Source of the DNA: Octopus sinensis
Taxonomy: Eukaryota
DNA: 64,000 nt
Direction: 5' to 3'
NCBI RefSeq assembly: GCF_006345805.1
Contig: NC_043006.1
Coordinates: forward strand, 32,922,001-32,986,000
A model generated the notes under the pieces. That model was not told where the DNA came from, did no database searches, and saw only the letters and a program-made list of their open reading frames with translations. Positions 1 through 64,000 of this stretch are shown here, piece by piece. Numbering within the stretch: position 1 is the stretch's first letter; every line of letters begins with the position of its first letter. The position numbers and the translations under genes were made by a program.

Positions 1-1404
1 GGTGTTGCATTGCACCTTTTCCTTGTCTCCAGCAGCTTTGCAAGATTTCATTAAATGTAGCTAGTCTCCCATCTTTTTGGAATTATGACTCTACATCTTC
101 AAAGTCCTCTTCAATACTTCCCATGACAGATTGTTGCAGAAACTTCATATATACGGAACCAGTAACAGTATTGTAAAGAAAAGAATGGCCTAATTTATCA
201 ATATCATGCTAAACTTCACCATATTCTAAATCTAGTAAATTAACTTGATCTTCCTCCTTCATAATATGCGAACTGTTAGGGTCCCAGTACATGCAACTGT
301 AGGGTTGAATCGAACTATTTAATTTAAATGCAGCCGCAACGCTCCAATCAATCTTTGTTGGAAGCTATGCATCCATTAGTATCTTGCCAAGTATCACTCA
401 ATTTTACAATACATCTTTTAAAATCACTAAGCGAGCATTACATTGCCAGGAGCATAATTTTACTTATATATTTTGCAATTTCCCAATGATTTTATATTAT
501 TCATTTTCTACTCCGTTGTCGGGATTTAAAAGGATAATATAATGAGTTGAGTCACTCGCGATATTCGTCACGATTTTGGTTTCAGGCGAATCACTCAGAT
601 TTTCCATTGTCAATCAACTCTCAATGGTTTAATAGTTGCACATATATAAAGGAGTTTTAAGATGATTCTAAACCGACCAATATTTTCCATTGAACATTTC
701 TTGAAATAATTGCAAAGATTATCTTTTAATTCTGTTTATGCTATTAAATATTTAATGTCATTAAATTGAGTTTTAATTAGACCAATGATGCTTTTTTTTT
801 ATCACCGTTCTTCATCTCTTTTTTATTTTAACTCATTTCATTACACAGTCGATGCCTTAAGTGTCGAAGATTTCCTTTAATGCAAAATAAGCAGAAAATC
901 AAATGCAAAACCACCTTCATGCACATTTATAGGAATTCTCTTCTTAAAGGGTTCAAACAAATGTGAAGAGGTCCTTTAACACAACGACTTACTCTTCTGT
1001 AATGGATACAATTATACTTTGAACTGTGCTGCATCAAGAAAACACTTTCACTAAGATGCTTTGTCTTTATCTTGCATTTCCTCCTTGCTTGTTGCCGACC
1101 ATCAGTATGGATTAAACGGATTGTTTTGCAGTATCTTTGTGGTTCATCTAAAATGTCATTTATTGGGAAAAATTGCTGTTCAGAACCAGCGAAAAAATTT
1201 CTTTTGCGGTATTTAGTGATTGGATGAAAATAATTAACAAAAGCTTTTTAATTTAGCACTAGTGCCTTGAGGGCCAGATATCTTCTTGACCACCACATAT
1301 TATTAAGAGAACGAAACGATAAAGTTTTGTATTCTACAATCCTGACTTTCTTTAAATTTATTTGCTTGAACTGGATCGATTTTCATGCCCATCTCACCAG
1401 CAAT

Positions 1405-1770
1405 AACATGAAGAATATGATCGCGAATAAAGCGACCGAAATTAGGTTATTTCGGAGGATTTCTGGTGTAACGTTACTCGACAGGATGCGCACTCGAAGA
1501 TCAAGGAGAGACTCCAGGCCGCGCCGCTGCTTTTCCGCATTAAGAGGTCACAGTTCCGATAACATGCTCATGCGATTTGAACGAGTCAGCAAAAATCTAC
1601 AAGATAGAAGCTTCAGGCCGAGTCAACAGGCAGGAAACACAGAGGGTAGACCAAAACAGAAGATGGTTGGATAACATGCATAGTCTCACTTGGTGTCGCT
1701 TAGAAATCTGGTTGCTTCTGATATGAGCGATCCTTCCAGGAAACGTGATCGGAGAATATGGGTGGATGGT
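1405..1770 (+). mobile_element. Degraded RTE-like LINE 3' end
   Basis: Translates to ATEIRLFRRISGVTLLDRMR...EGRPKQ.W, typical of the C-terminus of RTE-clade ORFs; frameshifted. Confidence 0.6.
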
Positions 1771-2049
1771 TGCTCTACAATTAACTTTAATGACTGTCTT
1801 GAGTAATGTTTTTACTCAGTTCGCTCCTGGAATACTGTTCCGATCATCGATTACTCCAAACTGTTCAGGATGCTTGATACAACATTGTCCAATTAAATTA
1901 GAGACAAGCTGTTTAAGCTGAATCATAAACCCTTTGTTTGTACTTTTCTGACATTAAAGATGCACCATTTCAAGTCAACAACATTAGTTTTTATATAAGT
2001 AAATGAATGGCTGTCGACTTCGTATGGTGTGCCTGCAGCGCATTCATGA

Positions 2050-2700
2050 TACTACAACGAAAGTCTTCTCGATTAGGCGTGAGTTATCCAGCTGCCTCGC
2101 CACTCTTGTCCAACCTACTCATGATATTATCCATTCATTGCGTTCTTTAACTGCCTCTTGATCTATTACCGTCTACTCTTCCTTCCATGACAATGTTTTC
2201 CAGAGCTCTGCTTTTTCGAATATGACCATAAAAAACGAACTCATGATTTTCACAATGTCCAGGAGTTACCGTCTTTGAACTGCCAGCTGTAACAGCGATT
2301 CATTTATCTGATGATCCTTCTAAGAGACTCGTTACATTCTCCTATAAAACCCATATTTCAAACGCATTATGTTCTCTTCAAAATGTTTTCAGACTACATG
2401 CTTCACAAATATAAATGGCTATTTGTTCGCACTTGCTTGGTTTCTAACCTAGTTAAGACATTCTTGCTGCTCCAGATGTTATTAAGTTTTTCCATGAACG
2501 TTCTTATCATATGTGGCTCCATAAGAAATTTGGGCTCCAAAATATTTATGTTATTCAACCTGTTCGAGCATCTCACTGCCGAGTTTGGCGTTAACGTTCA
2601 CTTTCTCTTTTCCTATTACAATGAGTTTTGTTTTCTTATGGTGGAATTGAAGACCGTGCGTATTTGATACCTCCGCGACTCTATCTAGGAGTGGTTGTAT
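2050..2700 (-). mobile_element. Degraded RTE-like LINE fragment
   Basis: Minus strand gives GLQFHHKKTK-like and VMEGRVDGNRSRG-like segments characteristic of the end of RTE RT; many disruptions. Confidence 0.5.
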
Positions 2701-3646
2701 AAGAAATTTTGATTTGTCTGAAATCGACTTTTCATCCAGACGAATTTTTTTCTGTTGTCAAACTGCTGCTTTTTCAGAACAAAAACATACAGGATAGCAT
2801 TTTACTAACAGAAATGTATCAACTTCACCAACGATTAATGTATGATATTTTAATGCTGATTTCCCTGAATGAATGACGCTTTGTATTTATTCTCGCTACT
2901 CAAAGGCATAGTCTTACGGCTAAATATTTAACCATAGCCTCATACATTGCACAGAGTTCAATGAAGCCATGATTTCTATTGCAAGTAATACAGTGTCTAT
3001 GAAAATCTTTACTTTATTTACCTTGGGGGATTTTTTCCTTCATATGCATCACCTTTGTATAAAATTCCATCAAAAACTTCTTTTAATGGTGGAATAATTC
3101 AGTTTACGCACATTTTGGTAACAAAAATATGTCGATTATGGTTGATGCATATTAAGCTAATTTAATTCCTTCCTTTCAATGTTTCTTTCTTTCTTTTGTC
3201 TTTTTTCTTGCCTTTTCTTTTTTTGCTCGTAATTTATTCATTTGTTGTTTCTCATCATATTTTACATATGAAACTTAAATTTCGTGGTATTTGAAGGTTT
3301 ATCTAACTTAAATTGCTGTAGAGATTGTTAGATGTTAGTGTTGCTGCTTCAAACTTTGTGCTACGCCAATCGTTTTAAATTGAAAAGAGGAGATTTTTGG
3401 TACATTTGTAACATCCACTCCACCATCTTTTTTTACATTGCCACAATTGTAGCACCTTCAGTTTAATAGTACATCAATTACTACTTTCTCTGTTTTGGAA
3501 AGAAAAATACATTAAGTGATATGTATCATAAATATTAAAAATATTGTGTTTATTCACCATTTCAACATGTTATTCAAATTAGAACACTAATAACGTTTAT
3601 TCTTTGAGGAAGATTTTATTAACGTCAATATAATTGCAAACAGTAT

Positions 3647-4305
3647 GGCGACGAGCTGGTAGAATCGTTCGCACATGGAGCAAGACAGCTTTGTAGGATT
3701 TCATCAGTTTTAATCTTTTGAGTTTCATCTCTTTTTTACACTAGGCACAATACCGAAAATTTTGGGGAAGGGGGCAGTCGATTAGGTCGACCCCCAATAC
3801 GCAACTGATACTTAATTTATCGACCCCAAAAGGATGGACTGCAAAGTTGACATCGGCAGAATTTGAACTCAGAATGTACCGGCAGACGAAATACTGCTAA
3901 GCATTTCGCCCAGCGTGGTAACGTTTCTGCCAGCACGCCGCCTTATATTTCAAAAAACTATTCTTCTCTACTCTTGGGACAAGGCACGAAATTTTGGGAG
4001 AGGGGGCCAGTTGATTAGGTCGACCCCAGTACACAACTGGTGCTTAATTTATCGACCCAGAAAAGATGAAAGGCAATGTCAACCTCGGCGGAATTTGAAC
4101 TCAGAACATAAACACAGACAAAATACTGCTACGCATTTCGCCCAGCGTGCTAACATTTCTGCCAGCTAGCCGCCTTTGAGTTCAATCTCTGCCCTGGTCG
4201 ACTTTGCCTTTCATCCTTTTAAGGAACCAGCTGAGTACTGGGGTCGATGTAATCAGCTTACCCCTTGCTCCTAAACTGCTGGCTTTGGGCCAAAATTTCG
4301 AACCA
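3647..4305. mobile_element. SINE family A cluster: a + copy (3647-3725 and 4177-4305) split by two nested minus-strand copies (about 3736-3945 and 3964-4176)
   Basis: Head GGCGA(C)GAGCTGGTAGAATCGTT, body GAGTT..., GTCGACTTTGCCTTTCATCC and GGGGTCGAT; the reverse complement occurs twice in between. Confidence 0.8.
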
Positions 4306-4339
4306 ATATAATTGCAAACATTTTATTAATTACTGTAGA

Positions 4340-4402
4340 CGCAGGTGTGGCTGTGTGATAAGAAGCTTGCTTCCCAACCACATTGTTCCGGGTTCAGTTC
4401 GT
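4340..4402 (+). mobile_element. SINE family B head fragment
   Basis: GTGGCTGTGTGATAAGAAGCTTGCTTCCCAACCAC...GGGTTCAGT matches the heads at 36132 and 43225. Confidence 0.7.
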
Positions 4403-4647
4403 CTACATGTATTTACATGTATAAATATACATCATACATGTGTGTATCTGTATCATTATATAAATATCTTGTACGAACGATCAAGCAGGACCAAAATCCA
4501 AAGAAGACTACATTCGTGTTTTATACTATAAATCAATAATTTTCCAGATTTCCAGGTTTATTGAATTAGTCTTTGACTTGATTCCATTAATACCGATGAC
4601 TTGTCGGATAGAGAAGGTCAGGAAACTACACAAGCAGCACACACAGT

Positions 4648-4679
<32 letters not shown>

Positions 4680-4758
4680 TATTTACACATTCATAAATAT
4701 CCATACAATTATACAGATATATAGATACTTACATGTACACACGCAAATACAAACACAC

Positions 4759-4800
<42 letters not shown>

Positions 4801-4851
4801 AGTACATTTATGTAAATATTTATGCACAAACTTATACATATCGAATCACGT

Positions 4852-4897
<46 letters not shown>

Positions 4898-5184
4898 GAA
4901 GCAATGATATAACTAGAAAATGATATGAGCACCAAAATGTTGATGCATAAATAAATACATCTTTATTAAAACCACGTAGTCTCTATGTACATTTATATAC
5001 AGAATTTTATATAATTTCTTTATAGCATTAACAGCCAATACAATTACTGTTAGATACCATACACGCAGTAATTCATTCATAAAATCAGGTAAAAGTATAT
5101 AGGACATCACTTTCCGTATATAACTTTAAAACATTCAGATAGACAGTCATTGTAGATTTCAGCAAATATTAAAATATCATCATG

Positions 5185-5187
5185 ATG

Positions 5188-5286
<99 letters not shown>

Positions 5287-5393
5287 ATAACAATAATAAT
5301 GAAATATGATAATAATAATAATAATGAAATATGATAATAATAATAACAATAATAACAATAATAATAATAATAATAATAACAACAACAACAACA

Positions 5394-5455
<62 letters not shown>
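5185..5455. repeat. Compound (AAT)n/(ATT)n/(AAC)n microsatellite with strand switches
   Basis: Seen directly; (AAT)n switches to (ATT)n near 5232. Confidence 0.95.
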
Positions 5456-5456
<1 letters not shown>

Positions 5457-6165
5457 GTCCAAACCTGCCCTCAAACTGTGGAAAACGTTTTCCGTTTCAC
5501 TTGCTTACTTTTCAAAGTTATACATGATGGCTTTAATGAATGAGGCAATGAAATTACAATTTGACTACAATTAAGCCCCTAATAAAATCATTTAGATGCT
5601 CGTTAATTAACGAGTTTTGATTTTGCGTTATAGATTTTAACGGAGTTCACATTTCGGAGGCCTTTGTGCGGTTACGTTTGAGGGAATTATATAACGTGTG
5701 TATATGTGTGCTGCGTTTGCAGATCAACGAGATTGTTACGGTGGAGATTTAAGCCCTAACGCACCGCTCATTCCTGTTGCATGTTGATATCTATCGGTGG
5801 GTGGATAATTGGTCCTTACAGCTTCTGTTCTAATTTGTATTTACCGAAAAGAAGGATAAAAGACTAAGTTAATCTCGGAAACTAAACTTCAGCCGCAAAG
5901 AAATGAATAAAATTGTGTTACAAATTCTGGTTGACACATCTGCGATTTTACAAAACAAATTCTTTATAAAACATTTTGTCTGGTCTCTGAATTAAATGTC
6001 AAATGCTAACGGCTTCAATAATTAATAAATAAAAAGAAATAGGAAAATTTGTCTGAAGGAAAAAGATTTTGATCGTTAATATATGTTTAGTGTATTAACA
6101 TTTAGATGTTTCGCATTGAATAAAATTAAATATTTTTTGCCATCATGTTAATGTTTTTTTTTTTA

Positions 6166-7744
<1,579 letters not shown>

Positions 7745-7745
<1 letters not shown>

Positions 7746-8044
7746 CAACTTATAAACAAGGGCTAAAGAAAATTATTTCAATGACATTATGCTGATAACA
7801 GACTTTTAAATCGTCAACTTCCACATATTATTTACTCGCTACAGAAAATACGTAGAGCTGAAATTGATTCAATATAGAAATAACGAACTTTAAAAAAAAA
7901 AAATCATGTTGGCTAGCTTTCCTCGATTCAGCTCTACGTATTTTCTGTAGCGAATAAATAATATGTGAAAATTGACGCTTTAAAAGTCTGTTATTAGCAT
8001 ATTGGCACTGAAATAATTTTCTTTAGCCCTTGCTTATAAGTTGT
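7745..8044. repeat. Foldback with inverted arms of about 118 bp, next to (TA)n
   Basis: ACAACTTATAAACAAGGGCTAAAGAAAATTATTTCA...GCTACAGAAAATACGTAGAGCTGAA (7745-7862) and its reverse complement (7927-8044). Confidence 0.9.
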
Positions 8045-8135
8045 TTATAATTTTAACCGTAAAGGTATTTTAATATGCTGCCACATTTTTTGATGAAGAT
8101 TTTTTTTTCTGTAAAAATAACTTCATCCTATATAA

Positions 8136-8202
<67 letters not shown>

Positions 8203-8243
8203 TCATAAAAATGATATATATATATATAATATATATATATATA

Positions 8244-10253
8244 TAAATTCATAAAAGTCAAATTATAAATGAAACCATTAAAAAATCACCAAAGACATAC
8301 ATACACACACCTAATCCGGGGGACCTAAAACTACGACCCATTGTAGCTGGCCCAACCTGTGAAACACACAGACTAAGTCTACTTATGGACATCCTCTTGA
8401 AACCCTTCCTTAAACATATCGATAGCCATATCAGAGATGACTTAGATATGTTAAACCACCTCCCAAAAAAAACCAAGGAAGAAACAATCCTGGTTTCATT
8501 TGATGTAGTCAACTTGTATACCAGTATTCCTCATAATTATGGACTGGAGGCAATACAATTCTGGTTAGACCAATTTCCGGAAGAAATACCAAAAAGGATC
8601 AGTAAGGAATTCATTACTAAATCAATTGAATTCATCCTACACAATAACCACTTCATGTTTGACAATACATTTTACCGTCAAAAATCCGGAATTGCTATGG
8701 GTACAAGGGCAGCACCAGTCATTGCGAACTTAACAATGGGATACATGGAAATAATCATTTACCAGGAATCTCTATCAATCTTTGGAAACTCCCTCTCTCA
8801 ATACATAAAAGAGAATTGGAAACGATTCCTAGACGATTGTTTCATTCTCTGGAATGAAAACATAGATAAACTCCTAAAATTTAAAAACCTATTGAACAGC
8901 ATAAACCCAAATATACAGTTCACAATGGAATACAACCAAAAGGAGCTCCCGTTCTTGGATATACTAATTAAAAAATTAACCTTAAAATAGAAACAGACAT
9001 TTTTTACAAAGCCACAGACGCCAAACAATACCTTCTTTTTAATTCATGCCACCCAAGACACACTAAAACAAACATCCCCTTCAACCTTGCAAGAAGGATA
9101 TGCACAATAGTGTCAGAACAAAATACCAGGAACTTTAGACTGCAAGTACTCAAAAACACCCTAATTGACAGACATTACCCAGCTCAACTCATAGAGGATG
9201 GGATCAGACGTGCAACAGAAATCAACAAAGAAACTTTAAGAAAAGTTCAACACAACAACACACCTTCCCCGAAAATACTACCTTACATATCTACATACAA
9301 CCCCAGAAACAAAGAAGCCTTCACCATCATCACCCAGAATTTACCAATACTTCATAAAAACCCAAAATTAAAGGAAATTCTAAACATACACCAAATCATT
9401 AAAAGCTACAAACAGCCTAAATCACTTAAAAAGATTCTCACAAAGGCAAAATTGTCTTCTAAAATTACGGATGCAAAAGTAAAAAAATGTGGTAGATCGA
9501 ACTGTGCAACATGTCCTAACCTATTGGAAGGATCAGAATTCTTCTTTAAAGAGGGACAGAAATTTAAGATCAAATCTAACTTTACTTGTGCCTCTGAAAA
9601 CATAATTTATGTTATTAAATGCTCGGGCTGCCACCAAGACTACGTGGGTTCCACGGGACTATCACTCAGGCGCAGATGCACACTGCATCGACAACAGATT
9701 GCATTCCCAGAATATAGAATGATACCTTTTAGTGAGCACATTGAGAAATGCGCAAAGCAACTACTGCCACAATTTTTAATCTTCCCATTTTACCAATGTG
9801 CTTTCGGATCATCAACACAAATGAGACTGAACAAGGAAACATTCTTCATTGAAAAGTACAAACCCAGACTCAACCATCCGAACATACTGACACAGAGAAA
9901 TTAACAAGGAAAAAGGAAAAAATTTTTAAGCGATTATCTCCCCTACACCGGAAAAAATCACTCACTACCTCCCCTTATTTAGAAATCTCCTGGAAATAAA
10001 AACAACGATAATTCCATGCAATATAAACATAACGTCACAAGAAATTTGAAAAGCTACACGCGAAACCGGTAATTTCTTTAAAAATATTTAAAATTATGTT
10101 ATTTTAAGGAAAGGAAAAAAATTTTTCCAATATTCTCCAGACATTTTGACACAAATATATATATTTTTTAACATTTAAGCCTTCTGTCGTTTTTTCACAC
10201 TTTACTATTTTCTTATATATTCACCCACATGCTTTACCAAACAAACTTTCCTA

Positions 10254-10255
<2 letters not shown>
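8244..10255 (+). mobile_element. Penelope-like retroelement (Neptune-type), 5'-truncated: RT, Zn-finger linker, GIY-YIG endonuclease and 3' tail; one frameshift near 8975
   Basis: KIHK...LRPIVAG, VSFDVVNLYTSIP, QKSGIAMGT, WKRFLDDCF, LPFLDI, CGRSNCATC, IIYVIKCSGCHQDYVGST; stop at 9904; (TA)n on both sides. Confidence 0.95.
10039..10078 (+). ncRNA. Minimal type I hammerhead ribozyme with U3-A8 core in the PLE tail
   Basis: AAGAAAT-TTGAAAA-GC(TACAC)GC-GAAA-CCGG-TA-ATTTCTT: perfect 7-bp stem I, 2-bp stem II, palindromic stem III (ACCGGT), GUA triplet. Confidence 0.8.
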
Positions 10256-10286
<31 letters not shown>

Positions 10287-10872
10287 TTGTTTCAGTCATT
10301 CGACGGTGGCCATGCACATAGATCCAACCCAATTCATTATTACTTTATCTAATTCGAATTCAACCGTTAAAAAGGAACCAATTCACGTTTCCCAAACTTC
10401 CTGACATGTAATGACATCAAATTATTCATTTATTCAACTCATAACAAGCATTTTCTGTAGGTTGTTCTAGAGTGAGATTTCCCAAGACAGTCTAACTGAA
10501 GTTCCTACAGCAAATTATCATTTCTGTGTATTCCACCTTCTTTGGTACCATATATCCATTATTTTAAAACCCTTCTTTCATTTCGGTTTTACCACCAAGG
10601 GTGTAGAGAAAATGCTTTCTACTAATTTAGAGAAATTGTCTGCTTTATGGTTGCCAATTGATATATTGACATCTTCAACAAAGAACAAGCGTAAATTGCA
10701 ATACTTTCCAATGAATCTAAGAAATTATGATCTTTTATAAGCTCCATCATATGGTGACCCTTTATCAGAATTTCCTTTTCAATCTTGTGACTTTACTGCA
10801 TAAATAATCCAAGCAGACATCTACATGGTGTAACATATAAAGAAGCATGATACGTATTATTGTTATCTGATA

Positions 10873-11258
10873 TTTTTTATCTTTCAATCATTAGACTGCG
10901 GCCATGCTGGGGCAACGCCTAAAAGAATATTAAGTCGAATAAATCGACCCCATTACTTAATTTTTAGATTAGTAGTTAGTTATTCTATCGGTTCCTTTTG
11001 CCGAAACGCTAATGTTACGGGGATGTAAACACACCAACACCGGCTGTCAAGCGGTGGTGGGTACAAACTAAGACACACACACACATACATGTGTGTGTGA
11101 CGGGCATCTTTCAGTCTCCGTCTATCAAATCCACCTACAACGCTTAGGTTGGCCCAAGACTATTGTAGAAGACACCCAACGTTCCACGCGGTAGAACTGA
11201 ACACGTAAAACCACGTAGTTGGGAAGCAATCTTCTTACCACACAGCCATATCTGCCCC
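10873..11258 (-). mobile_element. SINE family B (tRNA-like head, internal microsatellite)
   Basis: Reverse complement of the 36132-36697 family (GCGGCCATGCTGG, TTGCCGAA, CTTACCACACAGCC). Confidence 0.8.
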
Positions 11259-11866
11259 TATAGGGTAAATTATTTTGTCATCTGAATTTTCATTATAAAT
11301 AACTTTTACTCCAACATCTTTTCTTGAAGAATCTCGCTATTCTTATCCATTGACAATTGTAACCTTTGTTGTCCCAAATACCTCAGAAACCCAATAATAT
11401 TAGAAAAGTATTAGGGTAATCACAGAGTAAGTTCACTGTTTTTAAACGTTTATATATTTAAAAGCAATACATTGATACAACCTCTTCTAGGCTACAAGAA
11501 TTTTCTCGTGCTTTCCAGATTTATATTATATTTGTCGCTGTTCTGGAGGTAGACACGTTTTAAACTTTATTTGGAAGTATCAATGATAAGGTGTCAGGAT
11601 TTTGGCATGCATTATCCACAAAACTATCTTCAGAAAGTTTCTAGCATTGTTATAGAGCACTAGATTGTTGACTTTATATAAAAGAGGAAGGGCAAATGTT
11701 TATCTTCTACGACAAAGTTAACGGTTCAGAAATCTCCTTTGAGCCATCAAATACCTAATGAGGCCTCACATTTCATGTTGCTAATAACATTGAGCAAGTT
11801 TTTCCTCTCCTGAAACATCTCTGTCATTTTCCACGATTTTGTTAGGTTCGACGTCATCACTAACTA

Positions 11867-11867
<1 letters not shown>

Positions 11868-11908
<41 letters not shown>

Positions 11909-12110
11909 GTCAACATCATCATCATCAACATCATCATCATCAACATCGTCAACATCATTATCATCATCATCATCATCATCATCAATATCATCATCATCAT
12001 CATCAATATCATCATCATCATCATCATCATCATCATATCATCATCATCATCATCATCATCAACAACAACGACAACAACAACAACAACATCGTCATCATCA
12101 TCAACATCAA
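11868..12110. repeat. (CAT)n/(CAA)n compound microsatellite
   Basis: Seen directly. Confidence 0.95.
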
Positions 12111-14127
12111 CAGCCACAGCAGCAACATTTACGAGTTCAAACAGTTGGTAGAAGTATGGAACAGCTACTACGTTTCTGACGGAAATATCTTCATTCTGTA
12201 TATGTGCAATTGCTTTCATTATTTCGATTGTCGCCCCTGATGTAGCAAGTACAAAAATCAAAGGCATCAATAATGACATTTTCCCCCTCCAAACAGTTTA
12301 TAGATATATCCTTTCCATCACACCATTGCTACAAAAGCTCAGTGTAACATTATCACGCACTGTGGGGTAATCATTAACTACCATGGTCTCCAAGGTATAC
12401 TTAATTGTAAAGATGCCCAATGTAAAAAGGCCTCTATATAGTTCTCGTATATTTATATTCCCCGAGTGAATTCCATAACGACTTTTGAATATCAAAAAAT
12501 GGATAATTTACATACTGTATATGAGACTATGGCCAAAAATAAGAGTACGGTTTAAGTTTAGAATATTATAATAAATATGAAATTGTGTCTGATATATTGT
12601 TCTAACATTGACATAATGAAGTTTGCCTCTGCCAATTCTAGCTATGGACTATGATCTACACTTCGCTAGGTTACCTGGTGCAAATAACTCAGTCATATGG
12701 GAACAGAATTAACGCCTTCATTTTTGGACTAATATATTTGGAGGGAAAAGTATTTACTGAAATTTGGCTTTCACTATATTTTTTACTCAAAAACATTTTC
12801 TTAATTTAATCAATTTATAACTCACAAACAATAAAGAAATAATGAAAAATGAATAAAAATGAAGAACAAAGAAAATAATTTTAATTGAATTATTTTATTG
12901 CTTTAAATAAATTTTCAGTAAAACTAACAAAACAATAAATCCACTGTTAAAATCATCTTTGTCGCCAAATTGACGCAGATTTCGAATTGAAATATATGCC
13001 CAACGGCGGATTCGTTTTGAAATATCTCTTTTGAAAACTGCTAAACTTGATCAATATGCAAATTAATGCAGTGTACAGTACAACTGTTAAATAGGTAACG
13101 TCTCAAATGTTGAATATATTTCAAAAATTCAATTTTTATTATTTAGAGCGACGGACAATGAAATATAGAGATAACAGTCTTCCCATTTTAGATATATATC
13201 ATGACAAGAACATCAGATCGAATGAGAAGATATTCAAATTAAATGTACGTGCGATTGAGGTCCCTAATTCCGGTTTAACAACTGTTTCCATTAGAATATT
13301 GAGTGTTACTCTGTGCATGAACTGAAAACTGCACAACTTTTGGAATAGCTAACATATTTAACTTTCAAGACACTAAATTTTCTTTTTTTTTCAATTTTAT
13401 TGCCTTACGCTGTGTACCAATTATCTCAGGCTTAGATAGAAAAAACGTTCATATATGTCGTGCGTCAATAAAATATGTGTGCACATGTAAGTTTAACACT
13501 ATAATCTCTTAGATGTGGGGAAAGACATAGGAATTCTAATGTAACTAACTCCCAATTACTTGACGTTAGTAAGTAAAATTAATATCCTTGGACACTGGAT
13601 CTGCGTTGCATAATTGAACGGTTGTACGTATTAGTAACATGGACATCTTCAGTAAATTCTTACGGATCTGTTTGCCTGAAAAGTCTTTAGTTATCATTAA
13701 TCCCATTTATTTGAATTTGAGAAACTGTAATATACCCAACAGCACAAGTAATTGACGGTTTGATTTATCGGATAAGATATTTGCTTAACTGCCTGCGGTT
13801 ATATAAATTTGTAAACTTAATTCTGTAAACCATAATGATTGCGATAAGAAAGTCCAAGATAATATTCCTTGCAGCAAAGTGAATCTAGAAATAAGAGCGT
13901 ATGTTAACTACCATACACAATATATCTGTCCTACAGACAAGAAAATCACTGAGATATACTTTATATATATTGAAATTATTCACGAAATCCTCCATCTGAA
14001 TATACTGGAAGGAAATATAAACACCTACATGGATGTATGTAAACACGAACGTTGTAATTTGTTTGACTTGCATAACCCAAAAATCCGCACAAATAGTAAT
14101 GGGTTTGTGCTTATATAATTGCGTAGA

Positions 14128-14185
<58 letters not shown>

Positions 14186-14659
14186 TCTGCCTTGAAAATT
14201 AAGAGAAGAAAATGCCTACCGACCTTTATCATGAAAAGCAAAAGAGGCCAACGCTACTTGAATGAAGGATGACTTAGAACAGTGAGACCACGTTATATGA
14301 AATATTCGCTGCCAACAAGTATATGAAACGTTTATTTCTATCATCAGTTGTCTGACACATGTCATTATGGCTTCTTCATTTGATCAGTACCATTCGATGT
14401 GATGTTGGGACATTACCATTCAATAATACATAAATGTTGGCTGAATATTTGTAGATAAAAAGCAGGATCGAAATATTAGCGAAATATATCAATTAATTCC
14501 ATCAAAATTTGCGAATACAAACATCAAATATCGAACATAAATCGTATTTTACCAATATTTTACCCAAGCGCACACACATTAAAACTATAAACTTTAAGAC
14601 AAAGAAACATCTCCAAAAAGGACACTGCTACCTCAAACATTATAGAATTTAAAATGCAA

Positions 14660-15061
14660 TGAACCCTCTCCTACCAGAGTTTGATGACAAGCTTCAGCAG
14701 CCTCACATAGACATCAGAATTGAGCCTAAGGTCTTGTGCAAAGACATGGCAATAAACGCAGGCGTGCAGACGCAGTCAGAACGCCTGCTGTGCCGTTTCC
14801 TGCCGTACACGGTTTTGTAGTCTCCATTGCAGCTGTCTTTGTTATGTATTACAGTTTTTACACCCGACACGAATCATCATGATACAAGTAACTCTTTTTC
14901 AATAATCAGGTGACTTTCAATCCTCCTTGTCGGCTAGCCTCTCTTCAACTACCACTTTAATTTTTATGCTTTCCAACTCGACTAACTGTTCACCATTACT
15001 AACAATCTGTTCCTGAAAAAAGGAGATATAAATGTCCTCAGTTTTAGCCCGAACACCCTGT
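14660..15061 (-). mobile_element. Tc1/mariner (maT-like) deleted relic
   Basis: Minus strand HVFAQDLRLNSDVYVRLLKLVIKLW*ERV parallels YDLRLNTELYIKWLEEVVLPWVKRV at 25.6 kb; TIR-like CAGGGTGTTCGGGCTAAAACTG near 15060. Confidence 0.55.
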
Positions 15062-15094
15062 GTGTATATATATTTGACATTGTACATGTTTATA

Positions 15095-15981
15095 CACGAT
15101 CTGATCAATAAGTATCAGGACTGTTGCGATAGTAACGAATCTAAAGCAAGGAGAGTAAAGCCGCTTGGCACAGATTCGCCTTCAACTCTGCCGTACATGC
15201 GCACTAAGTTTTAACGTTCTAGCTCACATCCGTTGTTTACAGCAGTTCTTCTAAGGAACGTGTGTAGTGTGTGATTGTCTCATTGACCATGACAGAGAAA
15301 GTTGAGCAGAGAATATGTACCAAAATTTGCCAAAAGCTTGGCGATACCTGCTCAGGGGCCGACGCAAAGTTTTCAAAAAGTTTTCATCGTTCTTGACACA
15401 ACCAAGGGTATCTTGTGCAAATGTAACCCGAGTGCCTTTTGGTCATTTTTTAGCACAAACTTAGCAGACACGCGTCTCATACTGAAATCTTCAGTGATAA
15501 TGGACTGAACTGAACCGTAACTAATTTGCACATCCTATGATAACTCATGGATGGTGATTTGACAATTTACCCCCACAGCTGCACACACATCTGCAATGTT
15601 TTTTCCCCAATTCTGCTGGTTGCGGGTCTCGTAGAACATTCGTAAATATCGACATTTTTTTCTGCCGTCTTAGAAACATCTTAACCACTCATACACTTGG
15701 GTGCGGTTCATACCCTCCTATCCATACACTTTCTGAAACATTGTGTAGGCTTCTGAGCAGGTATCACTATGACAATTTTTTGTCAAGGCCAATGCGACGA
15801 TCACACGCTACACACATTCATTCCAAGCACTACTGTAATTAGCGGAAGTGAGCTAGAGCGTTAAAACTTAATGCGCATGCACACCAGAGTCAACGGTGAA
15901 TATATGCCAAGCGGCTTCACTTAGTGTGCTTTAGCTTCGTTACGATGGCAACAGTCCGGATATTTATTAATCAGACTTCAT
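15095..15981. mobile_element. Mariner derivative made of two inverted 5' ends (arms of about 280 bp)
   Basis: TA-flanked TIR GATCTGATCAATAAGTATC.GGACTGTTGC at both ends; both arms run into the transposase start (MTEKVEQRIC...; CQKLGDTCS); the interior has a minus-strand VSAKFV segment. Confidence 0.8.
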
Positions 15982-16205
15982 ATATATACGTATTTATGCA
16001 TATTTCATATCACATATAAATAATATAAATTTTCCTCAAAATGTATCAACAGTGTATCTTAGAAAAAGACATGTATCTAGAGTACATGATACATAGGCTA
16101 GAGCGTTTCTAATATTAACTATGTAAATGAAAACATAAACGCCAGACGTAAAACATAAAATATGTGTATATGTATGTATATATATATATATATAATATAT
16201 ATATA

Positions 16206-16243
<38 letters not shown>

Positions 16244-17545
16244 TATATAAGATAACTTACGTCCAGAAGCATACACTATACACACGCACACTATTTGGTC
16301 TCATACACAAACACACACATACGCATGTGCATACACCATCTGAACAAGCACACATCAACTGCTACACACAAGCACACGCGCGCGCAGGTTAGCCAAAGTT
16401 CTATACAGAAAGAAGAAATAGGATCCCGAATTCAGCAAGTGTGATTGCCTGTTAGGTTTGATGAAAAACAAACGTGGACACAATGTGCGCCAAAATTGAG
16501 AGAAAAGAATGAAAATAGAGAGCAAGTAAAAGAGGACAAGATCTAGACAGGGTCATTAGGTGGAGGAGAGGGGAGGTTGTGTGTGTATCCATCCATCTTC
16601 TCCTACTATTCTTTGGGAAATCCTGGGGGACATAGCCTTCAGTCATCTCCTCTGTAATGTCTTACGAAGAACAAACGTCATTAGACTTTCCAGTTGAATT
16701 CCCAATTCTGACAAAGTGAGATTATGGACGTTATTCATTCATCTTGTTCTTGGTCCACCCTTAGGTTTTCTATCAGTTGCTACAGCTTGCAGAATAAACC
16801 TACCTGCAGAAACTCTAACAACAAATATATCGACATACATCTGCGAATGATTTCAAATTGAGTTCGATTGTACAAGTCTTACCAGTTAAACACACAGAAC
16901 AAGATATTTTGTGGACACCCTGTTAAAGCACCTCTTCAAACACATAAAGAAATTTATTCACGATAAAGCCAGTAACTTACGAAAGGCAGAGTACGAACAT
17001 GCAGTTATCCAACAGCATGGTTTCAGAATACGGTTGAGCAAGTTGTGCCATATCCCTCTATTTCACTGAAGGTTCAGAGTTCAAGTTTAAGAATGGACAA
17101 ATCTTTAAGTTAACGGATAGTTTTACACTTCTCATAGTTTTCTCAATAACCTGATTTGGAAGTTAGGAAAACTACACCAGAAAAACAGAACAAACCAGTT
17201 AAAGCATTTCCATTTTATATATGCTCAGATTCAACCACAGAAATGTAAGTCACGTTTAACCATTTAATCTAATAACCACTGTGAATAATATACGTAGATA
17301 TGAAGAACAATGAGAAGCGTTGCAAAAAAAAAAAGACATTTCTGTCTTTAAAAGCACTGTAAAAGCAAAATATTCATTTTCCTTGAACCAAGAGCGAGAA
17401 ACGATAGCTATTCTATACAAACATATTTGTATATCTAAAAGGAATGTAATAATGATTCTTTATCATCTAATACATTAAGCAAAATTTGAGTAATTATTGC
17501 AAATGAGTTATGCCTTGTATGTATTTACGCATTATGTATGTATGA

Positions 17546-17626
<81 letters not shown>

Positions 17627-17627
<1 letters not shown>

Positions 17628-17912
17628 TGCTCCTGTCGTTTTTAGCCCCAGAAAGACATCTCCTTCAGCTGGCTAACGACACACTGTATTCGATTAGTAT
17701 TTGCGAGGGGAGGTCATCGCTTCCATCTCTAGCCTTACGTGATACACACAGACCCGGGTTTCTGGATAGTTACCCGTCTTCAGTGTGTGATAATCACCAG
17801 CTAGTGATGAAAACTCATTCCACTCGCAAAATACTACATGCTTTCTCACCGTCTCGAAAAAGGAGAAATAAGCTATATTAAATCTCTGAGCGAGAGGCAA
17901 ACAGTAACAGTA
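17627..17912 (-). mobile_element. Hammerhead-containing non-coding repeat unit (candidate retrozyme), between (TA)n tracts
   Basis: Shares blocks with the 39.6-40.4 kb repeat (CCCCAG..A.ACATCT...CAGCTGGCTA; GATAATC...TAG..ATGA; AAATCTCTGAGCGAGA). Internal inverted repeat 17697-17733 / 17800-17836 flanks the ribozyme. Confidence 0.7.
17745..17789 (-). ncRNA. Type I hammerhead ribozyme with canonical core
   Basis: Minus strand: CACACA-CTGAAGA-C-GGGT(AACT)ATCC-A-GAAA-CCCGGG-TC-TGTGTG. 6-bp stem I, CUGANGA, 4-bp stem II closed by a C.A mismatch, palindromic stem III, GUC triplet. Confidence 0.85.
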
Positions 17913-17920
17913 CGGAATCG

Positions 17921-17955
<35 letters not shown>

Positions 17956-18756
17956 TGTGTGTGTGTGTGAGTGTGTATATATATGTGTGTGTATGTATGT
18001 ATTATGTATTATGTTTGTGTGTATATGTATATCTGTGTATATAGAAAAATATATGTGCATGTATGTATGTATCGTGTATATACTCGTCGTTATATATCAA
18101 ATTAAAACCAAATAAATATCTATTACCAGAACACATGCGTGTATTGAAATTAATTAATCTCCGAGGGGGGACTAATTGGGACTTCGTCTGTCAAAGAATC
18201 GAGGTTAAAAGCAGAATCTAACAGAAGTTTCAATGCGCTTCATCTGCCGAAGGTCTCAATTAGTTTCCTCTGATGTTAATTAGTTAACAGGCATACGCGC
18301 GTGTAGATTGGTAATTAGTACATATTTTGGTTTTCATACTTATACGTCCATTAAATTATTGTTCTCATATAGTCAATTTTCATAAGTTATATTACGCACA
18401 CATAAAGTCATACCCCCGCTCACACATTTATTGATGCACATATAGACACATACACTAATGGATCCTTTGGGGGATGTTCTTCCTTGGCCTCAAATCAGAC
18501 TTTATTGAGATCAACTATGTGCAAAGGTGACCTATCCGTGACCAGCACGCCTGTTTCCACACAATATTCAACCGGAGTCACATTTTCTATAGAATGAATT
18601 CAGAGAGATATGGGTTCCGTTTGTAGTGTCTCAGATGGATACTTGATGGCGTGTCTCTTCCCCTCTGTATCCATCCCTCTATGAGCTTCTGTCACCCGCT
18701 TGTTTTCCTCTTCGTACATAAATATATGTGTGTGTATGCATATATATATATATGCA

Positions 18757-18818
<62 letters not shown>

Positions 18819-18989
18819 CAAACACAAATAACAAAACAGAACTGAAGTCCAAGGGATGTTCACAGTTAAGGCTCAAAACGGAGGCAGACACACACACAGA
18901 CACACAGAGACACACACACACACAGACACACACAGACAGACAGACACACACACACACACATACACACGTGTGTGTGTGTGTACATCATA

Positions 18990-20090
18990 TACCAGCATCA
19001 GTTATGGCATTTCATTGTGTTTTTCTACGTAGTACAGACAACTTGTAGGTGTCAAATTTCGGTATTCTGCAGAAAGGTGTATTTAGCGACACCAATTCTT
19101 CGCATTGGACATTGCACACGTGATAGGGTAGACAATATGGTAGTGTCAATCAGTCAATTAGTCATCATTGATAGTGTTTGCTTTTTTATCGCCTGTATAT
19201 GGTGAAGGTAACCAATGGTAATAATATTAGGTTAGAAATGAGTTCGCGTGAGAGACCAACAAGTGTTTTTATACTCCTTTCATCGCGTGTGTATTTGCCA
19301 AGTCTGGAATTGTGTATCCGGTTTATCAGCATTTAAGTGTTTGAAGTTCAACGGCAACAATCAGTTTATTTTACTATTGATAGATACTGCAGGCTAGTGG
19401 AGTATGAGTAGCTTTTCATAGCGGAAGAATCGGTGATTATGAGCTCCAGATGCTTAAGGGGGTACCATGGTAATGATGCTGCATATAACGCTGACGAATT
19501 TGTTTCGGGAGTCAGAAATGAAGTAGGACAAAGTGTTGGAGTTTCCTATGACCTCCAACCTAAACGCGTTCATTTGTTGCGGGTGTTTTCTTTTATACGA
19601 GACAGTCGTCCTGTTCCTACTGTGGGTGTCCATATACAAATTACTGTTTTTGAGAGACAACGACTTCTCACTTTGCAGTTAGTAGGTGTTTGGCAGTTAT
19701 GGGTTAGAACTTCAGGTGGGAACAGCGTGGGTTTTTGCACCCGTTGAAGCCTGCAATGCTGGAAGAGTAAACATGAAAAGCGAACATTGATTTTATAGGA
19801 ATTAAGATTTTAAAATATTTACGCCTCCTTGCTAAATGCTTTTTAAACCAAATCATAAAATTACCAGTTATGAAATGTCGAGATTGAATGAACATCATCC
19901 ACATTACTTTTCACTTCTTGTCTTCTTGTTCGGGGTTCGAGCGGTGATTCTCCATATATACTAACTTACTAATAAAACTATTCTTCGCTAGTGACTCGTT
20001 AGATAATAGCTGCTTTGTTGAAAGACACTCTGACGACAGATTTGAGATAATTCTTCTGATAGTGCTGATTCGATTTCTAATTAGAGTCGA
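18990..20090 (-). mobile_element. Possible highly degraded gypsy gag/protease relic
   Basis: Non-repetitive stretch of higher complexity with only faint minus-strand motifs (WY near 19465; SAEYRNLT near 19070). Weak. Confidence 0.3.
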
Positions 20091-20121
20091 GGGTGGTTGG
20101 AGATTCTATCACTAGAAACAA

Positions 20122-20198
20122 TAGAAAAAATGTCCACCTTATTTTCTACGTCGGTTTAATAGAAAAAATGTCCACTTTATTTTCTACGTCGGTTTAAT
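20122..20198 (+). repeat. Direct tandem duplication of about 38 bp
   Basis: AGAAAAAATGTCCAC(C/T)TTATTTTCTACGTCGGTTTAAT twice. Confidence 0.9.
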
Positions 20199-20377
20199 CT
20201 TTCTGATTTTCCAGTTCCCATCATCTTTCAGGGCGAAAACAGAAACGCCAATTATATGTGTATGCGTGTTAGTATGGACACACACACACACACATACACA
20301 CACACAAACACACACACACAATACACGGATATGAAAAGGACAAAGAATGCTGAGTACATGTTGCAAATACTTTCATT

Positions 20378-20593
20378 CTTTTATTCTTTTACATGTTTCA
20401 GTCATTTGACTGTGGCCATGCTGGAACACCACCTTTAGTAGAGCGAATCGACCCCAGGATTTATTCTTTGTAAGCCTAATACTTATTCTGTTGGCCTCTT
20501 CTGACGAACCACTAAGTTACAGGGACGTAAACACACCAGTTCGGTTGTCAAGCGATGTTGGGGGACAAACACGCATACACAAACATATACACG

Positions 20594-20658
<65 letters not shown>

Positions 20659-20812
20659 CAGGCTTCTTTCAGTTTCCGTTTGCCAAATCTACTCACAAGG
20701 TTTTGGTCGGCCCGAGGCTATAGTAGAAGACATTTGCCCAAGGTGCCATGCAATGGGACTGAACCCGGAACCATGTGGTTGGTAAGCAAGCTACTTACCA
20801 CACAGCCACTCC
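20378..20812 (-). mobile_element. SINE family B, full length
   Basis: Reverse complement of the 36297-36697 copy with an internal (TA)n. Confidence 0.85.
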
Positions 20813-21459
20813 TTGCAAATTATAATTGTTCTTAAATAATATTATTTGCATCATTAATTAAATCTTTCACATCCTGCAGGTTTCATCAGCGGACAAGATA
20901 TAAACAAAACAACATTTAAAAAGAAATCGTGACGGCATTAGGTTGAGTGCATCGGGTCATGTGTAACTTGCACAAAAATCGAGATCCGGGTCAGCATAAA
21001 AACTAAATAAACAAATAACTGATTATCAAATAATTCAAGCGAAGTAATCAGATTGGAAATTATACTTAGCAAATGTGTCTGATTTAAACGCTAGTAAACT
21101 TAAATATCACACCACAAAATAAAGGTAATTGAAATTAAATTTAAATTAAGGTTAGGAAAAATGATCAATAAACAAGGGTAATTTAAATATCAACCTAATC
21201 TATAGTGGAGTTGGTTAGATGAAAAGTAGTTTTAAAAATCTGAATAAAAATGATTAAAGCTGTTTGGTTAGATGTTGACAATCGGAATTCTGTCAGCTCG
21301 CCATCTTATAAAATGCCATAACCGCAAAAAACTGGAATCAATGCGGAAGTATTTCTGGGGAGAGCAGTAAAATTTCTCAATAACAGGCATAAAGCCACGT
21401 TATGGTTATTCGATAATGTCATCAGTGTGCAACTGCCGCAAATATTTGAGTTTCAATAA

Positions 21460-21678
21460 TGCGACAAGTTGGCAAAATCGTAAGCACGACGGACAAATTG
21501 CTTAGCGGTATGTCGTCGGTCTTTTCGTTCTGAGTTCAAATTCCGTGGAGGTCGACTTTGGTTTTTATCCTTTTGGGGTCCATGAAATAAATTCAAATTA
21601 AACACTGGGATCGATGTAATCGACTTAATACTTCTTCACCCCCATATTACTAACCTTGTGCCAAAATTTGAGGCCAAT
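21460..21678 (+). mobile_element. SINE family A
   Basis: TTGGCAAAATCG...TTCTGAGTTCAAATTCC...GTCGACTTTG...GATCGATGTAATCGAC. Confidence 0.8.
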
Positions 21679-22837
21679 AATCTTAATACCGATAAATCGT
21701 ATAAATCTTTCTAATTCTGGCACAAGGACAACAATTTTAGATGTAAGTGAATCCCTTCGACTCCAGTACGAAAAGATGAAATGCTAAATCAACCCCAGCA
21801 GAATTCAAACTCAGTGGGTAATGAGTCAGAAGGAAAGCCGTTCATCATTTTGTCCGTTATAGTATCGATTACGCCCGTTCACCCGCCCCCTCGTCAACCC
21901 AAGTAATCTCCTCATTACTTGAGGTAGTAAGATTACTGGCATTAATTTGAGTGGAGTCAATCTTGGCAACGTTTGTATATAATCCTTTTAAAAGTCATAC
22001 ACTATGTTCCCAGAGTTATGAAGATTTAATAATTAACCATTTAACTATGAAAGTCTTTGAGAGCGAGAACGGAACGAGACTCTTGAATAGAATCTCTAAA
22101 ACTCACTTGTATCCATGTGTAGTAAGACATATTATTGACTCGTGTATTGCGGTTTTATTGTAAACGGTTTCATGTGTTTGATTCAGAGAATATTTGTCTC
22201 ACCCGAGAGTCCTTCATATGTGCAACCGAAGTATGGAGAGGTACGGGAACCTAAACAAAAATCAGATTGCTGCGCATGAATTTCCTGCCTTGTATTGTAC
22301 ACCTAACTTTAAGTGCCATGCCGCTAACTTGTGGCCCTGAATTCCTGTATTTAATTTTCTTTTTAATACCAACCGGAGTAGTAGCTTAATTTCGGTTCAT
22401 ACACACACACACACACACACGTATTTCAATGTCAGTAGGAGTTTCTACAGCTGGCTGGCTACACCAACTCCCTTAGCAACCATTTGTCATCGATGATACA
22501 GAACCTCGACGCTTTTATATTTTATTTATTCTGATTAATAGAAATTATTCTACTGAAGAAATAACAGAGTAGTCATATCGTATAATACATATGATATGAT
22601 ATGGACAAAATTATGAAATGTAATTTAATTTCAAATCTGCAATAAATACTGAACCAAACTGTGTTTGTTTAGGTTAGTAAACGACTACACATAAATAGGA
22701 ATAGGAACATAGCTTACCATTATTTCATGCAAACATCTCAATGAGGAAACTATACATGACAAAGCAGAACCTAATTAGCAACACTTCGAGAACTGGAATA
22801 ATTGTGTGGTTCTTATGAACTTGTATTTTCTCGGCGT

Positions 22838-23047
22838 GGCGAGTTGGCAGAATTGTTAGCACGCCGGGCAAAATGCTTAGCGGCATATCATCTGTCTTTA
22901 CGCTCTGAGTTCACATTCAGCTGAGGTCTACTTTGCCTCTTATCTTTATCATGGTCGGTAAAATAAGTATTTGTTGCGGTCTGATGTCGATTTAATCGAC
23001 CTGGCCCTTCCCCCAAAACTGTTGGCTTTGTATCAAAATCTGAACCC
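22838..23047 (+). mobile_element. SINE family A
   Basis: GGCGAGTTGGCAGAATTGTTAGCACGCCGGGCAAAATGCTTAGCGG and the shared body. Confidence 0.85.
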
Positions 23048-23397
23048 TATATAGGATCAGTAAAATAGTAATTTTTGCTCAGTGATGCGAGAAGCTGCGA
23101 GCATGCAAAGGGGCTCGAAATCGCTTTCTCTATTTGTCGATGCATCTACTTTTGTAAGTGGACACTCACATTATATTATCATACTTATTTCTTTAATTCG
23201 TTCCTCACAGTAATTATTACTAGCTGTCAAAGGAAACCTTAAATATTCTCAGGAATTTCAAATTAATTGTATACAGAAATGAATTCTCGTGCTCAGGAGT
23301 AACATTTTATCAATTTTGACAAACAAGGCGAGACAAAAAAGCACATGTTTTTTCTTGTTTCCTGCTTTTTTTTTTTTTGTATTATGACACTTTATAA

Positions 23398-23570
23398 GGT
23401 GGCGAGTTGTCACAGTTGTTAACTGCGCCCAAGCAAATTGTTTAGTGACATTTTATTTGTCTTTACGTTGTGAGTTCAAATTCCGCCTTGGTCGAGTTGA
23501 ACACTGAGGTCGATGTAATCAACCTACGCCGCCCCTGAAATTGCTGGCCTTGTGCTAAAATTTGAAACCC
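23398..23570 (+). mobile_element. SINE family A (internally deleted)
   Basis: GGTGGCGAGTTG...GAGTTCAAATTCCGCC...GGTCGATGTAATC. Confidence 0.75.
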
Positions 23571-24082
23571 ATATTATGTCAGTTTATAAGGATGATGTAA
23601 TCTACTAATATCTGCCTTGGTTTATTAATTAGAGATATCACAAACAGGGAAAGAACCACAATACAATGTGGCAAGTATAATTTGTACAAGTACAAAAACG
23701 TGGGTTCAGAGAAATAACTTAAATACTCCATTAGCATGAATTTATGAACTTAGAAAAATTAAATTGAAAGAGATTGTAATACGCTGAATAAGTACGAAAA
23801 AAGTGTGTTATGTATTAAGATATGACTTACAGTTACAGCATTTAAAAAAAAATCAAGCAGAAATTGTCATTGGTCGTCAAAGAAAAGAAGAGAACATTTT
23901 CAAAGAATTAGTAATAAATCTTATACAAAACCAATGTTTTTATGAGCACAGGAAACATTTGATCATTTTTAGAAAGCAACTTGTCATTATAGACGTTTTT
24001 CAGTCTAATTACATTTGACTGTACTCAGGTTCAGTATAATTTGTGAAAAAGATTGCTAGTTTAATTTGGTAATTAATAATTA

Positions 24083-24300
24083 CATCAGGTCAGGTGTTGA
24101 GACATGCATGCAGCTGCAGTGCGTTGTTGCATTCACCATTTTTCGGTATAGTCCTGAGTCCTGGTGGGCAACCTGTCGAGTATACTCCCAGTCAGTACCC
24201 ATCTCTGCGAAATCCCTAGTCATTTGCCGTGACGATGTGACGTGTGGTCGTCCAACAGGAGCCGTCAATCAATCGGATCCTTAGAGAAGAGGACATGGTA
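24083..24300 (-). mobile_element. RTE-like LINE 3' end relic
   Basis: Minus ORF PVGRPHVTSSRQMTRDF...VNA followed by a short CCTGA repeat tail. Confidence 0.5.
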
Positions 24301-25409
24301 AGCAGGGTTTAACTGTCTGACCATAATTAAATCACATTACTTAAATTAATGTTTAGATATTTTTAAATGTTTTTGCTAACTTTGCCTTTTAATGTCCATT
24401 TGTGTTAAGGGATTGTGTGAAACAGCCGTTTCCCTCGAGCCTGACTTTGGTGGAGAAGTGTTCTGTTACTCTGTATATGCACTGTACGAGTTTATAAGGT
24501 CACAAGCTCTGATATTTCAGCGTCAATGTCATATGTAGATACACAAAATTGGTCGTTCACCTGTTTCTTAACCAAGAAGTAATTGTCATGAAATAATAAC
24601 GAATGTGTCATTATCAATATCATACAAATATCACGACGTTTTGAAGATACACATTCTGGGGAATTAGGGATTTAACAGGAAAACATACCTAAAAACAGAT
24701 GGGTAGAATTTCCCATGACTAAGATGGTAAATTTACAGTTGGAATTTGCTTTTCGATAGACCTCTTGTTTAATTAGACGGCATAGTATTTGCTACTCTTC
24801 ATATTTTAATGTTTACAGAAGCAAATATATATTTGCTAACGATAGACAGTACACATTTTCATTTGATTGATAAGCTACATTTCGAGACCAAAATAAAATT
24901 AACATTACCAATCTCTATCGTTAGAAATAGTTTGTATTGACTCAAGCGTTTTAAACGATATCCTATACTCAACAGCCTGGCTAAAACGTTTACATTTCCG
25001 TTTATTATATTTTAGATTTTTCGGTATTTGGAGAATATTTTTCTCATGTGCATTAATTCTCTCATTTAATAATCATTTACTGTGAATATATCTGTTGAGC
25101 TCATTCCAATCTTCGTCTTCCCTGCTTTCATAAACATGCGTATATATTTGCGCGTGTACAGTGTGTAGGCGTACATTGCCTGTATTATATATATATATAT
25201 ATATATGCATGTGTGTTGGTCGTGTGTGTGTGTGGTGATACCGGGATTTGAGATAACGCCAGCAATCATCAGAAACGTTTGGTGAGTGAGTCTGGAAGAC
25301 GAAACCTGTATGGCAGTTCTTCGTAAATATATATACATGCGATGGGTAAATTGTCGCCATTTTTTATACTTAATTTTGCATATCCACATTGTTTGATTTT
25401 GAGTTTGTC

Positions 25410-26070
25410 GACTACACGGTATAGTAGGCTAAGTTGGGCACTCTCTCTGTGCGAAAAGCAGCACCAAAGCGGAATTCACTCTGCCAAAAATTTGGAAACG
25501 ACATGCTGCACTGCTTGGCTTTCACGCCGGATGCTCCAATACGAACAATTCCCTTACGATCTCAGACTCAACACGGAGCTCTACATCAAGTGGTTGGAGG
25601 AGGTAGTTCTGCCTTGGGTCAAGAGGGTGGCCGCTGTAAGACCCTATGTCTGGTAACAGGAGACTATACCATGCCACAGTCATGCCTGTCAGGCAATTTC
25701 TACGACCACATCACCCCTAACATCTGGGCACCTAACTCCTCAGACTGCAACCCCGTTTCATTATTATGTGTGGGGCGCAGATGAGTGAGATACCAACAAA
25801 ATTCCCTGTAACACCAAAAATGAACTGAGGGCAAGGGTCATGGCAGCATTTACCAACTTAAACAAGGGTACCTTGTTAAAGAATTGCAGGAGATCCCGAA
25901 GTCGCCCGGAGGCCGTGGTTGAGTCTGATGGCGATTTTATTGAATAAATTTGCTCTTTAGTATTTCAAGATATGTGTATGTAATTTTGATAAATATCTCT
26001 ATTAAAATGAGATGTCAGTGTTACTTTCATTTTTGCGTAATTTCGACGACAGTTTATTCACCGCACCATG
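25410..26070 (+). mobile_element. Tc1/mariner (maT/DD37D-like) transposon relic
   Basis: LRLNTELYIKWLEEVVLPWVKRVAAVRPYVW*Q, then WAPNSSDCNP..YYVWG (WPxxSPDxNP motif); TIR-like end followed by TA. Confidence 0.8.
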
Positions 26071-26662
26071 TATATATGTGTGTCTTTGCGCATGTGTGTG
26101 TGTTTATGTATGTCTGTACATATATATATGTATGTATATATATATATATATATACATATATATATGTGTGTGTGTGTGTGTGTATGCATGTATTTAAGTG
26201 TGTATGCCTTTCTGTTTGCGTTTGTCACATGCCGCCACTTGACAACTCGTGTTGATATGTTTGGCGTTTCGGCTACAGGGTGGATAGCGTTAGTACGATA
26301 CTTTAGATCAGTGAGTATGGGAGCGAATTGTTTGACTAAATCCTTGAAGGCGGTGACCGTTTAGGACGCGATGCAATGAATGAAAACAAGAAAAAGCCGA
26401 CAAAAAAAAAACGAATCACGGAAGGAAAACGATCCAGTATAGAAATTCACATCAGAGATATAAACTTTGTTCAAAGTGACTTTAATACAATGTCAAGGAA
26501 TATCAAAGCCATGAACTATTAGATTATTGGAAGAGGCGTCAACCGTATTTTCCTACCATCTTCCAATTTAAAATAGTTTATATATATTTACTGGGTTTAT
26601 TTGCTATTAGATTCCAAAGTAATTTTCTTTCGCGTTGAATGAGTTTAATATTCACGCGATGG

Positions 26663-26877
26663 AAGGTGACGAGACGGCAGAAACGCTAGTACACGGGGCG
26701 AAATGTTTAGCAGTATTTCGTCTGTCTTTACGTTCTGAGTTCAAATCCACCGAGGTCACCTTTGCCTTTCATCCTTTCGGGGTCGATAAATTAAGTACCA
26801 GTTGCATACTGGGGTCGATCTAATCGACTGGCCCCCTCCCCCCAAATTTCGGGTCTTGCGCCTAGAGTAGAAAAGAA
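26663..26877 (+). mobile_element. SINE family A
   Basis: Near full-length copy with TTTGCCTTTCATCCTTTCGGGGTCGATAAATTAAGTACC; flanked by the direct repeat AATATTCACGCGATG (TSD-like). Confidence 0.88.
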
Positions 26878-28039
26878 TATTCACGCGATGAGGTTCATGT
26901 TTTTTTTAAATCTTGGTGTGAGTTATAAGTTGTTAAAATGTGTGTACCTTTTTTTGTGGAGTACCCTCTGCATATATATATATCCATCAAATGAATAAGT
27001 ATGAGAAAGACTTACACCTCAAGGTAACAAGAGTTTCCTAAAGAATATAGCAAAAGTACGGCGATGGAGAATGTTTTTTCGTTTTTGTTTGTTTTCAATT
27101 GCAATTTTCTAGATGTGTTGAAGCCGTATGAATGGGGAATTGCTTAATTCGAAGGAATCCGTGGAGGAGCGCATAGCTTTCAGTTCCTAACGCCCTGCTT
27201 ATATACAATAAAGTTATACATCTTATGCATTTGGAAAGTAAATTTTGCTATCGGCAAAAGATATTTGTGCTAATTCAACAAAATTAAAATTCACTTCATT
27301 TTCCTCATTAAATTATTAAAAATTTAGGAGAAAATTGTAATTTTCGACTAAGTGCCTTATTTTACATTGTCCAAATAGGCAAGATATATTGTAATCCATT
27401 ATGGTTTTTTTTTTTGCAATGTAAAACGAACAGGTGATTGAGCTTGTGCGCAGTCATTCTAGCTGCGAGAAGTAGCAACCAAATCTCTCTAACCACTTTA
27501 ATTCCAAAAGTGAAAGACATACTGAATTATGTCCAAAATATACTGTAGTGTGTGCGGTGGGGGATAGGTATAACCATGGTCTACATTCCTTTTGATTATA
27601 GGTCTATCTGATCAGCGTTGATATGATGCTAAACACTATCTTGTAGGTATTAAGGGAAAAGAATGGGTGTGTCTAAAACCTGAAAATAAAGACCCAAAAC
27701 ATTATGATAACTACTGCTCGTCTAGCTATTCATGATATATATATATAGGTCTTGATGAAGAACGATGTGATTGACTGTCTAATAAATCTTGGATGTGCAA
27801 ATGTCCGTTCTCCTGGTCTTTCTTAATTTCATTATATATATGTATTAACACGTATCTCAGCCACACTTTTAAAGGTTACTAGTTATCAGGGATACATTAT
27901 TTTTTGTTCTTGAGACATCGGACTCATAAGGCCGGTTACCCGCTTTCCATGGGGTTTGTCTAACATTTCCTTCCCCCTGCACGGGAAGTCTGTCTCTTAC
28001 AGGGTTTAAAGCTAGCAGTTTCGAGGAGAAACGCTAAAT

Positions 28040-28205
28040 CGATTATATCGACCTCAGCACTTGAATTGTAGCTTTATTTTATCGACCCCAAAGCGATGAA
28101 ACGTAAAGTTGAATTTGCTGGAATTTCAACTCAGAACATAAAGAGACGCAAGAAACGGCCGCTTAGCATTTCGTCCGAAATACTCACGATTCTGCCTGCT
28201 CATCG
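28040..28205 (-). mobile_element. SINE family A, degraded
   Basis: ATCGACCCC...AACTCAGAAC...GATTCTGCC. Confidence 0.7.
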
Positions 28206-28899
28206 TCTTGATTTATTACTTACAAACATACTTTATTCTTGTTGTTGTTACTGTAGCTTAATCTCTGATCATCTCTATAAAACCTATCCTTAAAACATTT
28301 CCAGTCTTGGCGATTCTATCTTTTTTAGGAGATTGTAATATGTTGTTGGTTCATTTAATTTCCATGGCAGGCGTGATCCTCTTGAGACTAGCATTTGGTG
28401 GAGGGGTGTAGTGATGCCTAATCCCTACCAGGCATATAGCGGTGTCATCTTCACTAATCTTACTGACCAAACATCTTTCCACATTTAATTGACTCAATGG
28501 ACATCTCTTAATAGACTGTAATTGGACATTAAGCGATAAATGGATAGCTTAATTGATAAAGAATGTTCAGGAGATAATTCTCAATAAGCTGGTTATTGCT
28601 TCAAGCAAATCGTTAATTGACTTGAAGTGGCTTTGATAATGATGGTGTTTTATAATGGTGCTGACATAATTCAATACATTTTGAACAGTTTTAATACAGG
28701 TAACAGAACATAGACGAAACTAAGTGCCATAAGTCCTCAAACCTGGTATTTACCACCTAAATCTATCGATCACCTACAGCAAAAATAGAGACACTTATTT
28801 TATATTTATTACGGCAAACGGCCATTAAGCGTTCGGTTTCACATATATTCTAAAGATTACGCTAACTCATTTACGCATAGCCATTCAATCTTTGATTCG

Positions 28900-29090
28900 G
28901 TAGCGAGTCGGACAAAATGCTTAGCAACATTTCTCCGGTTTTTTAATTTCTAAGCTCAAACCTCACCGAAGCCGACATAGTCTTTCATCCCTTCGGATCC
29001 ATAAAACAGAATACCGATCAAGAACAGGGGTCGATGTAACAGACTTGTCCTTCCCTTCAAAATTTGTGGCCTTCAGCTAAAATTAGGAAA
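28900..29090 (+). mobile_element. SINE family A, degraded
   Basis: CAAAATGCTTAGC...CTTTCATCC...GGGGTCGATGTAA. Confidence 0.65.
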
Positions 29091-29136
29091 AAAAAATTAT
29101 TATTATTATTTTTTTATTATTATTATTATTATTATT

Positions 29137-29290
29137 TTGCTTTATCTCAAGTTCGGTGTTATTCCTGGTAGCGATTATGTGGGTAGCTGGTTACTTACTC
29201 ACTGTACCCTTAGGTATCCTCAAGTTTTCAGCAATCTTTTTAGTGCTTAGGACATCTGATAATCGTTGATGTTCCTAAGAGACAAATTTC

Positions 29291-29292
<2 letters not shown>
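29137..29292 (-). mobile_element. 3' tip of an R4/Dong-like non-LTR retrotransposon in a (TAA)n tract
   Basis: Minus strand EICLLGTSTIIRC resembles the LLGTxxIxRxxL C-terminus of RLE-type LINEs; short 3' UTR ends in AAAATAATAAT. Confidence 0.5.
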
Positions 29293-29361
<69 letters not shown>

Positions 29362-29370
29362 TAATAATAA

Positions 29371-29412
<42 letters not shown>

Positions 29413-29492
29413 TATTATTATTATTATTATTATTATAATTATTATTATATTATTATCATCATTATTATTATTATATTATTATTATTATTATT

Positions 29493-29986
29493 GAGTGAGA
29501 GAGCAGTTCATGCCATCAAAGTGACACTGGGGTAAAATATACGAAGCCCAATATCCCATCATGACTACCCGTCTGATAAAGGTACACCAGGCACATGCAT
29601 CACAACCATATGTGCGCGACATGGTGATCTCATATCAAGATAAACAGCACATGACCTTGCAGGTGGAGCCCAGTTAGAATTTTCTTCAGGTTGAGTAGCC
29701 CATCCTGCTCAAAAGGTCCCTGAATAAGGGTTGCTTTAGGATGTTGAACGAAACACCTATGTTTCCAGAGGTGAATTATTCAAACCCCAAAGAATCCCTC
29801 TCAACACATGGCCATGATGCTCCCCCACTACTTCTGCTCGTGATCAGAGATGCACATATCGTCAGCCACTAAGGGACATGCTCAACTGGTTAAGGCCAAA
29901 CAACTGACAAGCAAATCTGTGGTATTGAGCAGAATATTTGCTGTAGCCCATCTTTTATACCAAGACAAAACAATGTACATGATAAC
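29493..29986 (-). mobile_element. (TAA)n-associated non-coding retroposon (unit about 555 bp), truncated copy
   Basis: Begins GAGTGAGAGAGCAGTTCATGCCATCAAAGTG on +; near-identical to the copies at 50.6-51.8 kb; (ATT)n on both sides. Confidence 0.9.
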
Positions 29987-30023
29987 TATTATTATTATGA
30001 TTATTATTATTATTATTATTATG

Positions 30024-30064
<41 letters not shown>

Positions 30065-30083
30065 CATCATCATCATTATCATT

Positions 30084-30115
<32 letters not shown>

Positions 30116-30135
30116 TATTATTATTATTGCTATTA

Positions 30136-30342
30136 AGGCGGCGAACTAGCAGAATCGTTAGCACGCCGGGCGAAATGCTATGTGGTATTTCGTCCGTCGC
30201 TACGTTCTGATTTCAAATTCCGCCGAGGTGGACTCTGCCTTTCATTCCTCCGGGATCAATAAATTAAGTACCAGGGAAACACTGGGGCCGCTGTAATCGA
30301 CTCATCCCCAAAATTGCAAACTTTGTACCTATTGTAGAAAGG
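30136..30342 (+). mobile_element. SINE family A
   Basis: AAGGCGGCGAACTAGCAGAATCGTTAGCACGCCGGGCGAAATGC... Confidence 0.85.
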
Positions 30343-30422
30343 CTGGAGCGTCGAAAACTATTTGAAGTCAAATTAATGTGTGTATATACATATTTTATAT
30401 TTCGTTTTTCTTCTTTTTACAG

Positions 30423-30530
30423 GTCTTTACTGCAACGGAACATTCGATTCGATCTTATGTTGGCCAGCTACAAAAGCAGGAGAAGTCGTTCGACAAAAAT
30501 GCCCACGTTTAAGAGGACTTGACCCTAATC
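30423..30530 (+). CDS. Pdfr: Internal exon of a class B (secretin-like) GPCR, hormone-binding ectodomain; PDF-receptor-like
   Basis: Polypyrimidine tract + CAG acceptor (ttctttttacag, AG at 30421-22) and GT donor at 30531 (gtaatg); 108 nt, phase 1 at both ends. Encodes (G)LYCNGTFDSILCWPATKAGEVVRQKCPRLRGLDPN, the C-x3-[FW]D-x3-CWP...CP motif of the class B hormone receptor domain. Confidence 0.88.
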
Positions 30531-31072
30531 GTAATGTTAATTTTTTTTTTTCAGTATATATTCTTTTGTATTCTATACTGCGATCTTAATGTTGTAGTTG
30601 ATGTAATTTTTTGCTATTATAGATGTTGGTCACGTGATGTTGTTGACGAGGATTTATGTTGCGAATATGGTGGTGGTGGTGGTGGTGGTGGTGGTGGTGA
30701 CGGTGGTTGTATTGTCTCCTTTAAGACTTTAGGCGATAGATTTAATACATTGCTCGCTGTAATAAGTAGACTCGATCCTTGCGTGGCTTTACTAAGGTTA
30801 AATAACCGGAACAAGTCTTCCTTGCTTCTTCCGGCAAAAGATATTATGAACGCTGCTCCTCCTTACCCGACGAACGAGTGAGAAATAAACAACCCATATG
30901 AAGTGCGTGTTGATGTTGTTTGTGCCGTTATTGTTGCTTAGCACCAGGTCAGTCCTGATGTAGCACACCCATGATCAAAGGTATTCGAACTTCGACAGTT
31001 TCTTAATCTTCTCTCTCTATCTCCTTGTTTGTGTGTGTGTACGTGTGTGTATGTGTGCGTCTGTGTGTATGT

Positions 31073-31123
<51 letters not shown>

Positions 31124-32586
31124 GGGCCATGAATTATATAATATAATATATCTTTTTCGAGGATATATTTGATAGAAATTTGACTGCTATTTCTAGCACG
31201 GCTAATGCACTCATAAAGACTCCTTTATTGGTCCCTGTTTTTTTGTTGCTTCATAGCAGAGATCATCATTTATTTTTCCGTCATGTAATCATAACACTTT
31301 GACATGACAACGTAATCCCGATTTTAAAGATAACTGATAGATTATGCGACACTATACAATGTTGGCATAAGAAGTATAGTCGAGTGCAAATACTAACATA
31401 AAATAAAGTTTAAAAAGCAATCATTATCGGAACGACATTTATCTGTATTTCGACCTTTCAAAAGGTGTCTTCCTTATTTGTTTACCAATCACCAAACGTT
31501 TTTAACAAATATGTAGACTCGTTACAATTTTCTATTTAAATGTAGATTACAAAATAAGCGACTATCACATCACAAGGATGTGTCAAGCGTATATCTGTAT
31601 AAAAGCAATGGAGAATTTCTAGTTAATGGCGTCTTGAAGATTATTTCAAAGTTACTGCTAAGCAAGTTGAGCGACTTCGTAGATAAACCGATAAAATATT
31701 TCTTTTTAAATATTTGTACATACTTGTACGAGTTGTGTATGTGTATGTGTGCGTGTAGATGTGTATGCGTCTATGTGTGTGGCAAAGAGGTATTGCACGT
31801 GTGCATTTGCTCGGAATAGACAGCCTCTCTCCCGTTCTTTTCCTTCTTCTATGTTTAAATAGATGGATCCCTCAACCTGAGAAAACATGCGAAAGTATAT
31901 TTTAGTTAAAAAAAGTGAAACCTTGTTATTCTCACTTCTAACAATTCAATGAGATAAATAAAATGAGAATCTACAGAAATAAATATTGTAGACTACCATT
32001 TTCTTTTTTATCAAATTCTATCTTCTAAACGTATTTGTTATCGTTATAGCAGATCTGCTGGAAAGTTACATTCAAATGTCTTTCATCATGAACGGTCTAG
32101 TTAAAGCAACGCTGTTTCCTTTCTCTTCAGATCAGCCTTTAAAAATATGATAGCAGAGCACACACATAAACTAACTGCTTAGAATGAGAGATGCGGCTAT
32201 TTCACTGCATATGAACACCATTTCCTCCTTATCTTTTAAACCAGTAATCTTTTGGCAGAAACTTTCATCGCACTAGAGAAGTTAAGGCATCTACTTGTCC
32301 ATAATTCTAACAATTTTGGAACTTTATCTCTCACGCACTCTTTCGTGTGATATGTATTGAAGAACATACACTAGTTTACATACAACATACGGTCTTCATC
32401 GACAATATGATTTACAAGAAAGCATATCCATAAAGGGTGTTACCTCAGGACGAATACTGCAGCAGATTGTCTAGCAACGGTGTATCTACATTAAATATTG
32501 CATAGAGATGGTTATTTTAATCTGAAACTGCCTCAATAGAATATATCGAACATGTGTGTGTGTGTGTGTTGTGTCTGTGTCTGTGT

Positions 32587-32622
<36 letters not shown>

Positions 32623-33254
32623 TATGTGAACGCGTGTATGTAACAAGAGACGAAAATACTGGCAAATACGCGTATTTGGTTGCGTATCAGTGTGTACTTT
32701 GTGCTATTGGACATGTCTGGCGAAATATCAAATAGATAAGCGTATGGTGTGAATTGATTTTCTTAACTTCTGAAATATTTTGCTTTAACATAACTTATAT
32801 GATACAACATCATATATTAGTATATGGCAGTATACTAAGAGTAACAATAAACGCTTCCATTACATTAAATAATTATAAACTGTGAACTATTTTACAAAGT
32901 AATTAGCATTTGTGCTGTCTTTAAAAAAATCATGAACTATTAAAGTTTTACAATAATAACAGAAAATCTGCTTTGGCAGATTTTCCTTTTATGTTCACAG
33001 CTGTCGGTGGTTTGCATAACGGATCTCAAAATTAGTTAATCAATCAATATTTATTTATCTCTGAAAGAATGCGAGGCATATGAAAACGTGCGCCCGCATG
33101 ACCCTAGAGAAATAGCAACCAAATCTCTTAATAACTACACCCAGTGGGGTTTAATAACGATGGATACGATGGACATCACTAACATATAAAAATGTGTGGA
33201 TCAAAGCTCGCTCGCTTTCGATCATATGCATGTTCAATAAAGCCTGACCTGATG

Positions 33255-33298
<44 letters not shown>

Positions 33299-33469
33299 AC
33301 AGCAGCAATCAGATAATTTGCAGTATTATATATTCTCTGATATATGAACAGCAGACATAGCGAGGTGGCCATTTAACCAACCAACAGGTCGTTAAAACAA
33401 TAATGCCTCTGATAAATCAAGAGATTCTGCCCCTTCTCGGCCACAAAAGGGGTTTTGTGTCTAGTGTGA

Positions 33470-33908
33470 GAGTGACTGTGTGGTAGGAAGCACATTGGAC
33501 AAGGTTCTTCCACTATAGCCTGGGCCGAATAAAGACTTGTACATGGGTGTGGTAGACGGAAGCTCAAAGACCGTCGTGTGTGTGGGTGTGTCTATCTGTG
33601 TGTATGTATATGTGTGTGTGCGTGTGTGTGCGTGTACGTGTGTATGTGTGTGCGTGCATGCGTGTGTGTCTTTGTACTTGCCCCCCCACCACCGCTCGAC
33701 AACCAGTGTTGGTGTTTGTACATCCCCGTGACTTATCGTTTAAAAAAAGACCGATACTTATCGATTAAAAATGATTGATAAAAAGACCGATACAAAAAGT
33801 ATAAACCTTAAAAGAAGTAAGTATTGGGGTCGATTCAATCCACTAACAATTCTTCAAGGCGGTGCCCCAGCATGGCCGTTGTCTAATGATTGAAATAAGT
33901 AAGAGAGA
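33470..33908 (+). mobile_element. SINE family B, degraded
   Basis: CTGTGTGGTAGGAAGC...CTATAGCC.GGGCCGA...GGCGGTGCCCCAGCATGGCCG. Confidence 0.75.
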
Positions 33909-34418
33909 AAAGACTTATAGAAAATATCTTTATAAAAAAAAAACCTTGTTAAAAACACCAGATTATCTGATAACATGTCTTAAGTTAATTACTCTAGTTC
34001 TTGTCTTCACGAATTTCTATTTGGGTTTCGATTTACCGCAGTTTCTGCTTCTCATATCGATAATCAACATTGTATTCAATAATTATTAATCCATATTTAT
34101 CTGTCAAATGCAATCAGCTATAAAAATCATAAGCTAATTGTAGTTTTTGTTGATTTGCCCCAGCTTAGTCCTCACTAAATCGGCATATTATTGAAGATTT
34201 TTATTTCTAACCATATACTAGACATAGTATGTCGAGGAGTACTTTGTCTTATGTATCATTATGAGAATGTGTGTAAACCGAGGGAGAATTATTTGCGATT
34301 GTTAATAGATCGAGCGACTGCGCTATTTATTTTCATCCGATTATCTATCTACATAGCACTCTTCATCCTGGGATGGTTCATTTTTACCACTCTGGAAATG
34401 AATATACAAACTTTATAA

Positions 34419-34489
<71 letters not shown>

Positions 34490-34599
34490 TGTGTGTGTCT
34501 ATATTTGTATGTATGCATGTGTTGATGTAAGCGTATGTATTGGAGGGGAACTACTTTGGCAGGATACAAAAACTGCTTGTAATATTTATCTCACGCAAA

Positions 34600-34752
34600 T
34601 TGGCAAGCTAGAAGTATTGTTAACATGTCGGGCAAAATGTTTATAGACCCATTTTGGGGTCGATAACATAAGTACTACTTGAGCACTGATTTCGATGGTA
34701 TCTACTTATTGCTCTCCCAAAATTGCCGGCCTTGAGCCAAAATTTGAAATCA
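34600..34752 (+). mobile_element. SINE family A, deleted
   Basis: GGCAAGCTAG...CGGGCAAAATG...GGGGTCGATAA...CCAAAATTTGAAA. Confidence 0.65.
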
Positions 34753-35277
34753 ATCTTTATTCCGCCTGAGTTGTATGAAAAATCTAGTCATTCTGCCATC
34801 GTAAATTCAGTGATTGACACGTTGGAAAACAATCAGGAATGAGGTTATTATTTACAAAATATATGATTAGAAAAATATAACACACTGCTGCATGTCGTAG
34901 TTAATTTTTCATGGTAATAGCTATCAACATAATTTTCTTAAAGTATAACATAAAGATTTTTTGGAAAAAAGAAAAATATCAACAACATATCAATAAAGAG
35001 TAAAATTTATGCAACGGTTGTATGTGAAAAATACTTTAGTTCCTTATTTTAGTTTTATAAAGTTGATATTTTATTCAAACATTTTCTGATGAAATTAATG
35101 CACATATAGATTTGTTTTCTTTTCAAACGCAATATATTTTCATTCAACTTTTAAATATACGACATCTCAAGTAAACTGTAAAACATAATTAATTGTCTTT
35201 TCTCTGTTGTATTTCAATGGAATTACAAAAGCATTATTATAGCTGACAGCAAGAAATGAGAAAATTATAGGTTATTA

Positions 35278-35328
<51 letters not shown>

Positions 35329-36064
35329 TAATAATAATAGGAAATACCACAACAATGCATTAAAACGCATTCCTGTTTTTTTATAAAATAACTTAGCAAG
35401 CACATAAAGGGAGAATGAGAGATATACATAGAAACAGACTGACATATGTGTCTGTTGTCTGTATGTGTAGCAGCATTGCAGGTAGGATATTTGGACCATG
35501 ATCATTGGGTCACGGGTTCGAGTCTTGGGCTCATCCTTTGCAATGAGGACGCGTATGCACTCTCAGTTGCTAAACGCAAACCAAGTCCTGTAGGGTGGGA
35601 GTCAATTTTTAAACGTCTATGTGCAATTAATACATATACATTCACACACACACAAACATCAATATATATTTGTATATATACATTTATACATACATACATA
35701 CATACATACATACATACATACATACATACATACATACATACTGCCTGACTGTCTGTCTATCCGTCTATCTATTTATCTATCTATGTATCTACCAACCTAT
35801 ATTTCTATATATCCATCTCCATTGTCATGGAACCTCACCCGAAAATACCAAAAATAATGTTCTCCTCTAAACAAAATCCCCAAAAAGCATTTGTTTTATA
35901 CAAAAGAACAAGCCATTGTACATTCACAAAATTATATTTGACACGTTCAGAGAAAGGAATGAAAGCGCTAATAATAATGAAGAAATAAAAAGATTTTTTC
36001 CAAAATTCTGACGACATTTTTTTTCTCAATATTCAATTTCTGTACACATCATACCTAGCACTCT

Positions 36065-36131
<67 letters not shown>

Positions 36132-36136
<5 letters not shown>

Positions 36137-36697
36137 GTAAGTAGCTTGCTAACCAACCACATGGTTCCGGGTTCAGTCCCACTGCGTGGCACCTTGGGCA
36201 AGTGTCTTCTGCTATAGCCCCGGGCCGACCAATGCCTTGTGAGTGGATTTGGTAGGTGGAAACTGAAAGAAGCCCGTCGTATATATGTATATATATATGT
36301 GGTAAGTAGCTTGCTAACCAACCACATGGTTCCGGGTTCAGTCCCACTGCGTGGCACCTTGGGCAAGTGTCTTCTGCTATAGCCCCGGGCCGACCAATGC
36401 CTTGTGAGTGGATTTGGTAGGTGGAAACTGAAAGAAGCCCGTCGTATATATGTATATATATATGTGTGTGTGCGTGTATGTTTGTGTGTCTGTGTTTGTC
36501 CCCCTAGCATTGCTTGACAACCGATGCTGGTGTGTTTACGTCCCCGTTACTTAGCGGTTCGGCAAAAGAGACCGATAGAATAAGTACTGGGCTTACAAAA
36601 GAATAAGTCCCGGGGTCGAGTTGCTCGATTAAAGGCGGTGCTCCAGCATGGCCGCAGTCAAATGACTGAAACAAGTAAAAGAGTAAAGAGAAAAGAG
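36132..36697 (+). mobile_element. SINE family B with a tandemly duplicated 165-bp head
   Basis: TGTGGTAAGTAGCTTGCTAACC...GAAGCCCGTCG twice, then a body ending CAGTCAAATGACTGAAACAAGTAAAAGAG. Confidence 0.9.
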
Positions 36698-36959
36698 TAT
36701 ATATATATATATATGTATGTATGTATAATACATGTGTATGTCTGTGTGTTTGGTTGTTTATATATGTATGTATGCATGTATGTATGTAGGTATACATATT
36801 ATATCTTAGTGTATAAATAATTTAAGGAAGCAGGAGGGAAGAAGTTATTTACACGACGCACTGCTGTTACTGTTATACGAGGTTAAACATTCTCCGCCAA
36901 CGGCTGACAGTGAACTACTTACCAGTCAATTGCTTACGGTAACTTATTTTATAGAAATG

Positions 36960-37725
36960 TGTTAGTCCACTTTTATTCACACGAGGTAGTCGGAATCCTT
37001 CACAACATCTCGTTTTAGAATTAGTCTCCCCAAACTTCTCGCCTTTTGAGAATTAAACTCCGCTCAGAGTTTCAATGTCTCTGACGCTTTGGGTTCAATT
37101 CCAATACTTTCGTTCTTTTCCGTTTTCTGGTGCTCGAACATGTAGTGTCACATTGTTTGGGGTATTGGCACATCAAAAGTGTCGTACAATACTTCCATGG
37201 GGATTTCATTTCTCGTGGCCGTTTTTGCAGAAATTTTTTTTTCTTTTTACTTAAATTGATTAATATGTTTTCTTAAGCTCAATTTTTTTTTTTCCTTTTA
37301 CCAGGAAGAATATTTTTCCAATTTGTTTAATAATTACACCGTCCTCCCAGCTTCTTTTACCATATCTATATGTTTAAAAAAAAAATATTTTTGTTGTTCT
37401 CTTTTTTTCTATATGACTCGGTATCAACTTATCTAGGATGCTCTTTCTAGCAAACATCAAACGTGGTATTCGGATCAGATGTTACTCGGTACACTCTAAG
37501 AAGTTGTTGAAGTGCAAGGTCGTCCACTACTTCATTGTTCGACTTTTTTAATGCCCGATTGAAAGTGTCGACAAAACGCTTCGTTTGTCCATTAAGATAG
37601 TACGGCGAAGTGCTCACGTGTTCGATAACGAACATTTTACAAAATTTTCTTAACTCATCTAAGGTAACTTCATTTCCGTTATCTGACACCATGTTATCAG
37701 GAACATGATATCTGGCGCGCAATTC
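36960..37725 (-). mobile_element. Gypsy-type LTR retrotransposon integrase fragment
   Basis: PDNMVSDNG...FCKMFVIEHVSTSPYY.NGQTKRFVDTFNRALKK...YRVT, an rve integrase core; cut off by a SINE A fragment at about 37742-37815. Confidence 0.75.
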
Positions 37726-38332
37726 GTATGCAGAAAATTACTGTTGAGCACTGGGGTCGATGTAATCGACTTACCCCCTCCCTCGAACTTGCAGGCCTTG
37801 TGCTAAAATTTGAAAGAAGAATGTGCAGTAGTCTGTGGAGCTAAATAGTTGCAAGATTCCCTTGCAAGAAGGTTTATAGAGTAATCTCCCTTTACTAAGT
37901 TTCTCGAAGCATCTGTGCTATGAGACGTGATGCTTAATCATTCAAGAAGCATAGCGTTTCTCTTGGAAGTCTCTAAAATATCTAGCGTTCTTTTAATAAA
38001 AACAGCTTGCTAACCCTGCTCTTAGCTTTTTAGTTGATTAGACTTAGAGCCATTCACGTTATTGCTATGTCCGTCTATTTCTCTACACCACATGACTGAA
38101 AGCCATAACTTAGCTGTTATTTCTATATGAATTTTCTTGCATAGATTACTTCATTCAACTAGATTCTACATTCTGATTATGTATCATCATCGACCAGTAA
38201 ATAAAATATATTTTTATGTAGTAAATATATAGTTCTTAAATATCAACACCTGGTACTGAATATATATTCCCACTACAGATGTTTTGTTGAATATAAAATG
38301 GTCAAGAGTAACTTGTGACTGATATGATTTGA

Positions 38333-38705
38333 AGGCGTAGGCACAGATCTGTGGTTAGGAAGCTCACGTTGCAAACACGTGGTTTCGGGTTCACTCCCTC
38401 TCATGTCAATCACCTTCGGGAAATATTTTCTAATACAACACCGGGACGACCAAAGCCTTGTGTGTGGATTTCGTTAACGGAAACTGTGTGGAAGTCCATT
38501 GTAATTGTGTGTAAGTGTGTATGTGTTTGAGAGTTTCAAAGATTTTTTTCTATCACTGCTTAACAACCACTGTTGGTCTGTTTACGACTCTGTAACATAG
38601 TGATTCGACAAAAGAGAATAAGTACAAGACTTAACAATGAAAAATGAATGGCATGGAGCTGTTCGACTAAACCTTTCAAGACAGTACCCCAGCATGGCCG
38701 AGTCC
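38333..38705 (+). mobile_element. SINE family B, degraded
   Basis: CTGTGGTTAGGAAGCTC...GACCAAAGCCTTGTG.GTGGATTT...CCCCAGCATGGCCG. Confidence 0.7.
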
Positions 38706-39821
38706 AGTAACAAACGATAAAAGACAAACTATAAATACGTTTCAACAAATCAAGAGAAAGCAAATTCTATTCCTACATTTCTTATTATTCTTCCCAATTT
38801 CAAACATGATCGTTTCACCCATTTGTGTCTGGTTCATTAACCTATATAATTCATCACAACTCTTTCAGCAAATTTCTCATGTAATTTACAGTGAGTTCAT
38901 TTTGAAAGGACGTTGTACATATTTCAACACAAAATGACACGTTTATCCTTTGTTATCCAACAACGATTTCAATGGATTCAGGTTTGTCATGACATCTGCC
39001 AACTCCACGCTACATCTTGCACATCCAGCAGCGTAAGAATCACAGACAAATTTCCTTTGCGTTAGTTTATATGAAGATACGAATCTCTTCCCATATAAAT
39101 TCTGTATTATGGATCTATTGTAAAAACATCATGCATGTTTGTTCATACTTTTCGTGTGTTTTCACGTGATTAGGTTGTATTTAACATAAGTATAAGTTCC
39201 ATATCAAATTCGATCTGCCAATTAACAGAGATTTGAGAATATGAAAGATTACAAATGGATGCGACATCATTTCCATAAACTCTACGTGATATGACAAATT
39301 GTTTGTATGCAATTATTTCTCGCCTCGGTGAAATATATGCTTGAGTGTTGAAACATAATTATAGATTTATATCTACAGCAACCACACGTTCATTTTGAAT
39401 TTACTAAAAACGTGCAAACGAACGTATTCTTTCACAGGTTCCTTCTATCCCTCGCCTCTATATGGAGAAGATGGAAAAAGGAAACTGCCACAGTGTCATG
39501 CTTCTTTCACATCCAACTCAATTTCTATTACTTCTTTAATATTGCAGGATTTCTTATCTGTTCAGAAATAATTTTTATCATTTAATTGGAGAAATGTTAA
39601 AAAAAGAAGAAAGCAATTAGTTTTAAATCTCTGAGCGAGAAGTAAGTAGAAACAAGTAGTAAAATCTATTTGCCAACGTAAATTGTTAGTCCTGATTGAG
39701 ACGATGTTACTACCTTTTTTTTTCTCCAGGAAAACGTATTTTCCAGCTGGCTATCGGCGCGCAGCTGTGTCCTTATGCCTCGAACAAGGGAGCTAATGTC
39801 CCCAATGTGATTTTAACAGTA

Positions 39822-39865
39822 CCTGAGGACCATGGTTCTGAGTTATTTCTTTTCATCGGCATATG
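39822..39865 (-). ncRNA. Degenerate hammerhead-like motif, paralogue of 40165-40210
   Basis: Minus strand CATATG-CCGATGA-AAAGAAATAACTCA-GAA-CCATGG-TC-CTCAGG; one A of GAAA lost and stem I mismatched. Confidence 0.45.
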
Positions 39866-40164
39866 ATAATCGTTGGTTAGAAATGACAGCGCTAGCCTTG
39901 TTCGAGGTATAAGGACGCAGTAGTGCGTTGGTAGCCAGCTGGTAAAGATGTTTTCATGGGGTTAAAAAAAGGTAGTAACATCGTCCTAATCAGGACTGCC
40001 AATTTACGTTGGCAAATATATTTTACTCTGAGTACTGTTATTACTTATTTCTCGCTCAGAGATTTAAAACTAATTGTTTCCTTTACCAGATCAGTGACTG
40101 TGTGTCACTTTAAAGTGTATACCTCGAACAAGGTCTAGCGTTGCCATCTCTAGCCAACGGTTAT

Positions 40165-40210
40165 CCTGTGCCGATGAAGATTAAATAACTCAGAAACCAT
40201 GGTCCGCAGG
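40165..40210 (+). ncRNA. Type I hammerhead-like motif (CCGAUGA core)
   Basis: CCTGTG-CCGATGA-AGATTAAATAACTCA-GAAA-CCATGG-TC-CGCAGG: 6-bp stem I, palindromic stem III, GUC; U4C change and weak stem II. Confidence 0.65.
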
Positions 40211-40501
40211 TCCGCAGGTACCGTTTAAGGCTGAGTGGAGACATTAGCTAGCTTGTTCGAGGTATAAGGACGCAGTTGTGCGTCGGTAGCCGACTAGAAA
40301 AGATATTTTCCTGGGGCTGAAAAAAGGTAGAAACAGTAACATCAACTTACTCAGGAATGCCGATTTACGTTGGCAAATACATTTTACAGTGTTCAAGAAG
40401 ATTGCGTTAAAATACGTTTAGAGCTGCAGAGATTATTAGATTATGTGGTTTTGCATAATACTTTCCGCGATATATATCTAATGCATACATACATACATAC
40501 A

Positions 40502-40563
<62 letters not shown>

Positions 40564-40580
40564 GATAGATATATATATAG

Positions 40581-40657
<77 letters not shown>

Positions 40658-41502
40658 GCATATGTCGACAACACCACTTAACATGTATACTGAAATAAAA
40701 AGTTCATTGCAACAACCTTAATAAATAAATATGATTTTGAAGCGTGCGAAAACAGACGATGCAAGAAGAAATAATGTGAAATGGCTGAAGGCGTACGGCC
40801 TTTTACAGCGATAATGAAAGTAGGAACAGCAACAAGCAGCAATTGACTGAAGTGGTGCTCTTACACGTACCTTTTACAGATGACCTTTCAAACGACTTCT
40901 ACAAGCACAAGTGGAATTTAAATAGGTATTAACGCCGAAACAGCTACAGTCTGAAGTGATTTCTTATTCCCTATCGTGTAGAATTTTCAATGTGTCATTC
41001 TAGCATTGCTGATATTGATGAGACTTAGAGCTAATCATTCTAAGTAGCTCCGCAATCAGGTAACTATGCAATATTTCTTAAGCCTTATGCATAAATTATT
41101 CTGTAGATTCTTGCAGTTTTTCATTATCATTCTTCTCAATGAGCCGATGGTCATTGTGTTGTTCTTTTACCTTTTGTGTTGTTCTTGTACCACGTGTAAC
41201 AATTAGCAATGTGTTCTGTTATAACAGTTAGAGGCAGGTGATTAACTTTTAATCTTTGTTCTTGTATTATGCTGTCTTAGCCTGATTAGTAAGAACGTTA
41301 ATGGGAAATGTAAGCAGATGTTGTTTTCGTATTATTTGATGGATATTAAATATTGTGGTTCTTTTAACGTTCACTGCAACTTCATTTTCCAGCATGGACA
41401 TAAAGATATCGTTCTCATTTTTAGTCACTTTAATTTAATCATTCAAATTGGCTTTATGCTTGTTGAAATGAAAATGTAGTTTCGAAAGCTTCCTTTGTTA
41501 TA

Positions 41503-41643
41503 TAAGGTTGTCCCAAAAGTTCGTAGAAAGTCTTGGAAAATAATGGTCATTATTTTGAGGAATAATTTTTGTTGTTTTTGTTAGTACTTGGCGAGTAAAA
41601 ATTCAATTTTCGCAAGTGTTTACGAACTTTTGGGACAACCTAA
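41503..41643. mobile_element. Mariner-type MITE (about 140 bp)
   Basis: TIR AGGTTGTCCCAAAAGTTCGTA / TACGAACTTTTGGGACAACCT with TA flanks. Confidence 0.85.
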
Positions 41644-42765
41644 TAATATGAAATTCATGAACAAAAGAGTATTGAGAAATGTATTAACTTCAATTTTAAA
41701 ACGAAGCAAACTCTAAGGTAGGGAATGTAAGGTTAGCCTGTTTCTCGACGATGAGGCCACGTTGACTTCAATATCGTGTGTGCTTCACATGAATGCTTTT
41801 AGTGTTTTTTAATGGTATTGCGTCTTTTGTTCTGTTTATTGTTTTGTTTTTTATCTAAAGTAGCAATATAGTGATTCACCTGAGATGAAATGGCATCTTG
41901 CGTAATTAGCAATATTTACAATTTGAAATTGTAAGTCTTTTAAAGGTATCTTAAGAATTTCATTTAGATATTGAATGAGGACAAAAACAGCGTAATTGAG
42001 GTTAATGTTTTATTTGATAAAGTTTTTCAAATGAGAAAGCTAACGGATGTTGAGCTTTAAATTCCAGATATTTTAAAGATGTTGTGTCGTTATCAACTTC
42101 TTATTTTAATTACATAATACAAAAGACTCCTTATTAAGTTTAATTATAGCAAAAAGTGTGATTACTGCCATAGTGAATGCGTGTTTTGAGGAAAACGTTT
42201 TCGGTCGAAAAGGTTGTGTCTTTATGTAAAAGGAATTTTTCTATGAAGCTTTCACACCATGAAGACTTCTTAATCATTAATAAAGAAAGCATTCAATTAA
42301 AGCTAATGAAACTGCTACCTATAAAAACAACTGAAAACTAAAATGTTGTCTTGTATATTTATTTTTAATACAATCCGGTATATTTGAAAATATTAGAAGT
42401 AGATGTTCAAGTCAAAGTTTTGATCGTCGTTGTTGACTGTGCATAGGACGATTTATTATCGGTTAGCTGATATTAACACGCATCAACAAAGAATCTATTT
42501 GCTGAATTTATAAACAAGAGCTTCGACTCAATTTTCATTAATTCTGTGTCACTTCTGGTTGAGGAGGCACAGAAATGTCAAAACGTCGGCTGTGCTAGAG
42601 TCCCGTGCGTTAATAAATCTCGTATATGCTGTAAACACATTTCGACATGAAATGTACGTTTTGAATAGTAATCTAACTTACATATTTAGTAAAACAACAA
42701 CAAAAACAACAAATAACATAGCAAATTAGATGAAATCAATATTGTATTATATATGATAAAAATTG

Positions 42766-43093
42766 TGGAGGCGCAATGACCCAGTGATTAGGGCAGCAGA
42801 CCCGCGGTCGTAGGATCGCGGTTTCGATTCCCAGACCGGGCGTTGTGAGTGTTTATTGAGCGAAAACACCTAAAGCTCCACGGGGCTCCGGCAGGGGATG
42901 GTGGTGATCCCTGCTGTACTCTTTCACCAGAACTTTCTCTCACTCTTTCTTCCTGTTTCTGTTGTACCTGTATTTCAAAGGGTACACGTGTCTGTGGAGT
43001 GCTCAGCCACTTACACGTTAATTTCACGAGCAGGCTGTTCCGTTGGTCGGATCAACCAGAACCCTCATCGTCGTAACCGACGGAGTGCTTCCA
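42766..43093 (+). mobile_element. SINE family C (tRNA-derived head)
   Basis: GGAGGCGCAATGACCCAGTGATTAGGG (A-box-like) and GGTTTCGATTCCC (B-box-like); head shared with 55536; flanked by ATGATAAAAATTGT direct repeats. Confidence 0.85.
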
Positions 43094-43224
43094 TGATAAA
43101 AATTGTTGCAAAGAATAGCGGTAGGCACAGAAACTGTTATCTGAAATGAGATGCGCTTATGTGTGTATGTATGTATAAGAAAAATATCATTAAAATACAA
43201 TTATATAACAAATATGATCATAGT

Positions 43225-43375
43225 GCTTGTGTGGTAAGAAGCTTGCTTCCCAGCCACAAGGTTTCAGGTTCAGTCCTACTGTGTGGCACCTTGGGCAAGT
43301 GCACTCTACTATAGCCTCGGGCCGACCCAAGCCTTGTGAGTGGATTGGGTAGACGGAAACTGAAAGGAGCCCGTC

Positions 43376-43415
<40 letters not shown>

Positions 43416-43813
43416 GCTGTGCGGTAAGAAGCTTACTTACCAACCACATGGTTCCGGATTCAGTCTTACTGCGTGGTACCTCGGGTAAGGGTCTTCTACT
43501 ATAGCCTTGAGCCAACCAAAGCCTTGTAAGTGAATTTGGTAGGCGGAAACTGAAAGAAGCCCGTCGTATGTATGTGTGTGCGTGGGCTTGTTATCTGTGC
43601 CTGTGCTTGTCCCATCGCCCCATCCACCAACCATCGCTTGATAACCGATGTTGGTGTATTAGCGTCCCAGTCAGCTAGCAGTTCGGCAAAAGAGACTGAT
43701 AAAATAAGTACTAGGCTTACAAAAATAAGTGCTGAGGTCGATGTGTTCAACTTAAAGGTGGTGCTCTAGCATGGCCGCAGTCAAATGACTGAAACAAGTA
43801 AAGGAATAAAGGA
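43225..43813 (+). mobile_element. SINE family B with two diverged heads
   Basis: Head at 43225-43377, (TA)n, second head 43415-43567, then the body. Confidence 0.85.
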
Positions 43814-44747
43814 ATTTATTGACGATATATTTTTCTGTTTGCATTAAATTGTATGCAAAACCTGTTTTTCATATAAAAAACAAATGGGTCTCCAAAGGAA
43901 TTTCCTTAATAACATTTATAAAGCAGATTGAACTTCCATGAAAGCGAAAAGGGCGGAAATATTACTGAAAAAATAAGAAAACCATAAAATGTTATATAGC
44001 TTCAATAATATTTCGAAAGCGTAAATAGGTATCAATTTTACTTCAAGGAAAATTGATTACATTGATTTAGAATAAAAGTGTATTGAAATCGTTTTTTAAA
44101 AAATAGAAAGATTTACTCGCAAATTTATTTAAAATATACTGCAGAGCGATCATGCCTGGATTGATAGAAAAATATGTTGCTTATTTAACGGAATGGATTC
44201 TGAAAGATATTATGGACATTTCTTATCATTAAAGTCTGATAGGAACGAAAAATACTCTGATTTATTTGCTTTCGTGCAAAATCATGGATAATATATCTAT
44301 TTAATTATAATATTGGTGCAGCTGAAGAATTTCAATTAGAATTAATTGCATTATTAAGCAATAACTACAACAATATAGACGATAATGAAGGAAAGATAGA
44401 ATTTTCGCAATTAAATAAAACAGCATCAAAGTTTATATTGAAAATTATTATTTTTCAAGATCATATATGGAGCAAACTGGTTTTTATTTAGCGAATATTA
44501 TTCTAAATAGACAAATAGATAGGATGTATGAGATCAAAGCGTGATATAAGAATTTAGCTGAGCGAAATATCCCAGAACACAGCACATTGCAAAGACAAAC
44601 TATAATCTCAAGTAAGTTTAGTTCAGAGGTAATTTGAAACTAGAATATGCAAAATATTTTGAAGAGGCAGAGCCATGATTGAAAGAAAGATTGAGAAATC
44701 TGTTCTAAAGAATAAACAACTTGGAAATTTCCTTCCCATCAAAAAGA

Positions 44748-44817
<70 letters not shown>

Positions 44818-44996
44818 GCAAATGTCGAACAATGAAAGTGAGTGCTCAACACCGTATAGTATATATATATATATATATTAAAAGGTTTGAAGATTGTTGA
44901 TGTTGAACTTAAAAATGGTCTATGACTATTTAATTTTTTCCCACTAGGCCGCTGGTGGCCAAAAATTCTACAAAATTTTTTGCCACCCTATATTGA

Positions 44997-45060
<64 letters not shown>

Positions 45061-45061
<1 letters not shown>

Positions 45062-45283
45062 ATGTGTGTGTATATGTTTGTGTGTCTGTATTTGCCCCCC
45101 AACATCGCTTGACAACCGATGCTGGCGTGTTTACGTCCCCGTAATTTATCGGATCGGCAAAAAGACCGGTAGAATAAGTACTAGGCTTACAAAGAATAAG
45201 TCCTAGGGTCGATTTCTTCTACTAAAGGCAGTGCTCCAGCATAGCGGCAGTCAAATGACTGAAACAAGTAAAAGAATAAAAGA
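45061..45283 (+). mobile_element. SINE family B 3' half
   Basis: GCTTGACAACCGATGCTGG...CAGTCAAATGACTGAAACAAGTAAAAGA. Confidence 0.85.
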
Positions 45284-45994
45284 GTATACACAGCAATAAG
45301 AAAATGGAATCAACTTTTAGACATTATATTATGTGTATTTATTTATTTTTTTTACATATGTAGGTATGTTTGTATATATGTATGTATACACACACACACA
45401 CACACATTCATACATACATACATATGTGTGCGTGCCCGTGTTTGTATGCGTATGTATGTATATATGTATGAGTGTATGTACGTATTCGTTTAAAGGAGCT
45501 GGAAGAACTACTAAAATCGTTCCAATTAAAATATTAGCTTCACAAAGTCAGTGTTACGATCATTGGAAAGCTTTACCCACTCCCCACCCCTGCCGACTAA
45601 TGAGCTGACAGTTAACTCGCTAAACAACACAGACAGATGGGTAATTACTATGAACAACCTTTGACAATAACACCTGAACGTATTAGTTAGCTTCCGAAAT
45701 TTGTCTCTTTAGTAATTTAAAATCACAAAATTCTATCAGGAATGAATTATTGGCTAAAATCTTCGTTGCAACATAAAATATTAGACACCAAAAAGAAGAA
45801 CGAAGTGACAGCTCGACTTGTTATGACTTGAATCATTTAAATATAAAGACACTGTGAGGACAATGCATAGGAACTGTCACAGCATCTTTCTGAAATTTGT
45901 TTCTTCAAACTATTCTCTCTCATTTGAGTTTTAAAATTTTGTTCAGTCACACACAATTAACCTCTCTCCATACTGATTATGAATATATATGTGT

Positions 45995-46072
<78 letters not shown>

Positions 46073-46198
46073 TGTGTGTTTATATGCATGTATATATTGC
46101 ATTGGTTTATACCATTTATTCTTTTGAATAATATCAGTGAAATCTTCGAAACATGTGTCGAAAGTAAAAGTATTTGATTTATACCTGCGTTAAACTCC

Positions 46199-46281
<83 letters not shown>

Positions 46282-46700
46282 AGGGAGAGAGAATGAAGGA
46301 TTTCCTTAGAAGTTAATGGCGACAAAAAAAGAACATTTTTGCAAAGCAGAATGGCACAAAACATTCGGAAAGAGGTTTTCCTGTGGTGTGCAAACGCTTT
46401 CGTTGATCCAGAATAGTAGAAACGGTGAGATGAATAAATGCTTACACGCACATTTGTATGTATGTGTGTATTTATGTACACGTGTGTGTATGTGTGAGCA
46501 TACATATACATACACAACCATGTGTGCACTTATACATATATATTTATATCGTCGCTATTGTTTTAAACTGTTGAAGGTCCAAATATGTGCAAATGCGTTT
46601 TCTTTTTTTTCAATATTTATTTTTGCGTACAAAACTATCGTACCTCCTGCTGCTTCAGATGCCAAGATATCAAAAAAGTAGGTTGGGGTTAGGGTTAGGG

Positions 46701-47190
46701 TTTCCACAGTTTGGCCGTCCACATATTTTAATCGTTGTCTTTGTAGTTGTTGTGTAAAGCTTTGCATTTGTTTGATGTATTTTTAGCTATTTAGGTTGCT
46801 TTTTGCATTTGGTGAACTTTGAGAATGTTATTCATTTTTGGATCTCTAGAGAGCATAGGTAGATTTTGTACAATAGTGTTGTATGCCTCATTGTTTCTCG
46901 GGTTGTGAATTGATATATACAGTAGTGTTTTGAGATGAGGTGTGACGTTACGGTTTGTTACCCTTAGTGTTTTAATGTCTTATTTCTAGAACGTTTAATT
47001 CCATCGTCTATAAGTGAGGGTGGATATTATCTTTCAGCTAGTGTTGTTCTGAGGTGTTGAAGACGAATGTCCCAAGTATTTCTATCAGACAATATTGTAC
47101 AAATCCTTTTTCCTAAATTAAAGGGGACATTTATTTTGACGTGTTTCGGGTGGCATGTGCTAAACAGGAGGTATTGCTAGGAGTCTTGGT
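46701..47190 (-). mobile_element. Penelope-like (Neptune-type) fragment: RT thumb to Zn-finger
   Basis: Minus strand QYLLFSTCHPKHVKINVPFNLGKRICTI...HNPRNNEAYNTIVQNLP...KICGRPNCGT, homologous to the 9.0-9.5 kb region. Confidence 0.85.
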
Positions 47191-47646
47191 ATTATCTATG
47201 CTAGAAAACGATACGTTCTTCAAAAAAATTGTAAACTATAAACAACAAAAAACAATGAAAAATCTTGCATTCTTAATAATTCTACATGGAAAAGACTTGA
47301 AGCAGATCTTAGCGTTTGTGAAATTGCTTATCGTGTGTGGTTCACTCTAACAGCTGACCGTGTTGCTTGGTGACGTAACATCAGCGATGTTGTTTCCTCC
47401 TTTGAGATCTCTCGCAAAGCGTCTCTTGAAGACAATTGACAGAGGCGAAAAAGTAATGCAGCTCCATCATCAGACCATGCGCAACTATACTTCTGTCTTC
47501 ATTGCAGTCGGATATGTTGATCCAAGATCTGCCTTATCAGCCACGAACGAGCGAGCAGACGACGAGGACAACAGTCTTCATAATATTCGTCAGCCAAGCC
47601 AAGCTAAGAGGAAGATATTTATCTACATATATACATCTATCTATCG

Positions 47647-47694
<48 letters not shown>

Positions 47695-47703
47695 GTCTAT
47701 CTG

Positions 47704-47750
<47 letters not shown>

Positions 47751-47755
47751 GTCTA

Positions 47756-48300
47756 GGATGCCCTCTGGCACGATCGAGTCTTTAAGGATCCTCGGGAGGT
47801 CGGCAATACATAACATGCACCGTTTCGTCCCCTTTATGTAGAGGACTCTGAATGAGGCAGATGATTGGAAACACGCTGTTTGAGAGAGTTCCCAGTGCCC
47901 TCCTGAGCGCACGAGGATCATTAAAGACTCGCCTGTGCCAGGGGGAATCCGGAGCTCCAGGACAGAGATTTTGGGACCATATCTGCATTTTAGAAAATTC
48001 CTGCTGGCCTTTTGCAATCTGCATGGGGCACCACAACCGGAAACCAATAGCCTAGGCTGAAGGAGTACAATCATTTACCTTCGTGGTGCTTTAGTGACCG
48101 CAGGATGGCAACGCGGCCGAAGATCGATGAACAATTGCAAAGGAAGATAATCACCTAGTGTTTTACCCTTAGAAACGAGGCTTCCCCCCCTCCATATTTT
48201 AAAGAGGTCTCAGGTCAGCAGTGTTTGGGCTCTGAAGATACTCCGTAAGGCTAAACCCCTTATGAGCGAGAAACCCAGGATAACTCCATAAATCGGCCTA
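47756..48300. other. GC-richer structured repeat beginning with a hairpin (arms 47756-47794 and 47912-47950); possibly a LINE 5' UTR
   Basis: GGATGCCCTCTGGCACGATCGAGTCTTTAAGGATCCTCG pairs with CGAGGATCATTAAAGACTCGCCTGTGCCAGGGGGAATCC; follows (CTAT)n. Confidence 0.5.
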
Positions 48301-48381
48301 CCCCACTATAATACATATATACATACATACATACATATATATATGTATATAAGTGTGTGTGTGTATATATGTATATGTATG

Positions 48382-48413
<32 letters not shown>

Positions 48414-48784
48414 TGTATGTATGTATGTATGTATGTATACATAAGCTTCATCAGGAGGGCTTAATTGCATATGAGTATCTAGAAATAATATACTTTTGTT
48501 TAACGAATATGTAATTTTGTCTTGCTACGGAAATATATCAGCAGCTAAGAGTACAAATCTTCCATGCCTTGTATTTCTGGATAAGCATCAGAGATCGCTT
48601 CCTCCACCTCTCAACAAGCAAATGCGGAAGAAATAGATCTTCTCATGTAAATGGTAAACAAACTATTACAAGTGTAAAGCAATTTACTTAATGATATATG
48701 GTTGACAGCTGGAATTTAGTAACTGACACTCAATCATATCCATACATGTAGTACATACACATACACACACACACACCCAAACAC

Positions 48785-48823
<39 letters not shown>

Positions 48824-49395
48824 GTGTATTGGAAGAAAAATGAAAAAAAAAGAAAAAGCATGGAAGGAAAAAAGGTACAGTCAATTTGCAAGAGATGTGA
48901 ATTCCAAGACAGATACAGAGGACCGGTTGTCCCCTATATATTTTTTGTAGTATTTTGCTCAAGAAACAATCGCACCACCGGCTCCGAGAATCGGAAATGC
49001 TATCATGCGATCATGAGTGTATCATCATTCGTTAAAGGGTCTAATCGAAATCCCCTGAAACCACTGAGCCCCAACAGGTTCATGTCAGGCTTCATTATAG
49101 AAAGAGAAATGAAGTTCCTCAGAGATAATTAATTTAGTGAACCATTGTAATGGACAGTGTTGAAGTTAGAGAAGTTTAGCATCATTGTGAAAGCATTTCT
49201 GGATTTGTGCAAGTAAAACCTCTCGAAATACTTAGAATCATAGGGAGAATGAGGTCCTTGTTTTAATTATATTTACAGGTTGAATAAATGATATTTCTGT
49301 GTGTGGATGTGTACATGAGTGTGCTTATGAATATATACATACATACACACACACTTAAATACGTACGTATGCATGTATGTAGGTAGGTTTGTATG

Positions 49396-49451
<56 letters not shown>

Positions 49452-49454
<3 letters not shown>

Positions 49455-49522
49455 ATATTAATTAGAGACAAAACTACTATTTTGCAAAACAAACAAGGTT
49501 TTGTCTCTAATTAATATTATAT
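49452..49522. repeat. Short foldback next to (TA)n
   Basis: ATAATATTAATTAGAGACAAAAC / GTTTTGTCTCTAATTAATATTAT. Confidence 0.85.
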
Positions 49523-49596
49523 AATATTTTACTATAAAATTGGATTTAATCCTAAATCTGATTTTTCCCTGTAAATTTGGATTATTCCCTAATATT

Positions 49597-49661
<65 letters not shown>

Positions 49662-49664
<3 letters not shown>

Positions 49665-50119
49665 TGGTCGATTAGCCTTGATCGTTCTGTCAGTGTTGAC
49701 TGGAAAATCCCAGAGGATGGTGACATTTTTACCTTCAACAACTGGCTGAGGATGATGTTCATACCAGTTAGCAGGAGTGCCGAATTTGTAGTGTTTACAT
49801 ATCTTCCAATGTATATAGTGTCCTACCCTATCGTGGCGATTTTTGTATTCGTTTGGTGTCAGCACAGGACATCCCGAAACGAGATGGTCTATTGTTTCGT
49901 CAAATGTGTCGCAGAATCTGCATTTAGGGTCAGTACCGTTTCGGAGAACACTAGCCTGGTAATTTCTGGTAAACAAGCTTTGATCTTGTGCTGCGAGTAT
50001 GAAGCCTTCAGTCTCTGCTTTCAATCCTGAACTCTTCAGACACTGATGGGTTGTTGCTTGGTCTACATCAGCATTTTGGCTTCGGAGAATATATTATCCA
50101 TGCAGGGGCTTCTGGCTCC
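49662..50119 (-). mobile_element. R4/Dong-like non-LTR retrotransposon fragment (CCHC knuckle + start of the restriction-like endonuclease)
   Basis: LKAETEGFILAAQDQ...CRFC...ETIDHLVSGC...RHD...LWDF...NRPDI; upstream end abuts (TAA)n, downstream end runs into (TA)n. Confidence 0.88.
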
Positions 50120-50138
50120 TATTATTATTATTATTATT

Positions 50139-50230
50139 GAGTGAGAGAGCAGTTCATGCCATCAAAGTGACACTGGGGTAAAATATACGAAGCCCAATAT
50201 ACCCATCATGACTACCCGTCGATAAAGGTA

Positions 50231-50320
<90 letters not shown>

Positions 50321-50340
50321 CGTTATTATTATTATTATTA

Positions 50341-50384
<44 letters not shown>

Positions 50385-50613
50385 GAGTGAGCGAGCAGAG
50401 CATGCCATCAAAGTGACACTGGGGTAAAATATACGAAGCCCAACATACCTATCATGACTACCCGTCTGATAAGGGTACACCAGGCACATGCATCACAACC
50501 ATATGTGCGCGACATGGTGATCTCATATCAAGATAAACAGCACATGACCTTGCAGGTGGAGCCCAGTTAGAATTTTCTTCAGATCGAGTAACACATCCCG
50601 CTCAAAAGGTCCC

Positions 50614-50652
<39 letters not shown>

Positions 50653-51780
50653 GAGTGAGAGAGCAGTTCATGCCATCAAAGTGACACTGGGGTAAAATAT
50701 ACGAAGCCCAATATACCCATCATGACTACCCGTCTGATAAAGATACACCAGGCACATGCATCACAACCATATGTGCGCGACATGGTGATCTCATATCAAG
50801 ATAAACAGCACATGACCTTGCAGGTGGGGCCCAGTTAGAATTTTCTTCAGGTCGAGTAGCCCATCCCGCTCAAACGGTCCCTGAATAAGGGTTGTTTAAG
50901 GATGTTGAAAGAACCACCCATGTTTCCAGAGGTTGAACTATTCAAACCCCAAAGAATCCTCTCAACACATGGCTATGATGCTCCCCCACTACTTCTGCTC
51001 GTGATCAGAGATGCACATATCGTCAGCCACTAAGGACATGCTCAACTGGTTAAGGTCAAACAACTGACAAGCAAATCTGTGGTATTGAGCAGAATATTTG
51101 CTGTAGCCCATCTTTTATACCAAGACAAAACACTGTACATGATAACACTTCCAATCAGTTAAGATCAGAAGCCATGAGAGCCACTGCCTGGTACTGCATC
51201 AGGGCAAAATTATTATTATTATCATTGAGTGAGAGAGCAGTTCATGCCATCAAAGTGAAACTGGGGTAAAATATACGAAGCCCAATATACCCATCATGAC
51301 TACCCGTCTGATAAAGGTACACCAGGCACATGCATCACAACCATATGTGCGCGACATGGTGATCTCATATCAAGATAAACAGCACATGACCTTGCAGGTG
51401 GGGCCCAGTTAGAATTTTCTTCAGGTCGAGTAGCCCATCCGCTCAAACGGTCCCTGAATAAGGGTTGTTTAAGGATGTTGAAAGAACCACCCATGTTTCC
51501 AGAGGTGAACTATTCAAACCCCAAAGAATCCCTCTCAACACATGGCTATGATGCTCCCCCACTACTTCTGCTCGTGATCAGAGATGCACATATCGTCAGC
51601 CACTAAGGGACATGCTCAACTGGTTAAGGTCAAACAACTGACAAGCAAATCTGTGGTATTGAGCAGAATATTTGCTGTAGCCCATCTTTTATACCAAGAC
51701 AAAACACTGTACATGATAACACTTCCAATCAGTTAAGATCAGAAGCCATGAGAGCCACTGCCTGGTACTGCATCAGGGCA
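50139..51780 (-). mobile_element. Tandem stack of four (TAA)n-associated retroposon copies (50139-50232, 50385-50614, 50653-51206, 51227-51780)
   Basis: All share the GAGTGAG end and are separated by (ATT)n; two are full length (to CATCAGGGCA) and two are truncated at the other end. Confidence 0.92.
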
Positions 51781-51782
51781 AA

Positions 51783-51877
<95 letters not shown>

Positions 51878-51925
51878 TATCATCATCATTATCATCACCA
51901 TCATCATCATCATATCATCATCATC

Positions 51926-51975
<50 letters not shown>

Positions 51976-53182
51976 AATTATTATCATTATTATTATTATT
52001 ATTATTTGAAGAAAACTCTCAGCCTATTTTTCTGGGTATGATGGAAAATGTCTGCTGTCCACATCCAGCAAACTAAAGTGGCCTATTAACAGGTCATACT
52101 TCCAGAACCCCGCGAAGAACTCTTCCAGTTCAAAGTAATGCTGATTTTTGTACAGGGAGGTAGAATTTATCTTCTCCATAAAAGATGAAGTGTTAGTAAT
52201 AACTTTCCCTCGAGTCGTTGGTTGTTATTTTCGAGTATTTCATTTCAGTACTATCTGGTGAGGTAAGGCAGGATTCCCTCTTCGGCTCTGTGGTTCGGTT
52301 TTGACAACTGCACGAGAGTTTCTGGGGCTGATTTTGTGTATATAAAAAGTTTTCGATTGTAAAATGAAACGTGTACGTCCTTACAAATAGATATTCATAG
52401 ACAATCTTCTCATTCGTTTTCTACGAGGACAGCAAATTCCACTCCATTACACATTTCCCATTATGATGTCAGGCGGCTACCACTACCCCCTCTCTCTCTC
52501 TCCCTCTTTCTCTTTCTCTGACCCATTAGTTATGCTCATGATATAACAATGATTACATAGTATTCATCACTATTATAATACCACAATCGAATGCCAGAGT
52601 AAATTGTTTTTTTGTCCTCAAACAGCTTGCAGTATCCCCCAGTAACTTATCCCATGTGATTTCTAATTACAGTCACCAACAACCGTCGGTCGGAAAATAA
52701 TGTCAGATGAAATACTTGAGTACACACTGCTTGCGATCGAAAATTAATGAATGACAAATTGTATCATGTATATCTTAGTACTGCTTCTCCGACAAACAGC
52801 GCTTTATAGTGGCTCACATTAGAAACCTGTAACAATTTTTATAAAGTAAACTGTCTCGTTTGTTCTCAAACAAGTTTGGAGTGACAAAAAATAAAGAATC
52901 ATTTTTCATACCCATTGAGGCTAAGTTTTCGTTATTTCAGATATCTAATCGATTATACACAAACGCCTAGTAGGAACCGTATCAATCATCAACTGACCAT
53001 TTGTAAATATAAATTCTGCATAATTTCTTCTGCGATTTTCTTTTCAATTGAAAGCCTACACACACATACACACCCACACGCACACACGTAGATTTATGCG
53101 TTCGTGAATGTTTGGGCGTGTGTATTTGTATGTTAATGTGCGCACGTATATACAAGCATATACATATATAGTTACATGCGTG

Positions 53183-53213
<31 letters not shown>

Positions 53214-54388
53214 GTGTGTGTGTGTGTGTGGTGTGTGTGTGTGTGCGTGCGTGTGTTCGTATACATGCATATATTCACGTATATGTGTGTATATGTGTAA
53301 TATGGATGTTTATATGTGACATCACTTAAACGAGTGTTAAAGCTTGGGAAAATATCTGAAGTACATGAGATAGGTGGTTGAAAGTGTGGGTGTAGTACTT
53401 CGAATGGGAGTATGAGGTGATGATGGAAAGCGGTGACAGGATGGAAAAAAAGAACCGCCGTGTTGAGTGGGTATTATTGATGCAGAAAGGAAGATGTAGA
53501 GGATCAGAAATAAAGATAAAATAATTATCTTCCGGTTGGAATGAACAACGGAAAATGAAGTTTAATGGAGTCGCTTGTACATGGGGAGGGGAGGGAGGTG
53601 ACAGGGACAGAAAAGAGAGAGGGGAAGGGAGAAGGTCATGAAAGAAGAAAAATAGTAATGTGAGAGCAAATGACAGAAAGAGAGAATGAAATAAAATTAG
53701 GAATGCGAGAAGGAAGGACAGGATGGGAGAAAGAGAAAGAATGAAAGAAAGAATAACGGAAAGCTATTAGGCAAGAAGGAAATAGAAAGTGAAAGTGAAA
53801 GAATGAGACTTGATATAACTGAAAGAAGGAAAATAATAGTGAAAGACAGAAATATCGAACGAATGAATGAATGAATGAGAATGAATAAGGCAGGTTTGAA
53901 AACGAGATAGAGATGTAAAAGGGAAGAAAGGAAATGCCCACTGCCATTACCTTTGACATAAGATGATAGATAAGTTATTTAGGTGAACACAATATGTGAA
54001 TTGAAATAACCGCAAGTAATGGGGTACCTTCACAGCGAAGAAAGTTCGGGTTCTTTTCTTCGTATATTATCTTCTTTTGATACAATTTACTCTCATGAAG
54101 GTAGCGAAAATAAGGTGTAAATTACACTTTATTTATGACGCAACACAGAATGAAAAAAAATGAATGATTACAAAAGAGAAATACGTAGGTTGGGCTTTAT
54201 TCTGTTTCTTTCGTTTACTTATTTGATATCAGAACAATAACTTCGTTGGTTACGAGTTTGAAACGGGTTGGTTTTCTCGTGCTGCGCATGTTTGATGCAA
54301 TGCCATTGACGTGAGTGATAAGGGAGTGTCAGTAAATCGATGTAGAAATAATACCGTCAAGGACTTCGCTTGAAACGTTCTTCTCATC

Positions 54389-54464
<76 letters not shown>

Positions 54465-54467
<3 letters not shown>

Positions 54468-54720
54468 GAAGGCTGAAAAGGAACACACGAGGTGATATAT
54501 ATATTTATATGGAAAAAAGTCAAGGTAGAAAATGCTAAAAATAATTTATAGAAAAACATTTCAGTACCGATTTCGGTCATAGAGACTTTTTCAACTAAAT
54601 ATGGAAAAGAATTGAATTTTGGAAAAGTTAAATGAAAAGTTTTTAAAGAATATTTGCATAGTATTAAAATACAAGGGGCATTTTCCTTGTTTCTCCCTGT
54701 CTCTGTCTCTCATGTTTACT
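54465..54720 (-). mobile_element. Probable solo PLE tail (pLTR) relic
   Basis: AT-rich segment ending at a (TG)n/(TA)n tract, with a U3-A8 hammerhead motif about 100 nt from the end; the same layout as 9905-10255. Confidence 0.5.
54560..54599 (-). ncRNA. Minimal type I hammerhead with U3-A8 core, partly decayed
   Basis: Minus strand TTTAG-TTGAAAA-AGTC(TCTAT)GACC-GAAA-TCGG-TA-CTGAA. Confidence 0.6.
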
Positions 54721-54729
54721 CTTGTGGGT

Positions 54730-55530
54730 TCGAGACTCTATTAAATTCTGAAAAGAAAGTTGGGCTGAAGATTTTGATTCAGATGAAACTAAAAACACTG
54801 GAAAAAAATCCCCGAACCTAATATAGATTTCAAAAGGGAATCAATGGCAGGTTATGGTGGAGGATAGAAGGCCCCGATGCTACGACTGTAGAAACACCAA
54901 CTGCCTCAACGCTTTCTGACACCAATAACAACAACAAAAGGAATTGACAATTGAAAGTAGACCACCACTACTGTCAACACCAGATGTTCAACAACACAGC
55001 AAGTTTGATTGCAGCTCCAGGTACAACACTATAAGCAGCACTTATGGAAACAGCACAAAAATACAAAGGACGCTTTCAAGAGCACATCATCGTCAAAAGC
55101 AAGAACAACTATGCTAGAAAACATGCCCCTCTCCGCGTAGAACCAATAAGGTATATTGTATGGTGAAAGTGACAGTGAGGGAACTAAATGACAATAATGT
55201 AATACTAATAGAATTAGAAAAAAATACCATGTACTGGCAGATAAGAAGAAACAATGCATCAGCACCATCTCACAACAGGAACTACCCCAAACTATTAAAG
55301 ACACCCATCACCATTGCAACCTCCTCTACTGTCTCAGATACAAACGTTACAGGCACAAGCGCAACCTCAGTTACGTAAACAACTTTCAGATCATACACTG
55401 CCACGAAATAAAATTATTAACTCCATAGCGATAAATACAGACACAAAAGAACTAATAGACCACATACACCATCATTCAAACATCACATGCAATGACTTCA
55501 TTGCATTGACAGCCGAGAGAATCAACTGCA
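54730..55530 (+). mobile_element. Possible degraded LINE ORF1 region
   Basis: A/C-rich; one segment reads WQVMVEDRRPRCYDC, like a Tx1/L1 ORF1 knuckle. Weak. Confidence 0.3.
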
Positions 55531-55535
55531 GCGAC

Positions 55536-55905
55536 AGGGGGCGCAATGACCCAATGATTAGGGCAACAGACTTGCGGTCGGAGGATCGGGGTTTCGATTC
55601 TCAGATCAGGCGTTGTGTGTGTTTATTGAGCGAAAACACCTAAAGCTCCACGAGGCTCTGGCAGGGGGTGGTGGCGACCCTGTTGTACTCTTTCGCTCCA
55701 ACTTTCTCTCACTCTTTCTTCCTGTTTCTTGTCCCCGACTTCCTACGTAACCGCTGAGCCTGGATGCGCATTCATCCATCCGTCGATGCACTCGGTATCG
55801 TGGGTTGAGCTGCTTTTTCTTCTGCGGGTCTTACGAATAGCAAAGGACCACGTTTTGGACTTCTCTCATCTTGCGTGCTCTGGGACGAAGACCGTTCGCT
55901 CAACA
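55536..55905 (+). mobile_element. SINE family C with a different 3' half and a (CAA/CAG) tail
   Basis: About the first 190 bp match 42766; the sequences diverge after CTCTTTCTTCCTGTTTCT. Confidence 0.8.
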
Positions 55906-56118
55906 GCAACAGCAACAGCAACTGCAGCGACAAACATGTTGTGTAATACGTGTCTGTACGTTCAGAGTTCAATTCTCATCTACATTTCTCCCATTCTTAG
56001 GTTAATGAAATAGGTATCGGTGACATCTAATTTTAAAAGTGCCTGATCTTGTACCAATGTAGAATATTCCTTTTATTCCTCTTGTTATTCTTAATATTTT
56101 CATTTTTATTATTTAAAG

Positions 56119-56282
56119 GTTTCAGTGAACGTCGTTGTGGACTTGACGGCTATTGGTTGGGCAAATATCAAAATGAGACTTCAAATACAAATGGATGGAC
56201 AAATTATACAGGATGCTATATACCGGAGGTTTGGGATATTTACAGTAAAATGTTCGTCGATAAACCAGAAGCGACCAAATTG
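56119..56282 (+). CDS. Pdfr: Next exon of the same class B GPCR ectodomain; PDF-receptor-like
   Basis: T-rich tract + AAG acceptor (AG 56117-18), donor GTTAGT at 56283. Joins the previous exon in frame (C+GT = Arg): RFSERRCGLDGYWLGKYQNETSNTNGWTNYTGCYIPEVWDIYSKMFVDKPEATKL. The C-x-LDG-x-W...GWT-x-Y-x2-CY-x-PE pattern resembles the insect PDF receptor as I recall it; orthology not tested. Confidence 0.85.
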
Positions 56283-56511
56283 GTTAGTATCTGTTCATAT
56301 CTATTATCCTTCTTTGTTTTATTTTTGCTCGCTTCGACTAGTTTCCTTTCCTTATTCGCATATTTTAACTTTATTTTTCTGTATACAAGCATGCTCTGAA
56401 TTTTCCTGTTTTTATGATAACAATAATAATCATAAATAATAATAATGATAATAACCACAACACCAACAAGAACAAAACAAAAACAACAACAACAACAATA
56501 ATAATAGTAAA

Positions 56512-57043
56512 TGCCCTGTTGCAATACCAGTTACTGGCTGTCATGGCTTTTGATTTTAACTGATTAAAAGTGTCATCAGGTTTTGTCTTTGTATAATAAA
56601 AGATGGGCTACAACAAATATTCTGCTCAATACTGCAGATTTGCTTGTCAGTTGCTTGACCTTAACCAGCTGACCATGTCCCTTAGCGGCTGACGATATGT
56701 GCATCTCTGATCACGAGCAGAAGTAGTGGGGGATCATCATAGGTATGTGTTGAGAGGAATTCTTTGGGGTTTGAATTATGCACCTTTTGAAACATCCTTA
56801 TAGAATCCTTAATCAGGGGTCTTTTGAGCTGACTAGGCTACTCAACCAGAAGAAAATTCTAACGGTCTCACCTGCGAGGTCATGCGCTGTTTATCTTGAT
56901 ATGACATCACCATGTCGAGCACATACTGTTGTGATGCTTGTGCCTAGTGTACCCTTATCAGACGGGTAGTCATGATAAGTGCATTGGGGTTCCTATATTT
57001 GTACCCTAATGTTACGTCGATGGCATGCACTGCTCTCTTACTC
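56512..57043 (+). mobile_element. (TAA)n-associated retroposon, older copy in the opposite orientation
   Basis: TGCCCTGTTGCAATACCAG...CTGCTCTCTTACTC-AATAAT, reverse complement of the 51227-51780 unit. Confidence 0.88.
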
Positions 57044-57134
57044 AATAATAACAATAATAATATGTTTGGCTGCAGGTGAACAACTTACCTGGTTTGAATA
57101 GTCTCCCCCCCCCCCAAGCTTTAATTTTGTATAT

Positions 57135-59075
57135 CAGAAGGTGCTTGAAGACCGCTTGGCAGATATTTACCTCAACTAGCAGCAGAACGGGTTGACTTTG
57201 TGAGTCGCGAAATTGCGATTTTACTGAGAAAGAACCGAAACAATGAGAATCACGTTCATAATTTTTCCTCCATTATTTTATTGAGCTCAGATGTCGACAT
57301 GCCACGCAAGTTGTTAGCCAAGGGGTTGGCGCTCGTTGCTAATGATATCATAAATGATAAACAAATATACGCCGTCACCTTATGTGAATATTTCATACAG
57401 GGAGAGAGTGGGGGGTATGGAAGATGGCATTTAGATCAATTAACAGTTTTCAATACATGGCGGCTGTTCTCATGACGGCCGGGTTCTGTCCTATATTCTG
57501 CTGTTGGATTGCTGCAATATACAGCAATATGTGCTCGATCGTTAGGGTGACTGTCCCTCAACAAAATCATTTCGTAAAGTGTACTAGGTCGGTCAAGTTT
57601 GTCCCCTTTCATCTTTTCTGTATTTACTTACACTTGAGCCTCTACAACAGAAATTAGAGACATTGGAATGCATTTCGCACAAAGAAGCGTGTTGGCGTAC
57701 GTAGATGACATCACCATCATATTCTCAAACACAATGCATATCGAGGTGATATGAACTACTCTAAGAAATTACGAGGTATTGACGGAAGCAAAACTCAATC
57801 AGGAAAAAATAGTGGGCTTGTTACTCGGCACCTTCTGAGGCAGGCTAAGGCTTTCCAACAGCGTCGGGTGCTGAACGGAGCGCTTAAATTGTTTGGGATT
57901 TGGTTTGGTTCATATCTCACGTCAAGAAAAACAGAAACTATGTAACGAGCAAAGTAGCCTACGTCGCCCGCAAATTGGCTGAGAGAAAGGCATCCCTGAA
58001 AGGTCGAGTAGAGATGGCGAATACTTACAACGACACCATCATATGTTACTCCATGCCTACTCTTTTGTTGTCTGTGGAAAGGACAGATTTTACAAATCAG
58101 TTATTTCATTTATAGTCACCATCCGCTGAGAAGGGAACTGGGCATGTCGTGATTGATGGATCGCAGGCATACACTGAGGTCGAGGCATTTTCAGTAATTC
58201 TTTAACAAAAACAGATGTGGTGGCTGTCGTTTATCGGATTTGTCTTTCCACAGCTCATCTCGTTTACGGACCTTTAGCGCTGAATCAAGCGAAGACCAAG
58301 TATGGCACCTGACAACCACACTGTCATAAGCACTCACAACCAGTCGGGCAATACGGGAGGTAAATTCCAACGTAGCATGTGTTTACAGGGTTAGTAAAAG
58401 GAAGGGCGTCAATGTATCAAATAAACTCTCCAGGCTTGGAAGTGCCGTCAGCAGTACTGACCAAGACGTATGCAGAGCGACGAAAAGCCTCTGCACCCAC
58501 ACATCCAGTGCCGGAGCACTATTGACATTTAGAGTATGCAGTGGTGTGTAGGACGGATCCGGCAATCATAATGAGTCCATTGTGAAGATCCCTCCTCGCC
58601 TTCCTTCGGGTAGGAAGGACAAGCTGTTTTCATCCCTTTAATGGCCTTAGCTAAATCGGTTGTGCGATGGACCAAAGCGAACCTACTGAAAACATACACC
58701 GTCTTCGTTCACCAAGATTTCATCAAATTTCATTCAGAAATACGAGGGAAGTTTTATGTTCCAAGAAATTTGTTGAAAGGTGAATGAAAGTGGCAAGGAT
58801 GGTCCGAGTGAATGGGTCTTCACTAAGCATGTGCCTGTAGATTGAGGAAGGAGGATAGGGAGGGGACATTTACTTTAAAAGAGAGATGACAGTGATTCAG
58901 TGAGGTACCTACGATCATCAATCGGAAGTTACCCCTGGTTTGGGGAACTTTTCTTTCTTTAATTCTGTTATTTTGTTGTTTACACCTTTTTTATACAACC
59001 CCTGTTGAATCGTATTGAATCTTCCTGTACCCTCATGTGCTCTCCTGCAGATCTTTACTGATTAATGAAGACGCC
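57135..59075 (+). mobile_element. Degraded Tx1/L1-like LINE (RT to 3' end)
   Basis: RKLLAKGLALV, a RQ.CPLS...LEPL-like segment near 57590-57645, and LAYVDDIT at 57692-57715; ends at an (AGT)n tract. Confidence 0.7.
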
Positions 59076-59136
<61 letters not shown>

Positions 59137-59776
59137 TCGTTACTATTATTATTATTATTATTATTTAAGCCGGCTTAATATCATTGCGTGTTTCCGCTAT
59201 ACAAACTGATACATCTCTACACATCTTTGATTGTGGGCAGCTTTTAGCTTCGATATTAATATTTATCTGCTGCACTTAATGCGCTTTGCGAAATATATTA
59301 TTTATCAGTTATTCAATATGTCCTTAGAACACCGTGTATTGTCATCATTCTTTGTATATTTCGAAGCTAAATCCGATTGATTATATTAAAAGATGAGAAT
59401 TATCTTCGCTTCGTATTTTAACGAAAACGCTAAGGAATAAAGAAAAATTAAATTTCTCAAAACTCTGCTGCAGGGGAGAAAGTATTTTGTTCCAGTTTGC
59501 CGAAGATTTATACTGTTTCTTTGAGCTGTCATAAAGAAACCGATTTATTCACCAAGAATATGGTCGGCATGACATAATGTACACAGTCTACAGAAACATC
59601 GCACGAAAGAAAAGTATACGTGAAATAATAAAGTTTTCCAATATCACACGAAATAACATCGATTTTTAAGTTGTGTTTTTATAGAAATATCTCTTATTGT
59701 TTCTCTATACATCTTACAGTTGGTATGCTAATGTGTGCGTGTAAATGTAAATATACATACATTCAGGTTTGTATGC

Positions 59777-59815
<39 letters not shown>

Positions 59816-59820
<5 letters not shown>

Positions 59821-62800
59821 CCAAGACCCTTGACAATGAAATGCAGATTGAAATCTCAAAACACTGTGAAGGAGCACTCCTTGATGAAACCACCAAACTC
59901 TGGAGAAAAACTGCGAGGATGAAGAACTAACATCCCTCCAGCGAATGGAAAAAAACAGCTGGTTCACCAATTATGAAACAGAGTTCACAAAGGAACACCT
60001 TTCAAGCAACCCATATTTTAAAATATCTACTTCAAATCACACCCCTCGCCAAAAACAAAGAAAACCAACCACAAAACACCGAACACGCACCACCCCTAAC
60101 ATCAACAACAACAACAACAGAACTTACAGACAGCACTACAATCCCATCAAAAGAACCGAGACACCCATCATCACAAGACAAAACTTTACCAGACAACGTA
60201 GACCCCAACCCACACAAGAACCGTTCCAGATTCGGAGATCCTACCCTTCACTTAGAAACCCACCTCTGAACTATGATTGTAGATTCCAACCCAAACCGCT
60301 CCTAACTCAGAGTTCTCCCCCAACATATAGGAATTCACTTCTAAACCATGAATATAGTTTCCAACCCACTCTAAGGAACCAACATTACACCCAGGACAAA
60401 CAACCCAGAACCTGGAATAACCAAAACTCTTCCAGGAGGCCACACCAACAACCCAGACCCTGGAACAACCAAAACCTCTTCAACAGACAACATATCAACG
60501 GGGGACAGAATAACAACAACCAAAACCTCTTCAACAGACAACATATCAACGGGGGACAGAATCACATACAGCAAAATACCACAAACAGAAGAACCCCAGG
60601 ATTCCTTTTTTAGGCAAGGGCATCAGTTTCCACGACAACCCAGATGGTAGATACCAATCCCGAAAAACCAAAATAGTGAATCTTTCTAACCTAAACCTGT
60701 CGACACCACAAATAAAAATCCTTTCAAGAGGACTAAAATTCACCCCAACTCCGCAATATACCCTACCTGAGGGAAATACAGGATGACATCTCACACTTTT
60801 GCAGAAAATTACGCCTCACAGAGGAATTTTTTGACAGGAAAATTAATAATAACAAACATTGGTCTGTAACAAAAGCAACTATAATCCCATAAAAGGCAAA
60901 AACAAAACCTTAGACAAATTTTGCGATTACATCTCCAACTTCCCTATGGTGAACTCCCACAACCTAAACTCAAACCCAACACCAGTAAAAGAGAATGGGA
61001 AATCATCCATACGCTACGAGACATCATGACGTCACAATAAAGGAAGCTGATAAGGGTAGTACGGTCGTTGTTATGAATACTGAGCAATATAAAAACTCTG
61101 TATCTCTCCTTTTAGAGGATACCACATACTACTAACGATAGAAAGAGTAGTCGACTACCAGCAATCCAAAACAATGACCAAACTGAAGGCACTCATTTAC
61201 CAACACACCGAATGACTTGACAGCAAAGGAATGCGACTACATTACTAAATTTAATTGCAAAAACCAGCACACTCTATGGGCTTCCAAAAATACACAAGAG
61301 TCAAATTATCACAGAAGCTTGCAAAAAGTCCACTTCACCTGCATCAATATACCACATCCCACTGATCTCAACTGAGACCAATAGTGGCAGGCCCAAGTTG
61401 TGAAACACACAGACTTAGCAACTTTATAGATATCATCTTAAAGCCAATACTGAAACACATTCCAAGTATTGTAAGAGATGACCTGGACCTATTAAATCAT
61501 CTCCCCAAACATACCGAAAAAGACACCTTAATCGTTTCTTTTCTTTTGATGTTATTAATCTTTACACCACAATCCACATGAATATGGACTGAAGCCATTA
61601 AATTCTGGCTGGATAAATATCCCAATGAGATCCGGAAAGAATTAAAAAAGAATTCATAATTGAGGGCCTCAAATTTATTCTGCAAAACAACTTCATGTAT
61701 TTCCACAACAACACTTACAGACAGGTCTCAGGAACTGCAATGGGTACGAAAGTTGCACCTACCTATGCAAACATGGTGATGGCCTACCTGGAATCACATA
61801 TCTATGAAAATCCAAATATAGTACGGCCAGTCTTTCCACAAATACCTGTTGGAGAACTGGAAACGCTACTTAGATGATTGCCTCATCCTATAGTCCCACA
61901 CACTCGACCAACTTATAGACTTCAAAAACCTTATCAACAGTGTAAATAACAACATTCAATTCACAATGGAATATAGTCAGGACCAACTCCCTTTTCTTGA
62001 CATCCTAATCATTAAAAAAGGCGGCAACATTGAAACTGACATCCATTACAAACCCACTGACTCTAAACAATACCTTCTATTCACCTCCAATCACCCAAAA
62101 CACACAAAGACAAATATCCCCTTCAACCTAGCGAGAAGAATCTGCACTATGTCTCAATGACACAACACGAAATAGAAGACTCCGGGAACTAAGGGCAATT
62201 CTTCTCGAAAGACATTACCCGGCATCACTAGTAGACAACGGAATAGAACGGGCCAAATCAATCAACATTCAAGACCTACGAAAACCCAAACACATCCACA
62301 GTACAGTAAATAGCCTCCCCTATCTCTCAACACACAACCCAAGGAATGCAGAAGCTTACACTATTATATAAACATTCCACAACTAAATCAAGACCCACGC
62401 CTGAAAAAAAATACTGGCAGCTCATAAAAATAATAAAGTAAGAGACAACCTAAATCCCTAAAAAACTCCTCACCAACGCAAATTACAACAACACAAACCA
62501 CCGCCCACCATCAAAAAATGTGGTCGCCCCAACTGCAGACCTGCATCCACCTCATTGAGGGATCGTCGTACAAGTTCCACTCGGGACACACATTCATCAT
62601 AAAAAATAATTTCACGTGCGCATCAAAACATTTACTCTACGTCATAAGGTGTGAAGGATGCCACGAAGACTACATAGGGCAAACGAGCCTTACCCTCAGA
62701 GAAAGAATGACAGTTCACCGACAACAACTGAGGGACCCCTCCACAAGACAGATACCATTAAGTGGACACTTAGACCTTTGTGCACACAATAAGTCCCCCA

Positions 62801-62900
62801 ATTCTTAGTCTTCCCACTATACCAATGCTCGACAACACCACAGACCAAACACGAATAAATAAGGAAAGTAATCTTATTCAAAAATACAGACCACACTAAA
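59816..62900 (+). mobile_element. Longer Penelope-like (Neptune-type) element, multiply frameshifted
   Basis: LSRGLKFTPTP, TIKEADKG, YGLPKIHK, RPIVAGPSCETHRLS, QVSGTAMGT, RYLDD, LPFLDI, LLYVIRCEGCHEDYIGQT (GIY-YIG); starts at (TA)n; 51-bp tandem repeat at 60464-60562. Confidence 0.93.
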
Positions 62901-62939
62901 ACATACTAACATACTCTAACATACCCCTGGAAACACATC

Positions 62940-63144
62940 CAGAGCAAGCACACAGGGACACGCGCACACTCACAGCATATCGTGCGGGCGGGCGGGCACA
63001 TGCACACGCATCGGCACGCATAGGACACACTAGCGGGCATTGACCGCACACATACGTGGCATACACACGCATGCATTATATATATGTAGGTTATGTCATA
63101 CACACGCAGCATTATATATATGTGGTTATGTATGTGTGTGAGTG

Positions 63145-63178
<34 letters not shown>

Positions 63179-64000
63179 ACGTTGTGTGTGTGTGCGCGCG
63201 TGTGTATATATGTGTGTGTGTGTGTGCACTGTGTGCGTGTGTGTGTATGTGTGTTGTGTGCGCGCGTTGTGTGGTGTGTGTGTACACGTGTGTAAATAGT
63301 GTGTGTGTGTGCACTGTGTGCGTGTGTGTGTGTATGTGGTGTGTGTGTGTGTGGTGTGTGTGTGATGAATTTTATATATATATATGTGTGTATGTGTTGT
63401 GAAAAAATATATGTATGTGCATGTATGTATGTATGTATATGTATATATATATATATCATATATATATATATAATATATATATATATGTATATATATATGT
63501 GTATGTATATGCGTGTGTGTGTATATTTATTTGCAATGTTTATGCGTGTATAAACATGTGCATTATTGCATGCGCATTGTGTATATGTATATTGTATGTA
63601 TGTGTATTGTATATGTTGTGTACAATTAAGTGTATATATGTGTGTGTATGTGTGCATTGTATATATGTATATTGTAGGTGTGCCATATGTGCATGAATAC
63701 ATGTATATGCATTGCGTGTATATATATGATGCATTGTGTATGTATGTTATGTCTGTGTGTGTTTATATATATTATATGTATGCGTACGTGTATGTGTATG
63801 CATTGTATGTATGTATATTGTGTGTAATGTGGTATATCTATGTAGTGTATGTAAACACTATTTATATGTATACATGTATATTATGTATATGCATTGTCTA
63901 TATATATATATATTATATGTATGTATTGCGTACGTATTTGCATGCATATATTGTGTATGTGTATTATATACATGCTGTATTTGTATATTGTATGTGTATA
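62940..64000. repeat. Degenerate (TG)n/(TA)n low-complexity tract
   Basis: Seen directly. Confidence 0.95.

What the first reader, a model, noticed from the sequence alone, without database searches (positions are those of the whole stretch)
10039..10078. Non-canonical U3-A8 hammerhead (UUGAAAA core) in the tail of a near-intact Penelope-like element
Seen: about 135 nt after the GIY-YIG stop there is a perfect 7-bp stem I, TTGAAAA, a 2-bp stem II, GAAA, palindromic ACCGGT and GUA. Known: C3 and G8 form a tertiary Watson-Crick pair, U3-A8 is the compensated variant, and PLE pLTRs carry minimal type I hammerheads. Inference: this PLE lineage fixed the rare core, which a CUGANGA motif search would miss.
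Basis: partly seen in the sequence, partly recalled or inferred. Interest (0 to 1): 0.75.

Follow-up and report, generated by a model that had tools for sequence, protein, structure and literature searches.

The report
Variant hammerhead ribozyme in Penelope retroelement
A jumping gene carries a small self-cutting RNA with a swapped base pair in its core; this swap is already known from similar elements, so the find is real but mostly ordinary, though a distant relative shares the swap.

Summary
The motif is real and exactly as described. It is a type I hammerhead with a U3-A8 core, 135 nt after the stop of an RT + GIY-YIG Penelope-like element (PLE) of Neptune type. No shuffle matched it (0 of 2180). 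The core variant is not new: Cervera & de la Peña 2014 report U3-A8 hammerheads in Schistosoma Cercyon PLEs (about 1,300 hits, one example with the same UUGAAAA), and Perreault 2011 reports natural U3-A8 and 2-bp stems II. The element is not near-intact: it is 5'-truncated, frameshifted and has one hammerhead. The motif most likely cleaves only as a dimer through ACCGGU, slowly or with protein help. A predicted U3-A17 pair may trap it. New here: a PLE only 37% identical in protein (L002) has a U3-A8 hammerhead at the same position with a compensated palindrome, ACAUGU. The core may therefore run through a deep Neptune-type lineage, or may have arisen twice in AT-rich hosts. Fixation among family copies could not be tested. 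New member of a known kind; interest 0.3.

The parts
10039..10078 (+). Type I hammerhead, U3-A8 core: stem I 7 bp, stem II 2 bp, palindromic helix III ACCGGU, GUA triplet
10046..10052 (+). Core positions 3-9, UUGAAAA (U3, A8)
   Evidence: same heptamer in S. mansoni(4) Cercyon hammerhead
10065..10070 (+). Self-complementary ACCGGU; predicted intermolecular helix III of a double hammerhead
   Evidence: pairing probability 0.93 in the modelled dimer
10071..10072 (+). Predicted cleavage site, 3' of A17
   Evidence: NUH rule (PMC3884650 passages) applied to the sequence; not tested
10026..10100 (+). Possible distal extension of stem I (AACAUAA/UUAUGUU, 7 bp) beyond an internal loop
   Evidence: pair probabilities 0.49-0.88; L002 has an analogous 6-bp distal helix of different sequence; inference
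8247..8990 (+). PLE ORF, 5'-truncated RT part (RVT_1, FLDD motif)
   Evidence: (E 2.8e-8)
8972..9904 (+). PLE ORF after the frameshift: RT thumb, CX4CX2C linker, GIY-YIG endonuclease with CCHH residues
   Evidence: GIY-YIG E 0.012, below the curated cut-off; C173 C178 C181 C206 Y213 C217 C220 Y224 R235 H239 invariant in 25 of 25; H256 E289 N301 in at least 90%
9905..10257 (+). 3' non-coding tail (pLTR equivalent) holding the hammerhead; ends at a (TA)n tract; right boundary approximate
   Evidence: GC 0.29
8131..8246 (.). (TA)n tract at the 5' junction, with a short duplicate of the junction sequence at about 8200-8211
10258..10285 (.). (TA)n tract at the 3' junction

Best explanation
This is the family-encoded hammerhead in the 3' pLTR of a young, 5'-truncated, (TA)n-inserted Neptune-type PLE, probably from an octopus. 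It carries the known compensated U3-A8 core pair instead of C3-G8. SHOWN: motif, position, PLE context, and a second U3-A8 hammerhead in a distant relative. INFERRED: a monomer cannot close helix III, so two copies (tandem pLTRs of a full element, or two transcripts) pair through ACCGGU and swap stem I strands to form a double hammerhead. U3 then pairs with A8 in the active state and the RNA is cut after A17 (10071/10072), releasing unit-length element RNA from read-through transcripts. Cleavage is probably slow and helped by the element's own protein. This single truncated copy has no partner in cis.
For: Exact motif and chance level. RT and GIY-YIG upstream. The monomer hammerhead fold is +3.1 kcal/mol, while the lowest-energy dimer of the 40-mer has double-hammerhead topology (-15.5 vs -8.0 for two monomers; helix III 0.93, stem II 0.82, intermolecular stem I 0.91). 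L002 (37% protein identity) has TTGATAA, a 4-bp stem II, GAAA, palindrome ACATGT and U17, 175 nt after its stop; 2 of 100,000 tail shuffles match it as well. Literature: PLE hammerheads work as dimers with low activity, and U3-A8 occurs in Cercyon PLEs (PMC4209133). U3-A8 is natural and, per the work cited there, active in vitro, and 2-bp stems II are common (PMC3088659). The anole PLE hammerhead cleaves only with its protein (PMC11167929). P0001 is 307 of 310 identical and reads through the frameshift, so the family or allele is recent, and two compensating changes after insertion are unlikely.
Against: There are no cleavage data. U3 can pair with A17: the paired dimer is 1.4 kcal/mol lower and populated 0.71, like the presumed C3-G17 trap that slowed natural hammerheads about 8- to 100-fold (PMC3884650). 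The other three U3-A8 examples I saw have U17, U17 and G17. Stem II (2 bp) is shorter than in any of the 56 examples of Fig. S3 of PMC4209133. In a 111-nt context the modelled dimer loses stem I to downstream pairing. The dimer energy gain is ordinary (424 of 1000 shuffles reach it). In the anole element cleavage was not needed for insertion in vitro and no reads ended at the cut site. No second copy of this family's tail was found.
Confidence: 0.68

Rival explanations
1. The motif is hammerhead-derived but effectively non-cleaving in this copy or family: a relic, or an RNA dimerisation or protein-binding signal. The U3-A17 pair and 2-bp stem II hold it inactive.
For: U3-A17 populated 0.71 in the dimer model, and stem I displaced in longer context. 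No folding signal. Cleavage dispensable in vitro for another PLE.
Against: All core positions, the palindrome and 7 of 7 stem I pairs are intact. G17-trapped natural hammerheads still cleave. An A-U trap is weaker than G-C (general knowledge).
Confidence: 0.25
2. On origin: U3-A8 arose independently in this family, in L002's family and in Cercyon, favoured by AT-rich tails, possibly through a U3-G8 wobble intermediate. It is not a lineage-wide trait.
For: Homologous S. mansoni and S. japonicum Cercyon hammerheads differ as U3-A8 versus C3-G8, and a Saccoglossus one has U3-G8, so the switch is evolutionarily easy. Tails are 29% and 26% GC. The window and L002 hammerheads share no stem sequence. 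L001/L002 sit on a long branch (1.54). The one Neptune-labelled example in Table S1/Fig. S3 (Acropora digitifera) has C3-G8.
Against: 2 of 2 relatives with a long enough tail have U3-A8, against 2 of 56 published examples. Both have a 6-nt ACNNGU helix III and no bulge after A9. The same window holds C3-G8 hammerheads of another family, so host composition alone does not force the change.
Confidence: 0.55
3. A chance match in AT-rich sequence.
For: The descriptor was written after seeing the motif. z-score -0.37. No Rfam hammerhead hit.
Against: 0 of 2180 window shuffles and 0 of 100,000 tail shuffles reach it. It sits where PLE hammerheads are expected, and recurs in L002.
Confidence: 0.02

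Closest known systems
U3-A8 min-HHRs of Schistosoma mansoni Cercyon PLEs (Cervera & de la Peña 2014, PMC4209133; main text parts 1-2 of 4 and supplement parts 1-2 of 3 read)
   Same: U3-A8 core, same UUGAAAA heptamer in S. mansoni(4); type I; located in PLE terminal repeats; dimer architecture.
   Different: Here stem II is 2 bp (4-6 bp there), there is no bulge after A9, helix III has a 4-nt palindromic insert (2 nt there), stem I is 7 bp (3-4 there), position 17 is A (U or G there), and the element is Neptune-type with a CX4CX2C linker.
PLE hammerhead variants with a small palindromic helix III (Drosophila, Adineta, Marsupenaeus, Oikopleura in PMC4209133 Fig. S3; Chlamys-2_cBra ACCGGT in PMC8557442 File S2)
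   Same: 6-nt palindromic helix III; ACCGGT itself is listed; 3' pLTR position.
   Different: Those have C3-G8 and longer stems II.
Natural U3-A8 and weak-stem-II hammerheads (Perreault et al. 2011, PMC3088659; section 8 and passages read)
   Same: U3-A8 covariation seen in nature; stem II often 2 bp.
   Different: The section read does not tie them to PLEs; a pseudoknot stabilises many there, and none was evident here by inspection.
Neptune-type PLEs (Craig et al. 2021, PMC8557442; passages and supplement parts 1, 2, 54 of 59 read)
   Same: RT followed by C-terminal GIY-YIG with CCHH and CX2-5CxxC linker; spacing resembles Neptune1_Nv by eye; microsatellite insertion.
   Different: Clade not tested against reference sequences; the paper recovers Neptune as paraphyletic; no U3-A8 core among its File S2 rows (which cover Chlamys and Hydra only).
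Dimer-cleaving small hammerhead variants of PLEs (Lünse, Weinberg & Breaker, RNA Biol; text not held; seen only as a citation, otherwise recalled)
   Same: Diminished stem III, dimer cleavage, PLE association.
   Different: Could not check whether its alignments already contain this cephalopod U3-A8 family; they may.

Membership tests
Hammerhead ribozyme, type I | Core U4 G5 A6 N7 A9 / G12 A13 A14 A15.1 / U16.1 H17 | tested here: met
Hammerhead ribozyme, type I | Watson-Crick-compatible 3-8 pair | tested here: met
   U3-A8; natural variant
Hammerhead ribozyme, type I | Stems I, II, III around the core, ends in stem I | tested here: met
   7 bp, 2 bp (G10.1-C11.1), helix III only as an intermolecular palindrome
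Hammerhead ribozyme, type I | Match to an Rfam hammerhead model | tested here: inconclusive
   No hit, but the C3-G8 motif at 17783 is missed too
Hammerhead ribozyme, type I | Loop 1-loop 2 tertiary contact or pseudoknot | tested here: inconclusive
   Distal stem I with internal loop predicted; no obvious partner for loop UACAC by inspection
Hammerhead ribozyme, type I | Site-specific self-cleavage | not testable with these tools
   needs an assay
PLE dimeric (min-HHR-like) hammerhead | Palindromic positions 15-16 allowing a double hammerhead | tested here: met
   ACCGGU; lowest-energy dimer has this topology
PLE dimeric (min-HHR-like) hammerhead | Bulged nucleotide after A9 and long stem II (published consensus) | tested here: not met
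   No bulge, 2-bp stem II; it belongs with the palindromic-helix-III variants rather than strict min-HHR
PLE dimeric (min-HHR-like) hammerhead | Present in both pLTRs and conserved among family copies | not testable with these tools
   Copy is 5'-truncated; no second copy in the window or in prokaryotic genome contigs; no eukaryotic genome set available
EN+ Penelope-like element | RT followed by C-terminal GIY-YIG with CCHH | tested here: met
EN+ Penelope-like element | Single intact ORF between two pLTRs | tested here: not met
   5'-truncated, frameshifted copy; typical of a partial insertion, not evidence against family origin
Neptune clade | CX2-5CxxC linker before a C-terminal endonuclease (shared with Nematis) | tested here: met
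   C173-C178-C181; definition; spacing like Neptune rather than Nematis by eye
Neptune clade | Placement in an RT tree with reference PLEs | not tested
   The tree had no named clade references and no outgroup

The most novel reading that the evidence does not exclude
A U3-A8 core with a 6-nt ACNNGU helix III is an old, inherited trait of a whole deep Neptune-type PLE lineage (the group spanned by this element and L002, 37% identical). These families would look hammerhead-less to CUGANGA descriptors. In this family U3-A17 would act as a built-in brake that makes cleavage depend on dimerisation or on the element's protein.
Probability: 0.3. Interest if true: 0.5.

Novelty: new member of a known kind. 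Interest (0 to 1): 0.3.

Why it matters
As it stands it adds a probable cephalopod, Neptune-type example to a known core variant. If U3-A8 proves lineage-wide, hammerhead counts in invertebrate PLEs are underestimated, and claims that some PLE families lack hammerheads need re-testing with a U3-A8 descriptor. Long-term keeping of a compensated tertiary pair would also argue that catalysis, not just sequence, is under selection in PLEs. That point is open, since cleavage was dispensable in vitro for the anole element.

Tried and rejected
(1) A 'decayed U3-A8 hammerhead' near 17310 (+) looked homologous by eye. Rejected: it is coding sequence at the end of a degenerate GIY-YIG. (2) Family copies: none in the window. 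The PLE at 59815-62930 ends about 30 nt after its stop with no hammerhead, and the one at 46700-47190 stops before the endonuclease. The exact-pattern scan of prokaryotic genome contigs found 0; tblastn against phages and plasmids found nothing. (3) Of 3 related loci, 1 has the motif; L001 has only 155 nt of tail and L003 ends inside the ORF, so neither is informative. (4) Rfam: no hammerhead (one search listed 150 of 158 rows, none a hammerhead). PDB sequence search: 0 hits. (5) Folding z-score and dimer energy gain are not evidence. (6) I checked whether 'hammerhead-less' Naiads hide U3-A8 motifs by searching the PMC8557442 supplement for four GAAA+palindrome strings. Of 10 hits, none showed a U3-A8 hammerhead in the context printed. 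This is a weak test: fixed strings, and line breaks can hide hits. (7) Other core-like strings (e.g. 20889 minus, 19491 plus, 5515 minus) fail the descriptor. (8) MAFFT does not align the window and L002 hammerheads in register; the comparison is by structure. (9) Metagenome and viral contig collections stayed unchecked. Lünse 2017 and Przybilski & Hammann 2007 are not held, and the supplements of the 2026 retrozyme preprint were not seen; any of these may already cover this family.

Full report
Observation. Stem I starts 135 nt after the stop at 9904. A relaxed descriptor, written after seeing the motif, hits twice in the window. In 2180 dinucleotide shuffles of the window it gave no hit with stem I >=6 plus a palindrome >=4 nt, and 16 weaker U3-A8 hits. 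In 100,000 shuffles of the tail, 5 gave any hit. Folding energy is unremarkable (z -0.37). Rfam reports no hammerhead here or at the C3-G8 motif at 17783.

The element. Upstream are an RT ORF (8247-8990, RVT_1 E 2.8e-8) and, after a frameshift, an ORF (8972-9904) with a weak GIY-YIG match (E 0.012). In an alignment with 24 of the 78 homologues found, the linker C173-C178-C181 and the endonuclease residues Y213, C217, C220, Y224, R235 and H239 are invariant. A C-terminal endonuclease with a CX2-5CxxC linker marks Neptune or Nematis (PMC8557442 passages), and the spacing resembles Neptune1_Nv by eye; I did not test this with a reference tree. The copy sits between (TA)n tracts and begins at residue 213 of a 757-aa homologue. 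It has no 5' repeat and no second hammerhead, so 'near-intact' is too strong. An unnamed protein, P0001, is 307 of 310 identical and reads through the frameshift, so the family or allele is recent. The only homologue named as an animal gene is Octopus bimaculoides LOC106870299 (59% over the RT part), which fits an octopus host without proving it.

Related loci. No eukaryotic genome set was available. A protein scan of prokaryotic genome contigs returned 3 loci from one metagenome-assembled genome, which I infer to be eukaryotic contamination. L003 ends inside the ORF and L001 has 155 nt of tail, so neither is informative. L002 (37% identical) has, 175 nt after its stop, TAT-TTGATAA-ATCT-(8 nt)-AGAT-GAAA-CATG-T-T-ATA: a U3-A8 core, a 4-bp stem II, the palindrome ACAUGU in place of ACCGGU, U17, and a 3-bp stem I with a 6-bp distal helix. 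Any hit arose in 19 of 100,000 tail shuffles, and one as good in 2. In a midpoint-rooted tree of 40 of 81 sequences (those covering >=260 residues), the window protein and L001/L002 fall on opposite sides of the deepest split, with L001/L002 on a long branch. So 2 of 2 informative relatives have U3-A8, against 2 of 56 published examples. This is suggestive only: both tails are under 30% GC, and Schistosoma homologues switch between C3-G8 and U3-A8.

Mechanism. As a monomer the full hammerhead fold costs +3.1 kcal/mol. Two copies of the 40-mer fold best as a double hammerhead, with intermolecular ACCGGU and swapped stem I strands (-15.5 versus -8.0; pair probabilities 0.82-0.93). The energy gain itself is ordinary (424 of 1000 shuffles), and in a 111-nt context stem I is displaced. 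The model also pairs U3 with A17 (0.71; 1.4 kcal/mol below the open form). That mirrors the presumed C3-G17 trap, which slowed natural hammerheads about 8- to 100-fold without abolishing cleavage (PMC3884650 passages). The other U3-A8 examples seen have U17 or G17. I infer a slow, dimer-dependent, probably protein-assisted ribozyme that trims read-through transcripts of tandem elements. The anole PLE hammerhead cleaves only with its protein and was dispensable for insertion in vitro (PMC11167929 passages).

What is known. Cervera and de la Peña (PMC4209133; main text parts 1-2 of 4, supplement parts 1-2 of 3) describe 'U3-A8 instead of C3-G8' in Cercyon PLEs, missed by their first descriptor, with about 1,300 hits, and list UUGAAAA and UUGAUAA examples. 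Perreault et al. (PMC3088659, section 8) report natural U3-A8 and frequent 2-bp stems II. ACCGGT as helix III is listed for Chlamys-2_cBra. Searches for 'U3-A8' (1 paper), 'UUGANAA', 'U3A8' and 'U3 A8' (0 each) and octopus + Penelope + hammerhead (5 papers, 4 listed, seen as listings apart from PMC8557442) showed no report of this variant in cephalopods or Neptune-type elements. The library is incomplete, and Lünse 2017 and Przybilski & Hammann 2007 are not held. Also consulted: PMC6765202 and PMC7229834 (passages) and bioRxiv 10.64898/2026.07.22.740005 (part 1 of 5 and passages; supplements not seen).

Verdict. The feature is real, correctly read and already explained in kind: a new member of the U3-A8 PLE hammerheads. 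What may be new is the combination (U3-A8, 2-bp stem II, no bulge, 6-nt palindrome, A17) and the hint that U3-A8 runs through a deep Neptune-type lineage (probability about 0.3). Interest 0.3.

Noticed in passing
window 17625-17921 (minus), hammerhead core at 17783: A 297-bp non-coding element between (TA)n tracts with a C3-G8 type I hammerhead (6-bp stem I, helix III ACCCGGGU, GUC). It folds strongly (z -5.4 over 131 nt). It looks like a solo pLTR or retrozyme monomer of a different family; Rfam misses it.
   Followed up: partly
window about 40020-40340 (plus) and about 39810-39880 (minus): Two diverged relatives of the 17.7-kb element in an inverted arrangement, with compensated stem I and palindrome (ACCAUGGU). 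Both read CCGAUGA, i.e. U4 changed to C, so they are probably inactive.
   Followed up: partly
window 59815-62930 (plus): A longer but more degraded PLE of a related family (about 41% identical to P0082) starting at a (TA)n tract; cut about 30 nt after the stop, so no hammerhead.
   Followed up: partly
window 46680-47190 (minus): A PLE fragment that ends before the endonuclease in a few CCCTAA telomere-like repeats.
   Followed up: no
window about 16890-17370 (plus): A highly degenerate PLE linker/endonuclease remnant.
   Followed up: partly
window about 6470-7720 (plus): A mariner-like DDE transposase remnant (Transposase_1, E 2.8e-19) between microsatellites.
   Followed up: no
window 7740-8049: A MITE-like inverted repeat, 123-nt arms 92% complementary, just upstream of the PLE.
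   Followed up: no
window 49599-50093 (minus): A zf-RVT-like fragment of a non-LTR retrotransposon (E 0.0014).
   Followed up: no
L001, L002, L003 (contigs JABSON010000357.1, 348.1, 408.1): Three contigs of a Campylobacteraceae metagenome-assembled genome encode long uninterrupted PLE ORFs (701, 477, 604 aa), most likely eukaryotic contamination. P0040, labelled Omnitrophica, looks like a similar case.
   Followed up: partly

What the first reader, a model, noticed from the sequence alone, without database searches (positions are those of the whole stretch)
17627..17912. Diverged relative of the same unit with a canonical CUGAAGA hammerhead and permuted ends
Seen: the minus strand folds as CACACA-CUGAAGA-stem II-A-GAAA-CCCGGG-UC-UGUGUG. 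Stem I, stem III (CCCGGG vs CCATGG) and the flanking hairpin all differ in sequence from the 40.2 kb copy but keep their pairing, which is natural covariation. The shared blocks start and stop at a different point of the unit, as expected for a piece of a tandem or circular template. Both subfamilies have an A just before GAAA (unpaired 10.1-11.1). Inference: the structure was under selection, and insertion was into (TA)n.
Basis: partly seen in the sequence, partly recalled or inferred. Interest (0 to 1): 0.8.

Follow-up and report, generated by a model that had tools for sequence, protein, structure and literature searches.

The report
Partial copy of animal hammerhead retrozyme
This is one worn, partial copy of an abundant non-coding repeat that carries a predicted self-cutting RNA motif and is likely spread by Penelope-type jumping genes; elements of this kind are already known in animals, so it is mostly ordinary.

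Summary
Confirmed. The minus strand of 17745-17789 carries a type I hammerhead motif with a complete core; 0 of 200 shuffled windows gave one. The 299-nt element aligns collinearly with the 355-nt unit at 39.9-40.4 kb (188 of 282 columns), and 11 of 11 helix I pairs hold, 7 through double changes. The family is abundant: 1,670-2,401 contigs in each of three DNA runs. In one run the core never varies at 11% or more while N7 does, and three to four contigs join tail to head through the piece missing here, giving a unit of about 350 nt. This copy is sub-monomeric, worn, and predicted to misfold alone. The A before GAAA is real and fixed, but published Penelope hammerheads offer a precedent. Rfam does not detect the motif. 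Best reading: a non-autonomous, Penelope-dependent hammerhead repeat (non-LTR retrozyme). Cleavage, circular RNA and the partner element are untested. The scan has reported such elements before on other DNA (32 notes, at least 3 genomes); no note matched this family by sequence.

The parts
17625..17923 (-). Partial copy (about 299 of about 350 nt) of a non-coding hammerhead-bearing repeat; boundaries uncertain by 1-3 nt
   Evidence: folds at z = -4.2, 0 of 200 shuffles as stable; GC 0.45, longest ATG frame 10 aa on the hammerhead strand and 84 aa on the other
17745..17789 (-). Type I hammerhead motif, from the 5' strand to the 3' strand of the 6-bp helix I
17777..17783 (-). Core box C3-A9 (CUGAAGA); N7 at 17779 varies in about 65% of family depth
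17763..17776 (-). Helix II with an unpaired C (17776; U in 19% of depth) and an unpaired A (17763; no variant at 11% or more) flanking a G-C pair; G.U at 17773/17766 where 71% of depth has G-C
17751..17762 (-). GAAA box, palindromic helix III/loop 3 (17758-17753) and GUC; predicted cut between 17751 and 17750
   Evidence: predicted self-duplex of the 8-mer -14.9 kcal/mol
17739..17797 (-). Helix I extension (17797-17793 with 17743-17739) beyond a 3x1 internal loop, UAU opposite U, identical in all three window copies
17694..17836 (-). Outer stem enclosing the hammerhead hairpin (17836-17816 with 17712-17694); sequence largely different from the 40-kb copy, pairing kept
   Evidence: -20.2 and -24.3 kcal/mol
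17878..17895 (-). 18-nt block identical in both subfamilies (40050-40067 and the inverted arm); lies in the segment between the two arm ends of the 40-kb element; candidate protein-recognition site (inferred)
17578..17624 (.). (TA)n run abutting the 3' end of the copy
17923..17952 (.). (TA)n run abutting the 5' end of the copy; a target duplication cannot be read in simple repeat
39891..40387 (+). Related subfamily, direct arm of 1.4 units of 355 nt; hammerhead 40165-40210 with C at core position 4 and an 8-nt duplication
39607..39911 (-). Related subfamily, inverted arm with a decayed hammerhead (3 of 6 helix I pairs broken, one A lost from GAAA); ends about 55 nt further along the unit than the direct arm

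Best explanation
The stretch is a worn, partial (about 299 of about 350 nt) copy of an abundant non-coding repeat that carries a type I hammerhead motif, likely a non-LTR retrozyme copied into a (TA)n run by the enzymes of a Penelope-like retrotransposon. Shown: the motif, the homology with the 355-nt unit, the abundance, tail-to-head junctions in other copies, conserved core and pairing. Inferred: tandem source copies are transcribed; two hammerheads pair through their palindromic helix III and cut after GUC; unit-length RNA would be circularised; a Penelope-type GIY-YIG/RT protein nicks AT-rich DNA and reverse-transcribes the RNA. This copy runs through the cut site unbroken (173 nt before, 126 nt after), so its template was an uncut multimer or a re-joined circle, not a cut linear monomer. 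The copy itself is probably a dead end: one hammerhead, less than one unit, and a predicted misfold.
For: Motif and chance test. Collinear homology. 2,267, 1,797 and 1,670 contigs laid at 80% or more in three DNA runs of three coded organisms; 2,401. Joints going back 295-302 nt from 17927-17929 to 17626-17634 with 30-39 letters between (tables 5 and 5c); a motif from those letters matches the window once, at 39993-40006, inside the part of the 355-nt unit that this copy lacks, 0 of 100 shuffles. Core quiet and N7 free. Matching shares of partner changes: 17784/17750 at 34%/37% would turn the A-U closing pair of helix I into G-C; 17757/17754 at 26%/20% would keep loop 3 palindromic (not phased). 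Two-armed layout of the 40-kb relative with offset arm ends and opposite-strand joints in the family match the published Penelope layout (PMC8557442 passages). Two decayed RT + GIY-YIG elements in the window also abut (TA)n. Size and GC fall in the retrozyme range (PMC7229834).
Against: No cleavage, RNA or circle was shown. No whole genome was held, so long arrays and a position next to a Penelope ORF could not be examined. Each tandem joint rests on one contig in one run. Partner changes are unphased depth shares of contigs. Core conservation is not significant against the whole element (p = 0.16). Rfam gives no hit. Both 40-kb arms carry C at core position 4. The two Penelope-like elements in the window share no DNA similarity with the family, so the partner is unidentified. 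The 40-kb relative is not in (TA)n. In Xenopus only 1 of 9 predicted retrozyme dimers cleaved in vitro (10.64898/2026.07.22.740005).
Confidence: 0.72

Rival explanations
1. The copy is the 5'-truncated stump (solo pseudo-LTR) of an autonomous Penelope-like element, and the family is mostly such stumps, not a separate non-coding parasite.
For: Most Penelope hammerheads occur as single motifs from truncated copies (PMC4209133); retrozymes and pLTRs are close relatives. The H after A9 followed by G-C matches the pLTR consensus. The 40-kb relative has the Penelope two-armed layout.
Against: Tail-to-head joints with only 30-39 letters between leave no room for an ORF. The 40-kb direct arm holds 1.4 units with no ATG frame above 60 aa. 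The 8.2-kb Penelope-like element has a different hammerhead at its own 3' end and no similarity to this family. The motif has a 6-bp helix I, an internal loop and a helix III, closer to the canonical than the minimal type.
Confidence: 0.17
2. The repeat is mobilised as RNA but the ribozyme is no longer catalytic: the extra A beside helix II cripples it, and the helices are kept only as a shape that the Penelope protein binds.
For: The pair next to the core in helix II is normally the most conserved after A15.1-U16.1 (PMC3088659). Both 40-kb arms have C at position 4. The monomer fold costs 10.5 kcal/mol over the minimum in this copy. Hammerhead mutants did not affect insertion by an anole Penelope protein in vitro (PMC11167929).
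Against: The pattern of a fixed core with a free N7 and a kept palindrome is what catalysis through dimers would leave. Natural hammerheads with U.U at that place are active.
Confidence: 0.08
3. A satellite-like DNA repeat spread by DNA-level processes, with the hammerhead a chance or frozen relic.
For: Tandem junctions and high abundance are also satellite traits; no RNA run was on record as a holder.
Against: Chance is excluded. Seven double changes in 11 pairs point to selection on an RNA fold; the hammerhead strand folds better than the other (z -4.2 against -3.0). A dispersed sub-monomeric copy between TA runs fits retrotransposition.
Confidence: 0.03

Closest known systems
Metazoan non-LTR retrozymes (coral, mussel, axolotl; PMC7229834, read: passages and parts 2-4 of 6, supplement unreadable; vertebrate survey 10.64898/2026.07.22.740005, read: parts 1-3 of 5, supplements closed)
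   Same: Unit of about 350 nt (mussel 350-390, axolotl 330 and 350), GC below 50%, one type I hammerhead per unit with a 2-bp helix III and palindromic loop, highly self-paired RNA, tandem and solo copies, co-occurrence with Penelope-like elements. Axolotl HHR_Amex2 also has a mismatch (U.U) at the base of helix II.
   Different: Here the base of helix II is H.A (C, U or A facing a fixed A). This locus is less than one unit. Circular RNA and cleavage are not shown. Neither paper's main text, as read, names octopus (0 occurrences in PMC7229834).
Hammerheads in pseudo-LTRs of endonuclease-bearing Penelope-like elements (PMC4209133, read: parts 1-2 of 4 and parts 1-2 of 3 of supplementary file 2; PMC8557442 and its preprint, passages; PMC11167929, parts 1-2 of 4)
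   Same: Consensus CUGANGAH, G...C, GAAA, palindromic 15.2-16.2; an inverted 5'-truncated arm and offset arm ends ('tail') in the 40-kb relative; AT-rich or (TA)n targets. One of the 56 rows of figure S3 reads AGAAA, an extra A as here (row not assignable with certainty from the extracted text).
   Different: No ORF next to the unit; longer helix I with a conserved internal loop; arm offset about 55 nt against the 30-40 nt described; the extra A is fixed in two subfamilies one third apart.
Natural hammerhead core variants (PMC3088659, read: passages and section 8)
   Same: Helix II starting with a mismatch (U10.1-U11.1) occurs in nature; palindromic short helix III is common in repeats.
   Different: That survey rejected hits with a mispair next to the core, so this family would have been filtered out; the passages read describe no fixed A at that place.

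Membership tests
Type I hammerhead ribozyme | Core C3-A9, G12-A15.1, U16.1, H17 | tested here: met
   no family variant at 11% or more at the 12 fixed positions in run X1 (the 2 hidden rows are T>C and are accounted for by 17791 and 17869)
Type I hammerhead ribozyme | Three helices around the core, ends open at helix I | tested here: met
   helix I 6 bp + 5 bp, helix II 4 bp, helix III 2 bp with palindrome
Type I hammerhead ribozyme | Base pair directly between A9 and G12 (N10.1-N11.1) | tested here: not met
   C faces A here, A faces A at 40.2 kb, U faces A in about 19% of family depth; a G-C pair follows
Type I hammerhead ribozyme | Match to an Rfam hammerhead model | tested here: not met
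   0 hits at gathering on the window; no hammerhead among 17 and 2 matches at E up to 10
Type I hammerhead ribozyme | Self-cleavage after H17 | not testable with these tools
   needs an in vitro assay; monomer fold predicted 10.5 kcal/mol above the minimum
Non-LTR retrozyme | Short (150-450 nt), GC below 50%, non-coding unit with one type I hammerhead | tested here: met
   355-nt period, about 345-360 nt from joints, GC 0.45 and 0.42, longest ATG frames 10-84 aa, no Pfam match for the two stop-to-stop frames over the locus
Non-LTR retrozyme | Head-to-tail tandem copies in the family | tested here: met
   3 joints with letters shown and 1 without, one contig each, run X1; motif check; 1.4 units at 39891-40387
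Non-LTR retrozyme | Two or more consecutive units with complete hammerheads (the 'active' criterion of 10.64898/2026.07.22.740005) | tested here: not met
   not met at this locus or anywhere in the window; not testable genome-wide
Non-LTR retrozyme | Expression as linear and circular unit-length RNA | not testable with these tools
   only contigs were available; no holder on record as RNA
Pseudo-LTR of a Penelope-like element | Adjacent to an RT + GIY-YIG ORF | tested here: inconclusive
   not so at the two window loci; ends of the two window PLEs show no similarity; rest of genome not held
Pseudo-LTR of a Penelope-like element | Extra H after A9, G10.1-C11.1 and palindromic loop 3 | tested here: met
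   C, U or A after A9, then G...C in the 17.6 and 40.2 kb copies; one further A before G12
Pseudo-LTR of a Penelope-like element | Inverted 5'-truncated arm and tail | tested here: inconclusive
   present in the 40-kb relative, absent at 17.6 kb; opposite-strand joints in single contigs

The most novel reading that the evidence does not exclude
A hammerhead subclass with a widened core, a free H after A9 and a fixed extra A before G12 around the G-C pair, has been kept active in two retrozyme subfamilies that are one third diverged; together they give a natural covariation map of a whole 350-nt circular RNA, and their one identical 18-nt block marks the site that the Penelope protein recognises in a non-coding passenger.
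Probability: 0.25. Interest if true: 0.5.

Novelty: new member of a known kind. Interest (0 to 1): 0.24.

Why it matters
It adds one more family to the animal retrozymes and shows that Rfam and strict pattern searches miss such families. The pair of diverged subfamilies offers a ready structure model and two small tests: whether a hammerhead with an extra A before G12 cuts at normal speed, and whether the shared 18-nt block is what a Penelope protein binds. It changes no general picture, and this scan has already reported similar elements.

Tried and rejected
Rfam: no hammerhead match in three searches; the weak hits were microRNA and other models on repeats and were rejected as chance. Whole genome: none held, so copy number, arrays and linkage to an ORF were not counted. 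Pattern scans with the conserved block: 2 loci in viral contigs and 11 in metagenome contigs; in all 13 the match did not extend beyond 27 nt, rejected as chance. RNA: no RNA holder listed; run X17, RNA only by guess, gave 110 contigs, which says nothing on expression. The two Penelope-like elements in the window as source of the unit: local alignment scores within the shuffled range in 6 of 6 comparisons. Target-site duplication: a 35-nt direct repeat at 17595-17629 and 17923-17957 is almost all (TA)n and cannot be told from repeat slippage. An internal polymerase III promoter was considered by eye from recalled A- and B-box motifs and dropped: poor match, not shared by the two subfamilies. 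Lunse et al. 2017 on dimer-cleaving Penelope hammerhead variants was not held; I saw only its citation and a summary in a review (PMC6765202), and it may already show this variant. The supplement of PMC7229834 could not be read and may hold cephalopod examples. Earlier-note searches by sequence and place found nothing, nor did two word searches for the extra A.

Full report
The observation. A scan of both strands of the window for C-cored type I hammerheads returned three rows: this site and two readings of the 40.2-kb site. In 200 dinucleotide shuffles of the window a strict motif (helix I of 6 bp or more, helix II of 4 or more) appeared 0 times and a loose one 10 times. The element lies between (TA)n runs at 17578-17624 and 17923-17952 and folds better than 200 of 200 shuffles on the hammerhead strand (z = -4.2; other strand z = -3.0). 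Rfam does not see it: 0 hits at gathering over the window and no hammerhead among the weak matches of two local searches.

Relation to the 40-kb element. blastn finds two blocks at E 8e-6 to 0.015. A global alignment to a doubled 355-nt unit gives 188 identities in 282 columns, score 201 against 106.5 +/- 7.4 for 300 shuffles, maximum 130. The alignment is collinear, so the copy is a continuous piece of the unit; it looks permuted only relative to a chosen unit start. Helix I and its 5-bp extension keep 11 of 11 pairs, 7 by changes on both sides; sliding controls give 0-8 and 3-5. That count reads the 40.2-kb copy past its 8-nt duplication; without this, 4 extension pairs break. The 3x1 internal loop is the same in all three window copies. 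The outer stems differ in sequence and both pair. With two sequences this is descriptive, not a formal covariation test. The third copy (39.8 kb, inverted arm) is decayed, with 3 of 6 helix I pairs broken.

The family. No genome was held. Public runs of three coded organisms hold 31-46% of the sampled words. Laid at 80% likeness, 2,267, 1,797 and 1,670 contigs of three DNA runs fell on the stretch, and 2,401 in a second lay of run X1. Contigs are not copies, but the family is plainly abundant. The host is probably an octopus; this rests on SINE sequences that I recognised from memory and on earlier notes for the same genome, and I did not test it. In one search, 42 changes reached 11%; 40 were printed, and the two hidden T>C rows are accounted for by 17791 and 17869. 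None falls on the 12 fixed core positions, on the A at 17763 or on the G-C pair 17775/17764, while N7 differs in about 65% of depth. Within the hammerhead, 0 of 12 core against 12 of 33 other positions vary (p = 0.012); against the whole element, 41 of 284, p = 0.16. Partner positions change at matching shares: 17784 and 17750 (34%, 37%), which would swap the closing pair of helix I, and 17757 and 17754 (26%, 20%), which would give a third palindrome in loop 3. These are depth shares and are not phased.

Tandem template. In run X1, contigs leave the stretch at 17927-17929 and re-enter at 17626-17634, three with 30-39 letters shown between and one without (one contig each; 50 further joints were not printed). 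A short motif read from those letters matches the window once, at 39993-40006, in the part of the 355-nt unit that the 17.6-kb copy lacks; 0 of 100 shuffles match. Adding about 20 nt that this copy has lost relative to most relatives (a hairpin at 17845-17852 and a few bases at 17684-17690; loose ends) gives a unit of about 345-360 nt. The copy therefore covers about 85% of a unit and crosses the predicted cut site, 173 nt before and 126 nt after. A cut linear monomer would start and end at that site, so the template was an uncut multimer or a re-joined circle (inference); the data do not separate the two.

State of this copy. At 8 positions more than half of the family depth has one other letter, among them the G.U pair in helix II. 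The hammerhead fold is predicted to cost 10.5 kcal/mol over a hairpin in which the 5' strand of helix II pairs with helix III; the palindrome would pair with a second copy at -14.9 kcal/mol. Published metazoan hammerheads with such a helix III cut well only as dimers (PMC4209133; PMC7229834). This lone copy is likely inactive.

The extra A. All three window copies have A before G12. The base after A9 is C here, U in 19% of depth and A at 40 kb, never G at 11% or more, and a G-C pair follows in the 17.6 and 40.2 kb copies. The published Penelope consensus has exactly such an H after A9 followed by G...C, and one of its 56 rows reads AGAAA (PMC4209133 supplementary figure S3; the extracted text does not keep columns, so the row is uncertain). 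Mismatches at the base of helix II are also known from axolotl and from a broad survey. So the feature is a minor variant with precedent. I found no paper devoted to it in two searches; the most relevant paper, Lunse et al. 2017, was not held.

Mobiliser. The 40-kb relative has an inverted arm (39911-39607) and a direct arm (39891-40387) whose ends differ by about 55 nt of unit, the layout described for Penelope-like insertions with a tail (PMC8557442; PMC11167929). The longest block identical between subfamilies, 18 nt, lies in that segment. [quoted passage not shown] The first shows a CxxxxCxxC linker, which PMC8557442 ties to Neptune/Nematis elements and to microsatellite targeting. Both abut (TA)n. 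Neither shares DNA similarity with this family, so they show that suitable machinery existed, not which element did the copying. The window has 36 TA runs of 16 nt or more covering 1,030 of 64,000 bases, and the 40-kb relative is not flanked by one.

Comparison and verdict. By size, GC, ribozyme type and tandem junctions the family works like, and files under, the metazoan non-LTR retrozymes; the circular RNA and cleavage that define their biology were not testable. A solo pseudo-LTR of an unseen autonomous element remains the main rival, and a 2026 preprint argues the two are closely related. Searches for hammerhead with octopus and for cephalopod with Penelope and ribozyme gave no paper on octopus retrozymes; a squid genome paper lists 235 Hammerhead_1 matches (PMC6962438 passages), and a 2026 octopus repeat annotation lists 31 recently active Penelope-like families and does not use the word ribozyme in its main text (PMC13282606 passages). 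Earlier notes of this scan describe similar octopus elements in at least 3 genomes; they agree with my reading but are not independent evidence. Verdict: real, well supported, a new member of a known kind; interest 0.24.

Noticed in passing
window 8247-10250 (+): 5'-truncated Penelope-like element between two (TA)n runs: RT, one frame break near 8980, CxxxxCxxC linker and GIY-YIG-like end.
   Followed up: partly
window 10039-10078 (+): That element carries its own minimal hammerhead motif with a U3-A8 core, 7-bp helix I, 2-bp helix II and a short palindromic helix III, ending in UA at the cut site; unrelated in sequence to the 17.6-kb family.
   Followed up: partly
window 59816-62910 (+): Second, longer and much-broken Penelope-like element starting right after a (TA)n run, with a long N/Q/P-rich N-terminal region and 51-nt internal repeats; no hammerhead found at its ends.
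   Followed up: partly
window 17923 and 40387: The 5' end of the 17.6-kb copy maps within about 3 nt of the unit position where the direct arm of the 40-kb element stops. It may be a one-turn copy that lost its last 40-55 nt, a transcript 5' end, or chance; unexplained.
   Followed up: partly
window 40171-40172 (+) and 39859-39858 (-): Both arms of the 40-kb element have C instead of U at core position 4, so their template already carried this change.
   Followed up: no
window 39891-39911: The two arms of the 40-kb element meet on one strand of the unit's own outer stem, as if the copying enzyme switched at this inverted repeat; inference.
   Followed up: no
window 7132-7608 (+): Mariner-type transposase fragment (Pfam Transposase_1, E 2.8e-19).
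   Followed up: no
window 3757-4176, 36115-36466, 43228-43573, 50347-50882: Tandem pairs of short interspersed repeats, units 165-268 nt; recalled as octopus SINE-like, not tested.
   Followed up: no

Follow-up and report, generated by a model that had tools for sequence, protein, structure and literature searches.

The window, a 64,000-nucleotide stretch of Octopus sinensis DNA (contig NC_043006.1), spans part of a class B GPCR gene. Between two exons of its hormone-receptor domain, in the receptor-gene intron to which it had been assigned from the sequence alone, lies a single old insertion from a dispersed 348-bp non-coding family, which we call family A (Table 1). The insertion comprises two opposed arms, and the tail found at one of its ends has an internal counterpart at ∼40028–40083.

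Table 1. Coordinates of the host-gene exons and of the family A insertion in the window
Feature	Position	Strand	Remarks
Host gene exon, class B GPCR hormone-receptor domain	~30416..30532	+	PF02793, E 2.1e-11; upstream of the element's intron
Host gene exon, second part of hormone-receptor domain	~56094..56282	+	PF02793 positions 39–64, E 0.017
Inverted arm, 5′-truncated, 0.87 unit	39607..39911	-	Runs to the long (L) terminus on its outer 3′ side and so includes the tail
PLE-type tail, ~55 nt between S and L termini	39607..39657	-	Present at one end alone
Remnant of a decayed hammerhead	39822..39865	-	GAAA reduced to GAA; stem I broken
16-nt arm-arm overlap	39896..39911	.	Formed where the long hairpin has its self-complementary arm
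Direct arm, 1.4 head-to-tail units, 5′-truncated	39896..40387	+	Outer 3′ end is the short (S) terminus
Long RNA hairpin, predicted hammerhead at apex	40120..~40265	+	Folding z −5.76
Type I hammerhead motif of the window copy	40165..40210	+	Predicted cut after 40204
8-bp tandem duplication, peculiar to the window copy	40202..40217	+	Directly past the predicted cut site

The unit was originally given as 355 bp. A direct repeat with that spacing is present (84 nt, 87% identity), but the family unit is 348 bp; the larger spacing arises from local insertions in the window copy, including the 8-bp duplication. An inverted copy had been placed at 39600–39897, and inverted arms do occur there (132 nt at 85%, 48 nt at 90% and 44 nt at 84% identity; 78–90% overall), although with the bounds now given in Table 1, which include the overlap with the direct arm. 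Six-frame translation is full of stops and revealed no coding frame, in agreement with the earlier description of the repeat as non-coding.

The plus-strand hammerhead motif pairs 40165–70 with 40205–10 in stem I and continues with a CCGAUGA core (U4C) at 40171–77, a weak stem II, GAAA at 40193–96 and the palindrome CCAUGG at 40197–40202, which forms stem III. As had been described, it lies between inverted arms, at the apex of a hairpin closed by CCTCGAACAAG arms, for which we calculate −58.5 kcal/mol, with none of 200 shuffles folding equally well. The window copy contains one hammerhead motif per strand. The sequence-only reading took each of them to be complete, which is correct for the plus strand, whereas the minus-strand motif lacks one A of GAAA and has lost three of its six stem I pairs. 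Because the plus-strand hammerhead is the sole intact motif, the window locus alone would be unable to cut out a circle, and a copy with one intact motif lies outside what Li et al. 2026 class as an “active” retrozyme locus. The Rfam scan of the window detected neither strand's motif, with no hammerhead among 22 matches at E ≤ 5, and single-sequence folding of the 56-nt motif did not give the hammerhead (z 0.07 relative to shuffles). The window copy is a fossil within an intron and bears no sign of host function.

Several other elements occupy the window. A further member of the same superfamily sits in (TA)n at 17624–17930 on the minus strand; it is of family E type, and its core reads CTGAAGA and its palindrome CCCGGG. 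Broken PLE remnants lie on the plus strand at 8247–9901 and ∼60514–62805 (RVT_1, E 2.8e-8; GIY-YIG, E 5.6e-4), and another, judged by likeness of its translation, lies on the minus strand at 46794–47176. The short inverted-repeat element at 41501–41645, which has a weak mir-548 match, is probably a MITE. Positions 6624–7605 of the plus strand carry what we take, from the likeness of the translation, to be a Mariner-like transposase remnant.

Sister families and hammerhead conservation

The genome-wide search for the unit, proposed along with the sequence-only reading, returned 549 candidates and so identifies a dispersed family; 40 of these were scored and gave 77 matches with 70–93% identity to the window copy. 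Family A copies have a median identity of 88.6% to their 348-bp majority unit, and the family is therefore old. A search by core pattern produced 50 matches, against none in the reversed control, and revealed the sister families B, ∼70% identical to A, and C. Families D and E were first met beside PLE loci, and a 23-nt motif common to A, D, E and F has 898 exact matches genome-wide (reversed control, 0). Family C has a 361-bp unit and 1409 candidates, family D a 352-bp unit and 2067 candidates; copies of each have a median identity of 98.3% to their own majority, and by this measure both families are young. Identity among A, C and D is 59–61%, compared with 48% for shuffled sequences. By these comparisons, family A is accompanied by at least four sister families, with six families (A–F) in the superfamily.

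Six-frame translation of the family A unit, which has a GC content of 44%, indicates no protein coding, and the majority units of C and D, read by eye, encode no protein of note. No LTR structure was seen in the window copy or in the insertions of families A, C and D. We discarded a reading frame starting, as in the anole PLE, from an ATG within the core: it is short in A, and the majority units of C and D, read by eye, do not conserve it. The inverted junction accounts for a second core-pattern match for family C (at L047), which was rejected as artefactual. Two more repeat units also bear a hammerhead; one has a ∼456-bp period (L110:2436–3029) and the other is in inverted arrangement (L113:3985–4870), and each apparently represents another retrozyme-like family.

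Conservation of the core and stems, suggested earlier as a check on the retrozyme reading, was assessed in 22 hand-picked, related copies from the six families, with 500 shuffles. The hammerhead stems are paired in 92.1% of cells, compared with 75.0 ± 1.3% after shuffling, and double changes occur in 98 cells compared with 35.5 (0/500 shuffles as good for either measure), while slid-register controls were 26–40% paired; two of the five covariation measures failed to beat the shuffles (60/500 and 121/500). Double changes affect five of the six stem I pairs. Stem II is 83% paired across all families and weak in A. The stem III hexamer remains self-complementary even as it changes, occurring as CCATGG, CTCGAG, CTCGGG (with a G·U) and CCCGGG. 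With the outer letters fixed by the search expression, and B loci chosen by the CCATGG hexamer, CCATGG was found in 20 of 23 family A and 43 of 43 family C motifs matched, and the 41 D motifs divide into 17 with CTCGAG and 24 with CTCGGG. Such a predicted self-complementary stem III fits dimeric cleavage as set out in passages of PMC4209133. Direct inspection also identified compensatory arm sequences of the long hairpin in families B–E, and the majority units folded as circles give z values of −7.9, −6.2 and −8.2 (60 shuffles each).

The catalytic core is more variable. Among 52 family A cores (duplicates kept here as in C and D, and six loci chosen by core pattern), CCGATGA (U4C) occurs 22 times, CTGATGA eight times and CCAATGA six times; the latter two look like CpG decay products of the first. 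The U4C core is present in three families, A and B among these. Genomic C cores are UUGAYGA in 35 of 47 cases (C3U, with G8 unchanged), and D has the canonical CUGAUGA in 48 of 53. Passages of PMC3088659 describe considerably lower activity of U4C in vitro, with viroid infection still possible. In most of its copies, young family C has spread with a core that is probably crippled. At the family C loci L114–L143, core positions 3 and 4 switch jointly, as CC or UU.

Considered together, multi-copy non-coding units, a covarying type I hammerhead and a palindromic stem III bear out the original proposal of a retrozyme family, and by these sequence-level tests it is a metazoan non-LTR retrozyme with a predicted hammerhead. 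The earlier observation as a whole was largely right and is confirmed in part.

Insertion ends and the copied template

Positions within the unit are counted from 1 directly after the predicted cut site, and three duplicate loci were removed. The insertions have two fixed 3′ ends, S at ∼170–179 and L at ∼216–228, which are 44–55 nt apart. Arms end at S or L in 56 of 67 cases in A, 48 of 49 in C and 58 of 62 in D, and their 5′ ends are scattered across the unit. We could class 56 of 66 two-armed insertions, comprising 54 S+L, two L+L and no S+S, with ten unclassed. One arm of each insertion was preselected by the query, which ended at S for A and at L for C and D and hence acted in opposite directions; the unselected arm was of the complementary type, for which chance gives ∼2e-14 at even odds per arm. 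The simple inverted-plus-direct layout is found at 21 of 37 A, 22 of 29 C and 20 of 40 D loci, and 35 single-armed insertions were counted. Arm-arm junctions mostly overlap by 0–6 nt; the overlap is longer in the window copy because the hairpin arm supplies the match.

Microsatellites flank 44 of the 56 insertions. Nine of the 12 non-microsatellite insertions have a TSD of at least 9 nt (10–14), compared with 2 of 132 cross pairs; the window insertion, with a match of 6 nt at most, is outside these nine. The insertions bear the full PLE signature of random 5′ ends, fixed 3′ ends, TSDs and microsatellite targets. These footprints, namely the S+L ends, the tail and the TSDs, support the use of PLE enzymes that had been suggested for the window copy.

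Median arm length is 318, 405 and 316 nt (n = 67, 49 and 62), values that are inflated for C and D, whose loci are the top matches to full-unit queries. The longest arms extend to 2.0, 2.3 and 3.2 units with a fixed period, and two cut sites are spanned by five of 67 arms in A, seven of 49 in C and seven of 62 in D. Long head-to-tail arrays, for which a search had been advised, were not seen in the loci examined.

Many arms run through the predicted cut site (48 of 67 in A, 43 of 49 in C and 42 of 62 in D), and 5′ ends coincide with it in three, one and two cases, against 1.9, 1.4 and 1.8 expected, so there is no pile-up. A cleaved linear monomer copied once is therefore insufficient as the template. 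At 16 polymorphic sites in C, 0.4% differ between the arms of one insertion, 1.8% between laps and 38% between loci; the corresponding values for D are 11%, 8% and 30%. The old family A has weak homogeneity, with 22–23% within a locus and 26% between loci. The low arm-arm difference within C and D loci implies that both arms derive from the same template variant, although within-locus homogeneity could come from gene conversion instead.

A cyclic 31-mer contig has the length of the unit plus 30. Family C, in four sequencing runs guessed to be RNA, gave 390-nt contigs (360 + 30) in two runs and a joint back by 359 in a third, which is weak evidence, as tandems collapse alike. The C contigs from these runs mostly carry a CCGAYGA core, unlike the genomic C copies. 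On balance, we lean towards a ribozyme-made circle as the template.

PLE partners and the route of insertion

Our search for a partner started from GIY-YIG matches and 20 genomic stretches, the ends of which were then compared. The many PLE frames in this genome include intact RT+GIY-YIG frames of 775–883 aa, and they carry the Neptune-type C-x4-C-x2-C linker, a type that goes with Neptune PLEs and a microsatellite bias in passages of PMC8557442. No PLE with an end homologous to A–D was found among 50 PLE loci (46 clusterable endonucleases in 10 clusters), and no unit was contiguous with a PLE frame among the loci examined with 1.5-kb flanks. The 35 single-armed insertions have no common adjoining upstream sequence, save for one duplicated locus. 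A D unit lies beside the PLE of L100, but microsatellites intervene and the unit is oppositely oriented; we take it to be an independent insertion. As far as these sequence comparisons go, the units are independent elements and not PLE pieces.

The commonest PLE family (loci L094–L098 and L101; G000 C1, C3, C6 and C19) is young and has a 781-aa RT-endonuclease frame, an overlapping 479-aa frame upstream and repeated motifs in its 3′ UTR. Its copies terminate in (TA)n and may carry a tail of ∼33 nt; a hammerhead-like U3.A8 motif lies close to the end. A second PLE family (L100/L103; 775 aa) has its own 3′ hammerhead motif (L100 minus strand, ∼4866), which is unrelated to A–D.

We interpret the units as a non-autonomous hammerhead retroelement, a non-LTR retrozyme with a predicted ribozyme, inserted in trans by PLE enzymes, and assign this reading a probability of roughly 0.8. 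The enzymes in view are a PLE reverse transcriptase and GIY-YIG endonuclease, and the template is probably circular RNA. Multimeric transcripts would be cut by hammerheads dimerised through the palindromic stem III, and the products ligated into ∼350-nt circles. The TSDs suggest that the PLE protein makes staggered nicks in the two strands, ∼10–14 bp from each other and for the most part within (TA)n or (CT)n. The observed pairing of ends is consistent with internal priming of antisense cDNA by the target ends, one at S and the other at L. Synthesis would then pass the cut junction, often exceed one unit and halt at random, as is seen in the arms, and the two cDNAs would be joined head to head, mostly via the short overlaps observed at the junctions. 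The outcome would be an inverted arm and a partial tandem arm, with the tail at a single end.

More tentatively, at slightly worse than even odds, small circular ribozyme RNAs that are active in the lineage may be inserted by a PLE dimer that primes both staggered-cut ends on one circle at two fixed sites. Some families with U4C or C3U cores might then keep spreading because dimer partners or the PLE protein rescue cleavage. Alternatively, PLE-driven insertion could proceed from an uncleaved linear multimer, by read-through of tandems, or from a template-jumping linear monomer, with a weak or vestigial hammerhead and no need for a circle. The recent amplification of C with UUGAYGA cores in 35/47 and the U4C of A and B are in line with this, as are the in vitro PLE insertion of unprocessed RNA without hammerhead cleavage in passages of PMC11167929 and the eight of nine Xenopus retrozyme dimers left uncleaved in those of bioRxiv 10.64898/2026.07.22.740005; contigs of cyclic length, too, arise from tandem transcripts or DNA. 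However, random 5′ truncation only shortens arrays, yet six families persist with arms of up to 3.2 units; compensatory change has preserved the stems, core and palindrome in families that are ∼60% identical, and D retains CUGAUGA in 48/53. We consider a linear template unlikely, but a serious competitor.

It is improbable that the copies are heavily 5′-truncated ends, that is, multi-unit pLTRs, of an autonomous PLE. In passages of PMC8557442 and PMC4209133, PLE insertions are mostly 5′-truncated and hammerheads sit in pLTRs; here, PLE fragments lie within 1.5 kb of 4 of 153 loci retrieved with unit or motif queries, many of which overlap, and a sister unit is present at 2 of the 50 PLE loci. 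None of these nearby fragments is contiguous with the unit, however, and the single-armed insertions, one duplicate excepted, do not share an upstream sequence. Moreover, the units wrap head to tail up to 3.2 times with a fixed period, and the 3′ ends of the inspected PLE families are unrelated to them. A foldback DNA transposon or MITE with a merely hammerhead-like internal hairpin would account for the inverted repeats that end every two-armed insertion and for the TA that flanks the CCTCGAACAAG arms. It is hardly credible given outer ends that differ systematically (S versus L), random arm lengths and inner ends, the many single-armed insertions, TSDs of 10–14 bp, and a single strand that conserves the catalytic core and has covarying stems. 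The check for uniform TIRs and TSDs, put forward earlier as the mark of a DNA MITE, accordingly went against that reading, with variable arms and random inner ends.

Relation to known retrozymes and PLEs

Metazoan non-LTR retrozymes, as described in passages of PMC7229834 and bioRxiv 10.64898/2026.07.22.740005, are non-coding units of 150–450 bp (350–390 bp in mussel) with a GC content below 50%. The units here resemble them in size (348–361 bp), in GC below 50% and in being non-coding, and also in the type I hammerhead with a 1–2-bp palindromic stem III, the highly self-paired predicted circle, TSDs of more than 4 bp and the presence of PLEs in the same genome. Stem II is mismatched at its base, as it is in axolotl HHR_Amex2. 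In contrast to metazoan retrozymes, the loci examined here are dispersed, inverted insertions of 1–3 units and not long arrays, and their cores depart from the standard, three families having U4C and most genomic copies of C having C3U. In the passages of those two sources, no retrozyme is described with a PLE tail, an inverted arm or S+L pairing.

PLEs are named as a strong candidate for retrozyme mobilisation in the relevant passages of PMC7229834, a proposal repeated in those of the review PMC11722881. For vertebrates, three insects and a coral, bioRxiv 10.64898/2026.07.22.740005 bases the link on co-occurrence together with pLTR homology; tails and inverted insertions are not mentioned in the parts of its main text concerned. 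We found no account in the literature of families A–F or of PLE tails in retrozymes, a statement on which supplementary files may bear; 235 Rfam hammerhead-1 loci appear in a list in a squid genome paper, which does not analyse them.

For PLE insertions themselves, passages of PMC8557442 describe a partial tandem, an adjacent inverted truncated copy and a one-sided tail; those of PMC3846280 give TSDs of 8–10 bp, and those of PMC11167929 equate the tail with the stretch that separates two internal RT start sites. The insertions here share with them 5′ truncation, a partial tandem, an inverted copy, a one-sided tail, AT-rich or microsatellite targets, TSDs on the 8–10-bp scale and two close internal RT starts downstream of the hammerhead. 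They differ in having no reading frame and in a tail of 44–55 nt, compared with a published 30–40 bp. Their start sites almost always differ by end, whereas the in vitro PLE study (PMC11167929, in part) reports no difference between strands.

The non-autonomous Chlamys elements in passages of PMC8557442, such as MRC1, are likewise non-coding PLE dependants, with pLTRs and head-to-tail multimers. They are algal, however, and of a clade mostly without hammerheads; at the 3′ end they generally resemble their autonomous partner, whereas the 50 PLE loci compared here yielded no partner of this kind. Compared with the minimal PLE-associated hammerheads in passages of PMC4209133, the motif here has a 6-bp stem I, extended by the long hairpin, and a stem II of 3–4 bp, and it lies in an independent unit and not in a pLTR.

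These comparisons suggest that the six families likely constitute a new superfamily of non-LTR retrozymes and provide genomic evidence for mobilisation by PLEs, which the literature consulted just proposes. The argument made there is from pLTR homology and co-occurrence, whereas in this genome it is the footprints of insertion that point to PLEs. The value lies in the superfamily, the window copy itself being ordinary. With a template of 350 nt, young copies and PLE frames that are intact, this one genome would be a compact system in which to ask by what means PLEs prime the two DNA ends and whether a circle and the hammerhead are required, and strict S+L pairing on a common template would make PLE priming and retrozyme mobilisation directly testable. 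If the reading of a PLE dimer acting on a circle is true, it would explain the one-sided PLE tail and the inverted copy and would prove directly, from the genome, that retrozymes are parasites of PLEs.

The A, C and D units and the tail of the L094-family PLE all have a short CTC..GAG hairpin 10–17 nt before the L end. It is a candidate recognition element.
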